Origin: Neodothiora populina
Lineage: Eukaryota
Length of the DNA: 64,000 nucleotides
Reading direction: 5' to 3'
NCBI RefSeq assembly: GCF_041146345.1
Contig: NW_027191410.1
Location: 62,001 to 126,000 of the forward strand
Shown here in pieces: positions 1 through 64,000 of this stretch (position 1 is the first letter of the stretch; each line of letters begins with the position of its first letter). The position numbers and the translations under genes were made by a program. The notes under the pieces were generated by a model. It was not told where the DNA came from. It saw only the letters and a program-made list of their open reading frames with translations, and did no database searches.

Positions 1-365
1 GACAGCAATTGACGAGGGCTGACTGCATGAGCAGATGGCTTTGTCACCAAGTAAATGGTCGCAGAAGCGATGTCCTGAAGGTGATCAGCATTCGCCGATG
101 CGTTATAATGCTTATGACTTACCATGGCACTGTGCTGCGTAAGACTTCCACCTTCAGGACCCACCCAAAATCTGGTGAAGATTATGATAGCTTCCGCGAT
201 TACTTCCTGAGGTAGACGCAGAAGTACGCCGGCTGTCTGAATCAGCTTACTTGATTCATAGCGGACGGACTCCTCAAGCTCAGGAGGAACTCCATCAATC
301 TGCGATGCAGACGTTTGTAGCTGCTTGGGTGTAGCAATCGGATTAGTCAAATGCGACAGCTCCAT
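1..365 (-). CDS. Cyclin L-like protein, 5' part (runs off the window); intron 75..122
   Basis: Manual translation from ATG 365: MELSHLTNPIATPKQLQTSASQIDGVPPELEESVRY...LIQTAGVLLRLPQEVIAEAIIIFTRFW. This resembles the cyclin L N-terminal cyclin box. A 48-nt GTAAGT...CAG intron follows. Absent from the ORF track because it has no stop inside the window. Confidence 0.8.
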   Translation of the reverse strand, partial: MELSHLTNPIATPKQLQTSASQIDGVPPELEESVRYESSKLIQTAGVLLRLPQEVIAEAIIIFTRFWVGPEGGSLTQHSAMVSHKHYNASANADHLQDIASATIYLVTKPSAHAVSPRQLL

Positions 366-720
366 CCTGTTCAAGTTCCATTCTTCACAATTGTCGGTTC
401 CGGTACTGCATGAGGTGGACTTGTGGTTGGATCGCTCGAAGCGCGGGGCTTCGCCGAGACCGAATTCTTGGCGCAAGAGCGCTCGCGATTTACAGTACAT
501 GAAACAACCATCTCTATAAGTGACCGCTATCTAGTGGACTTCCTTTCGTTCTGTCTCATGATTTGTATCCCATCGCAAGTGTTGGCGCCACTTGTGTGAG
601 GCAATAAGGTATTGTATTGAATATTGTGATTACGTTCAACTGCCATTCCATCTTTCGCCTTGTGAACAACATGAGTTGAAGAATATACGAGGGCTGGTAA
701 GGCGCATGGTCAATGGACCT

Positions 721-2409
721 TTAAGTAGACCTGTGCGAAGTCTGAAAAGCCGACGAGGGCGAGTAGTGCACACTCCCATCCTCGCGAGTAGACTCAGATG
801 TTGCCCATGCCCCCTCCTTTTCCTGACGAGTAGACGAGGGCGGATAAGACACAAGCTCATTATACTCTTCGCGAGCGCGAGTAGAGCCGCGAGACCATTT
901 GTCAGGCTCGTAATAAATCGGGATTGCGGGAAACAGTCGTTGATGCTCTACCATTGCGAGGGCCTTCATCCTCTCCTTCTGACGATAGCGAAAGTCCCTT
1001 TTCGCATGTCCATCGTCTTTCTGGATTTCAGCGATGGTTTTCTGCTTGAGTTCCGAGTCCAAGACGTCGCTTCCCCAGACGATGTCCCATGTCTCCGAGG
1101 CGGAGTCCCATTCCATCTTTGGACATTGGGCAAAGACAGCGGCCCATCTCCGCTGCATGAATCGCTCGTTCAGCTCTCGGGGCCTGGCGGTTTGATCGGC
1201 CATGAAGTAGATTTCGTCCGGGGTCTTAGCATCGGACAGGCCCAGTTGTTGTGTGAGGATAGCATCTCTAGAGTTGGCGTATCCTCTGCTGGGTTCGAGT
1301 ACCGGGGTGGCCTTTACTCTCCGCACGACAGGTTCATAAGGTAGTAGGCCTGTGGCGCGCCGGCGGAGCTCCTCCCATGCGTTGGTTTCGAGGGGTGGCA
1401 GAGTGCGGTCGAGCATGGTGGCATACCATTCCTTTGTCAAGTTCTTGACTCTCTTCATTGGCAGGGGCCGGTTCCAGACATTTTTCGAGGGAATGTCTGG
1501 CTTAAGGGAGCGTGGATTAGGGCGCGTGATTTCAGGGACGGAACTGCGCATCTGCGAGGACAACAGGGCTTTGAGTTTGTTGGTGAGTTTAGGCAGTTCG
1601 AGGTGCTTAGCTTCGGCGTCGAATCTCGCAGGCCAGAGTCCAGCAAAAGTAGCGTCCTCCTCCTCTGAATTCTTCTTTTTCTTTTGCTGCTTTGATGCTG
1701 CTTCCGGGACAGAGACAGACGCGGGTTCACCGTCGAGGATGGAGTCGTCCTTGAGCAGCGGAGCCATCAGCTCGTGGCGTCTCTTGCCGGTGCGGCCATA
1801 AGTCATGTGCAAGACTTTGGCGACAAGCTTTAGTTGTCCACGGTTGGCTCTGTATATCTCGGAGAGGGCCTTTCTGGCCTTTTGCACGGCGCGAGGCCTG
1901 CGACCATAGGTCAAAGTGATTGAATGCTGGCGGAGTTGATGGTCGCGGAAGCGATCGCCGATGTGGGCAGCAATGTACTTGCGAGCGTGAGGGTCTGGCA
2001 GATACGAGGCTTCGCGCAGGAGGTGGCGGTAGAGGTGGAGTGCTTCCAATTGCTGGTTCACACTAAAAAGTGGATGGTTGAAATGATCCTCGACGTCAAC
2101 ATAGACCTCTTCGAAATGTTGCTTGGAACGCTTAGAAACGTATACAGCAGGAACCCAGGTATCCGGACGGGTGATGGGGATTTCTCCCTTTCCTTCGCCT
2201 TCGGAGGTAATGAACGGGGTGTGCTCCTCGTCGGAGTAATCGATGTAGCCGGAGGAGGAGGAGGAGGAGGAGGAGGAGGAGGAGCAGCGGGCGGAGGACG
2301 AGTGCAAGAGACGCAGATGAGAGGGCCGTAAGACGAAGGGATTAACGCATCGTCTGCTGATGGAGAGACCTACCCGCAGCGTGGGCAGGTAGGATGAGTA
2401 TGCCATCAC
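721..2409 (-). CDS. Mitochondrial LYR-motif protein (Cup1/LYRM-like)
   Basis: 562-aa ORF with an Arg/Ser-rich presequence-like N-terminus and the LYR motif ALHLYRHLLREASYLPD...IGDRFR. Confidence 0.75.
   Translation of the reverse strand: MMAYSSYLPTLRVGLSISRRCVNPFVLRPSHLRLLHSSSARCSSSSSSSSSSSGYIDYSDEEHTPFITSEGEGKGEIPITRPDTWVPAVYVSKRSKQHFEEVYVDVEDHFNHPLFSVNQQLEALHLYRHLLREASYLPDPHARKYIAAHIGDRFRDHQLRQHSITLTYGRRPRAVQKARKALSEIYRANRGQLKLVAKVLHMTYGRTGKRRHELMAPLLKDDSILDGEPASVSVPEAASKQQKKKKNSEEEDATFAGLWPARFDAEAKHLELPKLTNKLKALLSSQMRSSVPEITRPNPRSLKPDIPSKNVWNRPLPMKRVKNLTKEWYATMLDRTLPPLETNAWEELRRRATGLLPYEPVVRRVKATPVLEPSRGYANSRDAILTQQLGLSDAKTPDEIYFMADQTARPRELNERFMQRRWAAVFAQCPKMEWDSASETWDIVWGSDVLDSELKQKTIAEIQKDDGHAKRDFRYRQKERMKALAMVEHQRLFPAIPIYYEPDKWSRGSTRAREEYNELVSYPPSSTRQEKEGAWATSESTREDGSVHYSPSSAFQTSHRST
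2251..2283. repeat. (GGA)11 microsatellite encoding poly-Ser on the minus strand
   Basis: Directly visible. Confidence 0.95.
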
Positions 2410-2666
2410 ATCTGGCTGTTGAGTTGATCAGTCAATCAAGCACTGTTGCGTGGACAGCAAAAGTGAATAACAATAATGACGCAGCTAATTCGATTAAACC
2501 GAGTTATTTCTGATGATTTGTAGCCGGCAATCAGCCGTACAACGCCTCGCTGCGGAAGCCAGAGACATCCCCGAACATTTATTGGAGATGACCGGAGCTC
2601 TTGGAACTATCATCAGTGATTTCCGCATTCGACAACTTTGAGACGTCAGGCAGCGCTTGCGGCAAG

Positions 2667-3531
2667 ATGGCAGCTTCAGCAAGTAAAAGCAGCAAATCGC
2701 TGGCCATCAGCCATCCCATCGAGGGACTCGACGAGCCTCTGGCCCAGATCTACACTCACATCCACCCGCTGGTCATCCTGGGTGTCTTTTACTTTCAGTT
2801 CGACTCGCTTGTGAAAAAGCCCCTCGAGAGTCTACCGAGGACAGCGATCGCTGTGGCACTCCTCCAGGTGCTGTATGTTTGCCTGTGCATCCCTGGCAGC
2901 AACTATGCTTCGCTGCACCCCAACAAGGGAAAGGCAGGGCCAAAGAAGAAGGCTGCCGCCAGTCACAGCAGCCACGCAGAGCCCGGCATCGGATTCAGAC
3001 TAGTCGTATGTAGATACCTATGCCCCATAACACAGCTCTGGAGAGGGAGACTGAAATGCTGACTCCCGTAGCCTGCCTTCCTGTCCCTCGTCCTCTCGGT
3101 CTCCCTCGGCGCACCCGTCATTGCCGCCGCATTGATCCTGTTCGGTGCACCCATCACGACGCATCAACTGTACACTGTTCTCTGCGGTCTACACATCTCT
3201 CTGCTCGCCGTGCTGCCGCTGTTCTATGTTCACGGTGTCGATCAGCCCAAGTGGATGCAAATTGCTGCTCTCAACGCACCCGTAGACGAGGTCTTTGGAG
3301 CCTCGTCAGGCACGTTGGTCGGAGCTTGGATCGGTGCGATTCCCATCCCATTAGACTGGTAAGTTGATGCTTTAGCGACACTGTAGTATTCGTTCGCACG
3401 CTGACTTGCCAAGGGACCGCGAATGGCAAAAGTGGCCCATCACCATCATCACTGGAGCGTATATCGGATACGCTATCGGAAAGATGCTGGGTGGTTATGT
3501 GTTCAGAGGATCGAGGATCAAGATGTTATAA
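2667..3531 (+). CDS. GPI11: GPI anchor biosynthesis protein PIG-F/Gpi11; introns 3006..3071, 3359..3413
   Basis: The spliced product contains LILFGAP and the signature [21 protein letters not shown]. Splice sites are canonical. Confidence 0.92.
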
Positions 3532-3731
3532 GAGTGACCAGATTATAGCCGAGTCTCTGAGATCTGAAGGACATGCAGCAGATACGAACAAAGATCAGGA
3601 GATATAATACTTCATCTAGACAGAGCCCTGCTCTCTATCAATCGAATGCCACTGAAAGTACTCAAGAGCAATCGAGAAAGGCGCAGATATGCAGAGAAAG
3701 AGTTTATTGGAATCTAGCCGGTTCTTGTACT

Positions 3732-5267
3732 CTATGCCTCTGCTCCCTCCCCCTTCATTGTCGTCTCGTATCTCTTTCCTCTAAACGCCCAGACACCCCA
3801 GTTGCCAGCCGAGACATCCTGAGGATCCAGATCGTTGAGGTCCCATCTCAGAGATCTGAACCTGTTCTCGCCTGGTTTGAGCAGAATATCGACTTCGCCG
3901 CCGACCGTGTCGTGAACCCAGTCCATGTCGCGCTGCATGTCGTACTCGGTGTATCCCGTGCAGATGATGGGCACTTTCGTCTCGAGCAGGGGTTGGATGG
4001 ACTGTTCCCATTCGTGGGACGAGGCCGGGTGGCCCAGACCCGGATGGTAGAGCATGAAGCAGTCAAAGTAAGGGTCGTAAGGGGCGAAATGCTGCGTCTG
4101 GTGCAGGTTGTGGAAGTACTCGACGTAGGTGGATATCTTCATCTGGCCGCCCAGACGGTCTTCGACGATGGCGCCGTAGGGGTTCGAGGGAGTGCGCTCG
4201 GGCAAGGGAAACTCGGCGTCGCGATTTGCCATGCTCTCCGGTCCGATAAAGATCAGATGGAACGAGGCGCGAGGGAAGAGGTAGGTCAGCTGAATCCAGA
4301 CCTCGCGGGGGAGGGATGACTCGGCTCGCGCGCCGAGGATAAAGAGACGCACGGGCGGAGGGTTGGGACGGAGACCCTTGATGCCGTCGCCCGCGCCGGA
4401 CTTGGGAGGGTGCAGCGTGTATCGCAGAGCAGAAAAGGACTTGATGCCCTCGGCGGTCAGGCGCGCGTCGCCTCTCATGCTGTAAGGGGAAAGCTCGTGC
4501 AAGACACTGCCGGCGGTGATGGGATAGGTCAAGAGTCTCGTGGCCTGTCTCAGATTGCGTTCCTCGTTGATGGCATTGAACTCGCGCGAGTAGAGAAAAG
4601 TGTCCCAGTTCATCATGTTGACCTGAGCCTCGTCGATCTGCGGGCCGGGATACTCGAATTCGGGGAAGAAGCGGCCGGAGACCAAGTCGTGGTCGTCCTC
4701 GTTGATCTGACGCAGCGTGTCGCAGATCTCCAGATGGGTCTCGTAGTCGTCGACGAAATGCTCTTCGCTGCAGGACACGGGGATGCCGCAGTCCGGGCAC
4801 TCGTACCTCACGTGCGCTGGGGGCTGAGCGCCGGCCTTTCTGCTCTCGAGGTCATGGGGAGAATCTGGCTGACGGGTCTGTTGGTGGTCTGGATGAGAAC
4901 AGTAGGCATTCTGCTTGATGAAAGCAGCTCTGCGGCGGATCATGGGCGAGGGCGAGTCGGAGAAGGAGTGGAAGAGGTTGTTCGGCCGGAGCAGCAGACG
5001 TGAGCGGTCGTCGACGTTTGAGTTTGCAGCAGCGGCAGCGGCAGAAGACTGAGCCGAGTACGACTGACTCTCTCTTGCCAGGTCGACCTGCTGTTTGTGT
5101 TTCGGCGTGGTGGAGATGCGGCGTCTCGGAGGAGCGAGTTGACTGGGTGCCGAAGGGTGTTTGATCGAGGAGCGGGAGAAGGATCGAACCGACGAGGGAG
5201 TCTTTGCAGATGAGTTTGTTTGGCGGATGAGGCAGCGCCAGCAGGCCGAGGATGATCTCGAGGCCAT
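3732..5267 (-). CDS. MSS51: Mitochondrial COX1 translational activator Mss51 (intronless)
   Basis: CPDCGIP..CSEEH zinc motif, LRQINEDDHDL.SGR, LGARAES.LP, HPGLGHP and WGVWAFRGKRY. Start placed at MASRSS (presequence-like). Confidence 0.93.
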   Translation of the reverse strand: MASRSSSACWRCLIRQTNSSAKTPSSVRSFSRSSIKHPSAPSQLAPPRRRISTTPKHKQQVDLARESQSYSAQSSAAAAAANSNVDDRSRLLLRPNNLFHSFSDSPSPMIRRRAAFIKQNAYCSHPDHQQTRQPDSPHDLESRKAGAQPPAHVRYECPDCGIPVSCSEEHFVDDYETHLEICDTLRQINEDDHDLVSGRFFPEFEYPGPQIDEAQVNMMNWDTFLYSREFNAINEERNLRQATRLLTYPITAGSVLHELSPYSMRGDARLTAEGIKSFSALRYTLHPPKSGAGDGIKGLRPNPPPVRLFILGARAESSLPREVWIQLTYLFPRASFHLIFIGPESMANRDAEFPLPERTPSNPYGAIVEDRLGGQMKISTYVEYFHNLHQTQHFAPYDPYFDCFMLYHPGLGHPASSHEWEQSIQPLLETKVPIICTGYTEYDMQRDMDWVHDTVGGEVDILLKPGENRFRSLRWDLNDLDPQDVSAGNWGVWAFRGKRYETTMKGEGAEA

Positions 5268-5704
5268 GTTGTGTCTGTGATCTTGCTGTTGTCGTTGCAA
5301 CTGAAGGTCTTGAGGGTCGATCAAGGTAACGAAGGAGAATAAGAATACATCATCGACTGCATCTTTACATTCGGCAGCAGCCCTCTCGGAGCTCGGACCA
5401 TCAGATTCTTGGTGCACCGGGAAACTGGTGACAGGAAAAGGCAGCTGCGGATTCGAGTCGGAGGGCGCGGGGGAGAGGCTTGGCATCGACGGCAGCGTTC
5501 CTTCCCCAGATCTACTCTACGTTGTGTTCTCTGTACCTGCATAATTCACTCTCACTCGACCACCTACACATTCAACCTCTGTTTCGGGCTACATCACCGT
5601 TTCTTGACTCCAGCAATCGTAGGATCCTCGAGCACTCATCAAGGTCATAACATACCTTATGCCAAAGTGAAAGGAAAGGAGCTGAACACAAAACCACAAC
5701 GACC

Positions 5705-6550
5705 ATGGCATCACCACAAGCGGCAGCGGCCACTCTCCAGCGAACAACACCAACATCCTCAACAGCACCGACCACAGGCCCAACGGCGCCGACGACGACG
5801 GCAAACACCACAGCCGAAACGAACACAACAGCAACAGCAACAACAGATGTCCCCGCGACCTCAAATTCCGACGACGGCCTGTCGCGCCGGCCACGAGACG
5901 CGCGCCTGATCCACCTGATCCTGTCGGCGCAAGGCATTCACAGCTACCAAGAGCGCGTACCACTCCAACTGCTCGACTTCGCCTACCGCTATACATCCTC
6001 GGTACTATCGGACGCGCTGCGCCTGTCAGCCGAAGGCTACACATCCTCAACGACGACTACAACAACGACGAAACGAGGTGGAGGAGGCGGTGGTGGCGGC
6101 GCAGACGCTGCTGCCGCGGCTGCGGGATCGGACATCACCGTGAACTCTCTGCGTCAGGCCATCGCGAGTCGTCAGGACTACCATTTCCACGGCGCCCTGC
6201 CCAAGGATTTCATGCTCGAACAGGCGAGCGAAAAGAACAGGATCGCCCTGCCCAAGATCGGCAAGAGCTGGGGCGTGCAGCTCCCGCCGGAGAAGTACTG
6301 TCTCACGGGCACGGGGTGGAGCCTGAAGGATATGTGGGACAGCGATGAAGAGCAGGACGGAGAAGACGAGGACGGTCGGAACGGTCTCGGTTCGGGCGCT
6401 GAGAACGGGCTTCATGGCGCTAATGGCACGAATGGCACTGCCTCTTCGAAAAAGGACGATGGTGACGAGAGGGAAGATGAGGGAATGGATTCTTTCGAGG
6501 ATGTGTTTGGGGGTTCGGCGGATCAAGACCAGGATATGGCTGATGTTTGA
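5705..6550 (+). CDS. TAF9: TFIID/SAGA subunit Taf9 (histone fold)
   Basis: RPRDARLIHLIL...YQERVPLQLLDFAYRYTSSVLSDA...LPPEKYCLT. Confidence 0.93.
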   Translation: MASPQAAAATLQRTTPTSSTAPTTGPTAPTTTANTTAETNTTATATTDVPATSNSDDGLSRRPRDARLIHLILSAQGIHSYQERVPLQLLDFAYRYTSSVLSDALRLSAEGYTSSTTTTTTTKRGGGGGGGGADAAAAAAGSDITVNSLRQAIASRQDYHFHGALPKDFMLEQASEKNRIALPKIGKSWGVQLPPEKYCLTGTGWSLKDMWDSDEEQDGEDEDGRNGLGSGAENGLHGANGTNGTASSKKDDGDEREDEGMDSFEDVFGGSADQDQDMADV

Positions 6551-6582
6551 AATCTCAGGAAAGGAAAATCTATCTGAAGCCA

Positions 6583-7834
6583 CTACGTGCCTCTCAACCT
6601 GCCCCACTCGGGCGCCACGCTGACCGTCCCCTCGTCTTGATCCATAACCTTGCCTCGATCCCACTCCCTGCCCTCACCGGCTTTATTCCAGCGCACGTCA
6701 GCGTCATCCATGACCCTCTCCCCCGTTGTTGGGTCGACTTTCTGACTCGACCACTTGCGCACTTCTTCGTCCGTGAAGCCGGCCGCCCGCAGGCGATCAG
6801 CGCCTTGTTGACGCCATTTGTTCCTGTCACGCAGGGCTTCCAGGGCATTGTCCCAGTCGTCGCCTGCAATGCCGTCGAGGTCCACGTCGTCGGGGTCTTG
6901 GTCCTGGGTCGGATCATAGTTTGAGGAGAAATGCGTGTCGATTGTGGACGAGTTTAAAGTGCCACGACCTTTGGAGCGGATAGGCGGCGGTGGGGCAGGC
7001 CCGAGGATGGCCTCGAGAGGATCGGAGTCTGATGCTGGTGAATGGCGGCGGCGGTGGGATTTTGATGCTTCTGGCGAGGCGGAAGAGCGTGTGGTCCTGC
7101 GGGTGGTCTTTGAGCGCTCCTGGGATTCAGAGCGGTCGCTGTGACTGTTGCGATGATGATGGTGGTGATGGTGGTGGTGACGATGTCCACGGTGTCTATC
7201 CCGATCTACTGGCGATGATGTGCGGGAACGCGATCTTTCTCTTGTCCTTCTCTTTGTTTGGTGACCCGAGCGTCGTGAAACGGACTCGGGACTCCTGCTA
7301 CGGCTACGGCGCCGATGGGACCTTTTTGTGTCTGTCTCGTCGTCATGTCTGCTGCTCGGGTGCTTTCTTTTCGTCTTGGATTCTTCTACTTCGTCCTCTG
7401 AGACTCGGCGCCTTTTGGTGGGAGGCGGCATAGCAGGGCCAGTGCCATCGTATCTCGCCCTAGCAGAATACAGCCGTTGTTCAGGTCTTGCTTTATTGTT
7501 CGCCGCCGCCCGTCTCTGCACCCTTTCTTGCTCCCGTAGCTTGTTCAATCTTGCGCGCGACTCTTCGGCCTCTCTGGCCAGCAGAGCAGCGTTGTGCGTG
7601 TCGGTATCACGGATCAGGTTCTTAAGAAAACGCGTGTTTGGCTTGAGAGCAGCCGAGCCGTTCGGTCTCCAGGATTGTTACAACGAGTCCAAGAATAAGG
7701 ATAAGAAGAAGTTGTACTTACCTCTTACTCGACAGACTCCCGAGACCGAGATTGGTTGCCGCAGATGAGTTGGCTTTTGCATTTCTCTTGAGTAGCTCGG
7801 CTACAAAATCATCCGAATAGTCGTCGCCTGGCAT
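6583..7834 (-). CDS. Conserved fungal RS/His-rich nuclear protein (possibly splicing-associated); intron 7667..7721
   Basis: Exon 1 MPGDDYSDDFVAELLK joins KPNTRFLKNLIRDTDTHNAALL. The middle is RS-rich and the C-terminus reads WDNALEALRDR...W...GEGREWDRGK. Confidence 0.7.
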
Positions 7835-8107
7835 AGTTATGTCGGCTGCCTTGCAGCATTTCGATGGATGGAAAGTATTGTCTCCATCAAGGAGCCTGGA
7901 AGATAAAGACACTATGAGCGAGTGACGTCGATCCGGGGAAGGGTCTGGTAGAGTAAAGATGTGGATATTTGCTCTGTTTGCATCTCGATTCCTCGCCGAA
8001 CACTTTCGGAGGTACTCAGTCATTAAGAGCGAGACGAGTGGGCTCTACAAGTATACTATTATTGAGCAGCGAGAATCTGGACCGATCCTGGTCACAACAA
8101 CATCACA

Positions 8108-8640
8108 ATGTTCTTCAGGACTCTCATCCGGAGAGCAGCACAGGAACAACAGCAGGGCCCATACAAGGCCTATCTAAATCCATACAAGGCCAAACGACTC
8201 TGGCCGCCGGATTTCTCACAATTATCTCAGAAGCACCAATTCCGCCTGGAAAGAAGATACCGGAGACGGGCCAAGCTCAAGTGGGCTCGTCCGCAATGGA
8301 CCAAGTTTGTCAAATTGGTCACTTGGGCCAGTATAGCTGGTATGTGTCATAAAGGAATTAGCAACATTACATCTCGCTAACAATCGTTCGAAAATCAGTC
8401 GTCGGTGTCTACGGAGTCTTGTTCATGGAAACGCCAGGAACGACGTCTATCTTCGACGGGGTAGGTGCTCGTCCGCGATCAATATGTAATCGCAACCATC
8501 ATCTCTGCTGTCTGCTGAACAACATGTAGATTCGAGGCGTCTATAAATCACTCGGAGAAGGACTCTTTGACAACACACCTGTCCGACGAGACCCTGCGCC
8601 TCAAATCGATGATGCGAAACCTACCGCTGACAAAGAGTGA
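8108..8640 (+). CDS. Small conserved fungal protein, probably mitochondrial membrane; introns 8340..8398, 8461..8529
   Basis: NPYKAKRLWPPDFSQLSQKHQFRLERRYRRR.KLKWARP followed by one hydrophobic segment. Canonical introns keep the frame open to TGA 8640. Confidence 0.75.
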
Positions 8641-9125
8641 AACCATATCGAGGAAGTCTTGTTCAACTCAATTGGAGACTTGGAATGGTCTTATCGAGGG
8701 AACAGTTCGAGTAAGGCGATGATATGAAGGAAGACTTCAAGACACACGGCACATCTTGCGTGCGTGCCGACTGTACATGTCACCGTAGTTTGCACATCTA
8801 GATACCCCCCTCTACTCACTCATGGCATCTGTGAAACACCTCCTCATAGATGCGAGAAATCCGGCGACCTCCTTCTTTTTACCACTCTGCTTTATCGGTG
8901 TCTACCTCTCCATCTCTCTCGCACTCGACTGTCGCAAACACAATCAAGTGGACATAAAAATAGCTTGATGCTTCTGATGACAACGGCAACAATGGCATAT
9001 CCGGCTGGTCAAGATAATATGGTCTAATGTGTTCGCTGGGTATCTAATAATTCCTCGCCTGTCTCCTCGTAAATCTCACGAAACCCGCCCCCCTCCCCCC
9101 CACCAAAAAATAAATGACAGCACAA

Positions 9126-10274
9126 TCAAGCTCTCTTGGTCCGCTTCTTCTTCTTGTTCTTCTTTTTCTTCTTTCCACCAGGATTGCTCTTCGGTATGAC
9201 ATCGCCATTGTCATCCAGCTCCTCCTCTTCCTCTTCTTCCTCGTCGTCTTCTTCGTCGTCCATGACCCGTTGGGGAAGTGCCCTCATGACTTGCTTAGCC
9301 TCGGCCTCCCTGGCCTTGCGTTCCCTTCTAAGTGCCGGACCGTATCGCTGCTGGACTTCCTGCTCAAAGACGTCCTTCTCCAGCCGGAACAGAGACATGG
9401 TGGCTCTGGCATCCTCGACGGACGAGTGCTCGCCTCCCTGGATCTCCAGCCCGAGTCTCTCCTTGGCAAGCTTCCGTAGCGCGGGCGCTCTGCCCATGGA
9501 TATTTTGCGGAAGTTCGCGTGCTTGGCCGTGTCGCGTATGTCCCGCTGAGGATGTGACAGCAGGAGAACAGCCATGTCATTCTTCAGCGCATGTCCGACG
9601 AGGACCTTGCCGTCCAGCAGCTCGGCGACCGTCTTTTGTACCTCGGCGAACGGTCTCGCGACATCAGACCGGAGATGGTGGGGTTTGATGCCGCTGACAA
9701 AGGTGCGGTAGTCGGTCACCTCAACCCCGGGCAACGGCTGCACGTAGCTGTCGTACACTTGCTCGCCGTGGTAGTTGACAACTGAAACACGCGCCAGAAC
9801 ATTCTCCGCCGACGGTGGAGGACCGGTACCTACCATCTCACAATCCAGAGCAAGGAATTTCCCGGGCTTATGGGTAGGATGCAGTCCTTGGTTTACCAGA
9901 GTCTCGGTGGAGCCAGCGATTGATACAGGCCGACTGCTGGGACGTCTGGCGACAGGGCCTGTCGAAGTTGCATCTGTCTCGGCTACATGGGTGACTGGCT
10001 GTGAGGACGGCCTTGACCCTGCAACACTCGAAGCTGACTTTGAGAAAGCGCCGCCCATGTTCTTCTTGACCGTGACTTGTGGCTTCTCTGGCTTCTTGAC
10101 TTCGACCTTGACCCTCTTCTTGACGGCAGTGAAATTTGGATTATTTGGGTCTGCAGAGGATTCGCCGGGTCTCTTTCGCTTCACTCCCTTGTCTCCATTC
10201 TCTTTCTTCGGAGCGGCTTTCAGGCTACTCTGCAATTTCTTCCAATTGCTGGACAGGCCGGAAATGTCAGGCAT
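9126..10274 (-). CDS. REX4: RNA exonuclease 4 (DEDDh)
   Basis: N-terminal LSSNWKKLQ, then ALDCEMVG, LVGHALKND and HSSVEDARA. Confidence 0.92.
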   Translation of the reverse strand: MPDISGLSSNWKKLQSSLKAAPKKENGDKGVKRKRPGESSADPNNPNFTAVKKRVKVEVKKPEKPQVTVKKNMGGAFSKSASSVAGSRPSSQPVTHVAETDATSTGPVARRPSSRPVSIAGSTETLVNQGLHPTHKPGKFLALDCEMVGTGPPPSAENVLARVSVVNYHGEQVYDSYVQPLPGVEVTDYRTFVSGIKPHHLRSDVARPFAEVQKTVAELLDGKVLVGHALKNDMAVLLLSHPQRDIRDTAKHANFRKISMGRAPALRKLAKERLGLEIQGGEHSSVEDARATMSLFRLEKDVFEQEVQQRYGPALRRERKAREAEAKQVMRALPQRVMDDEEDDEEEEEEEELDDNGDVIPKSNPGGKKKKKNKKKKRTKRA

Positions 10275-10685
10275 GACTTGTGTCGTGACGAGAATAAAGA
10301 TAAGATAAAAACAAAATGCGGCAACCAAATAAACCGGAGTTTGTACAAAGTAAAGCCCCGACGAGGCATCGGCGACTCTTCGGCTGGTCGACTTTAGTCC
10401 GTTATCTCCATCTCTGCTTTTATACCGGCCATGGACTGGGAAATACCTTTTCATTTCTCTCCGGCACAGAATGCTTCGAGCGAGCCATGCAGTCGATGCC
10501 GTAACTTTCAACCCGAGTAGAGATCACGCCTACCTGACCCTGGGTATTTCTGACCCTCTCACTCTGTTCTGGAGACGTCATCGGTTTGTTTGTGACTTGA
10601 CCATCTCCCATCTAAGGCAGTCACCACAGACTACTTGTACACCATACACGACACTGTGCAATCACCAAGCAACCCTCTCCCGATC

Positions 10686-11918
10686 ATGGATTTCGCAGCT
10701 CTTATGTCGGCGCAAATCGCAAAAGCGAAGAAACCAGCAACAGCAGCATCCACATCCACGACCCCAGTCCCTCCGAACAAAGACTCGACGACGACGACGA
10801 CCACCTCCAAATACCTCAAGCGAGCCGACGTCGAGCGCCAGCGACAAGAAGCCTACGAAGCAGAGCAAGCAGCACTGGAAGAAGCCCGCCTGGCCAAAGT
10901 AGCCAAGAAGCGCAAACACGAAGACGAAGAGGCCGAGCGCAATCGCGTGCGAGAGGAGAAACGCCGCAGACTAGCGGAGGAGAGCAAGAAACTGCGTCAA
11001 GAAGATGAAGAGGCGGAAGAGAGGGCGAGGCGGAAGAGACTTGGTCTACCCGAATTACCGCCTAAAAAGACCAACGGCGAGGGAGATGACACACCGGACG
11101 CCGAAGGGCACGAAGCGCAACAGGATATCGACGAGGACACACTGCTCCAAAACCTGCGCGACCTCGACGAGCCCGCCAGACTATTCGGAGAGACTCACAC
11201 GACCCGCTTGAGACGCTACCGGCGCATCTTAGCGCGTAATAAGAAAGCAGCCGCAGAAGCAGCAATCGTCATGACCAACGGGCCCATCCCGACGACCCTC
11301 GTCCCTGTCCCCGGCGCGGAGATGAAAGTCCCAGAATCACTCCCCAAAGACGCCGCAGGCATGAACTTCCTCTACCGCCAACTGGCATCCTACTTTACTA
11401 TGGTTCTGACCGAATGGCAAGCCGCCCTCTCACGTAGAGACGACAGCGTCAAATCCACTTCGGCGGGGAAACAGGCTTACAACGCTATGGTGCAGGCTCG
11501 CAGCAACATGGTACCTCTGTTCCGAAAGCTAGAAAAAGGGGACTTGGAAAAGGGCATTTTAGAACCTGTGGTCGAGATTGTGAGGTATTGCCAGGAACGA
11601 AGATATGTCGACGCCAACGACGCCTATCTGCGCCTCAGTATCGGCAAAGCGTGAGCTTTCTCCTTTTTCCTCTCCTCTATACCGCATCATATATTTGCTG
11701 ATACTGACAAAACGAAACACAGTGCATGGCCCATCGGCGTGACAATGGTCGGCATCCACGAGCGATCCGCTCGCGAAAAGCTGCACGAAAGCGACAAGAA
11801 CTCGGCTCACATCATGAGCGACGAGACCACCCGCAAGTTCCTGCAGAGCATCAAGCGCTGTCTGAGTTTTGCCCAGACGCGATGGCCGCCTTACGATCAG
11901 CTGCAGTTGATGGGTTGA
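10686..11918 (+). CDS. PRP18: Pre-mRNA splicing factor 18; intron 11651..11722
   Basis: LRDLDEPARLFGE and the spliced motif [29 protein letters not shown]. Confidence 0.95.
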
Positions 11919-12331
11919 TTCATCTTTCTTTTCTATTACCAAGGAGCTACGAAGGTAGTGTTTAGTGTACAAAAGACTCCGCAATCCAAACAACGGGAAA
12001 TACGGTCGGTAGTCGTACTACCCTCTCCCTTGTGCGGGACCTGTTTCTCCTTCTCTCTGCCTTGGGCTTGGCGGAGGCAAGCTCGCGACGTCGCCCCGCC
12101 CCTGCACTCGGGCGTTGTCCGTATTAGGCATCCCGGTTCCTAGTCCTGTACAACCAACCTGACTACCTATACAACATCTGTTTGACTCGCATACACAGTA
12201 TTGCCTCGCGAAACACCACTGCGTGTATCTATCGCGATTGTAAGAAACATCGTCGGACTGGGCCTGGCTTTCCAGGATCAAGAGTGTCCAGCACACTATA
12301 TTCATCAACTTGCTCAACCTCGAATCCAAAC

Positions 12332-13108
12332 ATGACCACAACCCAATCGACCCGTCGCCGCATTGTCGGCACTTCACTGAAGATGTACTTCGACATTCCC
12401 TCAACATCAACATACATCAAAGCTGTAGCACGACTGTCCGACCTGGCATCCCAAAACAACATTGACCTCTTTGTGATCCCCGATTTTGTATCTTTGACAT
12501 CATCAAAGCAGACACTCAGAGACACGAGTATCATCCTCGGAGCCCAGGACACTTTCTGGGAGAGCAAAGGCGCCTACACAGGTGAAGTCTCGCCACTAAC
12601 CCTGGCCCAGGCGGGCGTGGGACTGGTCGAAATCGGGCACGCGGAGCGACGGAGACTGTTCCACGAGACGGACGAAGAAGTAGGCAAGAAAGCGGCCGCC
12701 GCCATCACGAACGGAATCACTCCTCTGGTGTGTATCGGCGAGAAGAGCAAACCGGGGCCCGGCGTCTCGCAAGCGGTCGGTATGGCCGTCTCGGAATGCT
12801 CGACGCAGGTGGCTGCCGTGCTGTCTGCCGTGCCACCCTCTGCGGAGATTGTCTTCGCGTACGAGCCCGTGTGGGCGATTGGCGCTGCTGAACCTGCGAG
12901 TGCAGACCATGTCGTGGCCGTCACGCAGGAGCTGAGGAGACTTATCGCCAAGTCAAACAGAGACGGTCAAGTGAGGATTCTGTACGGCGGCAGTGCTGGG
13001 CCCGGCACGTTTCTGGGACTGAAAGATGGCGTGGACGGCTTGTTTCTAGGCAGATTCGCGCACGATGTACGTAATTTGGAGAAGGTCATTATGGAGATGA
13101 GTCAATGA
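12332..13108 (+). CDS. Triosephosphate isomerase-family protein, divergent TIM2 / L-erythrulose-1-P isomerase-like clade
   Basis: GTSLKMYF, GAYTGEVSP, GHAERR, AYEPVWAIG, LYGGSA and DGLFLGRFAH. Confidence 0.88.
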   Translation: MTTTQSTRRRIVGTSLKMYFDIPSTSTYIKAVARLSDLASQNNIDLFVIPDFVSLTSSKQTLRDTSIILGAQDTFWESKGAYTGEVSPLTLAQAGVGLVEIGHAERRRLFHETDEEVGKKAAAAITNGITPLVCIGEKSKPGPGVSQAVGMAVSECSTQVAAVLSAVPPSAEIVFAYEPVWAIGAAEPASADHVVAVTQELRRLIAKSNRDGQVRILYGGSAGPGTFLGLKDGVDGLFLGRFAHDVRNLEKVIMEMSQ

Positions 13109-13389
13109 ATATCGGGTGTCGAAATGCCTTGCGTTGTACATGGACCAATCATAACTATAGCAGAGTTGATGTGGGTGTCATGGTCCTTGTCATTGTTACT
13201 CTGACTTGTCTACCTCAGCAAGAATGCTCTAGCGGAGTTATATCGCGTCTTCGTTGCCTGTGATTTTCTTATCACTCCGTGCACTTTTGATCTGCTCAGC
13301 ATGTGACTAATCCGTGGGTCATTTGATGTTATCACTGCATCCAGATGTTTCTCCGAGCACTGAGTGATACGTGAATACAGAAATACTAC

Positions 13390-14078
13390 TCTGTGCCGGT
13401 TCGCTCAGTGGATGTCATTGTTTGGAGTGTCAAGGCAGGGGTGGTTCATTCACGAGGCAGTAGTAAGGTGGGAGAGTTAGAAAATGGACAGGGTGACCGC
13501 TTTGTATTTGTTCTGGTACAGCGAAGTGAAAGAATGACTTCATTCCTGCCTTTTATCTAGAGAAGATAGGAGTATATATCCACAGATCGACTAAATCTCG
13601 AACCTCTACTCTGCTCCACATTGGATAGGAAGGCATGACCAGCTATAACGTGGTTTGGAGAGCGAAATGCAGAGGGACAACGGCTGGACCTTGTTTAGTT
13701 GTTTGGCGTGTGTCTTGCCTGTGTTGCACAGCCACGTCTGCCTCTCCATGGAATGTGGTTATAGAGCAGGGTGGCGGCATTACTTGTGAATGTCTTTCCA
13801 TATCTGTATACACAAACACGATTTCAAGGCCGACTTCCGGAGTAACGAGTCCGCCAAAACAATGGGCTATAATCACCAATGGCCGAACTATATGGAGTAT
13901 CAGAACATCCGAGCAGGATGGATTGTTTCTCGCGCCTGTCGCGAGGCGATCGGGAACCGCTGTGCAACTCGAGATCATTTTGCTTATTTGCATCCGGTCC
14001 AAACTACGGGAATTCGTATCCAAACCGCATCGTTCGTGTAGCCGGATCGATTGACGGGAGCACGGCCGGATCGTTCCA
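13390..14078 (-). pseudogene. Relic SesB/SERAC1-like alpha/beta-hydrolase gene, 3' fragment
   Basis: Minus-strand translation across stops and frameshifts: WNDPAVLPSIDPATRTMRFGYEFP*FGPDANKQ / SRVAQRF / RPLVIIAHCFGGLV (13885-13844) / RDLVD / LVNE..CLD (13456-13429). Confidence 0.75.
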
Positions 14079-14229
14079 TCCTTAGGTTCTGATCAAAGAA
14101 CTTTTGCACGACACGAAACATGGATATCATGAGAACGTAAGGACATTCATCGGCGCTTCTTGCGAGTCTGCCCCCTAGTCGTACAATACCGTATAGATGT
14201 TGGAATTCGATTGAGATTGATCTTTTTGC

Positions 14230-15837
14230 TCACTTTTCGCCGTCTTCCTTCGCGAGCGCCTTCTCCCAGACACTGTCGAAGCTAGTGATGTCGGGCTTGG
14301 GCTCCTGCTGCTCTTGGAGGGGTGCGAAGGACGCAGAATCTACAGGATCTGACGAGAGCGTGGTTGATGCCGCAGTAGTCGCAGCACGAACCCCCTCCGC
14401 CGCATCGCCGGTCTCGTCTACAGCTTCGAATTCGAAATTGCTAGAGTAGATGACAGCGGCAAATCCCTCCAAGTCCTTGACGGCGTCGATGTTGGCGAGG
14501 TATTCATTGGCGGATCCAGCCTCTGCGGCGACAGCAGCGAGGTCGTCGGGCTCACTACTACCTGCGGCGATGACGTGGGCCTGACGACAGAACACAGCAA
14601 GGGTTTGGGCGATCTTGCACTTTGCGTCGAGCTCTGCTATCCGGTTTGTAGCGGAAGTAGGCTTGATCTTAAAGGCTTCTGCGGCGACGCGCTGGTCGAT
14701 GAGATGAGAGAAGGTGGTGTTCAGGAGGAGGGTCAGCACGTGGGTGAAAGTCGGGGAGTCGATGAGGTCAGATGTCTCATCAATCAGTCTTCGAAGAGAT
14801 GGACTTGAATCGGTGGATTGAAGTTGTGGTGCCGATGGTAAAGTATCGGTATTCATGCCAGATTCTTGCAGGACATAGTCCTCTTGATCCCGGGGCGGCA
14901 AGAGGTAGGCGAGCCACTTGTGCTGTCGTCGCTCCGTCTCCGTAGATCCTTCGACTCTCTTGCGAACGTCCAGGATGAGGTGTGACAGCCTCTCCAGTGT
15001 TATATCCTCGCGTGGATTCACGGCTCCAAAGACTTCCTCGACCGCGGTCTGCACCCTCTGCATAACGTCTTTGCTGCCGCGATGCAGCAACCACCAGCTA
15101 AAGGTCAGGTACTTTCTGTTCGTCTCAAAGTCATTTCCATACACATCATCGTAATTGTCGTCATTGTCTTGAAGAGAAATCTGTGAAGACTGCGTAGCAG
15201 CACGGGGCGATGCCAAGGAGACAACGGAGGAGAGATAAGTCCTCCTTCCTAGAAGATTGAGCTGAATGCGAGTAAGAAGAGTAAGAAGGGACAAGATATA
15301 CAACAGCGACAAAGCTCTTGTAATCGATTGTATCTTCAGATCGTTCCAGAGTTGCATCTTGCTTCTTTTGCTTCGAGTCTGGCTGGCGGACCCGCTGCTC
15401 TCGGCCATCTGGCTTGCATGTACATAAACGCTGCTCTGGAAGCTGGCGAGACTCCCCCTGTCATCCTCTATCGTGCTGGCTGGAGCCGAAGGAAACTCAG
15501 AGGAGGCAGCTTCGGAGGCGCCAGCACTCCTCGTCAGTCTATCCTGCTTCTGTCTCTGCAGCTCAGCAGTGATGTCTTCGGCCGGTAACGCAGCAATGAT
15601 TTCTTCTCTGAATGTCGGCAGAAGTGCGAGCACGGTATACGTGCAGTCTTCCTGGTTCTGCTCAAATCGCCGGCGAAGATTGTCCTTTGCAATCCTCTCC
15701 TCACTCATGCGCTGCCTTGCCTCCAGCCATTTGCCCCAGGCATATTGTCCAGCAAGATAGACAGCGCCGAGTGTACCTGCACCAACGGCAAGAGGGGTTC
15801 GATTGCGCCTGAACCAGCGGCGCGTCGCGGCGAACAT
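14230..15837 (-). CDS. PEX3: Peroxin 3 (intronless)
   Basis: N-terminal WFRRNR plus a TM segment, then NLRRRFEQNQEDCTYTVLALLP, LWNDLKIQSITR and LLTRIQLNLLGRR. Confidence 0.95.
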   Translation of the reverse strand: MFAATRRWFRRNRTPLAVGAGTLGAVYLAGQYAWGKWLEARQRMSEERIAKDNLRRRFEQNQEDCTYTVLALLPTFREEIIAALPAEDITAELQRQKQDRLTRSAGASEAASSEFPSAPASTIEDDRGSLASFQSSVYVHASQMAESSGSASQTRSKRSKMQLWNDLKIQSITRALSLLYILSLLTLLTRIQLNLLGRRTYLSSVVSLASPRAATQSSQISLQDNDDNYDDVYGNDFETNRKYLTFSWWLLHRGSKDVMQRVQTAVEEVFGAVNPREDITLERLSHLILDVRKRVEGSTETERRQHKWLAYLLPPRDQEDYVLQESGMNTDTLPSAPQLQSTDSSPSLRRLIDETSDLIDSPTFTHVLTLLLNTTFSHLIDQRVAAEAFKIKPTSATNRIAELDAKCKIAQTLAVFCRQAHVIAAGSSEPDDLAAVAAEAGSANEYLANIDAVKDLEGFAAVIYSSNFEFEAVDETGDAAEGVRAATTAASTTLSSDPVDSASFAPLQEQQEPKPDITSFDSVWEKALAKEDGEK

Positions 15838-15880
15838 AGCAATAGGAGGCGAAGGACAGGAGAGTGTAATATAGCGGTAT

Positions 15881-15913
15881 CAAGGCAAGATAAGGCAAGG
15901 CAAGGCGAGGCAA
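15881..15913. repeat. Degenerate (CAAGG)n pentamer repeat in the PEX3 5' leader
   Basis: caaggcaagataaggcaaggcaaggcgaggcaa. Confidence 0.8.
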
Positions 15914-16021
15914 TTCGTGCACGACACGTAGTTGACAGCTAAGGTATTGTAGATTACCCTAAATGGTATATTAACAACTGCTCTTTGGTCCAGGTTCCTT
16001 CCCCCCCCAATGCCATCATCG

Positions 16022-16077
16022 CCGAGGATCTACTCCATTCGGTTAGATCCGTGTCGTTATCATTGCACGTGCCGAGG
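16022..16077. promoter_or_regulatory. Two CCGAGG (CCTCGG) FarA/CTF1-type sites upstream of PEX3
   Basis: Exact matches at 16022-16027 and 16072-16077. This is the known fatty-acid/peroxisome response motif of filamentous fungi. Confidence 0.5.
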
Positions 16078-16270
16078 CAGGAGCGTGGCTTCACGCGCCA
16101 ACATCTCTACACGAGTTCATTGGTTTGAGCACCGATACCATGTATCGCAACGATGCTGCCCCGCCATTGATAATCCTTGTGCTCGCGGAGGACTTTCCAT
16201 ATCACCTTACTCGATAGTGTCCGGGTCATCTTCCGAAGTACCAGCGGAAGCTTCGACGAGAGGGTCTTGA
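16060..16270 (-). pseudogene. Relic SesB/SERAC1-like alpha/beta-hydrolase gene, 5' fragment with a preserved intron 16156..16210
   Basis: ...DDPDTI-GA|GTAAGG...CAG|C-ATCGTTGCGATACATGGTATCGGTGCT splices to TIDIVAIHGIGA. Frameshifted CRDVG and PRHVQ* follow. Confidence 0.7.
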
Positions 16271-16341
16271 GCTCCATGTCAAAAGTCAAGAGTGACGCCT
16301 TCCCCACGAGTCGCGCCAAGGACGCGATTCTATTTGCACAA

Positions 16342-16347
16342 ACGCGT
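16342..16347. promoter_or_regulatory. MCB element (ACGCGT) upstream of NSE2
   Basis: Exact ACGCGT about 150 bp before the NSE2 ATG, with a half-site ACGCGA at 16322. Fits G1/S control of an SMC5/6 gene. Confidence 0.45.
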
Positions 16348-16492
16348 CTTCCGCTCCTGCCTATTGAGACATGTGAAATCGAGACTCCGTATAGATTATG
16401 GTCACTTTTATTTCGAACAAAGCCCGCGACTGAATCTCCACTCAAGTCGTTTCCCTCCCATCAACGCGCTTGAGAAATCTCATCGAGCAGAG

Positions 16493-17938
16493 ATGACGTC
16501 CCGACTGCGACAATCAACGACAGCGACACCCCGAGCCAGTCGGTTGTCGACGAATGCCGCTGCAGCTCCCACTCCCACTGCACGGCGCAGCCAACAGCAA
16601 GCACGAGGTGTTGCACCTCCTGACTATGAGCCACCGACACACGCATTGAACCTGGCTGGACAGGCTAACCTCCAGACTCTCATGCAAAGCCGCAAGATCG
16701 ACCAGTTCGATGGTTTGATGCAGGAGGCCATCGCTGCCCTGAGCGAGAACGCTGCAGCTATCAACGATGCCTTGCGCGATAAGGAAACCGCCGTCCGCAA
16801 AGACAAGGCCCGACACGAGAGAGATGTCACAGACGACGACGATGATGATGAAGAGGCGGCAAGAATCAGGCGACTCGAGGATGGTCTGGAGAAGATGAGG
16901 GAAAAGGTTGGCAACATGACTAAGAAGATGGAGCAGGATCTGCTGAAGATGCTTGACACACGCGAATACTTCGGCGCCATCCGTCCAGCTTTACAAGAAA
17001 CCAGCAACGACACATCTGCTTTCTCCCGCCAGAATCCAACCCAGTCTCAGCCTCAGGCTCGGTCTACCCGCAATCGCTCACAGACACATCGCCAGCGGGC
17101 TGGAAGCGACGAGGAAGAAGAAGAGGAGGAGGAGGAGGATGGCGATGACGAGGAGTACCAGGACTTTACTCCGACAGACCCAGCGAATGCCCATACGCAA
17201 AACACACCAGCTCCACCAGCCCCAAGCAGTCTTTTTCGTGAGAAGCTGTCTCGCAAAAAGGACCGCTACCAGAACCTCTCCAAGCGTCAACGCTATGCTT
17301 CGGACAATGACTATCGCAACTTTCGACGTATCGTCCACGATGCTCGTTATGGGGACACTGTGCCACTGCCGCACGAGAGCACCTGGTTCTCGGACTCTTC
17401 TGCCGCCCCGGCCCCAGGCGTTACCGCAAGAGCAGAGGATTCAGATGATGACCTGCAAATAGCAAAAGAAACAATCTCCACCAAGTGTCCTCTGACTCTA
17501 CAAGAGTTCAGAGAACCTCTGACCAGCACCAAGTGCCCCCATTCCTTCGAGAAAGATGCCATTCTCGGTATGATAGACAACCCTTCCAACACCATGAGAG
17601 TAGGCGGGAGCAACACCCGCGGAGCAAGAGACGGACAAAAAGCTGTGCAATGTCCCGTACCTGGTTGTTCGCACGTCCTGACCAAGAACGACCTTCATTC
17701 CGACCCTGTACTATTGAGAAAGATTCGCAGGATTCAGAAGGCCAACGCCGAAGAGGAGGATGGCGACGACGACATAGACGATCAGGTGGACGGCGGTCGA
17801 TCACGACCGCAGGAGATCGAGAGCGGAGGCAGCGAGGACGAGGGTGATGATATCGACAACGTCTACGACGAGGCTGATCTACGCCGCATCAAGAGGGAGC
17901 GGTTAAGTGGTATGCAGAGAGCTTCCCAGAGACCCTGA
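16493..17938 (+). CDS. NSE2: SMC5/6 SUMO E3 ligase Nse2/Mms21 (SP-RING)
   Basis: DDDLQIAKETISTKCPLT...KCPHSFEKDAI...VQCPVPGC. Confidence 0.88.
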   Translation: MTSRLRQSTTATPRASRLSTNAAAAPTPTARRSQQQARGVAPPDYEPPTHALNLAGQANLQTLMQSRKIDQFDGLMQEAIAALSENAAAINDALRDKETAVRKDKARHERDVTDDDDDDEEAARIRRLEDGLEKMREKVGNMTKKMEQDLLKMLDTREYFGAIRPALQETSNDTSAFSRQNPTQSQPQARSTRNRSQTHRQRAGSDEEEEEEEEEDGDDEEYQDFTPTDPANAHTQNTPAPPAPSSLFREKLSRKKDRYQNLSKRQRYASDNDYRNFRRIVHDARYGDTVPLPHESTWFSDSSAAPAPGVTARAEDSDDDLQIAKETISTKCPLTLQEFREPLTSTKCPHSFEKDAILGMIDNPSNTMRVGGSNTRGARDGQKAVQCPVPGCSHVLTKNDLHSDPVLLRKIRRIQKANAEEEDGDDDIDDQVDGGRSRPQEIESGGSEDEGDDIDNVYDEADLRRIKRERLSGMQRASQRP

Positions 17939-18055
17939 TGTGCTATCATAATCTCTGGTGGCATTATCGCATCTACATTGAGAAGATAGTATAAATAATT
18001 GAACGTACACTCATGAATATCCTGCATGCGCATGTTCATAATTCGAAAAGACCAT

Positions 18056-18898
18056 CTATGGCCACAACTCCTGCATCTTCCACTCTCCACTAGACTCGTC
18101 GTAAGTGAACTTGTGTCGGAATGCCTTGGCAGGATCGCTCAAGTCAAGCTGCTCCACTTCCTCAGGCTTGATGACCATGACTCTGAAGTTCTTGCGAGCG
18201 TGAACATCATGGAGATCCTCGACCTTCATGCCTGGCTTGTTGTTCTCGTTGTCGATAGGTTGGTCCTTGGGTGTGCCAGGCGGAGGTGCCCTGAATGATC
18301 CTCGCATACCCGGCGACAAGTTTCCAAAGTGCCCAGTGACCTCCTTGGCCCAGCTCCAGTCGCCCTGCTTGGACTCATCGACCACCCTCATCCTGCTGCC
18401 CAGCTCGCTCTTGACAGTGCGAACACCGCTGCTCTCGTTGGACTGCTCGCCCTGTCCCTCGATGTCCTCGCCGATGACGAACGCCTCGCCCTTGATCCTC
18501 CACTGCGTCATGGTGTCTTTGATCCACCACACAGCCTCGACGGGACCACCGCCACCAGAACCCTGCATCTGCTCCGCCTTGGAAGCGTGACCCGCGCCCG
18601 TCTCGAAAACCTCGGGGATCTTCATCATGCGGATATCAGAGGTGAAAGTGGGGAGATCGGCCTCGTAAACCCTGGGGTTCTTGGGCGCTTCATTGTGCTT
18701 GTTCTCAGGCAGCTCAGCCCACAATCCACGGAAGATGCAGTAACGTGCCCGGGGAAGGTACGGGGTAGGTGAGCTCTCGGGAGCTTTGTGCAGGGAACTG
18801 AAGACGAACTCGGGGGAGTCCATCTTCGAGAGGTGATCGAGGAAGGTCGCCCTCCATGGCGCTGGCTTGGGGGTTGAGGCCGATGAGGTCGAAGCCAT
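18056..18898 (-). CDS. Pyridoxamine 5'-phosphate oxidase-like FMN-binding protein
   Basis: APWR, PRARYCIFRG, FTSDIRMMK, VEAVWW...QWRIKG, ARKNFRV..IKPEEVEQLDL and C-terminal ELWP. Confidence 0.85.
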   Translation of the reverse strand: MASTSSASTPKPAPWRATFLDHLSKMDSPEFVFSSLHKAPESSPTPYLPRARYCIFRGLWAELPENKHNEAPKNPRVYEADLPTFTSDIRMMKIPEVFETGAGHASKAEQMQGSGGGGPVEAVWWIKDTMTQWRIKGEAFVIGEDIEGQGEQSNESSGVRTVKSELGSRMRVVDESKQGDWSWAKEVTGHFGNLSPGMRGSFRAPPPGTPKDQPIDNENNKPGMKVEDLHDVHARKNFRVMVIKPEEVEQLDLSDPAKAFRHKFTYDESSGEWKMQELWP

Positions 18899-19447
18899 GG
18901 TGCGCTGGAATGTGCGATTGATCAGGGAGATGCGACGTGAAGCTATGGTTGCGGTGTTTCTTTTTCAATCTATAAATGGACACTTGTAGAATACACCATG
19001 GAGGATTATAGTATCACATATATACAGGTCATTGTCTTGTGTTTCTGTAAATAAGGTAATTGACATGCCGTCATTGACTTTTGGAAAAGCTGGGGAAGCT
19101 ACGATGACGGACGTCATGCTGAAGCGTCATGGATCCCAGCACCAGTTCGCCGATTATTGCGAATCACATCGGTGCCTACAGATAATGATGTTTTTAACAG
19201 AGCTCAATTGGTGTTCTGTTGATAACTGTTCTGTGGCAACAGTCCTGTCTGAATTATTTATTCATCTCTGAGATGGAGAGCATGAGACGTAATAGCACCA
19301 TGGGCGTTGGGGAAAATACATGGGAGGGATGCAGAGCATCGAGGTCTGTTTTCATAGGTATTGTTTCGATGTGGCTCGCTTCTCTGTTCTAAGCTAGATA
19401 CTGATCATGCTTGAGTTAAGCCATCTTTTGGTTGTTTCCTTGGCTTA

Positions 19448-19492
19448 AAGTAGCGACGGGTTAAGTAACAACGGGTTAAGTAGCGGCGGGTT
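19448..19492. repeat. Three tandem 15-bp units (AAGTARCRRCGGGTT)
   Basis: aagtagcgacgggtt aagtaacaacgggtt aagtagcggcgggtt. Confidence 0.9.
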
Positions 19493-19792
19493 ATGCAGCG
19501 GAATACCAATAGTCGAATGCAGAGGCTGTCAGCCCGACCATCCAGGAGGGCGCACGAGCACTATCTGGAGGTGATTTATACAAGTCATGTATAGACTGTA
19601 GTCGTGATGAGCAGTGATTGCGTGTGTATCGAGCCTGATGATCCATGGCAAGCCTCCCTTGGCGGCTGACACGAAGACCTTTTTGTATACTCGTTTGCAA
19701 ATGACTGTGTTTTCCTCATTCACGAAGTCCACAATTCTGTGAGTTCATGTGTCGTCTCTTCGTTTTTTCATCACGAGAAGAGCCTGGACAAA

Positions 19793-20483
19793 TCAAGTCA
19801 TCTCGATAGCTCCCTGCCTCACGTCATCGACGCCCATAGTCGTCGTTCCAACCAGACCAGCAGGTCCCAGTCTGGCGACAAGACCAGGCCTCAGCTCCAA
19901 GGTCTTCTCGATCTTTTCTCCCGACATGCCTCTTTCTTTCATCATCAGGATCTGTCTCAAGGCGCCGACATCCAAGAACTTCCGACCTTCGAATCCTGTC
20001 CTTCCTGCCTCGAGGAATTCTCGATCCGCATCTTCTTGGATTCTATTTCTTGATTCCAACACCATCAGGGCTGGATTCTTCTTCGGGTCTGGGCCTACCG
20101 GCCACGGATTGCCGGACATGTTGCTCCGCTGGGGGAAAGCAGATGAGTTGGAGAGAATGGGATTAGGCTGCACGGGACCAAGAGAGCGTAACGAGCGGGC
20201 AAAGTCTGGGTCTGAGGCGTCAAGGTTAATTGCTACGAGGAAGAAAAGGTCAGTCTTGTTTCTGTGCATGTAAGGCAAAGATCTTACCTTGGTCTCTTTC
20301 ACCAGATGCGCGAGCTTGCGGCCTCACGGTGGGACCGGGTTGCCGTCCTTGTGCTGGGGGCGGCTGTCGCGGTGGCGCATTGGTGGTTGTCTGTGCTGGA
20401 AACGCCGCTCCTGCTGGTCTTGATGGGTATTTTCTTGCTGCGCTACCTGCGGCTTTGGCTGTCTTTGATCCGGATGCACCCAT
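19793..20483 (-). CDS. Conserved fungal protein with N-myristoylation-like start and a putative C-terminal HTH; intron 20233..20287
   Basis: MGASGSK..AARKYP, DPDFARSLRSLGPVQP and FLDVGALRQILMMKERG..IEKTLEL..GLVARLG. Intron is canonical. Confidence 0.75.
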
Positions 20484-20882
20484 TCTGGAATTTGAGAGAT
20501 AGACTGTGCTGATGGCTTTGGTGGTTGGCGGAAAGAAAGTGACGGTATTAACCAATGATTACCTTAATGATTAATGATTAATAGAAACCTTCCGTCTGGA
20601 CAACCTTAATTCTATAGCCGAAGCTTTGACTTCCATTCAATCCCCGCGGTGGAACCCCACAATCTGCAGTTTTGGTTGGACTTGGCTGCCGCTGCCGCTT
20701 CTGTATCGTCAGGTACACACACCACTTTCTACCTGCCTGACTCTATCTATCGTTATATACTTAGTTATATCATCTCTCAGTCCTCCTGTGATAAAACAAT
20801 AAAGTAAATACCCTTTACAACTCCAGAAGTCTCTATATCAGACAATCGTTGATTCGCCATCAAAGTATTCCTTCTACTCATC

Positions 20883-21530
20883 ATGGCTTCTCCTGCGCAA
20901 CAAAGTCAACTGCAAGCTCTGTCTGACGAATACTCGTCCCTGCAAGCCGGTAAATCAGACATATATACATACCGATCCTGATAGTGCTGGACGCCACTGA
21001 CATCCACCTCGTAGAATTACAGACCGTGGTTGCAGCACGTCAGAAGCTCGAGTCTCAGCAACAAGAGAACAGAGGTGTCAAGCAGGTTTGTCAACCCTTC
21101 CTCGGTGCAACATCTCTGTAGCATACCATCTCAGTGTAAATTTTTATGTCCGTTGTCCTTACAAAGCTCCAGGAATTCGAAACATTGGCCGAAGATGCCA
21201 ACATCTACAAGCTTGTGGGACCTGTACTATTAAAACAAGACACGGCCGAAGCCAAAAGCACAGTGGACGGCAGATTGGAGTTTATCGGTCAGGAAATGTG
21301 CGCCTCACTCTTCCTGACTGTACTCGACTCGATTATTATAGCGGCTGATCTTTTCAAAGCAAGCGCATCGAGAAACAGATCGCCGATATCCAACAGAAGA
21401 GTGAAGACAAGAAGATGCAGGTATGTTCGCGTCGCTGTCCGATTTCATCAGCAAGACCCCCTAGCTGACCCTCTATCAGGTCTTCCAGATTCAGTCAGAA
21501 TTACAAGCTGCTCAGCCAGCTGCAGCTTAA
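20883..21530 (+). CDS. YKE2: Prefoldin subunit 6; introns 20950..21014, 21086..21172, 21298..21359, 21421..21479
   Basis: Spliced ARQKLESQQQENRGVKQEF..LAEDANIYKLVGPVLLKQD..EAKSTVDGRLEFI. Confidence 0.92.
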
Positions 21531-21922
21531 TCTCGCTCAAATGGCGTAGATTTATTGCGGCAAAGCGAAGCTTTACTAAGAGCCTATGAAAGAAACTTAC
21601 CTCAGGGGCCACGATACTTACCGTGTCCTATGACTACGCTCGCGGTCTCTTAGATTCTGGCGAACAGCTACGAGTCAAGTGCGATACCGACCTCACCTAT
21701 CTTGACCCGGTGCAGATTATCTACAACACTGTGATGAAATCTGCGACATCGTATGTATCACCCGGCTACGTATCAAGTGAGCAGTGACGCTGCACGTAGC
21801 AGCATGTCGTTGGATGCGAGAACTGCAACCATTGGAGGCCTCACGTCAATCCCTTTTCTTTTTGTGAGAAGAAATCAAGGAGTGGAATATTTAGAATAGC
21901 CCAGGCCAGATCAAAAGACCAA

Positions 21923-23200
21923 TCACACTATCCTGTCACCAATGCTGGCTTCGCCTTCCTCGACAGCCGGCGCTCCGAAATTGTCCAACTCGGGATGCTC
22001 GATCCATCTCTCTCCAGCTCCTCCACCGTTGTGTCTCTTCCACAGCGGTGTCTCGCCTTTGCCAACACTTCCAACCCCCATCTCTCTCCACTTCTTCGGC
22101 GGCCTGATTCCCTGCTCCACCATCTCGCGCCACTTCTTCTCTCCCCGCTTCTCCCATCGCTTTCTTCGATCTTCGGCCGTCTCCTCGTCGGGGGCCCACT
22201 TGCTTTTGAGGATGCGCCTGATGTTCTCTGGCGACACCTTGAAGTGACCTGCCAGAACCTCCGTTGTGTATGTTTCAGGTTGCTGGCGATGCATGCTGCG
22301 GATGAGATCCAGGGCGTCAGGAGAGATGCGCTTGCGGGGCAACCACTTCTCTTCTCCAAACTTTTCTTCCAATGCCGCCTTTTGTATCTGCCAGCCTTCT
22401 TTTGGTGGCCGTGTCGACTCGGGTCCTTTCGGCTTTTTCTCTGTTGATGCTGCCCTTTCTCTCATTCTCCTCTTTCTCGCTGCCTCCTTCTCTGCCGTCT
22501 CCGGCGTCACGGTTGACTTTCGCTTCTCCATCGACCCATCTCTGACTTGTTCCATGTCTGCCTCGGTCCATTCGGTTTCTGCCTCCAACGCTACCCAATG
22601 CGCCTTTTGCCTTTCTCTCCTCAACCGCTTCTTCTCACGCTTCTCCTCCTCTTTTGCTTCCATGGCTTCTTCACTTAAGATCGGCGCTTCTTTTGCTTCG
22701 AACCAGACCTTTCCGCCCTTCGTAAGTTTTTTGTCCTTGCCCTGGTGACTGCGCGGTAATCTGTCCACTACGGCTACTTTTGCTGCTGCTTCTGCTTCTG
22801 CTACTTGCGAAGCTCCACTTTCGGCCAATTTTCGTTCCTTTTTCCTTCTCCACTTGGATGTGCTCTTGACGATAGTACTTGACTCGCCCTCGTTCTTGTC
22901 CACCGTCACTTGACCATTTGTATCCTGCCTCATCGGACCCGTGGCCGTGCCAAATGCTCTAGCATATCTCTGCTGATATGGGCAAGGTCGTGCAGCGGCA
23001 GCAGTAGATAGAGCATGGAATCGCCGCTGCTGACATGTCGTGGGCTGTTGTTGTTGTCGCTGCTGCAGTCGTCTCGAAACCTGCTGTCCGGCGAGACGAA
23101 CATCCAGACTTGCGAATTCTCGAACGATCACCTCAAGAGCCTGCGTGGTCGTCGATGTTGACGTGGGTCTTATGCAGGAGGGACACGTCCATCGATGCAT
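21923..23200 (-). CDS. RRG9: Required for respiratory growth protein 9 (neugrin family)
   Basis: WQIQKAALEEKF..W.PRKRISPDA...LAGHFKVSPENIRRILKSKW. Confidence 0.88.
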   Translation of the reverse strand: MHRWTCPSCIRPTSTSTTTQALEVIVREFASLDVRLAGQQVSRRLQQRQQQQPTTCQQRRFHALSTAAAARPCPYQQRYARAFGTATGPMRQDTNGQVTVDKNEGESSTIVKSTSKWRRKKERKLAESGASQVAEAEAAAKVAVVDRLPRSHQGKDKKLTKGGKVWFEAKEAPILSEEAMEAKEEEKREKKRLRRERQKAHWVALEAETEWTEADMEQVRDGSMEKRKSTVTPETAEKEAARKRRMRERAASTEKKPKGPESTRPPKEGWQIQKAALEEKFGEEKWLPRKRISPDALDLIRSMHRQQPETYTTEVLAGHFKVSPENIRRILKSKWAPDEETAEDRRKRWEKRGEKKWREMVEQGIRPPKKWREMGVGSVGKGETPLWKRHNGGGAGERWIEHPELDNFGAPAVEEGEASIGDRIV

Positions 23201-23807
23201 AATTTGATGTGATACTTCGCGTCTCTTCTTGGTTATCGATATTTTTCGATGTCCTCGGGAGAGAAAGTTTGGCCTGTATATGCTATGGCTTTTGCAGGAA
23301 GAGATATGACCCGCTTCTATCTCGGGGATGACTGCAAATAAATCCTGGTATTGGCACTAATCAACAAGTATTGAATATGATGGATGAAAGTTGACTTTTG
23401 ACAATGACGAAGAGAACGGAGAAGGTTTGATATTATTATAATAAGTTACTAGACTCCATGTAGCGGTAATTAGCACCTTCCCTCTACAAGGATCTATCAC
23501 GTGACTATGGTAGAGTAAGTAGTCATTCATTCGACGGTTGCATATCATCTTCACGTCACGCTGGGCCATTGATCGTTCATTAAGACAATGAATATTAGTC
23601 GATGAGCACTCATCAACGAAAGATCAATGAGTCCATGATGAATGTACTTTTTTTCTTTGATTGTCGTGCCCTCATCTCCGCATTTTGGTCCCCGCGTCCG
23701 AGTCATGATAACCTCAAGGTACCTCATGATATAACCAATCGACAACCATCAAAAGAGTTCCCCCTCTTCTTCCTCACCTTCTCGGCAGCTCGCCAGTGGT
23801 GTATGTG

Positions 23808-26800
23808 ATGCCGCCATACAACAACGGCTACGGCACTCGACACGATCCCGTCAGTAGTCAATATTCGCAGCAGCACCAACAAGCGTATACCTATCCGTCA
23901 CAGCGCGTCGCTCAGACTTCCCGGTACTCTTCGGACAACCCAGCGGTGAACACCAACTACTCTACAACTTATCCTTCGACCTACTCGACTACAGGTCAAT
24001 ATTACAGCTGGAGTCATGCCGCTGCTACTCCGGACGCGCAGAGCAACACGGAAGATCAAGCTGCCGAGGCATTGAGCAACCTGAGCGCTCATGATCAATC
24101 TTCTGCTTCGACGACTTCTCGCGCCGCGCCGACACAGTATGCCGGCTATGACACCGCGTATGGACCCTCAATGAGCGCGTCGACTGTTCAGGCGTCAAAT
24201 CGTCAACAGACCGCGACATCTTCTTCGCCAGTCTACCGTGATGCGCAATCGAGCAGACCAGCCGTGTCGACTTACAGCCCTGCGCAATCATATGCCACAA
24301 GTACCGCGGACCCGACCTACAACCACTCGAGCTATGCGACCTTTGCTGCTCAGACGCAGCCTTCTACTGCAACCAGACCTCAATTACAGCATGCACAGCA
24401 GACTCACGCGCCGTCGCAAGCCCAAACACAGCGCCCGATCAGCCCTTACGTGACTCAGCAACAGTCGAAACCCCTCTCGAGGTCCCGCAACAGGAAAGAA
24501 GATTCGAGTGGTGCTCCCGCAAATGCTGCCCCTGCTGGTTCCCAGAGCAATGTCACTCGTGATCAACGTTCCGCTAACCTCGGTCGTCCACGCGCTCCTA
24601 GCCTGACTTCAGCCACCTTTCAGCACCAGCACCAGCAGCAAGGCTTGAATGCGCCTACTGCGTACAACAATCACCAACACCAGAGCAGTATCCCTGAGGC
24701 ACCCAACGCCACAACCGTCGATCCCAGTCAGGTCTACAATCCATGGCCGGAACAGCAACGACGCATCAGAAAGGGTCGAGGCAAGACGGAAAGCTGAGGA
24801 GGAAGCCCGTGATAGAGCGCGGAAGGAAGAGGAACCGAAAGCCGCCGAAGCGAAGAGGATAGAGGAGGCAAACAAGGCTGAAGAAGCCCGGAGAGTGGAG
24901 GCCCAACGTCGCGCTGCAGCGGAAACCGCACAGAAGGAATCCGAAAAGCAGCAGTCAGCCGATGCCATGGCTTTCGCAAACTCCTCGGGTGCGCCGCCGG
25001 GCAGTGACCTCGAAGCTGAGATGATGGCCATGTTCAGGAAGATGCGCGAGTTCAACGAAAAGAATCCTACCATGCTCGCGCGACTGTGGGATCAGGAGCG
25101 GCGCGCTCATGTTGCTAAGAGCAGTTCGCCTACTACCTCGGCTGCTAAACCTGCTACTGTTACAGCACACGCCCCTCAACCTCCGTCAGTCTCTCATGCC
25201 CCGACAGCAGCTCCGATGGCAACAGTTGCACCGCCACCAAGGCCACCTGTCTCTCAATCAGCTACCGCACCCAAGAGAACTCCTTCTACCGCAGCGTCAG
25301 TGCCCGCACAGGCTGCCCCGGCAAGATCGAATACTACTGCAGTTCCGGCGAATTTTTCACAAGCCTCGAATACGACTATGCTTACCACGAATCCTCCTGG
25401 TGGCCACGCCATGTGGCCACCTGGAAAGAAGGCTCATCTTGCCGAGGCAGCAGCCAAGTGGCTGAACTCCCAACCGGGAAACGCAGCCGTACCAGTCGAA
25501 AGCTCTACAGTTATACGATTGCCCGACACCAATCCATCCTACGTTGTGCTTTGCAATCAGCTCGAGGGAATTGGTATGACCTACGATCGTGCAGCATTTG
25601 CGCGTGCCTTACTCTCAGCAGTGCCGGACGTCAACAAGCCATTGCACGCGGCCTCGGACACGAGCAAGAACATACCCAACCTCAGGCAAGATGCCATTGC
25701 TGCAGCGGGAGGCGTCAACGTCGCACCTGTAAACGACGGTCGATCGAGTGCACCTGCGCGGCCATCTAAAACTAAAGACTCAGACAAGACGAAGAGTTCT
25801 GCTTCTGAGAAGTCTGATAAGCATCGTGAATCGGAAGTACAACCGCCGTCTAGTGGTCCTGCTCCTCAAGCCATCATGACCACTACAAACACAACTTCGC
25901 AATCGTCACCATACTTTTCTCGGGCTTCGAACGGCTCTACTATCAACAAACGAGGAAGCCAGGCCTTCAGAATAACCCCTCTCCGGGGTCTTTCGCGCCC
26001 TCCTGCCAACAAGGAAGAAGCTGCTCGAAAGCGGACCATTGCCGAACTATACGACTTGACTGCTGAAGATGAGGGCTCCGACGACGACATGCCACAAGCG
26101 CAAAATCCGCGGCTTGAAACGCTCGCTGGCGGCGCGAGCATGTCACCTGTCTTTGACCCGAGGCTTGCCTACCAAGCTGCTTCTCAATCGCATGGCTTTA
26201 TGAGTCAGTACATGTATGGCGGTAACGCTGATGGTCAAACAACTAAGTCAGGCTCTGCACCACTTCCAACAACGTCTGGTCCAGGGCGACAGGCGTCCGC
26301 ACAAGCTGCCGTCTCAAGTCTCGAGGCCGGGCTCAAGGACAAGATCCTCGTGCAAGGGATTCAGAGAGACAAGGTTGCTCGTAAATCGCACTACGATCCA
26401 CGCACCATATGCAGGGACATCCTGCTAGCGACAGGTCGCCATCCGGAGATGCGAGCGCTCAATCAGCACCTGTTTGATATGCATGACTTCCTCAAGAAAC
26501 ATTCTAGCAATGTGGAAGGTGACAAATATGACCTGGCCACTATACGCTGGGACCTGATAGATCCTGGCGAGCCAATCATCGAGGCCATGGAAGAGAAAGC
26601 GGCGTCAGAAGCTGCCACAGACGCTGATGATGAAGAAGAGATGAGAAGAGAGGATACCCGCAGCAGACTTGAGCCTGTCATTGACACCACGCATCATCGC
26701 AAGCCGTTCGCAAAGAGAAGAATCGATCCCCCACGACGTTCCAGTATCACTCACACGAGCGAGGAACGTGCAGGTGGGGAACGCTTGGACCATGTCGACG

Positions 26801-27954
26801 CTGGGCAAGCTTCCACCTCCGCCAACCACGCGACCACAACATCATCATTATCAGCTGTTGCAGTGAGGGCGCGTTCCCCCGATGCCAAAGATATTCCTTA
26901 CCCGCCCATCTCGGCTTTCACTCCAGCGAACAAGGATAAAGCAATGAGTATAACGCCGTCGTCGACGCCGATCGGGTACGCAGCATTCCAGCAACAGAGG
27001 CAGCAATTCGATGAGAATGGCAATCCGATAAAGCGCAGGGGTCGACCAGTTGGATGGCGCAAGTCGCTTCACTCAAAGGCTGCCACAGGTCCCGTGAGTG
27101 ATGCTCAGCCTGCGCCCATCGCTGCTGCCGAGCCTAAGAGACATGACGTATCTGTCGTTCCTGATCGTCCAGCGGCACGAAGAGGTCGACCGCCTAAGCA
27201 GCAGACTCGGCCCGCTGTGAATCTGGAACCAGAAGCGCAGTTCAATGTCTATCGATGCGGATGGCGAGGCTGTCAGGCCGAGCTTCACAACGTGGATACG
27301 CTACGCAGACACGTGATCAAGCTGCACGCCACCAAGACAAGCAGCGATGCATTCGAATGCCGCTGGCAGAATTGCTCTGGTGGTGAGATGCAAACGTTCG
27401 AGACGTTGGCGGGATGGCTGGAGCACGTGGAGATGCAACATCTCCAGAAATTAGCACGACAGCTAGGCGACGGTCCTCGCCACGGTCTCTCAGGTTCTGG
27501 AGCACCCTAATGTTTTCTCCCTCACTTGCACCCCTTCTGTCTTTTGTTGCTTGGTCATGCTCTCGCACCAGTCCGACGGGGTTACTGATACTTATTCGGT
27601 GGAGGACTTGTAGAACCGCGCGACTCTGATATCAGCGAGGCATACTTGAGCGATGCGACCGGTAGAAGTTTAACGCCCAGAGTTCGACCCAGTCCCATGG
27701 CGAGTCAGATGGGTACACCCGGATGGACACGGCAGATGGAGCAGAGGCTCGCGACAACGCGCATCACAGATCTTCGAGGTGCCACACTGGAGAACGAGAA
27801 GCTGTTGCAGCAGATGGAGGAGAAGAAGAGGGCGGTGGGACCTGGCGTGGACCGCGAAGGGTGCACTCTGACGTCTGGACGGCGGCCAGAGGGGTTCTAT
27901 GACGATGAGGACTTCGAGGAAGTGGTCGATCGTGAGAGCGAACTTGAGGACTGA
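23808..27954 (+). CDS. Large low-complexity nuclear protein with AT-hooks and C2H2-like fingers; apparent frameshift near 24770; intron 27494..27613
   Basis: Two long overlapping ORFs in different frames that join naturally. Contains YDPRTICRDILLATGRHP, RRGRP AT-hooks and YRCGWRGCQAELHN..LRRHVIKLH. Confidence 0.72.
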
Positions 27955-28479
27955 GTTATTTCCTTTCATCTTTGGTAGCGGAGTATTCGAGCTTTTGGCA
28001 AGGCGATGGGGCGTTTTGTCTTTGTTTTCCTTTCGGGCTCGTTCTATCTTTCTTCCTAGATAGGATCATAATACCCCATGGAGAGGTTATGCGTACATGA
28101 AAAGGGTCAGAAGGGACATGAGGAATCTGTCAATTGAACTCTATATCAATTCACGTGGGTCGAGAATGACTGCCTACACCTCCACTTCTAGTGTGCGATC
28201 CCAAGCAAGTAGTGAGCTTCGAGAACAGGGAGGGCTCCAGACAGGCTCCTATGCCTATTCCCAATGCAATTACGAAACCACCCGAAACCATCACACGTGT
28301 TCATGGCGGCATTCATACGGATTGCTCTGTTTGAACGGGTGTTGTATGAATTATCGGCGCTCTCTGTCCTTTCCACTGACGTGAATGGCCGATCAACAAG
28401 TCTATAACCAATCTTATCCCTCATGTTAATTGGTCATAGACGTACAAAATCATAGCAAAAGAAGCAAGGAAACAACACT

Positions 28480-29563
28480 TCAGCGTCTGGTGCCGTTGAC
28501 GCCCTTTTGTCCACTACCCAACAACGACGCGACGACAGTGGCCTCTCGCACCGCTCTGCTGACAACACCTCTAACGCCGCCCTCTTCGAGAACGAGCAAG
28601 CCGCCAATGGTACATCCGCCGGGCGTGCTGACCTTCTCCCTCAAGATGGCAGGGTGCTCTCCGCCTTGGATCAAGCCCGTCGTGCCCCTGACCATCTGCG
28701 TGGCCATCAAATTGGCCTCGTATCTCGGGATGCCCATTGCGACGCCGCCGTCGGCTAGAGCCTCGATCATGAGTGCGACGAAGGCGGGACCGGAGCCGCA
28801 GAGAGAGGTGGCGGCGTCGATGTTGGCGGCGGGCAGCTCGGCCACGGCGCCGATGCATGTCATCATCCATTTTACGAGCTTCGAGTCTTCCTCTGACACT
28901 GCGGGCACCGGGGTCGCGATGACGGTCATGCTCTCGCGCACCTTGCTGCAGGTGTTGGGCATGGTGCGCACGACGGTGATTTGCTTTCTGGCGTCGTCGT
29001 GGCTGAGGGCCGGGTACAGGATCTTCTCGATGGCTTCCTCCGTCACGCCTGCGAGGATGGAGACGACGAGTTTACCGGCGATGGCTTCGCGGATGCCGGG
29101 GGCTGATAGGACGTCCTTGACATAGAAGGGCTTGCAGGCCAGGAGGATGACATCTGCTTCTTCGCAGGCGGACACGTTGTCGTTTTGACGCACGTTGAGC
29201 GTCAGCTTGTCGCTGGAGGTGTAGGCTGACAGCTCGGACTTGATGCGTTGACTTGTTCGGTCTGAGCGCACACAGGCGTTGAAGGTGGTGGGGAGACGAG
29301 CGGGGAGGGTGGATTGGTCTTCGGTTGAGGTTGGGTTCTGGAGAGAGTCCATGATGCCGGAGAGGATTGCGATTCCCATTGTGCCTGTTACGTCCAAGTC
29401 AGCTTCGTGTTGTCCTTTCTTACCGAGTCCCTCGGGATATCATGATTAAGGGCGATTGAGTTATTGAGCCTTGAGACGCAATAGCAAGACGCAATAGCAA
29501 GAGAGACATACCGCAACCCAGCACGGTCAGGGTAAGACCATTTCCTTTCTTTTCTTGAGCCAT
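28480..29563 (-). CDS. PRO3: Pyrroline-5-carboxylate reductase; intron 29385..29511
   Basis: Spliced LGCGTMG Rossmann motif, LLACKP, RTMPN, LCGSGPAF and VSTPGGCT. Confidence 0.93.
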
Positions 29564-29953
29564 TGTGCAAATATAAGATCTTCAGCTCGGGATGCACAGC
29601 AATCGTTCAAGCAATTGGCGTAGAAAAGTGGATGAGGGAATCTAATGTTGTTGTATCAAAATCACATGACTCACTAAGCCGTAGATAAACGTCGTTGTGA
29701 CTTGTACAAAGGTACTTGTGCTCGAAAAGCACAGATCCCCCGCTCCCGCTCCGCCCCCGCGTTTTGTCAATCATCTTGCGCCTGCCTCCTCCGACTCCGA
29801 AACAGCTCGGAAATCTTGTGCCGGGAAATTGTTCAGACGAAGCGGCAGCCTTGCGAAGAAGAAACACGCGCTCACCGAGTCTTACCACAGATCTCACCAG
29901 TGATTTCGTGTCAGACTCCGTATAGCAGCTGTCTTCGTCACTCGGAATCAGTC

Positions 29954-30727
29954 ATGGGGTATCTTTCGAGTCTTCTCAAGTCGTACTACGACGGCGACGA
30001 GAAACAGGGCCAGGAAGGCCAGGGTCAGACTCAGGACGGTCTCGGTCCTCTACCTTCATCATTACCGACTCCAACATCATCATCAATACCTTCATCGCCT
30101 TCGTCGACATCACCGACATCGCTACCGACATCGATACCGACAATACCAGCCACCGCGTCAACACCGACAGACACAACAGCAACGACGACGACAGATCTCT
30201 ACACGAACCCGCGCGCGCGCCTGATCAAACAAGTCTCTCTGTTCGCCCTCGGCGCGGCCGCCGTGACGACTTCGGCGCTCATAACGCGACGCGCTGTGTT
30301 CCGCAAACTAAAAGTGACCACGCCGCGACACTTCACGCCGTCGAACCACAAGCCTACGGACGCCAATGGCGCCGCCGAGGCGGCCGAGGCCTTCGCGCTG
30401 GCAACGATAAATGTCGCTTCCGTAGGCCTGCTGTTGACGGGAGGAGCCATGTTCGCGCTCGACGTCGTTTCCGCCGAGGATCTGAGACGGCGGTACAGAG
30501 CCAAGATGGGGTTCGTGGATGCCGGCATCGATGAGCAGGGCGGCGATGAGGAGATCGAGCAGTGGGTCAAGAGTGTTTTGGACAAGAAGGACAACGGCGA
30601 TTACAAGGGCGTTGCCGAGGGCTTGACGGCGCTCGTCGGCGTCATTGCTGGGAAGGAGGAGGAGAAGCTGGGGGTTGCAGGGGACAGTGTGGTTGCTGAC
30701 AGTGATGACAAGGCGAGAGAGGGATAA
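29954..30727 (+). CDS. Aim11-like mitochondrial membrane protein
   Basis: QVSLFALGA...ITRRAV...F.PSN...EAAEAFALATINV...GGAMFALDV, with two hydrophobic segments. Confidence 0.6.
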   Translation: MGYLSSLLKSYYDGDEKQGQEGQGQTQDGLGPLPSSLPTPTSSSIPSSPSSTSPTSLPTSIPTIPATASTPTDTTATTTTDLYTNPRARLIKQVSLFALGAAAVTTSALITRRAVFRKLKVTTPRHFTPSNHKPTDANGAAEAAEAFALATINVASVGLLLTGGAMFALDVVSAEDLRRRYRAKMGFVDAGIDEQGGDEEIEQWVKSVLDKKDNGDYKGVAEGLTALVGVIAGKEEEKLGVAGDSVVADSDDKAREG

Positions 30728-30876
30728 GGCCTTTCATGTGAGCTTGAGAACCCTAAGCGGAGCCACGACACACCTTGCTCTTCCCTCCCCTCTGTCAAAT
30801 ATGTACATATGAACCGAAAAGAAACCCCCGCCCAGCTCTTGGAAACAGACCCACTGTGCGCCGCAGTCACTCCTCG

Positions 30877-31389
30877 TCAATCCTTTCCTGGCACCTCATT
30901 ATCGTCGACCCGGATGCCCACATGACCATCCCGATTCGCCCTCCACACGCCGCCCTCCTCGCCTCCGAACTCCTCCAGCTTCCACACCTCGACTTTCTCC
31001 TTGCACGACTCCAGAGCCTCCTCACCCGCCCTCCACGCCGCCTGTCGGTGGGCGGAACTGACGGCGATCAGAATGCTCTCTTCACCGATGGGCACGACGC
31101 CCAGCCTGTGCACCATGGCGATGCCCTGCAAGCTGTGTTTCGTCTTGATGTCCCGGGCGATGGAAATCATGGTGCGCAGGGCCAAGGGCGCATAGGACTG
31201 GTAGGCCAGGTGCACGACGGGTTTGTCGTCGAGGTTGTCGCGGGTCGTGCCCGCGAACAAGACGATGGCGCCGGCTTTGGGAGAGCGCACTCGGTCGATT
31301 GTCGTGCTGGCGGAGAGAAGCTCCGAGGTCAGAGAGACGTGGATACCGTCTTCCTGGAACTCTGTAGGCGACGGGTCTGAGGCTGACAT
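30877..31389 (-). CDS. cnxH: Molybdopterin synthase catalytic subunit (MoaE/CnxH/MOCS2B)
   Basis: GAIVLFAGTTRD, HRLGVVPIGEESI, SSAHR and KEKVEVWKLE. Confidence 0.93.
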   Translation of the reverse strand: MSASDPSPTEFQEDGIHVSLTSELLSASTTIDRVRSPKAGAIVLFAGTTRDNLDDKPVVHLAYQSYAPLALRTMISIARDIKTKHSLQGIAMVHRLGVVPIGEESILIAVSSAHRQAAWRAGEEALESCKEKVEVWKLEEFGGEEGGVWRANRDGHVGIRVDDNEVPGKD

Positions 31390-31719
31390 GATGGTACAGA
31401 ATGTATGGAAACAGTGAGGTCAAACATCAAGATAGCGTAAGGTAATTCAAGATAGGCAAGCGCGACCGCGGCGATTGAATGTCGAGTCCGTGCGCCACTG
31501 TTGCCCGTCCGAGCCTCGGTTGAAGGCGAGGTATCTCACGCATGTACCTGTGCCTTCCTGCTATCCCATACCTCATGAAGATGCGATATTGCGCTGGTCC
31601 GATATTACTCCTCGGCCTATAGCAATATTTTTCTTGTCGCGAGCTCCCCTGCAGTCTGTATTGCGCCAGCGATACACGGCGGAAGTCTTCCCGGGACTCA
31701 TCCGCATAGCAGGATAGCC

Positions 31720-33163
31720 ATGTCGGCGACTGCACCAACGCAACTGTCGTACGAGGATTCCCTGTCGTCGCAGTACCTGACATCGTCGATATCCTCTCTG
31801 TCGTCAGCTCGCGCCCAGTCATCCTGGACAGCCAAGACCTACCGCCGCGCTGCTCATTTGTTTCTGACCCGCCGTCTTTACGAGGCTCTGACGACCATCG
31901 AACCTGTCATATCTCACCCGGACACCGGATCCGATGCTTTCGGCGCAGACGGCGCACCGCTGGTCCCCATCGCTACTGCCTCGACCAACACCAGAGTCAA
32001 GGTCTGGAGTTTCTATCTGACTCTTCTCAATGCCATCATCGAACTTGGACCGGAAGAGGGGAAGCTGGCGTTTGGGAGTTCGAGATGGAGAGCATTGGCT
32101 GCCAAAGCGCGAGACGGCACTGTGTGGGACGAAGTAGTGCGTTTGGGTTATCGTGAGGATGAAGGAGCCGTCGATGGAGAGGTCGTTGTCAACATGTGAG
32201 TAGCCCACATGCGACATTGGAGGATCATGACTGACTCGAAACCTTACAACCACCAGGGCCACCTTGCTCCTTACTCATATGCCTTCTCAAAGGCTGAATC
32301 AGACCAAGCTCGAGACTTTCCTTTCCGCTTCCTCGGATCCTGCCTCGCGCCTTGCTGCCCATCTCGAAGCGTCCCAGGACAGCGTGCGCGGTCAGTCGCC
32401 CTCCAGACACGCCGCCGGAACGAGCACACCGCGCGATCTCAACACCCGTCTCAAGCTTCTTGAACTGTATACTTTGCACATACTTCCGCAAAACGGTGAC
32501 TGGGAGTATGCCCGCGACTTCATCAACATGTCCGAGACACTCGACGAGGAGCGTCGCGACGCTTTCCTGAATGCATTAAACACTCTCAAAGAAGAGAAGG
32601 AGCACGACGCCATCCGCGAGAAGGAATTGCGAAAGCGCCAGGAGGAAGAAATGCAGCAGAGGCGGCAAGAAGATGACAGAAGGCAAAAGGCAGAGGCCGA
32701 AGCAGCAGAGCAGCAGAGCAAGAAGTTGCACGGCCAGAAACGCAGAGCCTCCCGAGACACGCTCCCTCCTTCGAACCATCCGCCTTCCTCCTCACACCCT
32801 TCGAAAGCCCCGCCCGATGGCCGCAGACAAGAACCTCAGAACCACGGCAACAACAACAGCAGCAACAAGCGGAACCCCTCGTCCAAGCCCCGTCCACCTT
32901 CCAAGCCCTCTTCCTCGTCTCACTCCTCCATCTACCGCAGTGCCGCATCAATCCTATCGCTGATGCAATCCGCCGCTCACAATGCCCGTCACACTGTCTT
33001 CCACAACCCCATGGCTCTCCTGCGCTTCTTCTTGTTTATTCTCGCCTTCGCCATAGCTTTTGGATCCAGAGAGGCTCGTGAACGCGTCAGACGTCTAGTC
33101 GGTGGCGCTTGGGACAAAGTCAGACGCACCGTGGGCATGGGTGTCAAGGTGTCGTATATATGA
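31720..33163 (+). CDS. PEX26: Peroxin 26-like tail-anchored protein; intron 32196..32256
   Basis: YRRAAHLFLTRRL.EAL and LELYTLHILP..DWEYARDFI, then a coiled coil, a C-terminal TM segment and KVRRTVGMGVKVSYI. Confidence 0.82.
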
Positions 33164-33342
33164 TTTGATTTGTTCATATGCTTCCATTCGGCTCTTCTTG
33201 TATGATTCACATCTCTTGAAGCGCTCATAATTGACAAGAATATCAAATGTATTATGCGCCCCCACTAGAGGTATCGTACTTTCCTTGTTTAAACGCCAAA
33301 GCTGCTTTCGACCACGGACTCGAGTCAAGTGTCGAGTAGGAT

Positions 33343-34572
33343 TCAAACCGAGCTACAATACTCAAACACACGTCTGCGGTTCTCTTCCCAGATCGCATAC
33401 GTGACTCCTTGAACCAAGCAATCAGCCAGGTCATCAAGTTTACCCGGTCGATCTGCTGAAAGTGCATGAACGTCCTTGTTTTTCTCATCTTTCAGTGGAG
33501 ACGCAGAACTGTTGGGAGAAGCAGACGCGCGACCACGTCGACAAAACGCTGCCGACAGCGGCTTTAGACAATCGTCTATGGCGAGGTCTGAGCTGTTGTC
33601 GCGTAGCCAATGTCTCGCGAGAGCGATTTTGTCCTTTTTCTCGAGCGAGGTCTTCGGTTTGGCAGACGGACTATCTGATTCTTCTAGCTTGGTCTTAGCA
33701 GTAGCGCTGTCGTCAAGCAAAGAAGACAGAGACGATGCCGAGATGGCAGAGATAGAAGCTTTCTCCAGTGCACCTTCCAGCCAGAACGATCCTACACGAC
33801 GGGGCTGCACTTCTACTACGTCTGAGAACGACGATGGTTCTTCGTGGTGTTTTGTGATACATTTCGTAGCTGTGGATGTGCGTGTGTGGCTCATCGTTTC
33901 GAGACTCGCCCATAGCATCGCTTCTAGCATGTTAACTCTCACTGTCCATTCCTGGATCGCCGGCCCGCCTCCCGACCGGAAGCGCTGTCTTTCTATTAAG
34001 ATGGTGTCGGGCGAGTATGCTAAAAATTGAGAAACGAGCTGGTAAGCGATTTTGCTCAAGTAAGAAGGAGTGTACTGCTGCTTGGTCTTTGATTTTGGTA
34101 AAGCCGAGTCGTCTGCATTCACGTCTTGTGCACTCAAAGTACTTTCTTTAACAGACGACAGTGAACCTTCTTTAGTGGACAAGTCCAATCGTTTCCATTC
34201 TAATAGCTTAATAGCCGGCTCCGCCACAGAGTGAGATTCACTTTTCCACCAGACATCGGTCCTGACCTCGAGCAGACAGAATGCGAGATTCTTAACACCC
34301 ATATCTACGCTTAGAATCCTCGCGTTAGGTACTACCGAGTCGTTTCCGCTCGCCGCAGTCACATCTTTCTTCTGCACATGTTGCAGAGATGGAGCAACAC
34401 GACGTAATCGTGACTCAGGCAATGCTTTGGTCAATGTATCCCGTAGCTCTGCTTTCGTGCCCGTCGATACCTGTCCCGTCAGGAAAGCCAGTCGTTTCAG
34501 AGGCGCTGATTGGAGGGACTGGAGATGTTTCGATATTGATGCTGCTGCTGCGGCTTTTGTAGAGACGTGCAT
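33343..34572 (-). CDS. CCE1: Mitochondrial cruciform-cutting endonuclease (Cce1/Ydc2 Holliday junction resolvase)
   Basis: ILSVDMGVKNLAFC, ILIERQRFRS, VNMLE and KLDDLADCL. Confidence 0.9.
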   Translation of the reverse strand: MHVSTKAAAAASISKHLQSLQSAPLKRLAFLTGQVSTGTKAELRDTLTKALPESRLRRVAPSLQHVQKKDVTAASGNDSVVPNARILSVDMGVKNLAFCLLEVRTDVWWKSESHSVAEPAIKLLEWKRLDLSTKEGSLSSVKESTLSAQDVNADDSALPKSKTKQQYTPSYLSKIAYQLVSQFLAYSPDTILIERQRFRSGGGPAIQEWTVRVNMLEAMLWASLETMSHTRTSTATKCITKHHEEPSSFSDVVEVQPRRVGSFWLEGALEKASISAISASSLSSLLDDSATAKTKLEESDSPSAKPKTSLEKKDKIALARHWLRDNSSDLAIDDCLKPLSAAFCRRGRASASPNSSASPLKDEKNKDVHALSADRPGKLDDLADCLVQGVTYAIWEENRRRVFEYCSSV

Positions 34573-35341
34573 TCTTTTTTCTTTCGTCGCTGCTCTACAT
34601 TCATCAATGTCGTTCCCTAGGTATGCAAGATTTACGGGACATCTAAGGTAAGGTAAGGCAATATACAGTACTTGCACGGGAAGTACAGTAGTGCATTAGG
34701 AGCACTCTCTAGTGCGATGCCCTAGGTCCAAAACCATGCCTGTGGCGCTGCATCGTACAAGCACCAGTAGCGCAAGCGCCGGCTCTCGACTCAGTCGTAC
34801 CGCAGTAATAGCAGTTGCGACTAGAATCTCCCACGAGTCGTCGTCGTCGTTGTCCACCAGTAAGCCTACCTATTATATACATGTAGGTATCCACAGACCC
34901 AGCTCTGCGGTACCTTGACCCACGCAGCGCCGCCGCAGCCACCCTAATTACTGCGCATTTATTTGGGGGAATTGCGACAATGAGAAATCTAAATTAATCT
35001 GCATTACTGCCTTATCTATCTCTCTCTCTCGCCCTCTCTCTCTCTTTGTCTTTCGACTTTGATTTGGATCGTCTGCCCTAAACACCACCTTTCCATCAAT
35101 TCTTTCTCTACTCTCTCCTCCCCCCCCCCCTGCCTGTTCTTTTGCCTTTTCTCTCTTCCTCTGTACTCGGCATCCGCTATATCATCTGTGACCTGTGGGC
35201 TGATCACAATGGCTGACTGAGAGGAAGGAGGAGTAATAGCGACAATAATACAGGCACAGGGATACCCCGCTTCCCGGAAGAGGCAACGCATCTGAAGCCC
35301 AAAACCACACACGTACCAGAACCCGCAAGCAAAGAAATGGA

Positions 35342-36637
35342 ATGGACGCATCACTCAGGACCACCAACAACGCCAACACCGCCCCTTCAACCTCGAGCGG
35401 CGGCCCACCGAGCATCGCATCATCCTCAGGAGTCCTAGGATCTGGAAGCGGCAGCGGCGGCCACACGGGAGCTTCACCGGGAGCCGCAGCGAAAGATGAC
35501 TTGCTCGCCAACCCTTTCGAGCTCCGCCATGGACGCCGATACCTGCGCGATCTACCCTATCCGTTGCCGTGCGACCTGGCCGAGACACAGAGACAGAACA
35601 TGCGCACCATGCTAGGCATGACCGTGTTCGGCAAGGCATGCTGTGCGCCTATCAAACCAAAAGCCACCGGGACGCTAAAGGTGGTGGAGATTGGGTGCGG
35701 AGCTGCCTACTGGTCTGCTACATGTCACGACTGGCTCGCATCGGTAGGAATCACAAATGTCTCATTTACGGGCATCGACATTGCGCCATTGGCTCCCGAT
35801 CTCAACAAGCAAGGCGTGAAATGGCGCTATATCCAGCACGATCTGCGACGGCTACCCTGGCCCTTCGAGGACGAAGAGTTCGATCTCGTCATGGTCAAAG
35901 ACATGAGTCTGGCAGTCCCGATCGGTATCGCAACACAACAATTCGTGGATGAGACCATACGCATAATCGCCGAAGGAGGAATCTTGGAATTTTGGGAGTC
36001 TGATCACACATTGCGATGTCTGCGACCTCACCCACCTCCACCCCCTGGCATGCTGAAGCCCGAGGAAGCCGCTGCTATATCCACGAAGACATATCTCATC
36101 TCGCCTGGTACACCCTTTGCACCCGCCCAAAACAAATACGTCATCAATTCAAACTCTTGGATATCGGATGCGCTTGACGATCGGAGGCTGACGTCTGCGC
36201 CCTGCGCTCGTTTGCTCAACATGCTCTACCAAGAGGCGGACACGTTGACAGACATTGGCGTTCGACGAGTCGCAGTACCACTCGGCGAACTTCGGTGGGA
36301 GAAAGACCGCTCCGAAGAAACGCGGAAAGACGCTCGTCCAGACGACGACGACGACGAAAAGCCTCGCAAGGGCAAAGGCAGAGCGTCAGATGACGCACTG
36401 ACATCCATTTCGACCTTGACTCCGGACCAGGCGGCTTTGAGGTACACTGCTCTTGTGTCTGTGCTGCAGAAAATCGAGAGCCTGGAGCCTATACTGAAGG
36501 ACGTGAGTGGTAAAAACTCCGAGGAATGGTCTCGGTGGTGGGCAAGCATGATGTCCAGTCTGCTAGACCAGCACAACGGCAGCAGCGGTGAGGTTCTGGA
36601 GGTTGGTGCCTGGTGGGCAATCAAGAAGCGTGCCTAG
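35342..36637 (+). CDS. Class I SAM-dependent methyltransferase (fungal, LaeA-like architecture)
   Basis: GRRYLRDLPYPLPCDLAE, VVEIGCG..YW, GIDIAP, LPWPFEDEEFDLV and GGILE.WE. Confidence 0.82.
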   Translation: MDASLRTTNNANTAPSTSSGGPPSIASSSGVLGSGSGSGGHTGASPGAAAKDDLLANPFELRHGRRYLRDLPYPLPCDLAETQRQNMRTMLGMTVFGKACCAPIKPKATGTLKVVEIGCGAAYWSATCHDWLASVGITNVSFTGIDIAPLAPDLNKQGVKWRYIQHDLRRLPWPFEDEEFDLVMVKDMSLAVPIGIATQQFVDETIRIIAEGGILEFWESDHTLRCLRPHPPPPPGMLKPEEAAAISTKTYLISPGTPFAPAQNKYVINSNSWISDALDDRRLTSAPCARLLNMLYQEADTLTDIGVRRVAVPLGELRWEKDRSEETRKDARPDDDDDEKPRKGKGRASDDALTSISTLTPDQAALRYTALVSVLQKIESLEPILKDVSGKNSEEWSRWWASMMSSLLDQHNGSSGEVLEVGAWWAIKKRA

Positions 36638-38054
36638 ACCAGGCCTATGAATGACTCGATTCGGTATGGAAGACAACAAGACTACGGTATGGCGAACACT
36701 CGGCCTTGATCTCAGGTCTTTTCGTATCGCTGCTTGAGTGCGCGATAGCGTTTGAGGTAGTACCTTTGGATTTGCAACCAAAAGTCAGCCCATCGATCAT
36801 CTTGATCTATTTTACTTCCATTCACTCAGAAGTAACGAAGGAACGTAAGGATTGAAGAGAAAGAAACAACACACAAGAGACTTACAGCGCTTCAATCTCC
36901 TTTTTTACATATTCGGCAGTTTTTATACCCTTTTCAATCTCGTCTTTATCTTTTATATCCATCTTGGACCGAAACGCCATGCGTAATCTCGGACGGAAAT
37001 AGTCGTAGCCCAGTGGGTACTCACGACCAAGATAGAGGAGTTCTGTTTTTCGGTATCGATTCCTTGTCTCAGCTTCGAACAGAACAAGACAGAAGTGATA
37101 GCGAAGAGATGTACATGTATCGATGTGATAGAAGTGTAAGAAGCGGTTTATTCACCTTTGTAAACACGAATGACTTGGTGTCGCAGACTCAGAGGCGCAG
37201 GAGAAGCAGCCATGACGATTATATATTTCTTACTGGTCAATCGTGCTGATAGTTTAGTATCAACCTCGATCTCCGACAAGTTCTGTGAGACACTGTGTGC
37301 GCTGACCAAGACTCGTTGGCTATTCTATGACCTAGAGATCAGGCGCGTGGTTCTTGTATCTCTAATATAAGCACAGATTCGCAGGGTGATCCGGTCGGAC
37401 AATCAAGAGCTCGTAAGCAAAGAGGGCGAGGATGATGAGTGATTATCAATGGTTGCTTTACCTGTGATGAAGATGACGATGATGTGATAACAACCTACAC
37501 AGACAAGCTTCTCTGTCTCTGCAGGGACGTACAAACTAGGCCTTGGTGCCCCACCCCGCTTCGTGCAGCGCTTCGATCAGCTTCGGCAGGATCTCGTACC
37601 GCGGTACTTGTACGGAGTATAGCCTAATTTAGTACAAAAAGCAGCTCGTGTCTAGTCGATGACTTGCCGATAAATGGAATAACCAATAACGAGTTCCCTT
37701 GCACGGCGTTAGACTATTGGCATTGTGATCTTCGGCAGTCATAGAAAAGGCTTTCGAGAGCAGATAGATTCTTCAGTCGCATCGGAATGAAAAGAGTGCC
37801 AAATGTATCAAAGGACAAGCGAGATAATCCTAATTGCAGCGTGTGAGAGTAGGGCGATTCGCGCAAAGTTCGTGCATGCTATCCAGCGCTTAGAGAGTGC
37901 TCTATCATTGTCTTGCACCCGATAGCAATATCCTCGAATCCCTAGCCAGACCGAATGCTCTCTGCATGATAGAAAAGCGCTATCGTTCTCTGTGAGTGAG
38001 TCTACAAGTCATTCGAAACATCACCTGAAGTCCACACCCCCGCATCATTAAATT

Positions 38055-38702
38055 ATGTCAGACGAAACCGCCTCCCTTTCGGCCTTGGAAGATGATCTTC
38101 AGAGGAAAGACGAGCGACCGCCAGCACCGCCTACTCCTCCACCGTTGCCGTCGCACCTCCAACAAGACCTCAAAGTGTCCAAGTTTGCTCTAAAGGCACG
38201 AGCCGCACCTCCAGGCTGGTATTTTGATGGTTGGGCAACGAATCCACCGCCTAACCCATCAGACCCACCAACAGGGCCTTACTTCTTCTATGGGACACTT
38301 ATGGATGCAGAGATGCTCAGAGATGTGCTCGGAACCAAGGAAACCCCTCAAACGCGACTTGCTAAGGTCGTTGGGTATTCCTGCAAAGCCTGGGGTCAAT
38401 ATCCTGCACTAGTCGACGGAGTCATGGACCAAGTTGTGAGCGGCAGAGCCTGGGAGCTCTCTAACGTAGATCATGCTAAGCGATTGATCGAGTATGAAAC
38501 GAACAACTACACCATCAAGGCAGCGCGGATCTTCTATTCTGACTTTCTCAGTCCGAGAAATGAGTTAGGTTGGACGTTCAAGTTCAGCGGTCGAGAGTCG
38601 GAGCTTAGCGATGACAAGTTTGGTCTCGACATATGGCTGAGGCGAATGGGTCGCACGCTGCACAACACTTCTATAGCCGAAGGAAATTTGAGCAAACAGT
38701 GA
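38055..38702 (+). CDS. Gamma-glutamylcyclotransferase/AIG2-like protein
   Basis: PYFFYGTLMD, WGQYPALVDG and RLIEYET. Confidence 0.82.
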   Translation: MSDETASLSALEDDLQRKDERPPAPPTPPPLPSHLQQDLKVSKFALKARAAPPGWYFDGWATNPPPNPSDPPTGPYFFYGTLMDAEMLRDVLGTKETPQTRLAKVVGYSCKAWGQYPALVDGVMDQVVSGRAWELSNVDHAKRLIEYETNNYTIKAARIFYSDFLSPRNELGWTFKFSGRESELSDDKFGLDIWLRRMGRTLHNTSIAEGNLSKQ

Positions 38703-39045
38703 TAGATCTTCTCATACGCAACGCATACAAAACTTTATCTAGTGTTCAAATTGTGACCATCGGACCATCTAATGCATGCCTACTATAGCCGACGGAAACT
38801 AGATTGTCGGCAGATTGTAACGATTTCCGTTACCAAACCAGTCAGACTTACAGTACTCCCCGCTCACGCGATCTTGGCACGCTACTCTACAAGTACAACT
38901 CATGCTGTATATCATTTCATGTGAAAACTTACCTTACATGATATCATTCCCTGTGAACCTCGAATAGCACCCATCATTGGAAGAAAAGACTGCACGTAGC
39001 ACACACTCGGTACATACGAAACAGTCGATCAGCAAGAGCCCAGAG

Positions 39046-39882
39046 ATGGCTTTCCAGACCAAAACCACGACGACTCTCCGTCGCCTCCTCCAACAGCGAA
39101 AGCGAACATTGTCTACCACAACAACGACGACCGCGGCCGCATCATCAACATCACAGCTTCTACCAAGACCAAAACAATCTCGGACCTACCACTCCTACGA
39201 GACCCCTCAACCACCCCCCTACCCTCCCGTCGAAACCTCAATCCTGTCCGCAGCATTCACCCACGTTCCCTCGACAGGCTTCACGCAAACCTCACTGCGC
39301 CTGGGCGCGCTCGACGCCGGCTACCGCGAAGCATCCACGAACCACTTTCCTCGGGGCGAATTCGAGCTCGTCATGTGGCATCTACGCACGCAGCGCACAG
39401 GTCTACACAGCCGAGTGCAATTCCCAAGCCCGCCGGAAGAAGGCCAGTTGGGCAAGTTGGGAGTCGGGGCCAAAGTGCGCGCGCTGGTGCTCGAGCGGCT
39501 AAGGGGGAACGTCGATGCGCTCGGCGGCAACACGGAGAGGTTGAAGGAGGCGCTCGCGCTCATGTCGCTCGCATCGCACGTCCCTCCGTCCCTGCGCGAG
39601 CTGTATCTCCTCGGCGACGAGATCTGGTTCCTGGCGGGCGACAACGCCGTCGATGCCTCGTGGTATACGAAGCGCGCGACGCTGGCCTCGGTTTATGCTG
39701 CCACGGAGATTTATCAGTCTGCTGATCAGAGCTCGGATCACAAGGACACGGCCGAGTTTTTGGATCGCAGGCTCGAGGAGCAGAGGGTTTTGGGCGGTGC
39801 GTGGAGGAATGTCAAGGAGTGGGCTGCTTTTCAGAGTATGGCGGGGGTCAATCTCGTGAGGAATCTGGGGGTAAGGATATGA
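39046..39882 (+). CDS. COQ9: Ubiquinone biosynthesis protein Coq9
   Basis: ILSAAFTHVP..GF, DEIWFLAGD..VDASWYTKRA and DT.EFLDRRL. Confidence 0.92.
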   Translation: MAFQTKTTTTLRRLLQQRKRTLSTTTTTTAAASSTSQLLPRPKQSRTYHSYETPQPPPYPPVETSILSAAFTHVPSTGFTQTSLRLGALDAGYREASTNHFPRGEFELVMWHLRTQRTGLHSRVQFPSPPEEGQLGKLGVGAKVRALVLERLRGNVDALGGNTERLKEALALMSLASHVPPSLRELYLLGDEIWFLAGDNAVDASWYTKRATLASVYAATEIYQSADQSSDHKDTAEFLDRRLEEQRVLGGAWRNVKEWAAFQSMAGVNLVRNLGVRI

Positions 39883-40409
39883 GAATGTCCGAAGACGACT
39901 TTGACTATCAAAAAGCCTGTACTGTGGACTGTATTATATGTAGATATCGAAAAGGCCTCTGGGGCGAAGTGGAGAGAATTCTCGTCTGATAACAATCACA
40001 GAGACATCTACAGGACTGAAGCCGCAGCATGATTGCAACAGTCACGCCTGTCGACGATGAAGCTCACTGCAGACCTTGGCTTAGTGCAAAGATCACTGGC
40101 TGATGTTCGTGTCAGTCTGCATAGAAGACACGACGAGAGGCATGGTTCCTCGTTCCCAAGTACAAGTACTTGTACATGCACTGTGGCACTAAACGGTAGA
40201 CACTGTATTGTTGTATCAAGGTAAGCAGCACAAGGGTAAAGCCGAATAAAGCCTGCGGAGCAACTGCATTTCTCGGTGGTGCTCAGACCACCCATGACAT
40301 GAGCATAGTATTTCTGCCAATTAGTTCGCAACCTCTCTCATCTTCGACCACGGATGAAAAGACCATCAATTTTCTGTATCGCAGTAGAGTTGTAACAGGA
40401 AAGCAAAAG

Positions 40410-41655
40410 ATGGAAGCGACGATGATAAAGCAAGTGCTTCCCACACGCTGTCTTCGGCATGCATACCGCACTCGAGTGCTCGGGATACGCAATACATCGA
40501 CAACAACAACGAGGACGAGGACGACGACAGCAAAGAATATTGCGCAATCGAAGACTACCGCGCCAGCAGCACCGAAGACTCCCGCTGCACGAGCAGAGCC
40601 AACAACAACAACAACAACAACAACAACACCGCCGCCGCCGCTGCTGACCTTGACGCCTCAAACCCTGCACTCGTACGCGACAACGCCAGCGCCAACGATC
40701 CCGCAACTGCACTACTCGAACCTGTTCTTCAGCTCGCAGTCGCCAGCACACCTCTGGACGACGCCGTACTTCCGGCAATTCCCCTCGAGTCCGCACCCGG
40801 AAGTCGCCTTCCTGGGCCGCTCGAACGTCGGCAAGTCGAGTCTGTTGAACGCGCTGTTCAATCGGCCGCGAGTCAAGACCGCGCACGTGAGCAAGAAACC
40901 CGGGCGCACGAGGACGATGAATGCGTTCGGCGTGGGGCCCTTGTCTGCGAACAAAGTCGCTGAAGGCACGGAGAAGTGGAAGATGCTGGGCCGCGGAGGG
41001 GTCGTGGTGATTGATATGCCTGGGTACGGCAAGGGAAGTCGAGAGGAGTGGGGGACGGAGATTATGAAGGTTCTTGAGAAGCGGAAACAGTAAGCCCTCG
41101 CTTCCACTTGATTGACTTGAGATGATCGAAAGACAGAGCTGACAAGAAACTAAAAGACTCCGTAAAACCTTCCTCCTAGTGGACATCCAACACGGCTTGA
41201 AAGCCACCGACAAGTCCCTGCTCGCACACCTGCGCGCCTCCGGGATCCAATTCCAACTCATCCTCTCCAAAGCCGACAAGATCCTCTTCCCGGACCCGAA
41301 ACCCCCCTCGCCGCAAAAACTGCACAACGGCTTGTCTAAAATCCAGAAACAAATCGCTGACATCTACAAAGAACTCGATATGAGAGGCGATGGCGTAGAT
41401 GTGCTCTGCGTCAGCGCCGAAAAAGATCTTTTCGTCGAGGGCATGCCGCGCGCAGGCAGGTTAGGCGTCGATGCTGTCAGGTGGGCGGTTCTGAGGGCTT
41501 GTGGGTTGGATTGCGACGAGAGTGGCCGAGCTAGGAAGTTGGAGGGGATTGATGTCGTCGAGGGGGGTGGTGCGGTCGGAAAGAGTGCCGCGCCTGCTTC
41601 TTCTTCTGCTGCTGCTTCGGCTACCTCTGCTGATTCTCCGCTGGCGGTTGTATGA
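40410..41655 (+). CDS. EngB/YihA-family GTPase (GTPBP8/Mrx8-like); intron 41090..41156
   Basis: PEVAFLGRSNVGKSSLLN, KPGRT, DMPGYG and SKAD. Confidence 0.9.
40601..40628. repeat. (ACA)n microsatellite encoding poly-Thr
   Basis: Directly visible. Confidence 0.9.
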
Positions 41656-41725
41656 GATGTCTAGATAAAACATAGCATGCGGTCTCGTGACTGTGAGCAC
41701 AAACAGATGCAGCTCTGCTTCTCAT

Positions 41726-43087
41726 CTAGCTCTGCTCCTCCATCATTCTCTCCGCTTTACCAGATCTCCTCTGCTTCCTCGCGAGCCGGGCGACCTCTTG
41801 CTCCTGAGCAAACTCCTGCACACGTGTCCTCCACCTTGAGATATTCGTCAGAGCCCGCCTCGAGCGCTCCGTCTCCCACGCCACGCGCGCCACCTCGCCG
41901 TAGAACCCCCGCCTGAGCCTCTGCCACATGAGCATGATGTCATTGAGCGTGTCCAGCGTGATCCTGTCCGGCTCGATGGCTTCGTCCTCCATTTCTTGCA
42001 GCAGCTCGCCGATGCCCTCCATGTCCGTCAGGTTGTGGAAGGTGTAGCTGATCATCTGGTTGTACAGCTTCGTGCTGGCGCCGAGTGCGTACACCGACGG
42101 GCCCAGGTGGCGAATCGCCGGGATGATGGCCAGGAGCATCGGGGATGTGGGGAAGCCGCTGCGTAGCATCCTCGCTGCGTTCCACAGATGCAGTGGGAAA
42201 TTGCGCATGACGACCTCCCGGGAGTCAGGTCGGATCGCCTCAGCCGAGTGAGCAGACTCAGAAGCGGTGGTCCGTCTGTCGCCTCGCTCGTCCTTGGGAC
42301 TGTCCAGGTCCAAGGCAGCGATGGGATCAAACACTTGCTTTTGGAGAATATTCCACAGCTCTAGATCTGTAGCTGCGTCTCTGAAGAGGTCGGAGATGCG
42401 AGCAAACTCGCTCTCTTGGACTTGTTGGATGGCATAGGCACGCGCGGGGGCGTCGCGCTCTTCCTCGATTTTGGACATGGCTTCCTCCAGGATGTCCTCC
42501 AGCGTCTCGGATCGGTCTTCACCCAGCACACTCCCTTTTGCTGCGTCGAGGCCTTGCCCTTGCTGCTGCGGCTGCTGCTGCTTGGAAGCGCCGAGCTTAC
42601 GTAGTTTCTCAAACGCTTTCCGTTCAGCATCCGATAGCGTGGTTGCTTCCACCTTTGCCACTGGCCGTTCGGTGGCCTCTACATCCGGCGAATCAAAGGG
42701 GATATCTTCTTCCATTGTCGTTCGTGGCGTCCATCTTCGAACCCCGCTCTGTGCTCCGAAAGAAGCATGGTCTCGAGAGGAGGCAAACGGGGTCCGGTCA
42801 TAAGATGGACTTTTCGACTCCGAGTGTCGTTTCGTGCTTCCGGCACTGCTGCGTCCCTTTCCCTTTGTAGTACGACCGGATTCATGGCCGGCGTGGGCAC
42901 GTGATGACTTCTGGCCTTGATCTTCTCTGCTGGCCTGCTCGAGTAGTTCCAGATTCCCATGCTGGCTACCTGATCCGATTTCGCTATAGAAGCGGCGAAG
43001 AGTACGAGTGTTGTATAGAAAAGGCAACAGAGAAAACTTTAGTAGTGGCGGTGGCAGGGGCCTGTTCAGTAAGTGTCGTGAAGACAT
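41726..43087 (-). CDS. Mtf2-like mitochondrial protein
   Basis: LLPFLYNTRT presequence region, T..ERKAFEKL, TDLELW..L...VF, LGPSVYALGASTKLYN and LLQEM. Confidence 0.75.
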   Translation of the reverse strand: MSSRHLLNRPLPPPLLKFSLLPFLYNTRTLRRFYSEIGSGSQHGNLELLEQASREDQGQKSSRAHAGHESGRTTKGKGRSSAGSTKRHSESKSPSYDRTPFASSRDHASFGAQSGVRRWTPRTTMEEDIPFDSPDVEATERPVAKVEATTLSDAERKAFEKLRKLGASKQQQPQQQGQGLDAAKGSVLGEDRSETLEDILEEAMSKIEEERDAPARAYAIQQVQESEFARISDLFRDAATDLELWNILQKQVFDPIAALDLDSPKDERGDRRTTASESAHSAEAIRPDSREVVMRNFPLHLWNAARMLRSGFPTSPMLLAIIPAIRHLGPSVYALGASTKLYNQMISYTFHNLTDMEGIGELLQEMEDEAIEPDRITLDTLNDIMLMWQRLRRGFYGEVARVAWETERSRRALTNISRWRTRVQEFAQEQEVARLARKQRRSGKAERMMEEQS

Positions 43088-43562
43088 GGTCATCGGAATC
43101 GGATGGTCAGAGTGCACAAATCGATCTACTTCTAGACAGGATAGTGTATAACAATCAAAGAATTCCCAAGTATCATTTATAGCTTTCACCTTGTGGACTG
43201 CACATCCCGGCAAGTGATGCCAATTACTAAACCCTCATGCACTTGCATCTAGAGAAGTAAGGTACTTAAGGTATGGTCAGAGCGTTTGCCCTCGGAGGTC
43301 TTGGCGGATTCGAGGGTTCGACACTGTCATGAAACGGACAGGGTTTCCCCGCACGCAACGCGGCGTGATACTAGATATTGCGTAGGTACGGCCGTGGTAA
43401 TATCATGATACAATGACTCCCTTAAAGTACAGATATAGCACTCCTCGGTGTCCAGAAATAAGCTGGCTTAATGGCACTACCCATCCTCAATTCCTCGATG
43501 TATCGCTGAGATTATCTAGGAACGAACTTCGTTGGTTGGGAGTTAGTCAGGTAGGGTATGGC

Positions 43563-44961
43563 TCAAGGGGCGAGAGTAAGGGACCCTTCTCCAGCCTCGT
43601 CCTGACTCTGTTTCTGGTCCTCGTTTTCATTTACTGCTCTGATATCTTCCTCCTCATCACCGTCCTCAGATTCTTCATCGTCCTCGCTATCCTCCGACTG
43701 GTCGCCATCCTTCTTCCTACACTCTTCATATCGCTCTACCAATTTGCAACCCCCATTCTCCATCGTAGCTGTCACCACCATCCTCAGCCACGTCCACTTC
43801 CTCAATCATACTCTCTTCCTCGTTCTCTACCCCTTCAGTTCTCCATTCCAGTTCTTCATCATCGTCATCCTCATGCTCATCCCCTTCATCGTCAGCGTCG
43901 TTCTCTTCCTCGGCGGTCCGCCTATTTCCTTCCTCTTCCACGTCCTCTTCCTCATGCTGACCTTCGGTCAAGCACAGTACACCTTGTTGGGACTCTTTGA
44001 GCGCGTTCGCATGAGGCCAGCCTGCGGTGGCCATCTTGCCTTTGAGCTCCAAGTGAAGACGTTCGGTCGAGCACAGTCCACTATACGCTGTGACAAAGTC
44101 ATCCATGACCCCGAGACGCGTGTCGCTACCCCATGATGCATAATTAGCATCTTCCCACGCGAACTTTAGCCATCGCTCGATGCAATACAAGGCTTCGGCC
44201 TTCAACTTTGGCATATCGTAGACTAGGGAGGCCTGGAAGACAGACACGTGGAACGACAGTGATCGGTTCCAATTCTGCATGTAGTCCTGATGGTACATGT
44301 GCTCCACCATGGCCTTGACGACGGTGAAATCATCCACCGACTCGGCACTGCCTGGCACGTACATGTTGATTCGGAAGTCGATCTCTTGGCCGTCAATCAT
44401 CGCTCTAACAAGTCTGCAGCGCCGAGTCACGACGCCTCTGTGAGCTATGGCCAAGTCCGATTTGTGCCAGAAGAGGAAATTTGCGGATCTCTCGCGCGCC
44501 CTGAACAACTGGTCCCAAAGAATCTGCCGCTGCGATTGCGAGAAGGACGAGAGAGCGCGGGTTCGCTCCCGGACCCATGGGATAGGACCGTCTTCATCTT
44601 GCTCTTCGTCGTCGACTTCTTCGAGGAGATCAATGTAGAAGTGCCTACCATCGTCTGTCATGATCGTGCAAGGGTGTCGAAGGAGTTCCGTCCTCGTTCT
44701 CGGCCTTGCCGTTGCGTCAATGTCCTCTTCATCTGTGGCTTGTGACATGCGCTGGCTGTACTGCTGGCTGTACTGCTGGATGTACTGAGATATGAAAGGA
44801 ACCATTCCCTGCTGCGCGCTGTGAGGATCGCTGCCCAGGCCAGCTCGCGGTTGTGCTGGGGTGCCGTCCCTTCTCGGACGGTCCCTGCCTCGTCTGGCGG
44901 CCGGGTCGAGGTTTCGCCTTATTTCCATAGCTGCTCTTTGATTTGCTAAATGTTGTGACAT
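43563..44961 (-). CDS. Lineage-specific protein with a degenerate BTB/POZ-like segment and an acidic tail; apparent frameshift near 43750
   Basis: VVKAMVEHMYHQDY...FHVSVF...YDMPKLKAEA resembles fungal BTB proteins. The acidic tail continues in another frame to 43563. Confidence 0.5.
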
Positions 44962-45006
44962 GGTAAAGTGGATATTATAGGTACCGGGATAGTTGAAGTG
45001 CCACTT

Positions 45007-45108
45007 TGCGTCGAGTAAATATATACGTGCGGCTGGCACAAGGTTAAATGTCATCTCTGCATCGAGTAATTATATGCGTGCGACTGGCGCAAGTCTAAAG
45101 TGCATCTC
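45007..45108. repeat. Tandem 51-bp duplication, plus an eroded third unit to about 45149
   Basis: tgcgtcgagtaaatatatacgtgcggctggcacaaggttaaatgtcatctc / tgcatcgagtaattatatgcgtgcgactggcgcaagtctaaagtgcatctc. Confidence 0.85.
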
Positions 45109-45150
45109 GGATGAACATGTATGACACTGGCATAAGTTTAATGCACTTCA

Positions 45151-46242
45151 TCATCTGAGTGGCAAAATCTTCTGGGCTCTGACAGCCTGTCTGCAGAGCG
45201 GACACTCCTGCTTCTCGGTCAACCAATCGGAGAGGCAGGTCCAGCAGAAGACGTGGCCGCAGGTGGTAGCCGAGGGATCCTTCATGGCCTCGAGACACAG
45301 GGTGCATTTGCGCTGCTGGGGGCTGTCAATCCAGGGCAGGCGATGCGGGTCCTCGAGCGAGATGATGGCGCCGCCTGTCGAGGGTGTTGGATAGGGGGTT
45401 TGGGTCAGGAACTGGATTGTCATGTGTTTCTGCGGGGCCGTCGAGGTTTCCTTGTCGGTCTCTTCTTGTTGTTCTTTCTCGCCCAGAGATGACGCTGATT
45501 GTGGCTTTTCCTCCAGCGTCTCCCGCGCGTGCAGATATGCCTGCACAGACAGCTGAAGCACGAGCAGGACGCCCAGGAGCTCGTAGCCGCCTCTCTGCTC
45601 GGATGGCTCGAGTCGCCTGGTGAAGATGTAGCGGAGGTTCAGCAGGCGTTTGGAGATGTGGTAGTAGGCGCCGGTGAAGTAAAAGGCGGCCAGACTCAGA
45701 GCGTAGACGGGAGACGGACTGGTCAGGGTGTCGAGGTTCTCGAGGAGGTATGCCTGGAGACGTGCGGTCTTTGATCCGGCGTTGTTGCGTTTCCGCCGGG
45801 TCAGGGAAATGTCGAGTTTCGCTCTCAGCTTCCTTCGAAAGGCCGGTAGGATCTTCTGTAGCGAGTAGGGCACAAGTACGGTGCCTACAATATAGGCGCC
45901 TCTCCGCCAGACCTGCGGCAGGGTCGCTTGTACATTCAGGCCGTATTCTTCCAGCTGGACAATGTCGCAGTATTCCTCGCCGAGAGTCCTGTTCCCCACC
46001 AGGGTCGTGAGACAGAGGTACAGGAGATCGGCCAGTGTGCGCAAGTCAGTGGCGTAGGTGTGAGCGAAGCGGGCTCCTCGCAGAGTGCGGAAGACTGCGG
46101 TCAGGTGGGTGGATAGTTGGGACTGGAAGTACGTGTCTTTCTGGTGCGAGCGGATGATGTCTGGCGCCGAGGCGTGAGGGTAGGAGAAAGCAGTCGCCGT
46201 GGTCGCCTCGCCGTCAGGTCGGTCGCGGACCAGCTCAGCCAT
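45151..46242 (-). CDS. PEX10: Peroxin 10, RING E3 (intronless)
   Basis: APDIIRSHQKD, TTLVGNRTLGEEYCD, GAYYHISKRL and RING CTLCLE...CGHVFCWTC...CPLCRQ. Confidence 0.95.
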   Translation of the reverse strand: MAELVRDRPDGEATTATAFSYPHASAPDIIRSHQKDTYFQSQLSTHLTAVFRTLRGARFAHTYATDLRTLADLLYLCLTTLVGNRTLGEEYCDIVQLEEYGLNVQATLPQVWRRGAYIVGTVLVPYSLQKILPAFRRKLRAKLDISLTRRKRNNAGSKTARLQAYLLENLDTLTSPSPVYALSLAAFYFTGAYYHISKRLLNLRYIFTRRLEPSEQRGGYELLGVLLVLQLSVQAYLHARETLEEKPQSASSLGEKEQQEETDKETSTAPQKHMTIQFLTQTPYPTPSTGGAIISLEDPHRLPWIDSPQQRKCTLCLEAMKDPSATTCGHVFCWTCLSDWLTEKQECPLCRQAVRAQKILPLR

Positions 46243-46758
46243 GTTGTCGAGATGTTGTTCCCTCAGATGAGGATGTTGTCGACGTGTGGTGGAGAGGAAG
46301 CATACCGACGTAAGGTATAATGCCTGAGCTTACCGCATGCCGAGGCAGCTACTCCCCACCTTGAATAGGTAAGGTAATTAGTCACAGAACCTTGTCTGCT
46401 GTTCACCACACTTTGGTCCATGGATACTCGGTAATGGTGCTTGTCTGTTCGATAGTAGATTCTTTTCTGTGGGTTACAAATATATAGCAAATTCATTGAA
46501 TACAGAAACAAAAACACATCTTTCCGTATCAATGGAAAGAGAATGCACACGGCAGGCACGGCTTCTCAAACAGAAGGAGCCTCTTCGCATGTGCAGTGAC
46601 GTCGATGCCGCAAATTCACCATCCGCCTTCACAATCTCTCCAACTCCAATTACCTGACAAGCGCCACGACTGAAATGTATTGAGCATACCACAGAAGAGC
46701 TGCTGGCAACACTCCAATCCTCTCCGGTACAAGCATATTTACTCGAACAACCTTCGCC

Positions 46759-48420
46759 ATGAGCCTCGCCTCCGAGGCAGGCGCTCGCAGAGTGTACGCC
46801 GCCTCCTTCAGATCACGATACAACCTCAACCTCAGACGCGCTCCACGTCGCACTGGCTCCTTCACCACTGCTCGTCCGCTGCGAGAGGAACAGAAGTCAC
46901 AAGGCAAGAAGTCCGCCGGGGATGCCCTGCGCGACACCAAGATAGTCTGGCGTCCTATACCTATAGCCCTCGGTATCGCCTTCCTCGGTGCTTTCCAGTT
47001 CTACAGAGTGCAAGAGCGGGAAAAGGCCCGGATACACGAAGAGGCCGTAGCTGCTGCGGAGGAAGGTCAGCATGTATCAAGACCGCGGAGGAGAGAGCGC
47101 ATTCGACCCAGCGGGCCATGGTCCGTCCAGATCATGTCCACTCTTCCACTCAAGGCCCTGTCACGTGTTTGGGGCAAGTTCAATGAGCTGGAGATTCCAT
47201 ACTACCTGCGCGTGCCCGGCTTCAAGCTCTACGGTTGGATCTTCGGCGTCAAGTTTGACGAAATCTCCGAGCCCGATCTACACGTCTACCCGAACCTCGC
47301 CTCTTTCTTCTACCGCACCCTCAAACCTGGTGCACGTCCGCTCGATCCGAATGTCAACGCCCTGCTCAGTCCCGCCGACGGCAAGGTCATCCAGTTCGGT
47401 AGCATCGAGCACGGCGAGGTGGAGCAGGTCAAGGGCGTCACCTATTCTCTCGACGCACTCTTGGGTTCCGAGTCTCCTACCCCACCAAGCAGCGGCACTA
47501 GCACCCCTACCTCCAACATTCAATTCTCCAAGAACTCGCCTCAGCCAAGCTCTGATCGATCTCGTGTCGCCAACGAGGAAGTCATCCGAGCCGATGAGGA
47601 GTTTGCTCGCGTGAACGGCATATCATACACCTTACCCAACCTGTTCTCCGGTGCCACAGGCTCCAGCCAAGACTCTAGGACTGCTCCTTCTGATCAATCC
47701 ACCGGCTCGAAACGAAGCTCCGAAGTCGAGGTCACCGCCGATCTCGCTCAGGGAGCTCTGTACAAGCGACCCTGGTGGTCGCCCTCGGACACCCCTGCTA
47801 CCCCGACAGCGCTCTACTACCTAGTCGTCTACCTTGCCCCTGGTGACTATCACCGCTTCCACTCGCCTTGTTCCTGGGTCGTCGAGTCTCGCCGCCACTT
47901 CGCCGGCGAGTTGTTCTCCGTCTCCCCGTATCTTCAGCGAACCTTGCCCGGTCTGTTCACCTTGAACGAGCGTGTCGTTCTCCTGGGCCGCTGGAAATGG
48001 GGTTTCTTCTCATACACTCCTGTCGGTGCTACCAACGTCGGCAGTATCAAGATCAACTTCGATCGTGAACTGCGAACCAACTCCCTGACCACCGACACCG
48101 AGGCCGATCGCGCCGCTGAAAAGGCGGCCAAGGAGGGCAAGCCCTACTCGGGCTTCGCCGAGGCTACCTATGGAGGTGCGAGCGCACTACTCGGAGGCCA
48201 CGCGTTGAAGAGAGGTGAAGAGATGGGTGGCTTCCAGCTCGGAAGCACGATCGTGCTTGTCTTCGAAGCGCCAAAGGGCAGAAGACCGACCTTCGATGAG
48301 GGTTGGCAGGGCGCCAGCGGCGAAGCCGGAGACAGAATTGGTGGCTTCAGATGGACGATCAAGGAAGGGCAGAAGGTACAGGTCGGTGAGGCCGTTGGTT
48401 ATGTCCAGGATGCCGAGTGA
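46759..48420 (+). CDS. PSD1: Mitochondrial phosphatidylserine decarboxylase 1 (intronless)
   Basis: SPADG, YLAPGDYHRFHSP, VGATNVGSI and the GGFQLGST autocleavage motif. Confidence 0.95.
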   Translation: MSLASEAGARRVYAASFRSRYNLNLRRAPRRTGSFTTARPLREEQKSQGKKSAGDALRDTKIVWRPIPIALGIAFLGAFQFYRVQEREKARIHEEAVAAAEEGQHVSRPRRRERIRPSGPWSVQIMSTLPLKALSRVWGKFNELEIPYYLRVPGFKLYGWIFGVKFDEISEPDLHVYPNLASFFYRTLKPGARPLDPNVNALLSPADGKVIQFGSIEHGEVEQVKGVTYSLDALLGSESPTPPSSGTSTPTSNIQFSKNSPQPSSDRSRVANEEVIRADEEFARVNGISYTLPNLFSGATGSSQDSRTAPSDQSTGSKRSSEVEVTADLAQGALYKRPWWSPSDTPATPTALYYLVVYLAPGDYHRFHSPCSWVVESRRHFAGELFSVSPYLQRTLPGLFTLNERVVLLGRWKWGFFSYTPVGATNVGSIKINFDRELRTNSLTTDTEADRAAEKAAKEGKPYSGFAEATYGGASALLGGHALKRGEEMGGFQLGSTIVLVFEAPKGRRPTFDEGWQGASGEAGDRIGGFRWTIKEGQKVQVGEAVGYVQDAE

Positions 48421-48975
48421 GCTGCACATAATCTTCAGCAAAGCAAGAACATAAAATTGTGCACAAGCATGTATGTTACCCAGAAGACATAACCGCTGGG
48501 ACAACCACAAAATCTAGGAGGTAAGGATATGGACGGATGCACTAATGTGGCATCACAAGGAGGGGGACCCTGTCTGCCGCTCCTGTTCATAGCGCCATCC
48601 ATGGTAGAAGTGCCAACTGCAGTATACAGTACTTTTGCCTCCTGCGCCTCATGAGTTTCTGAAGTTGCTACGGACCCACTACATGGCGGCTGTCAATGTA
48701 CACGAGGTCATATAATTACCTGTATGATATAGGTGATTTCAGCACAAGGAAGGCTGCCGGGGTTTATCTGTTCCCTTTCTCCGTCCTCCGCTCCGCACCT
48801 CGCCAAGGCTCAGCCTTTCTCCAGATTCATTACTTTTGTAGGAAAAGCCCAAGGGTCCACGAACAGCAGTCTTCGACTTTTTATTGATAGGAAAAGAATA
48901 TAATTCTACACCAGCACTCCCCAGGAAGAAATACTGCCGGGTTACAAAAAAGCCAGCCATCCGGACTCAATCGTA

Positions 48976-48983
48976 CTCATCGC
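48976..48983. promoter_or_regulatory. PAC-like element (CTCATCGC = GCGATGAG) upstream of UTP6
   Basis: Exact 8-mer about 65 bp before the ATG of a ribosome-biogenesis gene. The motif is established in yeasts and less certain in this lineage. Confidence 0.35.
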
Positions 48984-49047
48984 TGTCTCGAAACGGAATA
49001 ATACTACGCACACTTGAGACCAGGCACTTGCCTCTTTGCCCTCCATC

Positions 49048-50433
49048 ATGGCGGCCGCAGCGAGCGACAAGGCTCGTTTCTACATGGAGCAGAGCGTGCC
49101 CGAACTGCAAGAATACGAGCGCAAGCAGATATTCACGCGAGCGGAGATCATGAGCATCGCGAAGAAGCGATCCGAGTTCGAGCACATTGTGAACCTGCAG
49201 CCCAAGGCGTCCGACTACGTGCGCTACGCCCAGTACGAGATGAACCTCGACGCTCTACGGAAGAAGCGCTGCAAGAGGACCGGAGTCAAGGCCACGTCGT
49301 TCGCCGGCCAGAAGAAAGTCTTGTTTATCCTCGAGAGAGCGACGAGGCGGTTCCAGGGCGACATGGGCCTGTGGATGCAGTACCTGGAATACTGCAAGAA
49401 AGAGGGCGCGCGCAAGAAGTTGTCAGACGCTTTCACCAAGTGTCTGCGACTGCACCCGCTAAAGTACGAGCTGTGGATCTGGGTGGCCAAGATGTACTAC
49501 GAAGAGCAGTCGGACATGGCGAACGCCCGAAACTACATGCAGAGAGGATTACGGTTTTGCAAGAGGGAAAAGCAGCTGTGGCTGGAGTACACCAAGCTGG
49601 AACTCATCTATCTCGCGAAACTCGATGCCAGAAGAGAGATCCTGGGACTGAAGAAAGAGAGGGCGGTCGAGCAGCAAGAAGAAGAAGACAAGACCGCAAT
49701 GGACACGGATGCAGACATGCTCGCACTCCCCGACGTCACGGCCGAGGAGCTACAGGGCGAAAAGGACGCAGACGCGGAGAAGCGCGAGGCAGAACTACAA
49801 AAAGTCGCAGAGTCTCCCGCTCTCAGCGGTGCCATTCCCCAGGTCATCTTCGACACCGCCATGCGAGAGTTCAACAACGATCCCGTGCTCGCCGAGCAAT
49901 TCTTCGATGTCTTCGCCTTATTCCCTACTTTATCTTGCACCGACAGACTGCTGCAGCACGTTCTCGACCACTTGGCCGCCAACCCCGACCGCGCCGGCAT
50001 GTCCAACATCTCTACCAGCATCTGCAACGCCAAGAGAGAGATGATCGGCACGAGTGTCAGAAGCGCCGTGGACGACGTCGACGAAGGCCAATTCCCCCTG
50101 AAGCTCGCCAAGTTCCTGAGCGCGATCAAGAAGGGAATGGGCTCATCCCCGATCCTTAATGCCTCTCTCGGAGAGAGAGCCACTCTCTTCCTGCTACCTT
50201 ACCTCGCCCACGTCGGCCACGGCGAGCTCGATGAGGACGTCGAAAAGGTCCTCAAGTCCGCCATAAAACGCTACCTGCGTCTCATCGCCGACGCCCCGGC
50301 CAAGATCGGCTCCGCGTCCGGTCCTGCCATGTTCTCCATCATGGCCGACAAGCTCGTCAAGTCGAAGAAGGTTCGGCAATCAGAAGTGCTTCTGGACTTG
50401 GCAGCAGAGGCCAATCCTGCATGGAAACGATGA
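49048..50433 (+). CDS. UTP6: U3 snoRNP-associated protein Utp6 (HAT repeats)
   Basis: DKARFYMEQSVPEL.EYE...KKRSEFE, YAQYEMNL and ARNYMQRGLRF..LWLEY.KLE. Confidence 0.92.
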   Translation: MAAAASDKARFYMEQSVPELQEYERKQIFTRAEIMSIAKKRSEFEHIVNLQPKASDYVRYAQYEMNLDALRKKRCKRTGVKATSFAGQKKVLFILERATRRFQGDMGLWMQYLEYCKKEGARKKLSDAFTKCLRLHPLKYELWIWVAKMYYEEQSDMANARNYMQRGLRFCKREKQLWLEYTKLELIYLAKLDARREILGLKKERAVEQQEEEDKTAMDTDADMLALPDVTAEELQGEKDADAEKREAELQKVAESPALSGAIPQVIFDTAMREFNNDPVLAEQFFDVFALFPTLSCTDRLLQHVLDHLAANPDRAGMSNISTSICNAKREMIGTSVRSAVDDVDEGQFPLKLAKFLSAIKKGMGSSPILNASLGERATLFLLPYLAHVGHGELDEDVEKVLKSAIKRYLRLIADAPAKIGSASGPAMFSIMADKLVKSKKVRQSEVLLDLAAEANPAWKR

Positions 50434-51652
50434 AAGTGAAGGCATGGCGCGGCTGCTGGCCGCAAGAGAGCCTACTAGCAACAACAACAACAACAACATG
50501 GGCGCGACCAGATAGTCACAACCAACAATTCTACGAGAAATGAGTTTCTCTATACATGCATTTACAACTAGATAAAAAGTACAGGATCGGTGCACCTGTA
50601 GACCGGCCAGTCGGTAGGGCTAATACTCTCACCATAACCAGCACCAAATACTATACCCACAAATTTTACACTCTACTACCTTACAATAGCAAGTACACTT
50701 GAGCACTGTCGGTCAGTCATGCAGAACAAAGACAAAAAGAAAAAGAAAAGAAAAGCCAAGCAGCTGCATTTTGGCTCCCTCGATACAAGAGAAGAACAAG
50801 CACTCAGCCCTGGGGTGCGTCGATCCCGAGTACTCGGTCTCGAGGCACCACTGTATTTACCTTTTCTGTACCTATCCCGCTCTCTGTCATAGGTAAGGTA
50901 CAGCAGGCAAAGATTCGTTCTCTCCATTTCTGCGGGCAGGTAAAGCAATCTTTCAAAGTGTCAAGACTCTTCGACCTTTCCCGGGGTCGGATGTCAGGTA
51001 CCAGGTTTTGCCTACTGGCATATCATCTTCCATAAGGTAGGCAGGCGGCCGCGGTCATATTATTGCCGGAAAGGCCGGACGTTGAGTAACGGGTGGTCGT
51101 CTACGGTACACTGACGTGAAAAAGGTTAAAAGAAGTATTGCTTAAGGTAGGTGCCTTGTGTATTAGCAGTAGTGGAATGTAAAGCAGATCGATGACGATG
51201 CGGGGAACTACAGTAATAGAGACAGACGCAGACAAAGAGAGCATGTGGAGGCGGGAAAGGCGAGAAGCGAGAAGCGAGAGGCGGGGAGGTGGGGCTTATA
51301 TCGCGCCGCAATGCGCATGCATGCATGCACTCCGCATTGGATTGAGGATCTTCCGGTGTTTGTGTTTATCGCTGGTGTCATTTAAGGAAGTAGTGTAGAC
51401 GTCTTACGGCTCGCTTTCTCTACTCAGTACCACGAAAAGCTCTGGGATCTGAAAGGAATGCGAACATGTATCAGAAGATTCGTATGGATATTGCTCCCTA
51501 AGATGAAGGATAGCGATTAGATGGATGCAGCATACACTAATGCGTGCAGTAGTGGAGCCTTGTAGAGTTGTCATGTAAGGCATGGAGTTGCTCCACTTGG
51601 GGTTTTACTATAACCGGTATCCTGTATGCGATGTGGGTGCAGGGGAGTTCAA

Positions 51653-51659
51653 TTTAGCC
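51653..51659 (-). promoter_or_regulatory. XlnR-type site GGCTAAA upstream of the beta-xylosidase
   Basis: TTTAGCC about 170 bp before ATG 51831. SYGGRG (CreA-like) hexamers lie near 51201 and 51282-51294. Confidence 0.5.
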
Positions 51660-51830
51660 AGAAGATCTGCGCCTGGGTCGTGCCTATACGTAAGTGAGGA
51701 GTAATATCTGTTTTATGCGTATAGTAAGAAAAGAATATATAAGTGAACAAGGTAGGTCGGGCTTATAGTCAGACAATACGAGCATCTGAACTCTCTGAGA
51801 TACTCTTGGATAGCCCCATCCATTCCAACC

Positions 51831-54426
51831 ATGGCTACGAGAATTGGGTTGGCTGGCTTGCTGGCTGCAGTTGCAGGTAAAGCATATGCCCAAATCCAGG
51901 GAGGCTTCCCCGACTGTCAAAACGGACCGTTGAGCAATACTACCGTGTGTGATCAATCTTCTGGTACGCCTAGACCTCATTCGGAACACATGAACCGAGT
52001 ACTCACACAGCCAACTAGATCCCCTGACGAGGGCCACTGCTCTCGTGAATCTCTTTACTCTAGAAGAAAAACTCAACAACACTGGCTACCAGTCCCCTGG
52101 CGCACCCCGTATAGGCCTACCACCTTATAATTGGTGGAGTGAAGCCCTTCATGGCGTGGCGAGTTCGCCTGGCGTATACTTCGCCAAGTCGGGCAATTAT
52201 TCCTACTCAACGAGTTTCCCACAGCCCATTCTCATGGGTGCGGCATTCGACGATGACTTGATCAGGGATGTTGCATCTGTCGTCAGCACAGAGGCGAGAG
52301 CTTTCTCCAATGCAGCCCGAACAGGCCTTGACTTCTGGACGCCGAACATCAATCCTTACAAGGACCCTCGATGGGGTCGTGGGCAGGAAACACCTGGAGA
52401 AGACCCGTTCCATGTGGCGAGCTATGTTCATGCGCTTATCGATGGCTTGCAAGGCGGTCTGTACCCCGAGACCAAGAAGGTCATTGCTACCTGCAAGCAT
52501 TTCGTCGCTTACGACCTCGAGGTTAGTATTCCCTCGTCCCTACTCATGACTTTCAGCTAACCGAGCGATCTGCAGTCCTGGAACGGCAACTTCAGGTATC
52601 AATTTGATGCCCAGGTCAACAGTCAAGACCTTGTAGAGTACTACATGCCACCATTCCAATCTTGTGCAAGAGATTCCAATGTTGGCTCGTTCATGTGCTC
52701 GTATAACGCTATGAACGGAGTTCCGACTTGCGCCGATCCATGGCTTCTTCAAACAGTACTCAGAGAGCACTGGAACTGGACCGCGGAAGAACAATATGTC
52801 ACTTCGGACTGTGATGCAATCCAGAACGTGTTTCTTCCTCACAACTACACTTCGTCGCGCGAAGAGGCAGTAGCCGGTAAGTGTGATGATGACGAGTTCT
52901 AAGAGGAAAGTAGGCCACTGATATATCCTCCACAGCGACGTTGAACGCAGGTACCGACCTCAATTGCGGAACATATTATCAGGATCATCTTCCCGGCGCC
53001 TATGCTCAGGGTCTCATCAACCAAACCACTCTTGACAGGGCCTTGATTCGTTTGTATTCTTCGCTGGTTCGCACAGGATACTTTGACGGACCCACCGCAC
53101 CTTATAGAAACCTCACTTTTGCCGACGTCAGCACTCCATACGCGCAGGGGTTGGCTTTGAAAGCCGCTACTGAGGGCATGGTCCTGCTCAAGAACGATGA
53201 AACACTGCCTTTGAGCTTGTCCAACAGCACTTCGATTGCGTTAATCGGTGATTGGGCAAATGCAACGCAACAGATGCAGGGCAACTATTTCGGTGTGCCA
53301 CCATACCTGCACAGTCCGCTATATGCGGCAAAACAGCTCGGAGTTCAGGTGAACTATGTGCAAGGACCCGGAGGTCAAGGTACGTCGCACTTCCTGATGT
53401 CTGTCTTGATGCATTCTGCTAAAACGTTGACGATTAGGTGATCCGACGACCGGATCATGGTTGCCAGTCTCGGCGGCTGCTAACAAAAGCGACATTATCA
53501 TCTACTGTGGAGGCATTGATATTTCCGTCGAAGCGGAAGGCATGGATCGCGTCAACATAAATTGGTCGCCCCTTCAACTCGACATCATCGGCCAGCTAGC
53601 AGCATACGGGAAGCCAACTATAGTCGCCCAATTCGGCAACCAGCTGGACAGCAGCCCCCTCGTAAGCAATCCTAATATCAGTGCCCTCCTATGGGGTGGC
53701 TACCCCGGTCAAGATGGTGGCGAGGCTCTGTTCAATATCTTGACCGGCAAGGCTGCGCCAGCCGGGCGTCTCCCTGTCACTCAGTATCCTGCGCACTATA
53801 TCAAGGATATCCCCATGACTGATATGACTCTGCGTCCTTCTTCGACTTCGCCGGGAAGAACCTACAAATGGTACGAGGGCGAGCCTATCTTCGAGTTCGG
53901 ATATGGCATGCACTACACCAACTTCACTGCGTCGATCGGAAGCTCCTCGACGACGAACTACAGCATTTCTGCCTTGCTTTCCAACTGCTCCGAGACTTAC
54001 AAAGACCGCTGTCCCTTCCGCAGCTTCCAGGTCAATGTTCAGAATACCGGCTCTGTGGAGTCCGACTACGTCGCCTTGGGTTTTTTAGCTGGCAGCTTTG
54101 GACCACAACCGTATCCCAAGAAGAGTCTCGTGACTTACGAGCGTCTGCATAATGTCGGCGCTGGTCAAACATCAACTGCGACACTCAATCTCACCCTCGG
54201 AAGCTTGGGACGTGTCGACGATTCCGGTAACAAGATGCTTTATCCGGGAGACTATGGCCTGATGATTGATACTCAGCCGTTGACGGTGATTAACTTCACC
54301 CTATCTGGCCAGCCGCAATTCTTGGATGAGTGGCCTCAAGCCCCGGTGCCTCGACAGCAGCCTGGAGACTATTTTGTTGGCGGATACGAGGGTTATCGAG
54401 GATATGTCGAAGAAGTAACTGTATAG
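51831..54426 (+). CDS. Secreted GH3 exo-1,4-beta-xylosidase; introns 51964..52018, 52522..52575, 52877..52935, 53380..53437
   Basis: Signal peptide, WWSEALHGVA, WGRGQETPGED, CKHF, MCSYN, YVTSDCDA nucleophile and PAGRLP. Confidence 0.93.
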
Positions 54427-55084
54427 TTATATATAGCTCTCACATGGGCAAATCCTGCATAATAAGAGCTCTTGTGATAATCTCGCGTTTGAGCTCCGAT
54501 GTAATCCTTCACATTTGCCGGTGTGACCATGATGCCACGAAGCTGTACACACTCGAAATATTCAAGCTCAATGAGTATAGCCGTAAGGTCGGATAGCATG
54601 GCGGATTGCCTCTTTGGGCATCCCGTTTAGGAAATTCTCCGCGCCTGCATCCCCGCTTTGTTGATGCCCCACATGTCTCCGCCGTACAACGCGATCATTC
54701 TTTTGGGGTAGACTCTGAAGGCTGCAGTCCATAATGATCATACCGTACTATGGCTATATGCGCTGCTGGCGGTTCAATTGACAAATCTGGACTCACCGAG
54801 AAGTGCGTTGCCGAGAGCTCCAGATCCAAGGCGCTGTTGGCCCCGGCATCGCGATGAAGTCGTCGGAAGCAGGGTACTAGCGATTGGGGAATCCTAGAAA
54901 AAGAGTCCGGCTGTTCTCCAATTACCTTTTTTTCCCTCTTCGTACTCAGGTTCCTCTGTTCATTCTTGCACCCATTGCTCAAAAGTGTCTCCGCAAGAAG
55001 ACGTTGGAATTGTGGTTTGAAGGAATAGTCTCACTTCAGTCTTTGATAGCTTTAGCTCTTTGTCATTTTGCAATTATAGCAAAG

Positions 55085-56297
55085 ATGTCACATCTTCGTC
55101 AATTGTTCACGCAGCGGCTGCTGCGCTCGAGTGGGCAGAGTATAGCCGGAGTGCCTCAGTTCCGCATGATGAGTGCTTCATCCGCGCGGTTGACTAATAA
55201 CCTGCTCACAAACACACCTCTGGGCAACCCAACAGTCCCTGGGCGCGGTCCTCCCAAACCACCAAAGGAGGAAGCTGTAAACCTCAAGGAAAACAAAGAA
55301 GCCGCGACCTTTTTGGGAACAACCAAGCGTCTCCCAGAGTTTGCATTGAATGACAAAGTGGTGCTTGTGACGGGCGGTGCGCGTGGCCTTGGACTAGTTC
55401 AAGCAGAAGGACTGCTAGAGGCAGGTGCTACAGGTATGGACATTCGCTCCGCAGCGGAATCAGTATCTCGAAGTCAGCTGATGTGAACGCAAATCATCCA
55501 GTCTATTGCTTGGACCGTCTAAGCGAGCCATCGCCCGACTTCTACCGGGTTCAGCAGCGTGCCGCTGAGGAACTGGGCACTACTCTGCATTACCGACAGA
55601 TCGACGTTCGTGATGTTCCTAAATTGAACCAGATCATCACAGAGATCTCAGACCAAGAGGGAAGAATGGACGGACTGGTCGCTGCAGCTGGGATTCAGCA
55701 AGAGACCTCTGCGCTGGAATACACCGCTGAAGACGCCAACACCATGTTTGAGGTCAACATCACAGGTGAGCCTGCCACTTCAGATGATTGTTGTTCCTGC
55801 GAGCTAACATTCGTAGGCGTCTTCATGACTGCGCAAGCTGTAGCAAAACAAATGATCAAACATGGCAATGGGGGTTCCATGGCATTCATTGCGTCGATGA
55901 GTGCGAGTGTTGCCAATAAAGTAAGTTTGAGCCAGGTTGAATTCGGATGACGTTTTGAATATCAGACTAACACAAAGTGCACCAGGGCTTGATTTGTTCC
56001 GCATACAATGCAAGCAAAGCAGGTGTTTTACAACTCGCTCGCAACCTTGCTTCAGAATGGGGTGAACACGGCATCCGTGTCAACACGATCTCTCCAGGCT
56101 ACATCGTGACGGCGATGGTGGAGGCGCTGTTTGAGCAATACCCAGAGCGACGTCGGGATTGGCCAACACAAAACATGCTGGGAAAGCTCAGTGAGCCAAG
56201 AGAGTATCGGGGCGCAGCAGTCTTCCTCATCTCGGACGCTAGCAGTTTCATGACTGGCGCAGATATGAAGATTGATGGAGGTCATACTGCATGGTAG
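55085..56297 (+). CDS. Short-chain dehydrogenase (D-arabinitol 2-dehydrogenase/sorbose reductase-like) with a mitochondrial presequence; introns 55434..55501, 55766..55816, 55921..55985
   Basis: TGGARGLG, ASMS, YNASKA, IRVNTISPG and IDGGHTAW. Confidence 0.88.
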
Positions 56298-56480
56298 GCA
56301 TCGGAGCCAAGTGCACATTCAACGTCTGAATTGACCTGCCAGGCATCAATTTATTCTGATCGGTTCAATGGTGGTATACATTTTTTGTGAAGCATCTTGC
56401 ATTCCGTTGATAGTGCGTCCTGTACTGTAGAGCGCGCCTAGTAAATTCACAACCCATGTTTGACTAGCTTAGTCGCATTT

Positions 56481-56920
56481 TCATTCGCTCGCCTCACGGA
56501 CAATCGTATATTTCTTCTGTTCGACCCCCAGCACAACTACAAGCTCATTAGAATTACTCTACCGGGAGGTTGCGAGCTGAACTTACGTCTCTGATACATG
56601 ACATATGTCAAGACTATCGCAATTGGTGCTGCACACATAGCAGACAGAACTCTTCTGAATGTGCTCTTGTATCGCTCATCCTTCGTTCGCTCGTCTTTTG
56701 GAATTTCAGGAATTGCTCGGAGCACCTGCACAGTACTCGGAGACTCGGCTTGAGGTGCTCTAGGAATACGTCCCTTGTACTCTGGAACGGGAGTGGCTCG
56801 AGGCGGTGCACGACTGGTAGAGGCGGTGCGAGAGAACAAAATTGGCGTTCGAAGACACACAGGTACATTTGCGCACGCTGACCGCGCCACGGGAATCTGA
56901 AATTGCTGAAGTGGACGCAT
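56481..56920 (-). CDS. Small single-pass, probably mitochondrial protein; intron 56537..56586
   Basis: Presequence-like N-terminus and RYK...RRVLSAMCAAPIAIVLTYVMYQR|LVLGVEQK. Intron is canonical. Confidence 0.65.
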
Positions 56921-57454
56921 CGCTAACACCTCATAGATCATCGAGGAATACAGAATTGGCAGGGCGATTCAACAAAATGCAGGTCAATATTGCAGGGTAC
57001 AAGTACTTGTTGCAGTTCAGTGTTGAAGGAAGTTGGATTTCGGCGAACATTAAGACCTATGGCTAAACTCCGATATTTCCGCATGCTGATGGCTATTTTA
57101 TTATTGCGCATCGGCTGAGCTTCCTGCCTCAGTAATACGATACCGTAAAAAAGGCTAACCCTTGGATTGCTCAGACATGAGGTGGAAAGACCATGGGCCA
57201 AGTCTAGTCACGAACGAGAACTATTTTGACGCCGCCTCAGTTGCGAGAGTGATAAGACCATCCAAGAAGCAGAATTCACCTCTGCTTGAACCACTCGTCA
57301 CGGTGAGTCGAGACTTGATATTTGTTGTTAGTGGCAAGTATAACTTTGATATTGCGTAGTTTAAACACCTGCTTAGGTCATGGGGCCATGTCATAATTCG
57401 TATTGATGTTCCTAGGATTCATTGACGATTCATCCTTGTCGCCTCCATCTCAAA

Positions 57455-57872
57455 CTACAGTGCTTGCAACCAAGCAGAGATGGACTGTGTGACGTCTGCA
57501 TTATTGCGTTTGAGCAGCTCCGTTGCTTTTGACTTCGGAATGTCTAATTGCTGCACCTGTTGAATGTCAGCATTTCCTACCATGCTTCAGAACCATGCTA
57601 CTCACGAGTAAGGTCACATCCGTGGCATCAACTTTCGCAACTTTCCTCGTTACTGCTGAGTTGACGCCTTCCTGTTGAGCTCCAGCCGTAGCATCACTGC
57701 GGACATTGAGATCTTGCATTGCTCGTCCTAAGGCCTCTGTATCTGCTTGTCTGGATGCATTATTGCTTTCGGTGTTGGCATCGAGATTGGAAAGTGCTGC
57801 TGCAGCCTTACGATCTTCCGCCGATGGCACATGATCACCTTCCTGAATATCAGTTGGCTGAGGCTCGGCCAT
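57455..57872 (-). CDS. HYPK-like protein (C-terminal NAC-alpha/UBA-like); intron 57557..57605
   Basis: SAEDRKAAAALSNLD and KVDATDVTLL|VQQLDIPKSKATELLK. Confidence 0.78.
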
Positions 57873-58307
57873 GATCTTGGAGGTACACAATTTGCGGTTC
57901 TTCAATATCAAACACTAACATCAAGGTGCAACTAAAGTAAGGTAGTATACAGAACCGAGACGGAGTATCCTATATCCGGTCTGGTAGTGCCAAGACCAGG
58001 GTCTGTACCATCAGGTGAGCTTGCTAGCGGATGCCAAGGGTCTCTCACAAATAAGGTACATACCTTGCCGTACCTCGACTTTTTCTAGAGTTCAGTCATA
58101 CCGTAGTCATCAGATTGTTAGTAGAATCCATTTCCTTGCCTGTCACAGAACTAGCATTATTTTTGTGGAAATTCCATCTTTCCTACCTTTTTGTCTTTGC
58201 AGAGCACAATTGCTTGAAGTTTGCAAATCAGTAATAAGAAGTCAAAGGTAGCTGATTGAGGAAATATCAGGTACAATATCTGAAGTTCTTGTGCCTTGGA
58301 CAAAGCC

Positions 58308-59887
58308 ATGACTGGAACCGACTCGGGCTCTGCTAGTGTGCAGCATGTTGGAACAGATGCTTGGACGCCTTCGTGTATGACATACCCAAATGTACTGGAA
58401 TCAGTCATCAGACTGACTATTGCCAGCCTGGCGCTCGAAGCCAATCAAGCAACCAGTGGACTATGAGAACCCTGCACACGTGCAGAAAGCTGTCGCAAAA
58501 TTGACTCGTCTTCCTCCAATTGTTACAGCAAACGAGATCTGGAAACTTCGCGCTTCGTTACGTGATGTAGCTCTAGGAAAGGCTTTTCTGCTCCAGGGTG
58601 GAGATTGTGCGGAGCTTTTCGATTACTGTCAAGCCGATGCGATTGATTCGAAGATCAAGCTGCTCTTGCAGATGTCCTTGGTACTGATTTGGGGCGCGAA
58701 CAAACCCGTGGTTCGCATTGCGCGCATGGCTGGCCAATACGCAAAACCAAGGAGTAGCCCGACGGAGACCGTCGACGGCAAGACCATGCCATCTTTCAGA
58801 GGCGATATCCTCAACGGCTACCCAGCCGATGAGCGCGAGATTGATCCGGATCGCTTGGTTCAAGCATACTTCCACTCTGCTGCCACTCTCAACTACGTGC
58901 GTGCCCAATTGTCTTCAGGTATCGCTGACCTTCATCGTCCGCTGGATTGGAACCTTGGACATGTCAGAGACCCGGATCTACAGACTCGTTACACTAAGAT
59001 AGTCGAAAGTATCAGTGAGAGTTTGAGATTCATGCGTACCGTTGGTGCAGATACTGCGGGCCAATTGCAGACCGTTGATCTCTTCACTAGCCACGAAGGT
59101 CTACTCCTCGAATATGAGGCTGCTATGACCAGACAACTCAGACACCCACCTAACAGATTCACGTCAGACGCAGACGCCCATTCTGGCAGCGTGCAGGAAG
59201 ATGCTATCGACGATAGCGATCCTACAGGCAGTTACAACACGTCGGCACACTTTCTCTGGATTGGCGATCGAACTCGACAGCCCGACCATGCCCATGTTGA
59301 ATATTTCCGTGGTATTGAGAACCCCATCGGCATCAAAGTTGGTCCCACGACTCCAGCTGAAGATCTCGTGCAATTGTTGGACGTGGTCAATCCCAACAAA
59401 GAGATCGGTAAGGTCACGCTCATCACTCGATACGGAGAAGGTCGGGTGGAGGAGCTCCTGCCCGTCCACATCGAAGCTGTGAAGAAGAGTGGGCATATAG
59501 TTGTCTGGCAATGTGATCCTATGCACGGGTAAGCTCATATCATATGTCGAACCTCGGAATAAGAACTGACAACCTTGCAGAAACACGCGCTCGACAACGT
59601 CCGGGATCAAGACACGTTCTTTCGCGTCCATATTCAAAGAGCTGTCATTGTCTCTATCCATTCATTCTTCTCTAGGATCCTTCCTCGGAGGTGTTCATCT
59701 CGAATTGACCGGTGATGCAGTAACAGAATGTACCGGAGGCTCAGTCGGTCTCCTGGATGAAGACCTTGGCTTGCGCTACGAGACTTTCTGTGATCCCAGA
59801 TTGAATGAGAAACAAGCTCTAGAACTCGCTTTTCTGGTTGCTGGACATCAAAGAGGAAAGAGACCTAGCGTTATAGCTCAGATGTGA
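58308..59887 (+). CDS. Class II DAHP synthase; introns 58375..58426, 59529..59580
   Basis: LLQGGDCAE, RMAGQYAKPRS, LWIGDRTRQ, CDPMHG|NT, GGVHLELTG and CDPRLN. Confidence 0.95.
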
Positions 59888-60058
59888 AGCGATTGGCGAG
59901 GACCCAAAACGTAATTCAGCATTCCGGTCCTATCCACGCATAGACAGTGCAAGTAAGGTATCTGTATGAGTAGCTGAAAGCATCAAGATGGTTACACTAC
60001 TGCAAAAAAAAGTTTGATGTAATACTCGACCGTATCAAGAATCTACGTACGGCAGGAT

Positions 60059-61796
60059 TTATACCTTCAATGGCAAACTGGCGGCATTTGCAATCATCTC
60101 CATCGCCTCAATCACCCTTTCATCCTCATATCGTCTACCTACTAGCTGCAAGGAAATAGGTGCGTCTCGATACGCCTCAGGAGTGTCTACATCTAATCAG
60201 TACGACAATCTGTGACAATTAAGAGACCGTGAACTTACAGATTGTCTGGTTGTACTCATCGCTCTGGTTACGAGGGGTGTAACCTCCTTCTTTGGTATCC
60301 AGTTCCGGCGTGCAGGCTAGTCCGGTCGGGAAGACGAGTGCAGGGTAGTCCAGCAAGTTCCAGAGGGATGTGTAGTTCCAATAACGCGCAGTCTCGAGCA
60401 CCGGCGCGACACCAGGGCCTGTTGGGCATAAAACAACGTCTACGAGGTCGTCATCCTCAAGAGAGCCGCTGACGCTGTTCCAGTGGTTCGTAAACGCGGC
60501 TCGGTATTCATTACGTTCTGAGGTCAACTTCCAGAGCTCTGGAATCGTCAAGGTCTTGAGGTTCTTGTTCTGCTTGATGATGAACTCTGACATGGGCCGC
60601 CACGGTTCTCCGGACGCCTCGATCGCTGAAGCCTCTGCGTTGCCTCCATCTGCGAAGTAGAGGCTACTGATTATGCGCCAAGCATCGTCACATTTGTATG
60701 GTGGGAATTGGACGATCTCAATGTCGCTATGAGATGACAGGTCGGAAACAATCTTATTGATTGCTCGGAGGATTGGCGGATGAGGCCTCACAACGCCGTC
60801 GTCCTTCATGATTCCGATCTTGAGTTTGCGCTTGCCATCTTTGACACGGAGAAGCGATTCACTGCTGGTATCCCGCCACGGGAAAGGCACAAGAGAGGGC
60901 TCGGTGAGCCAGGGCTTCTGATCTATCAGCGTTTTCATGAACATCTTCACGCCTTCGAGAGATGTAGTCAGAGGACCAACGACAGCAACGATGTGCTCTT
61001 GTCCTGGCATTGACGAACTGAAGCCACCCATTGGAAGTCTGTAAGTGGTCGGGCGAAGACCAAAGACTCCGTTATTGGCAGCCGGACTACGGATGCTTCC
61101 TCCGATGTCTGTACCGATTCCCATGCAGGACGCTCGCATGCCCAGTATAGCACCTTCACCACCTGAGGAGCCTCCGCTGGTGAGGTTGCGATTATAGGGG
61201 TTTACTGTGACGCCGAAAAGTCCAGACGAGCATTCGAGATGCATCAAGGTCTGTGGCTCAGTAGTACGAGCGTAGAAGACAGCACCAGCATTCCACAGAA
61301 GACTGAGAATATGAGCATCCGCCGAGGCCACTCGATCAGCCCAGGAGACAAAGCCAGCGTTCAGACTCAAGCCAGCCATTCCAATGTGCTCCTTGACGCT
61401 GATGGGCAGCCCATGTAAAGGACCAATAGGTTTGCCGTTCTTAGCCATGTAGTCATCGAGGAACTCCGCCCTCTCGAGAGCGCGTTCTGGTAGAAGTTCA
61501 GTTATGCAGTTCGTAAGCTTCTGCGCAAGGCCAGCCCGTCTCAAGAAGGCATTAGCGACCGCGACAGCGGAGAGAGTTCCTCGGCACAGCGAGGCTACTA
61601 ACACCTCAGGGGGGCTTTCAGTGATGGACACCTCCTCTGATGACAGAAGGGTTGCAGGAAGCTTTGTGACATTGAGAGGTAGATCGGAGGGGACATCCGG
61701 TACTGGAGGCTTTACTGCAGCGATCGTAGAGTCCCGGTGTTTCTGCGCTGCTGCTGCAACATCCTCCCATGAGGTTTGAGTAGCGATCAAAGGCAT
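60059..61796 (-). CDS. Amidase-signature family enzyme (acetamidase/general amidase-like); intron 60187..60238
   Basis: LHGLPISVKE, GGSSGGEG, GTDIGGSIRSP and last exon APISLQLVGRRYEDE. Confidence 0.92.
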
Positions 61797-62696
61797 AGTG
61801 CTTTTCTAAATAGTTGACAGAAATAGGAAGTATGCGAAGATGAAAGGGATGTGAACTTAGGCTATGCTGCTTATATTGAGTAGTGACTGCGAGTAAGAGA
61901 CGGAACAAGCAGGACACTCGAGATGTACCTACTCTGAAGATATAATGCCACTTATCGTATTGTTTCCTGACCAATGCGTCAAAGGCAACACAGTGATTTG
62001 TGATAAGGTCGTGATAAGGTCTGGTCGCCTTGGTCGCTGGAGACGGCCAAATCGTGTTGGCCGAGATGACACTAAATCACAATGGGCAGGCCTATGCGGC
62101 TTCTTGAGCTCTTATCAGCAGCGCTATCAGCTTCAAGACCTACCGTGTCGTACTTATACGGACGTGACCCGGCGGCCAATCCATTTGCGTTTCAGTCCTC
62201 CATAGGCAAGCTGTTGTAGGCATACAATGCGAAGAGAAGTACAGGGATCATGTTCACTGTTGCGAATATGTTTTGTTTGCTCAATGTTTGTGGCGCAACT
62301 TGTACGTACAGTATACGACTGATTTCGTTCCTTGAACTTGTACCTTGCGTGAAAGGTACCTTGGCACGGCTGCTTTACAGTATAAGTACTCCGCAGAAGC
62401 TCGGCCCGAGTTGCGCCAAGGAATGCACGCGCTCTGGGGTCCGCCCCGCATGGTTTGGTTCGGGGTCGAGGCTGTCGCTGTACCTCGGCTCTTTCTGAGC
62501 GGTCCCGACAATGGAAACACAAGCTCGCAGCACATGAATGAATCCTGAGCCGGAGGACCGAGGGTACTTGTAGTTCACAGCGTCTCACATAATTCCGTCA
62601 AGCTGGATACGTAGAAGAGTATTTTTTTTAGTCATATTGACAAAGGTTCGCTGTTTTCCTGCATCTTGACCTGCTTCTGTCTTTTGGATTATTGTG

Positions 62697-64000
62697 ATGT
62701 TCGCTGCCAAAGGGCGCATTATTCGCACCCCACTACTCCGCCCGCACCTTCTTGTCAACAGTTCAAAGGCCAGTCTACTCTGCTCAATATGGACGATGGG
62801 CGAACTGACCTAAGTAATAGACACTCGCGATGGCCCCAACACGAAAACAGTCAACCCTTCCCGCAGGTGAGTCGTCAAAATATCATTTCACTACGACATA
62901 TCCCAAGACTGGGTTCTAATGTCGAGTCAAGGCTATAAGGAGGATGCGTCGAAAGGTGCAATGCTTCGATTCGAGGACTCACTCCCTCGCTTGCCTGTCC
63001 CCACCCTAGAAGAGACGAGTAAACGTTATCTACGTTCAGTCCTTCCACTCCTGTCGAAAGAGGAATATGCTACGACTCAGAAGGCTGTAAAGTCATTCCT
63101 CGCCTCAGGTAGCCTGGGTCAAGAACTCCAAAAACGTCTGGAAGCGAAGCGTGAAGACAAGAACGTCAAGAACTGGATCTATGAGTGGTGGAATGAGGCT
63201 GCATATCTAGCATACCGCGATCCCGTTGTGCCTTACGTTTCATACTTTTATTCTCACAGAGATGACCGCAAGCGACGGGACCCTGCCAAACGAGCTGCTG
63301 CTATTACTACGTCTGTGCTGGACTTCAAGGCTCAGGTCGATCAAGGTTCCTTGGAACCCGAGTACATGAAGAAGCTGCCTATCGCTATGAGCTCATATGA
63401 GTTCATGTTCAACTGCTGCAGAATCCCTGCGAAGCCAGCTGACTACCCTAAGAAGTACGAACACAACACCCACAAACATATTGTGGTTGTGCGTAAGAAC
63501 CAGTTTTTCAAGATCGAGCACGAGGTTGCTGGCAAGCAACTCAACACTAGCGAGCTAGAGAAGCAATTCAGACGTGTCTACGAGATCGCCGAGAAGCAAC
63601 CCAGCGTCGGTATCTTGACCACAGAGAACAGAGATACCTGGACGGAGATGCGCGAGTCACTCATCAAGACAAACCCTGCCAACCAAACAGCTCTGGAGAC
63701 CATCGAATCAGCTTCCTTCGTGGTCTGCCTTGACGATGCTAAGCCGGTGACTCTTGAAGAACGTGCCCATCAGTACTGGCATGGTGATGGTAGCAACCGT
63801 TTCTTCGACAAGCCTTTGCAATTCATCGTCAACGATAACGGTACTTCCGGTTTCATGGGCGAGCACAGTATGATGGACGGAACTCCTACACACCGCTTGA
63901 ATGACTACGTCAACTATCTCATCTTCAACAACAAGCTAGACTATGACAACCCGTCAATCCGATCGAACCTTGCTGACCCCACCCCAATCCGCTTTGAGCT
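62697..64000 (+). CDS. CAT2: Carnitine O-acetyltransferase (Cat2/AcuJ type), 5' part; first intron ends at 62820 (donor uncertain); intron 62867..62931
   Basis: LPRLPVPTLEET..RYL, NWIYEWW, NRFFDKPLQF and GEHSMMDG (catalytic His). Runs off the window. Confidence 0.9.

Follow-up and report, generated by a model that had tools for sequence, protein, structure and literature searches.

It is confirmed that an intact PEX3 gene separates two remnants of a decayed alpha/beta-hydrolase gene that are still collinear, all on the minus strand of the 64-kb stretch of DNA analysed here (the window; Table 1). The locus as a whole is best explained by the insertion of a DNA segment of ~1.98 kb carrying PEX3 into exon 2 of an NLR gene, followed by decay of the receptor, a reading to which we give a probability of roughly 0.6. 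The divergent intergenic region on the far side of the relic presumably once served the dead gene as promoter; today it is situated upstream of PEX3.

Table 1. Features of the PEX3 locus and its neighbours (window positions; slash, splice site)
Feature	Position	Strand	Remarks
Hydrolase relic, exon 1	16211..16277	-	5' limit approximate, at ATG 16277-16275; ends ..ACT ATC GA/GT
Relic intron 1, 55 nt, phase 2	16156..16210	-	GTAAGG...CAG; directly 5' of IVAIHG
Relic exon 2, 5' part (U)	16063..16155	-	(D)IVAIHGIGA, 2 frameshifts, ..CRDVGA.., ..PRHVQ and 2 stops
Interrupting segment, ~1,981 nt	14082..16062	-	225-nt 5' flank, PEX3 CDS and 148-nt 3' flank; edges +/- a few nt
PEX3 CDS, 535 codons and stop, intronless	14230..15837	-	Pfam PF04882
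CCTTG (gene strand) pentamer array, 6.6 copies	15881..15913	-	Pyrimidine-rich; Tandem Repeats Finder
Relic exons 2-3 (M and D)	13841..14081	-	(G)W-NDPAVLP..TRTMRFGYEFP-stop-FG..SRVAQR..RPLVIIAHCFGGLV
Possible further decayed relic, weak	13731..13840	-	Frameshift-aware alignments only
Divergent intergenic region, 215 bp	16278..16492	.	Between relic ATG and ATG of Nse2-type gene
zf-Nse (MIZ/SP-RING, Nse2/Mms21-type) gene, neighbour	16493..17938	+	Pfam PF11789, E 3.6e-22
Triosephosphate-isomerase-family gene (stop-to-stop ORF), neighbour	12128..13108	+	Pfam PF00121, E 2.5e-56; convergent with relic

The interrupting gene, predicted to act in peroxisome biogenesis, has a full-length profile match and an uninterrupted, collinear ORF, and its description as intact in the initial annotation holds. 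It encodes 535 aa from the ATG at 15837 to the stop at 14232-14230 without an intron, and it matches Pfam PF04882 (Peroxin-3) over profile positions 1-458 of 458 (E 1.6e-160; 535.7 bits vs a cut-off of 27.6). Peroxin-3 of Delphinella (543 aa) is 74% identical and collinear from residue 1, and residues 1-540 of the homolog P0004 align to 15837-14245 with 73% identity. Homologs numbered 1,639 at E<=1e-20, with a query coverage of 79-100% among the matches listed and of 100% for many, and these relatives place the organism among the Dothideomycetes. Full-length homologs found only in Logan assemblies lie on contigs that hardly exceed the CDS (e.g. a 579-aa homolog on a contig of 1,892 nt and a 517-aa homolog on one of 1,743 nt). 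An intronless PEX3 is probably the norm in the class, which would make the absence of introns uninformative here.

The relic itself is made up of short readable stretches separated by lesions. On the PEX3 5' side, the minus strand reads ..DDPDTI(D), IVAIHGIGA (16154-16128), CRDVG and PRHVQ with two stops (ending at 16063); on the 3' side it reads GWNDPAVLPSIDPATRTMRFGYEFP-stop-FGPDANKQ (14081-13980), SRVAQR and RPLVIIAHCFGGLV (13885-13844), all as quoted in the initial annotation. A further piece quoted there, LVNE..CLD, found neither a tblastn match nor alignment support, and the lower limit of 13390 given to the relic had to be abandoned, with no relic seen by tblastn or alignments below ~13731. 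The stretch 13731..13840 may continue the relic (..KSALKS.. and ..IPWRGRRG vs family ..KALLDA.. and ..TPFRGAEG; 4/16 and 5/18 identities), at the cost of two more frameshifts and with no match by tblastn. In the U piece, SIVAIHGIGA agrees with the family at 10/10 positions of the consensus alignment, and PRHV corresponds to family PRWV/PRYV, directly before NWL. Exon 1 retains ELKTL for family GLKVL, and a frameshift within this exon seems likely because the frame of ELKTL differs from that of ..DDPDTID. Overall, the relic carries at least five frameshifts and one stop; in the M-D stretch these include an in-frame TAG (14006-14004) and a change of frame at 13976-13975, and the alignment skips 29 nt (13917-13889) at the family's intron 2 position. 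The 55-nt intron of the initial annotation is real: it lies at the conserved intron 1 position of the family and in the same phase, its donor context (ATCGA/GT) is that of the family, and among 40 family copies an AG acceptor is present in 39 and a GA/GT 47-65 nt upstream of it in 38 (intron length 47-65 nt, median 53). The hydrolase motifs (HG.., ..GY..WFG.. and the nucleophile elbow) follow in order along the relic (HMM positions 1-13, 33-53 and 85-101), and each motif pattern, picked after the finding had been seen, occurs once in the six-frame translation of the 64 kb. RIP-type dinucleotide indices are unremarkable in both relic and insert. Since no remnant of a NOD or repeat region was found in the window, the receptor is not just broken but truncated too.

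That the two flanks are collinear, abutting halves of one dead hydrolase gene, as first proposed from the letters alone, is borne out by profile searches, tblastn and single-jump alignments. When an HMM built from 31 family sequences was run against 2,880 six-frame fragments of the window, the three top matches were D (E 2.8e-5, positions 85-101), M (E 0.0048, 33-53) and U (E 0.16, 1-13), in family order. The same three pieces were the top matches of uninterrupted family ORFs (L010, L054, L002) in tblastn, with D and M linked at E-values of 2e-8 to 1e-4 and U at 0.016-0.24. Frameshift-aware alignment scored 62 for the U flank, vs 30.6 +/- 4.9 for 60 shuffles, and 142 for the M-D flank, vs 30.9 +/- 4.5 for 60 shuffles. 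The D match arises partly by construction, because the 9-residue motif that served to retrieve the family came from D in the window itself; the U and M matches are independent of that choice. In 26/31 member alignments, a single jump of ~2 kb is made between ..PRWV and NWL.. with 0-1 residue lost, its edges lying at 16057-16096 on the left and 14073-14112 on the right; L002, L010 and L054 place it at 16065, 16073 and 16069, respectively, each leading to 14082. On these comparisons (tblastn, shuffle controls and HMM ranking), a chance resemblance of the flanks to a hydrolase can be considered excluded. General searches were blind to the relic: Pfam gave no hydrolase family at E<=1 for the three relic fragments (TAG read as X), two word-indexed searches of relic pieces against longer proteins (171 candidates at E<=1 and 134 at E<=10) yielded none that scored, and a full HMMER scan of the middle piece against 1.84 billion representatives returned only 2 matches, both unrelated and to the out-of-frame low-complexity tail.

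The family was retrieved by scanning metagenomes with the window's IAHCFGGLV motif, which gave 66 fungal loci. From its domain context, it is predicted to form the hydrolase domain at the N-terminus of NACHT or NB-ARC receptors that carry WD40, ankyrin or TPR repeats: NACHT/NPHP3_N or NB-ARC domains together with WD40, Ank or TPR repeats follow downstream in 9/11 of the family loci examined, in line with the kind of gene, an N-terminal domain of fungal NLRs, that had been named at the outset. Conserved introns precede IVAIHG and fall near residues 88 and 109 (31 clean gene models). Copies are paired ~3 kb apart in inverted orientation in some metagenome contigs (L034/L035/L038/L063), and pseudogenised copies are common, with in-frame stops in L007, L012, L032, L040 and L062 and with stops and a frameshift in the second copies of L034 and L038. 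PEX3, TIM-type and Nse2-type genes were absent from the 66 loci, which also held no close DNA relative of the relic flanks. The hydrolase fold is suggested by weak signals. Pfam recorded a sub-threshold Abhydrolase_6 match in L054 (E 4.3e-4, 21.5 bits vs a cut-off of 26.3) and nothing in L010; a low-confidence AlphaFold model of L054 (mean pLDDT 53) retrieved nearly exclusively alpha/beta hydrolases in Foldseek, with TM 0.24-0.36 and E-values of 6e-4 or weaker; and a PDB profile search with three family ORFs gave 0 matches at E<=1. In the retrieved subfamily, a Cys replaces the Ser of the canonical lipase motif, as forced by the search pattern.

Fungal NLRs reportedly include forms with a SesB-like N-terminal lipase/esterase domain. 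We call the relic putatively SesB/SERAC1/PGAP1-like, a name that follows the literature quoted below. The relatives of the relic are like this domain in showing the HG motif, ..RYGY..WFG.. and a nucleophile-elbow-like AHCFGG, followed by NACHT/NB-ARC and by WD40, Ank or TPR repeats. They differ in the Cys that stands, through the search pattern, in place of the canonical Ser and in the Abhydrolase_6 score below threshold, and the window copy differs in being dead and in lacking NOD and repeats. Passages of Dyrka et al. (2014; PMC4986451) count sesB-like domains among the most frequent NLR N-termini and describe them as kin of human SERAC1.

Assembly data bear on whether the arrangement could be a chimera at a junction, an explanation that, like chance resemblance of the flanks, we consider highly improbable. 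An independent Logan assembly of one sequencing run (X1) contains a single 27,152-nt contig that spans both junctions and the whole 4 kb with only a 1-nt homopolymer difference, a second run of the same sample (X2) bridges 13527-15896 and hence the downstream junction, and the contig on record for the PEX3 protein is 1.38 Mb long. In favour of an artefact, the sole contig to bridge the upstream junction comes from a sample that is possibly the window's own source, and Pfam and the large protein searches do not see the flanks; chance is nonetheless ruled out by tblastn, the shuffles and the HMM. In a run from another study (X3), sequenced at a depth of ~3, three identical bits of 187-210 nt were found with no bridging, one of them ending at 16061, a depth too low for interpretation.

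The interruption was described in the initial annotation as a ~2-kb segment carrying PEX3, with little or no loss of the host gene, and as free of transposase, LTR and TIR; both statements were upheld and can be extended. Only PEX3, the sole ORF of >=170 aa, and short flanks were found in the insert. There was no TIR, LTR, repeat family or inverted remnant at the insert; its ends are unique within the window, RIP-like skew was absent, and neither tRNAs nor Rfam families were detected. The window has 68 ORFs >=170 aa, and the 43 of them submitted to Pfam contained no transposase or RT domain; inspection by eye revealed no Helitron-type TC...CTRR ends. Transposon-mediated gene capture (Helitron, Pack-type or LTR) finds no support in these searches, which showed no terminal repeats, element ends, transposase/RT or extra copies. 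The two junctions match at 13/18 columns with a 2-nt gap (a possible duplication of 13-16 nt), a score reached by 6.2% of 20,000 random 24-nt pairs, so that no significant target-site duplication or microhomology is indicated, and no A run longer than 4 occurs in the last 30 nt before 14082. The pentamer array lies 44-76 nt upstream of the PEX3 ATG, and its 31-mers have high depth in all three runs. It is possibly a core-promoter CT block inside the insert, which would favour capture of DNA over capture of mRNA. Besides this CT-rich array, the 225-nt PEX3 leader contains several upstream ATGs, which together suggest that transcription may start inside the insert. Two simple repeats, the pentamer array and a G8 run (16001-16008), lie less than 200 nt from the upstream junction.

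A single insertion is the best reading of this scar, with DNA capture the favoured route. All parts share one orientation and a single gene stands between abutting halves, which marks an insertion rather than one inversion. The PEX3 segment, with 225 nt upstream and 148 nt downstream, would have entered exon 2 of an NLR gene with an N-terminal SesB-type alpha/beta-hydrolase domain, in sense orientation and between the codons ..PRWV(N) and W(L)ND.., and this one event would have both split and killed the receptor gene. Decay of the receptor would have followed, through at least five frameshifts, a TGG-to-TAG stop, shortening of intron 2 and disappearance of everything that encoded the NOD and the repeats, and PEX3 would have been kept under selection. 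The likeliest route may be one that needs no transposon, in which an ectopic genomic fragment was captured, or copied from its template, while a double-strand break was being repaired, the donor copy of PEX3 having been lost during or after insertion. Moves of single genes ('positional relocation') by double-strand-break repair that takes up ectopic DNA have been described in yeast, in break-repair experiments, and in Drosophila and Arabidopsis, by comparative genomics. The PEX3 locus is similar in that one gene with minimal flanks would occupy a new site, where transposon ends are lacking and the target is duplicated little if at all; it differs in that the target would be the coding exon of another gene, both halves of which are readable at codon resolution. 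A limited literature search found, among the titles listed, no relocation case in a filamentous fungus with both junctions preserved.

Other origins have to be weighed against this insertion of DNA. Processed retrogenes can recruit the promoter of a host gene, and a spliced or intronless PEX3 mRNA might have undergone reverse transcription and integrated in sense ~210 nt past the NLR start, to be driven by the promoter shared divergently with the Nse2-type gene. The insert is indeed mRNA-sized (225 + 1,608 + 148 nt), holds one intronless gene in sense inside a transcribed exon and lies just downstream of an existing promoter, and the weak 13/18 junction match could be a decayed target-site duplication, whose 13-16 nt would fit LINE-type insertion. 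Retroposition with promoter capture nevertheless seems unlikely: the 3' end of the insert shows no A-rich tail or other poly(A) remnant, the match between the junctions does not reach significance (p about 0.06), the intronless state is probably ancestral and the class norm and would hence be uninformative, the upstream ATGs and CT-rich block point to a transcription start within the insert, and no reverse transcriptase or LINE was found in the 64-kb window (43 ORFs by Pfam). A different route to the same arrangement would be a series of at least two nested inversions within the chromosome, or some other rearrangement in several steps, in which a first breakpoint fell in the hydrolase gene and a second event re-inverted all but PEX3, so that all parts ended in their original orientation. 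The PEX3 relatives mark the organism as a Dothideomycete, the simple repeats (pentamer array and G8 run) lie close to the upstream junction, and any DNA left over from inexact breakpoint reuse would hide in the 148-nt 3' flank of PEX3. Such a history is improbable, however, as it demands at least two events with breakpoints reused within ~100 nt, a hydrolase break that cost only 0-1 codon, and an outcome in which the halves enclose just a single gene and its minimal flanks; nor were inverted remnants seen. Mesosynteny, in which gene order reportedly changes by intrachromosomal inversions, offers a parallel in the same class, where the neighbours of PEX3 also vary between lineages, whereas the PEX3 scar keeps one orientation throughout, with one gene between abutting halves. 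Gene reshuffling in Dothideomycetes is ascribed mainly to inversions in sections of Ohm et al. (2012; PMC3516569).

Two structural explanations were rejected. PEX3 resembles a nested intronic gene in lying within the span of another gene on the same strand, but the break falls in an exon, the host gene is dead and the 31 clean family models all lack an intron at the V/NWL position, so the gap is not an expanded intron. Equally, two different paralogous copies might once have flanked PEX3 and each been trimmed by deletion; family copies do occur in pairs, though inverted ones, and dead copies are frequent. The pieces, however, share one strand and keep the order of the family, and two independent deletions would have had to end at the same codon (0-1 residue gap, no overlap), which makes this origin very unlikely.

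The former location of PEX3 may be hinted at by related fungi. In 7 Aureobasidium gene models PEX3 is fused to a downstream DHFR, a gene absent from the 64-kb window, and in a Neohortaea model it is fused with an rRNA methyltransferase. It is possible, if doubtful, that a transposon-independent copy- or cut-and-paste move of PEX3 replaced an ancestral DHFR-adjacent locus, as in Aureobasidium, landing in a dispensable receptor gene and using its divergent promoter region; the difference could equally reflect a rearrangement in the Aureobasidium lineage instead.

The locus would record, as the initial annotation proposed, how one gene moved, and it is a single rearrangement scar, not a new kind of biology. 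Changes of gene order in filamentous ascomycetes, especially Dothideomycetes, are usually inferred from dot plots and credited to inversions, and individual events are, to our knowledge, almost never seen at nucleotide resolution. Because both junctions are preserved in a recognisable reading frame, the target site, the limits of the insert and the absence of transposon ends can here be read directly, and the extent to which the host gene has decayed could serve to date the event. PEX3 in a receptor gene is one anecdotal locus; the genomes of relatives, together with their PEX3 loci, could reveal if DNA or RNA mediates such moves and if the fast-evolving NLR genes offer places where a gene can land safely. 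If a single-gene move did occur, gene order in Dothideomycetes would be reshuffled by single-gene insertion too, and not by inversions alone, and NLR genes could be tolerant landing sites for essential genes.

On the minus strand of the window, PEX3 lies between the pieces of a decayed hydrolase gene (the relic), one upstream of it (U) and two downstream (M and D). All the peptides quoted for the relic in the initial annotation were found on this strand. 5' of PEX3 the relic reads ..SEDDPDTI-GA/GTAAGG...CAG/C-IVAIHGIGA (slashes, intron limits), with two frame changes before CRDVGA and PRHVQ followed by two stops, and 3' of PEX3 it runs across three frames with GWNDPAVLPSIDPATRTMRFGYEFP*FGPDANKQ, SRVAQR and RPLVIIAHCFGGLV. 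Pfam assigned no hydrolase family to these pieces, nothing among 5.8 billion proteins scored in word-indexed searches, and HMMER, run in full over 1.84 billion representatives, gave just two matches, both low-complexity and unrelated. Relatives were retrieved by scanning metagenome contigs with a degenerate back-translation of the window's own nine residues IAHCFGGLV, which gave 66 loci against about 5 expected by chance (a rough hand estimate). The motif stands in the context RP-x3-IAHCFGGLVVLK in about 60 of these loci, and this context is absent from five (L018, L022, L027, L059, L060). Gene models made with a custom alignment aware of frameshifts and introns share a conserved domain, SIVAIHGIGAHPDD-WCKNVG...PRWVNWL...MLPAVAPNARIMRYGY-SQWFG...STVAQRLL...RPLIFIAHCFGGLVVLKALL...GLIFFGTPFRGAEG.

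Downstream ORFs encode NACHT/NPHP3_N or NB-ARC together with WD40, ankyrin or TPR repeats in nine of 11 loci examined, and the family is therefore taken as a hydrolase-type effector domain at the N-terminus of fungal NLRs. The name 'sesB-like' is borrowed, by presumed likeness, from Dyrka et al. (2014; PMC4986451), who describe such a domain of fungal NLRs as a predicted lipase related to SERAC1. Abhydrolase_6 was the single Pfam match for the family, below threshold, and a PDB profile search with family sequences gave no match; a predicted model of one member had low confidence (pLDDT 53), and its Foldseek matches, at TM 0.24-0.36, were nearly all alpha/beta hydrolases. The retrieved subfamily carries Cys at the nucleophile-elbow position (AHCFGG) compared with GHSxGG of lipases, a residue imposed by the search pattern. 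Pseudogene copies also occur in the family: in-frame stops number 8 in L062 and 1 each in L007, L012, L032 and L040, and the second copies in L034 and L038 each combine 2 stops with a frameshift. On two contigs (L034/L035 and L038/L063), paired copies lie ~3 kb apart in opposite orientation, one intact and one degenerate.

When three uninterrupted family ORFs were compared by tblastn with the whole window, the top three matches of each were the three relic pieces, with D and M linked (E 2e-8, 3.5e-7, and 3e-5 to 1e-4) and U at E 0.016-0.24. A family profile of 31 distinct clean models placed the same pieces ahead of everything else in the six-frame translation of the window (2,880 fragments), namely D (E 2.8e-5, a partly circular match, the family having been retrieved with D's own motif), M (0.0048) and U (0.16), the latter two being independent of the choice of motif. 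Their profile positions (U 1-13, M 33-53, D 85-101) follow the family order on one strand. Alignment of the flanks scored 62 against 30.6 +/- 4.9 (max 44) for shuffles and 142 against 30.9 +/- 4.5 (max 46), with sixty shuffles per flank, and identity between relic and family members is 43-51% over ~130 aligned codons.

Aligned to 16420-13500 under a strict penalty on long skips, the family members L010, L054 and L002 each required one large skip, from 16073, 16069 or 16065 to 14082 (1,984-1,992 nt), located between family ..WV/..YI and NWL.. and omitting zero family residues. In 26 of 31 members the skip starts at 16057-16096 and ends at 14073-14112; the remaining five (L009, L021, L024, L034, L064) make spurious matches within the skipped segment, the insert. 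With the profile consensus the break is resolved only to ~8 residues, because the family linker before NWL is variable in length. Many members have PRWV or PRYV immediately before NWL, matching PRHV in the window, which argues that the halves abut with 0-1 residue missing. The resulting limits of the insert, 14082-16062, agree within 3 nt with the 14079-16059 first proposed.

Intron 1 of the family is in phase 2 directly before IVAIHG and measures 47-65 nt (median 53); of 40 copies, 39 show an AG acceptor and 38 a GA/GT donor. The 55-nt GTAAGG..CAG intron, initially described as intact, lies exactly at this site in the family's ATCGA/GT donor context, which bears out that description. Further conserved sites lie near residues 88 (second intron) and 109 (third), and at the intron-2 site the window keeps a mere 19-29-nt remnant (13917-13889). 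The insert itself was considered as an intron and rejected, since none of the 31 clean family models has one at V/NWL. Lesions were counted over ~140 codons of the relic (see the table), and an additional frameshift within exon 1 is probable. The change of TGG to TAG is a G-to-A in TpG context, of RIP type; regional dinucleotide indices are without RIP. NOD or repeat remnants were found nowhere in the window, and only ~620 nt separate the last weak relic similarity (13731) from the TIM-type gene.

Features of the PEX3 locus and its flanks (window coordinates)
Feature	Position	Strand	Basis or remark
Triosephosphate-isomerase-family (TIM-type) gene	12128-13108	+	Pfam
Relic frameshift	13788-13785	-	frameshift-aware alignments
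Relic frameshift	13840-13837	-	frameshift-aware alignments
Relic frameshift	13976-13975	-	frameshift-aware alignments
Sole in-frame stop of relic, TAG for family TGG (Trp in WFG)	14006-14004	-	alignments
PEX3, uninterrupted 535-codon ORF	ATG 15837, stop 14232-14230	-	Pfam PF04882, E 1.6e-160, profile 1-458/458
CCTTG (CAAGG) pentamer array	15881-15913		44-76 nt before PEX3 ATG
Relic frameshift	between 16094 and 16077	-	frameshift-aware alignments
Relic frameshift	16127-16124	-	frameshift-aware alignments
Nse2/Mms21-type zinc-finger gene	ATG about 16493	+	Pfam

The closest named relative of the window's PEX3 is Peroxin-3 of Delphinella strobiligena (543 aa, 74% identity), whose first residue aligns to the PEX3 ATG, and other homologs come from Aureobasidium and further Dothideomycetes, which places the source of the window among Dothideomycetes close to Dothideales. 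A protein labeled 'peroxisomal biogenesis factor 3 [Quercus suber]' (P0106), with 57% identity, ranked amid Dothideomycete sequences and is probably fungal contamination in an oak record. The insert is laid out as 225 nt + 1,608 nt + 148 nt and contains no other ORF of at least 170 aa, no tRNA or Rfam family, and no RIP-like composition. Its terminal and inverted repeats do not exceed chance, its ends have no extra copies in the window, and the junctions match each other at 13/18 positions around one 2-nt gap, a similarity short of significance (6.2% of 20,000 random pairs score as high). In all three sequencing runs compared (X1 and X2 from one sample, X3 from another study), 31-mers three mismatches away from the pentamer array reach very high depth, as much as 1,650 in X3, so these samples are rich in simple repeats of a similar kind.

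The remainder of the window consists of densely packed housekeeping genes, and Pfam found no transposon or NLR domains in its 43 longest ORFs. A second peroxin, with a Pex2/Pex12 N-terminal region and a RING finger (45154-46329, minus strand), lies 30 kb from PEX3, and a carnitine/choline acyltransferase (62871-63998, plus strand) at the end of the window; their presence in one window with PEX3 is probably coincidence. Seven of the best PEX3 matches (P0006-P0009, P0011-P0013; 819-834 aa), six named as Aureobasidium and one a JGI metagenome protein, join Peroxin-3 to a following DHFR domain within a single gene model (residues 7-477 and 676-797 in P0006). Annotation has probably fused two tandem genes in these models; in Aureobasidium, DHFR thus comes immediately after PEX3, in the same orientation. 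No DHFR was found in the window, where tblastn with five of the PEX3-DHFR proteins matched PEX3 alone, and a Neohortaea model has an rRNA methyltransferase fused upstream of PEX3. Neighbors of PEX3 thus vary within Dothideomycetes, which fits relocation in the N. populina lineage or change in another lineage.

Two abutting, collinear, same-strand halves that enclose one complete gene are the signature of an insertion. The favored reading, with a probability of roughly 0.6, is that a PEX3 segment would have entered a hydrolase-NLR gene in a single insertion, while a break was being repaired, either by capture of ectopic DNA or by templated copying of it. This DNA-level route is preferred because the insert has no transposon ends and no A tail and contains a promoter-like CT block. 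The same missing tail and internal CT block make it unlikely that PEX3 was retroposed and took over the dead gene's promoter, even though the insert is mRNA-like in size and sense in orientation and a target duplication could have decayed; the missing introns in PEX3 are uninformative, because its full-length homologs known from Logan only lie on contigs barely longer than the CDS. Nested inversions, equally doubtful, are plausible in principle, since in Dothideomycetes inversions are described as dominant, with breakpoints near simple repeats (PMC3516569), but they would require at least two events with near-coincident breakpoints. That the halves are two trimmed paralogs on either side of PEX3 is very improbable.

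An assembly or chance artefact is the least probable reading. A 27,152-nt Logan contig from X1, possibly the window's own source, covers 12900-16900 with one homopolymer difference (one G fewer in the G8 tract at 16001-16008, in the PEX3 5' flank), and X2 bridges 13527-15896 and hence the downstream junction. X3, at a depth of about 3, gave three identical bits, none bridging a junction. A chimera at the junctions is unlikely, with the upstream one bridged only by the possibly non-independent X1 contig. One 210-nt X3 contig (depth 2.6), identical to the upstream relic piece (16061-16270), stops one base from the inferred junction, with neither continuation past 16061 present in X3; this end is most simply read as a gap in coverage and may also be a branch point between alleles.

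Altogether, the original observation of PEX3 between collinear halves of a dead hydrolase gene is borne out. The accompanying interpretation, that PEX3 had been relocated without a transposon or by nested inversions, is supported in part: the abutting halves and the insertion signature stand, and the lineage and mechanism of the change are proposals. The move of a single gene into a dispensable gene of immune type is preserved here as a clean fossil, a new example of an already known type of event.
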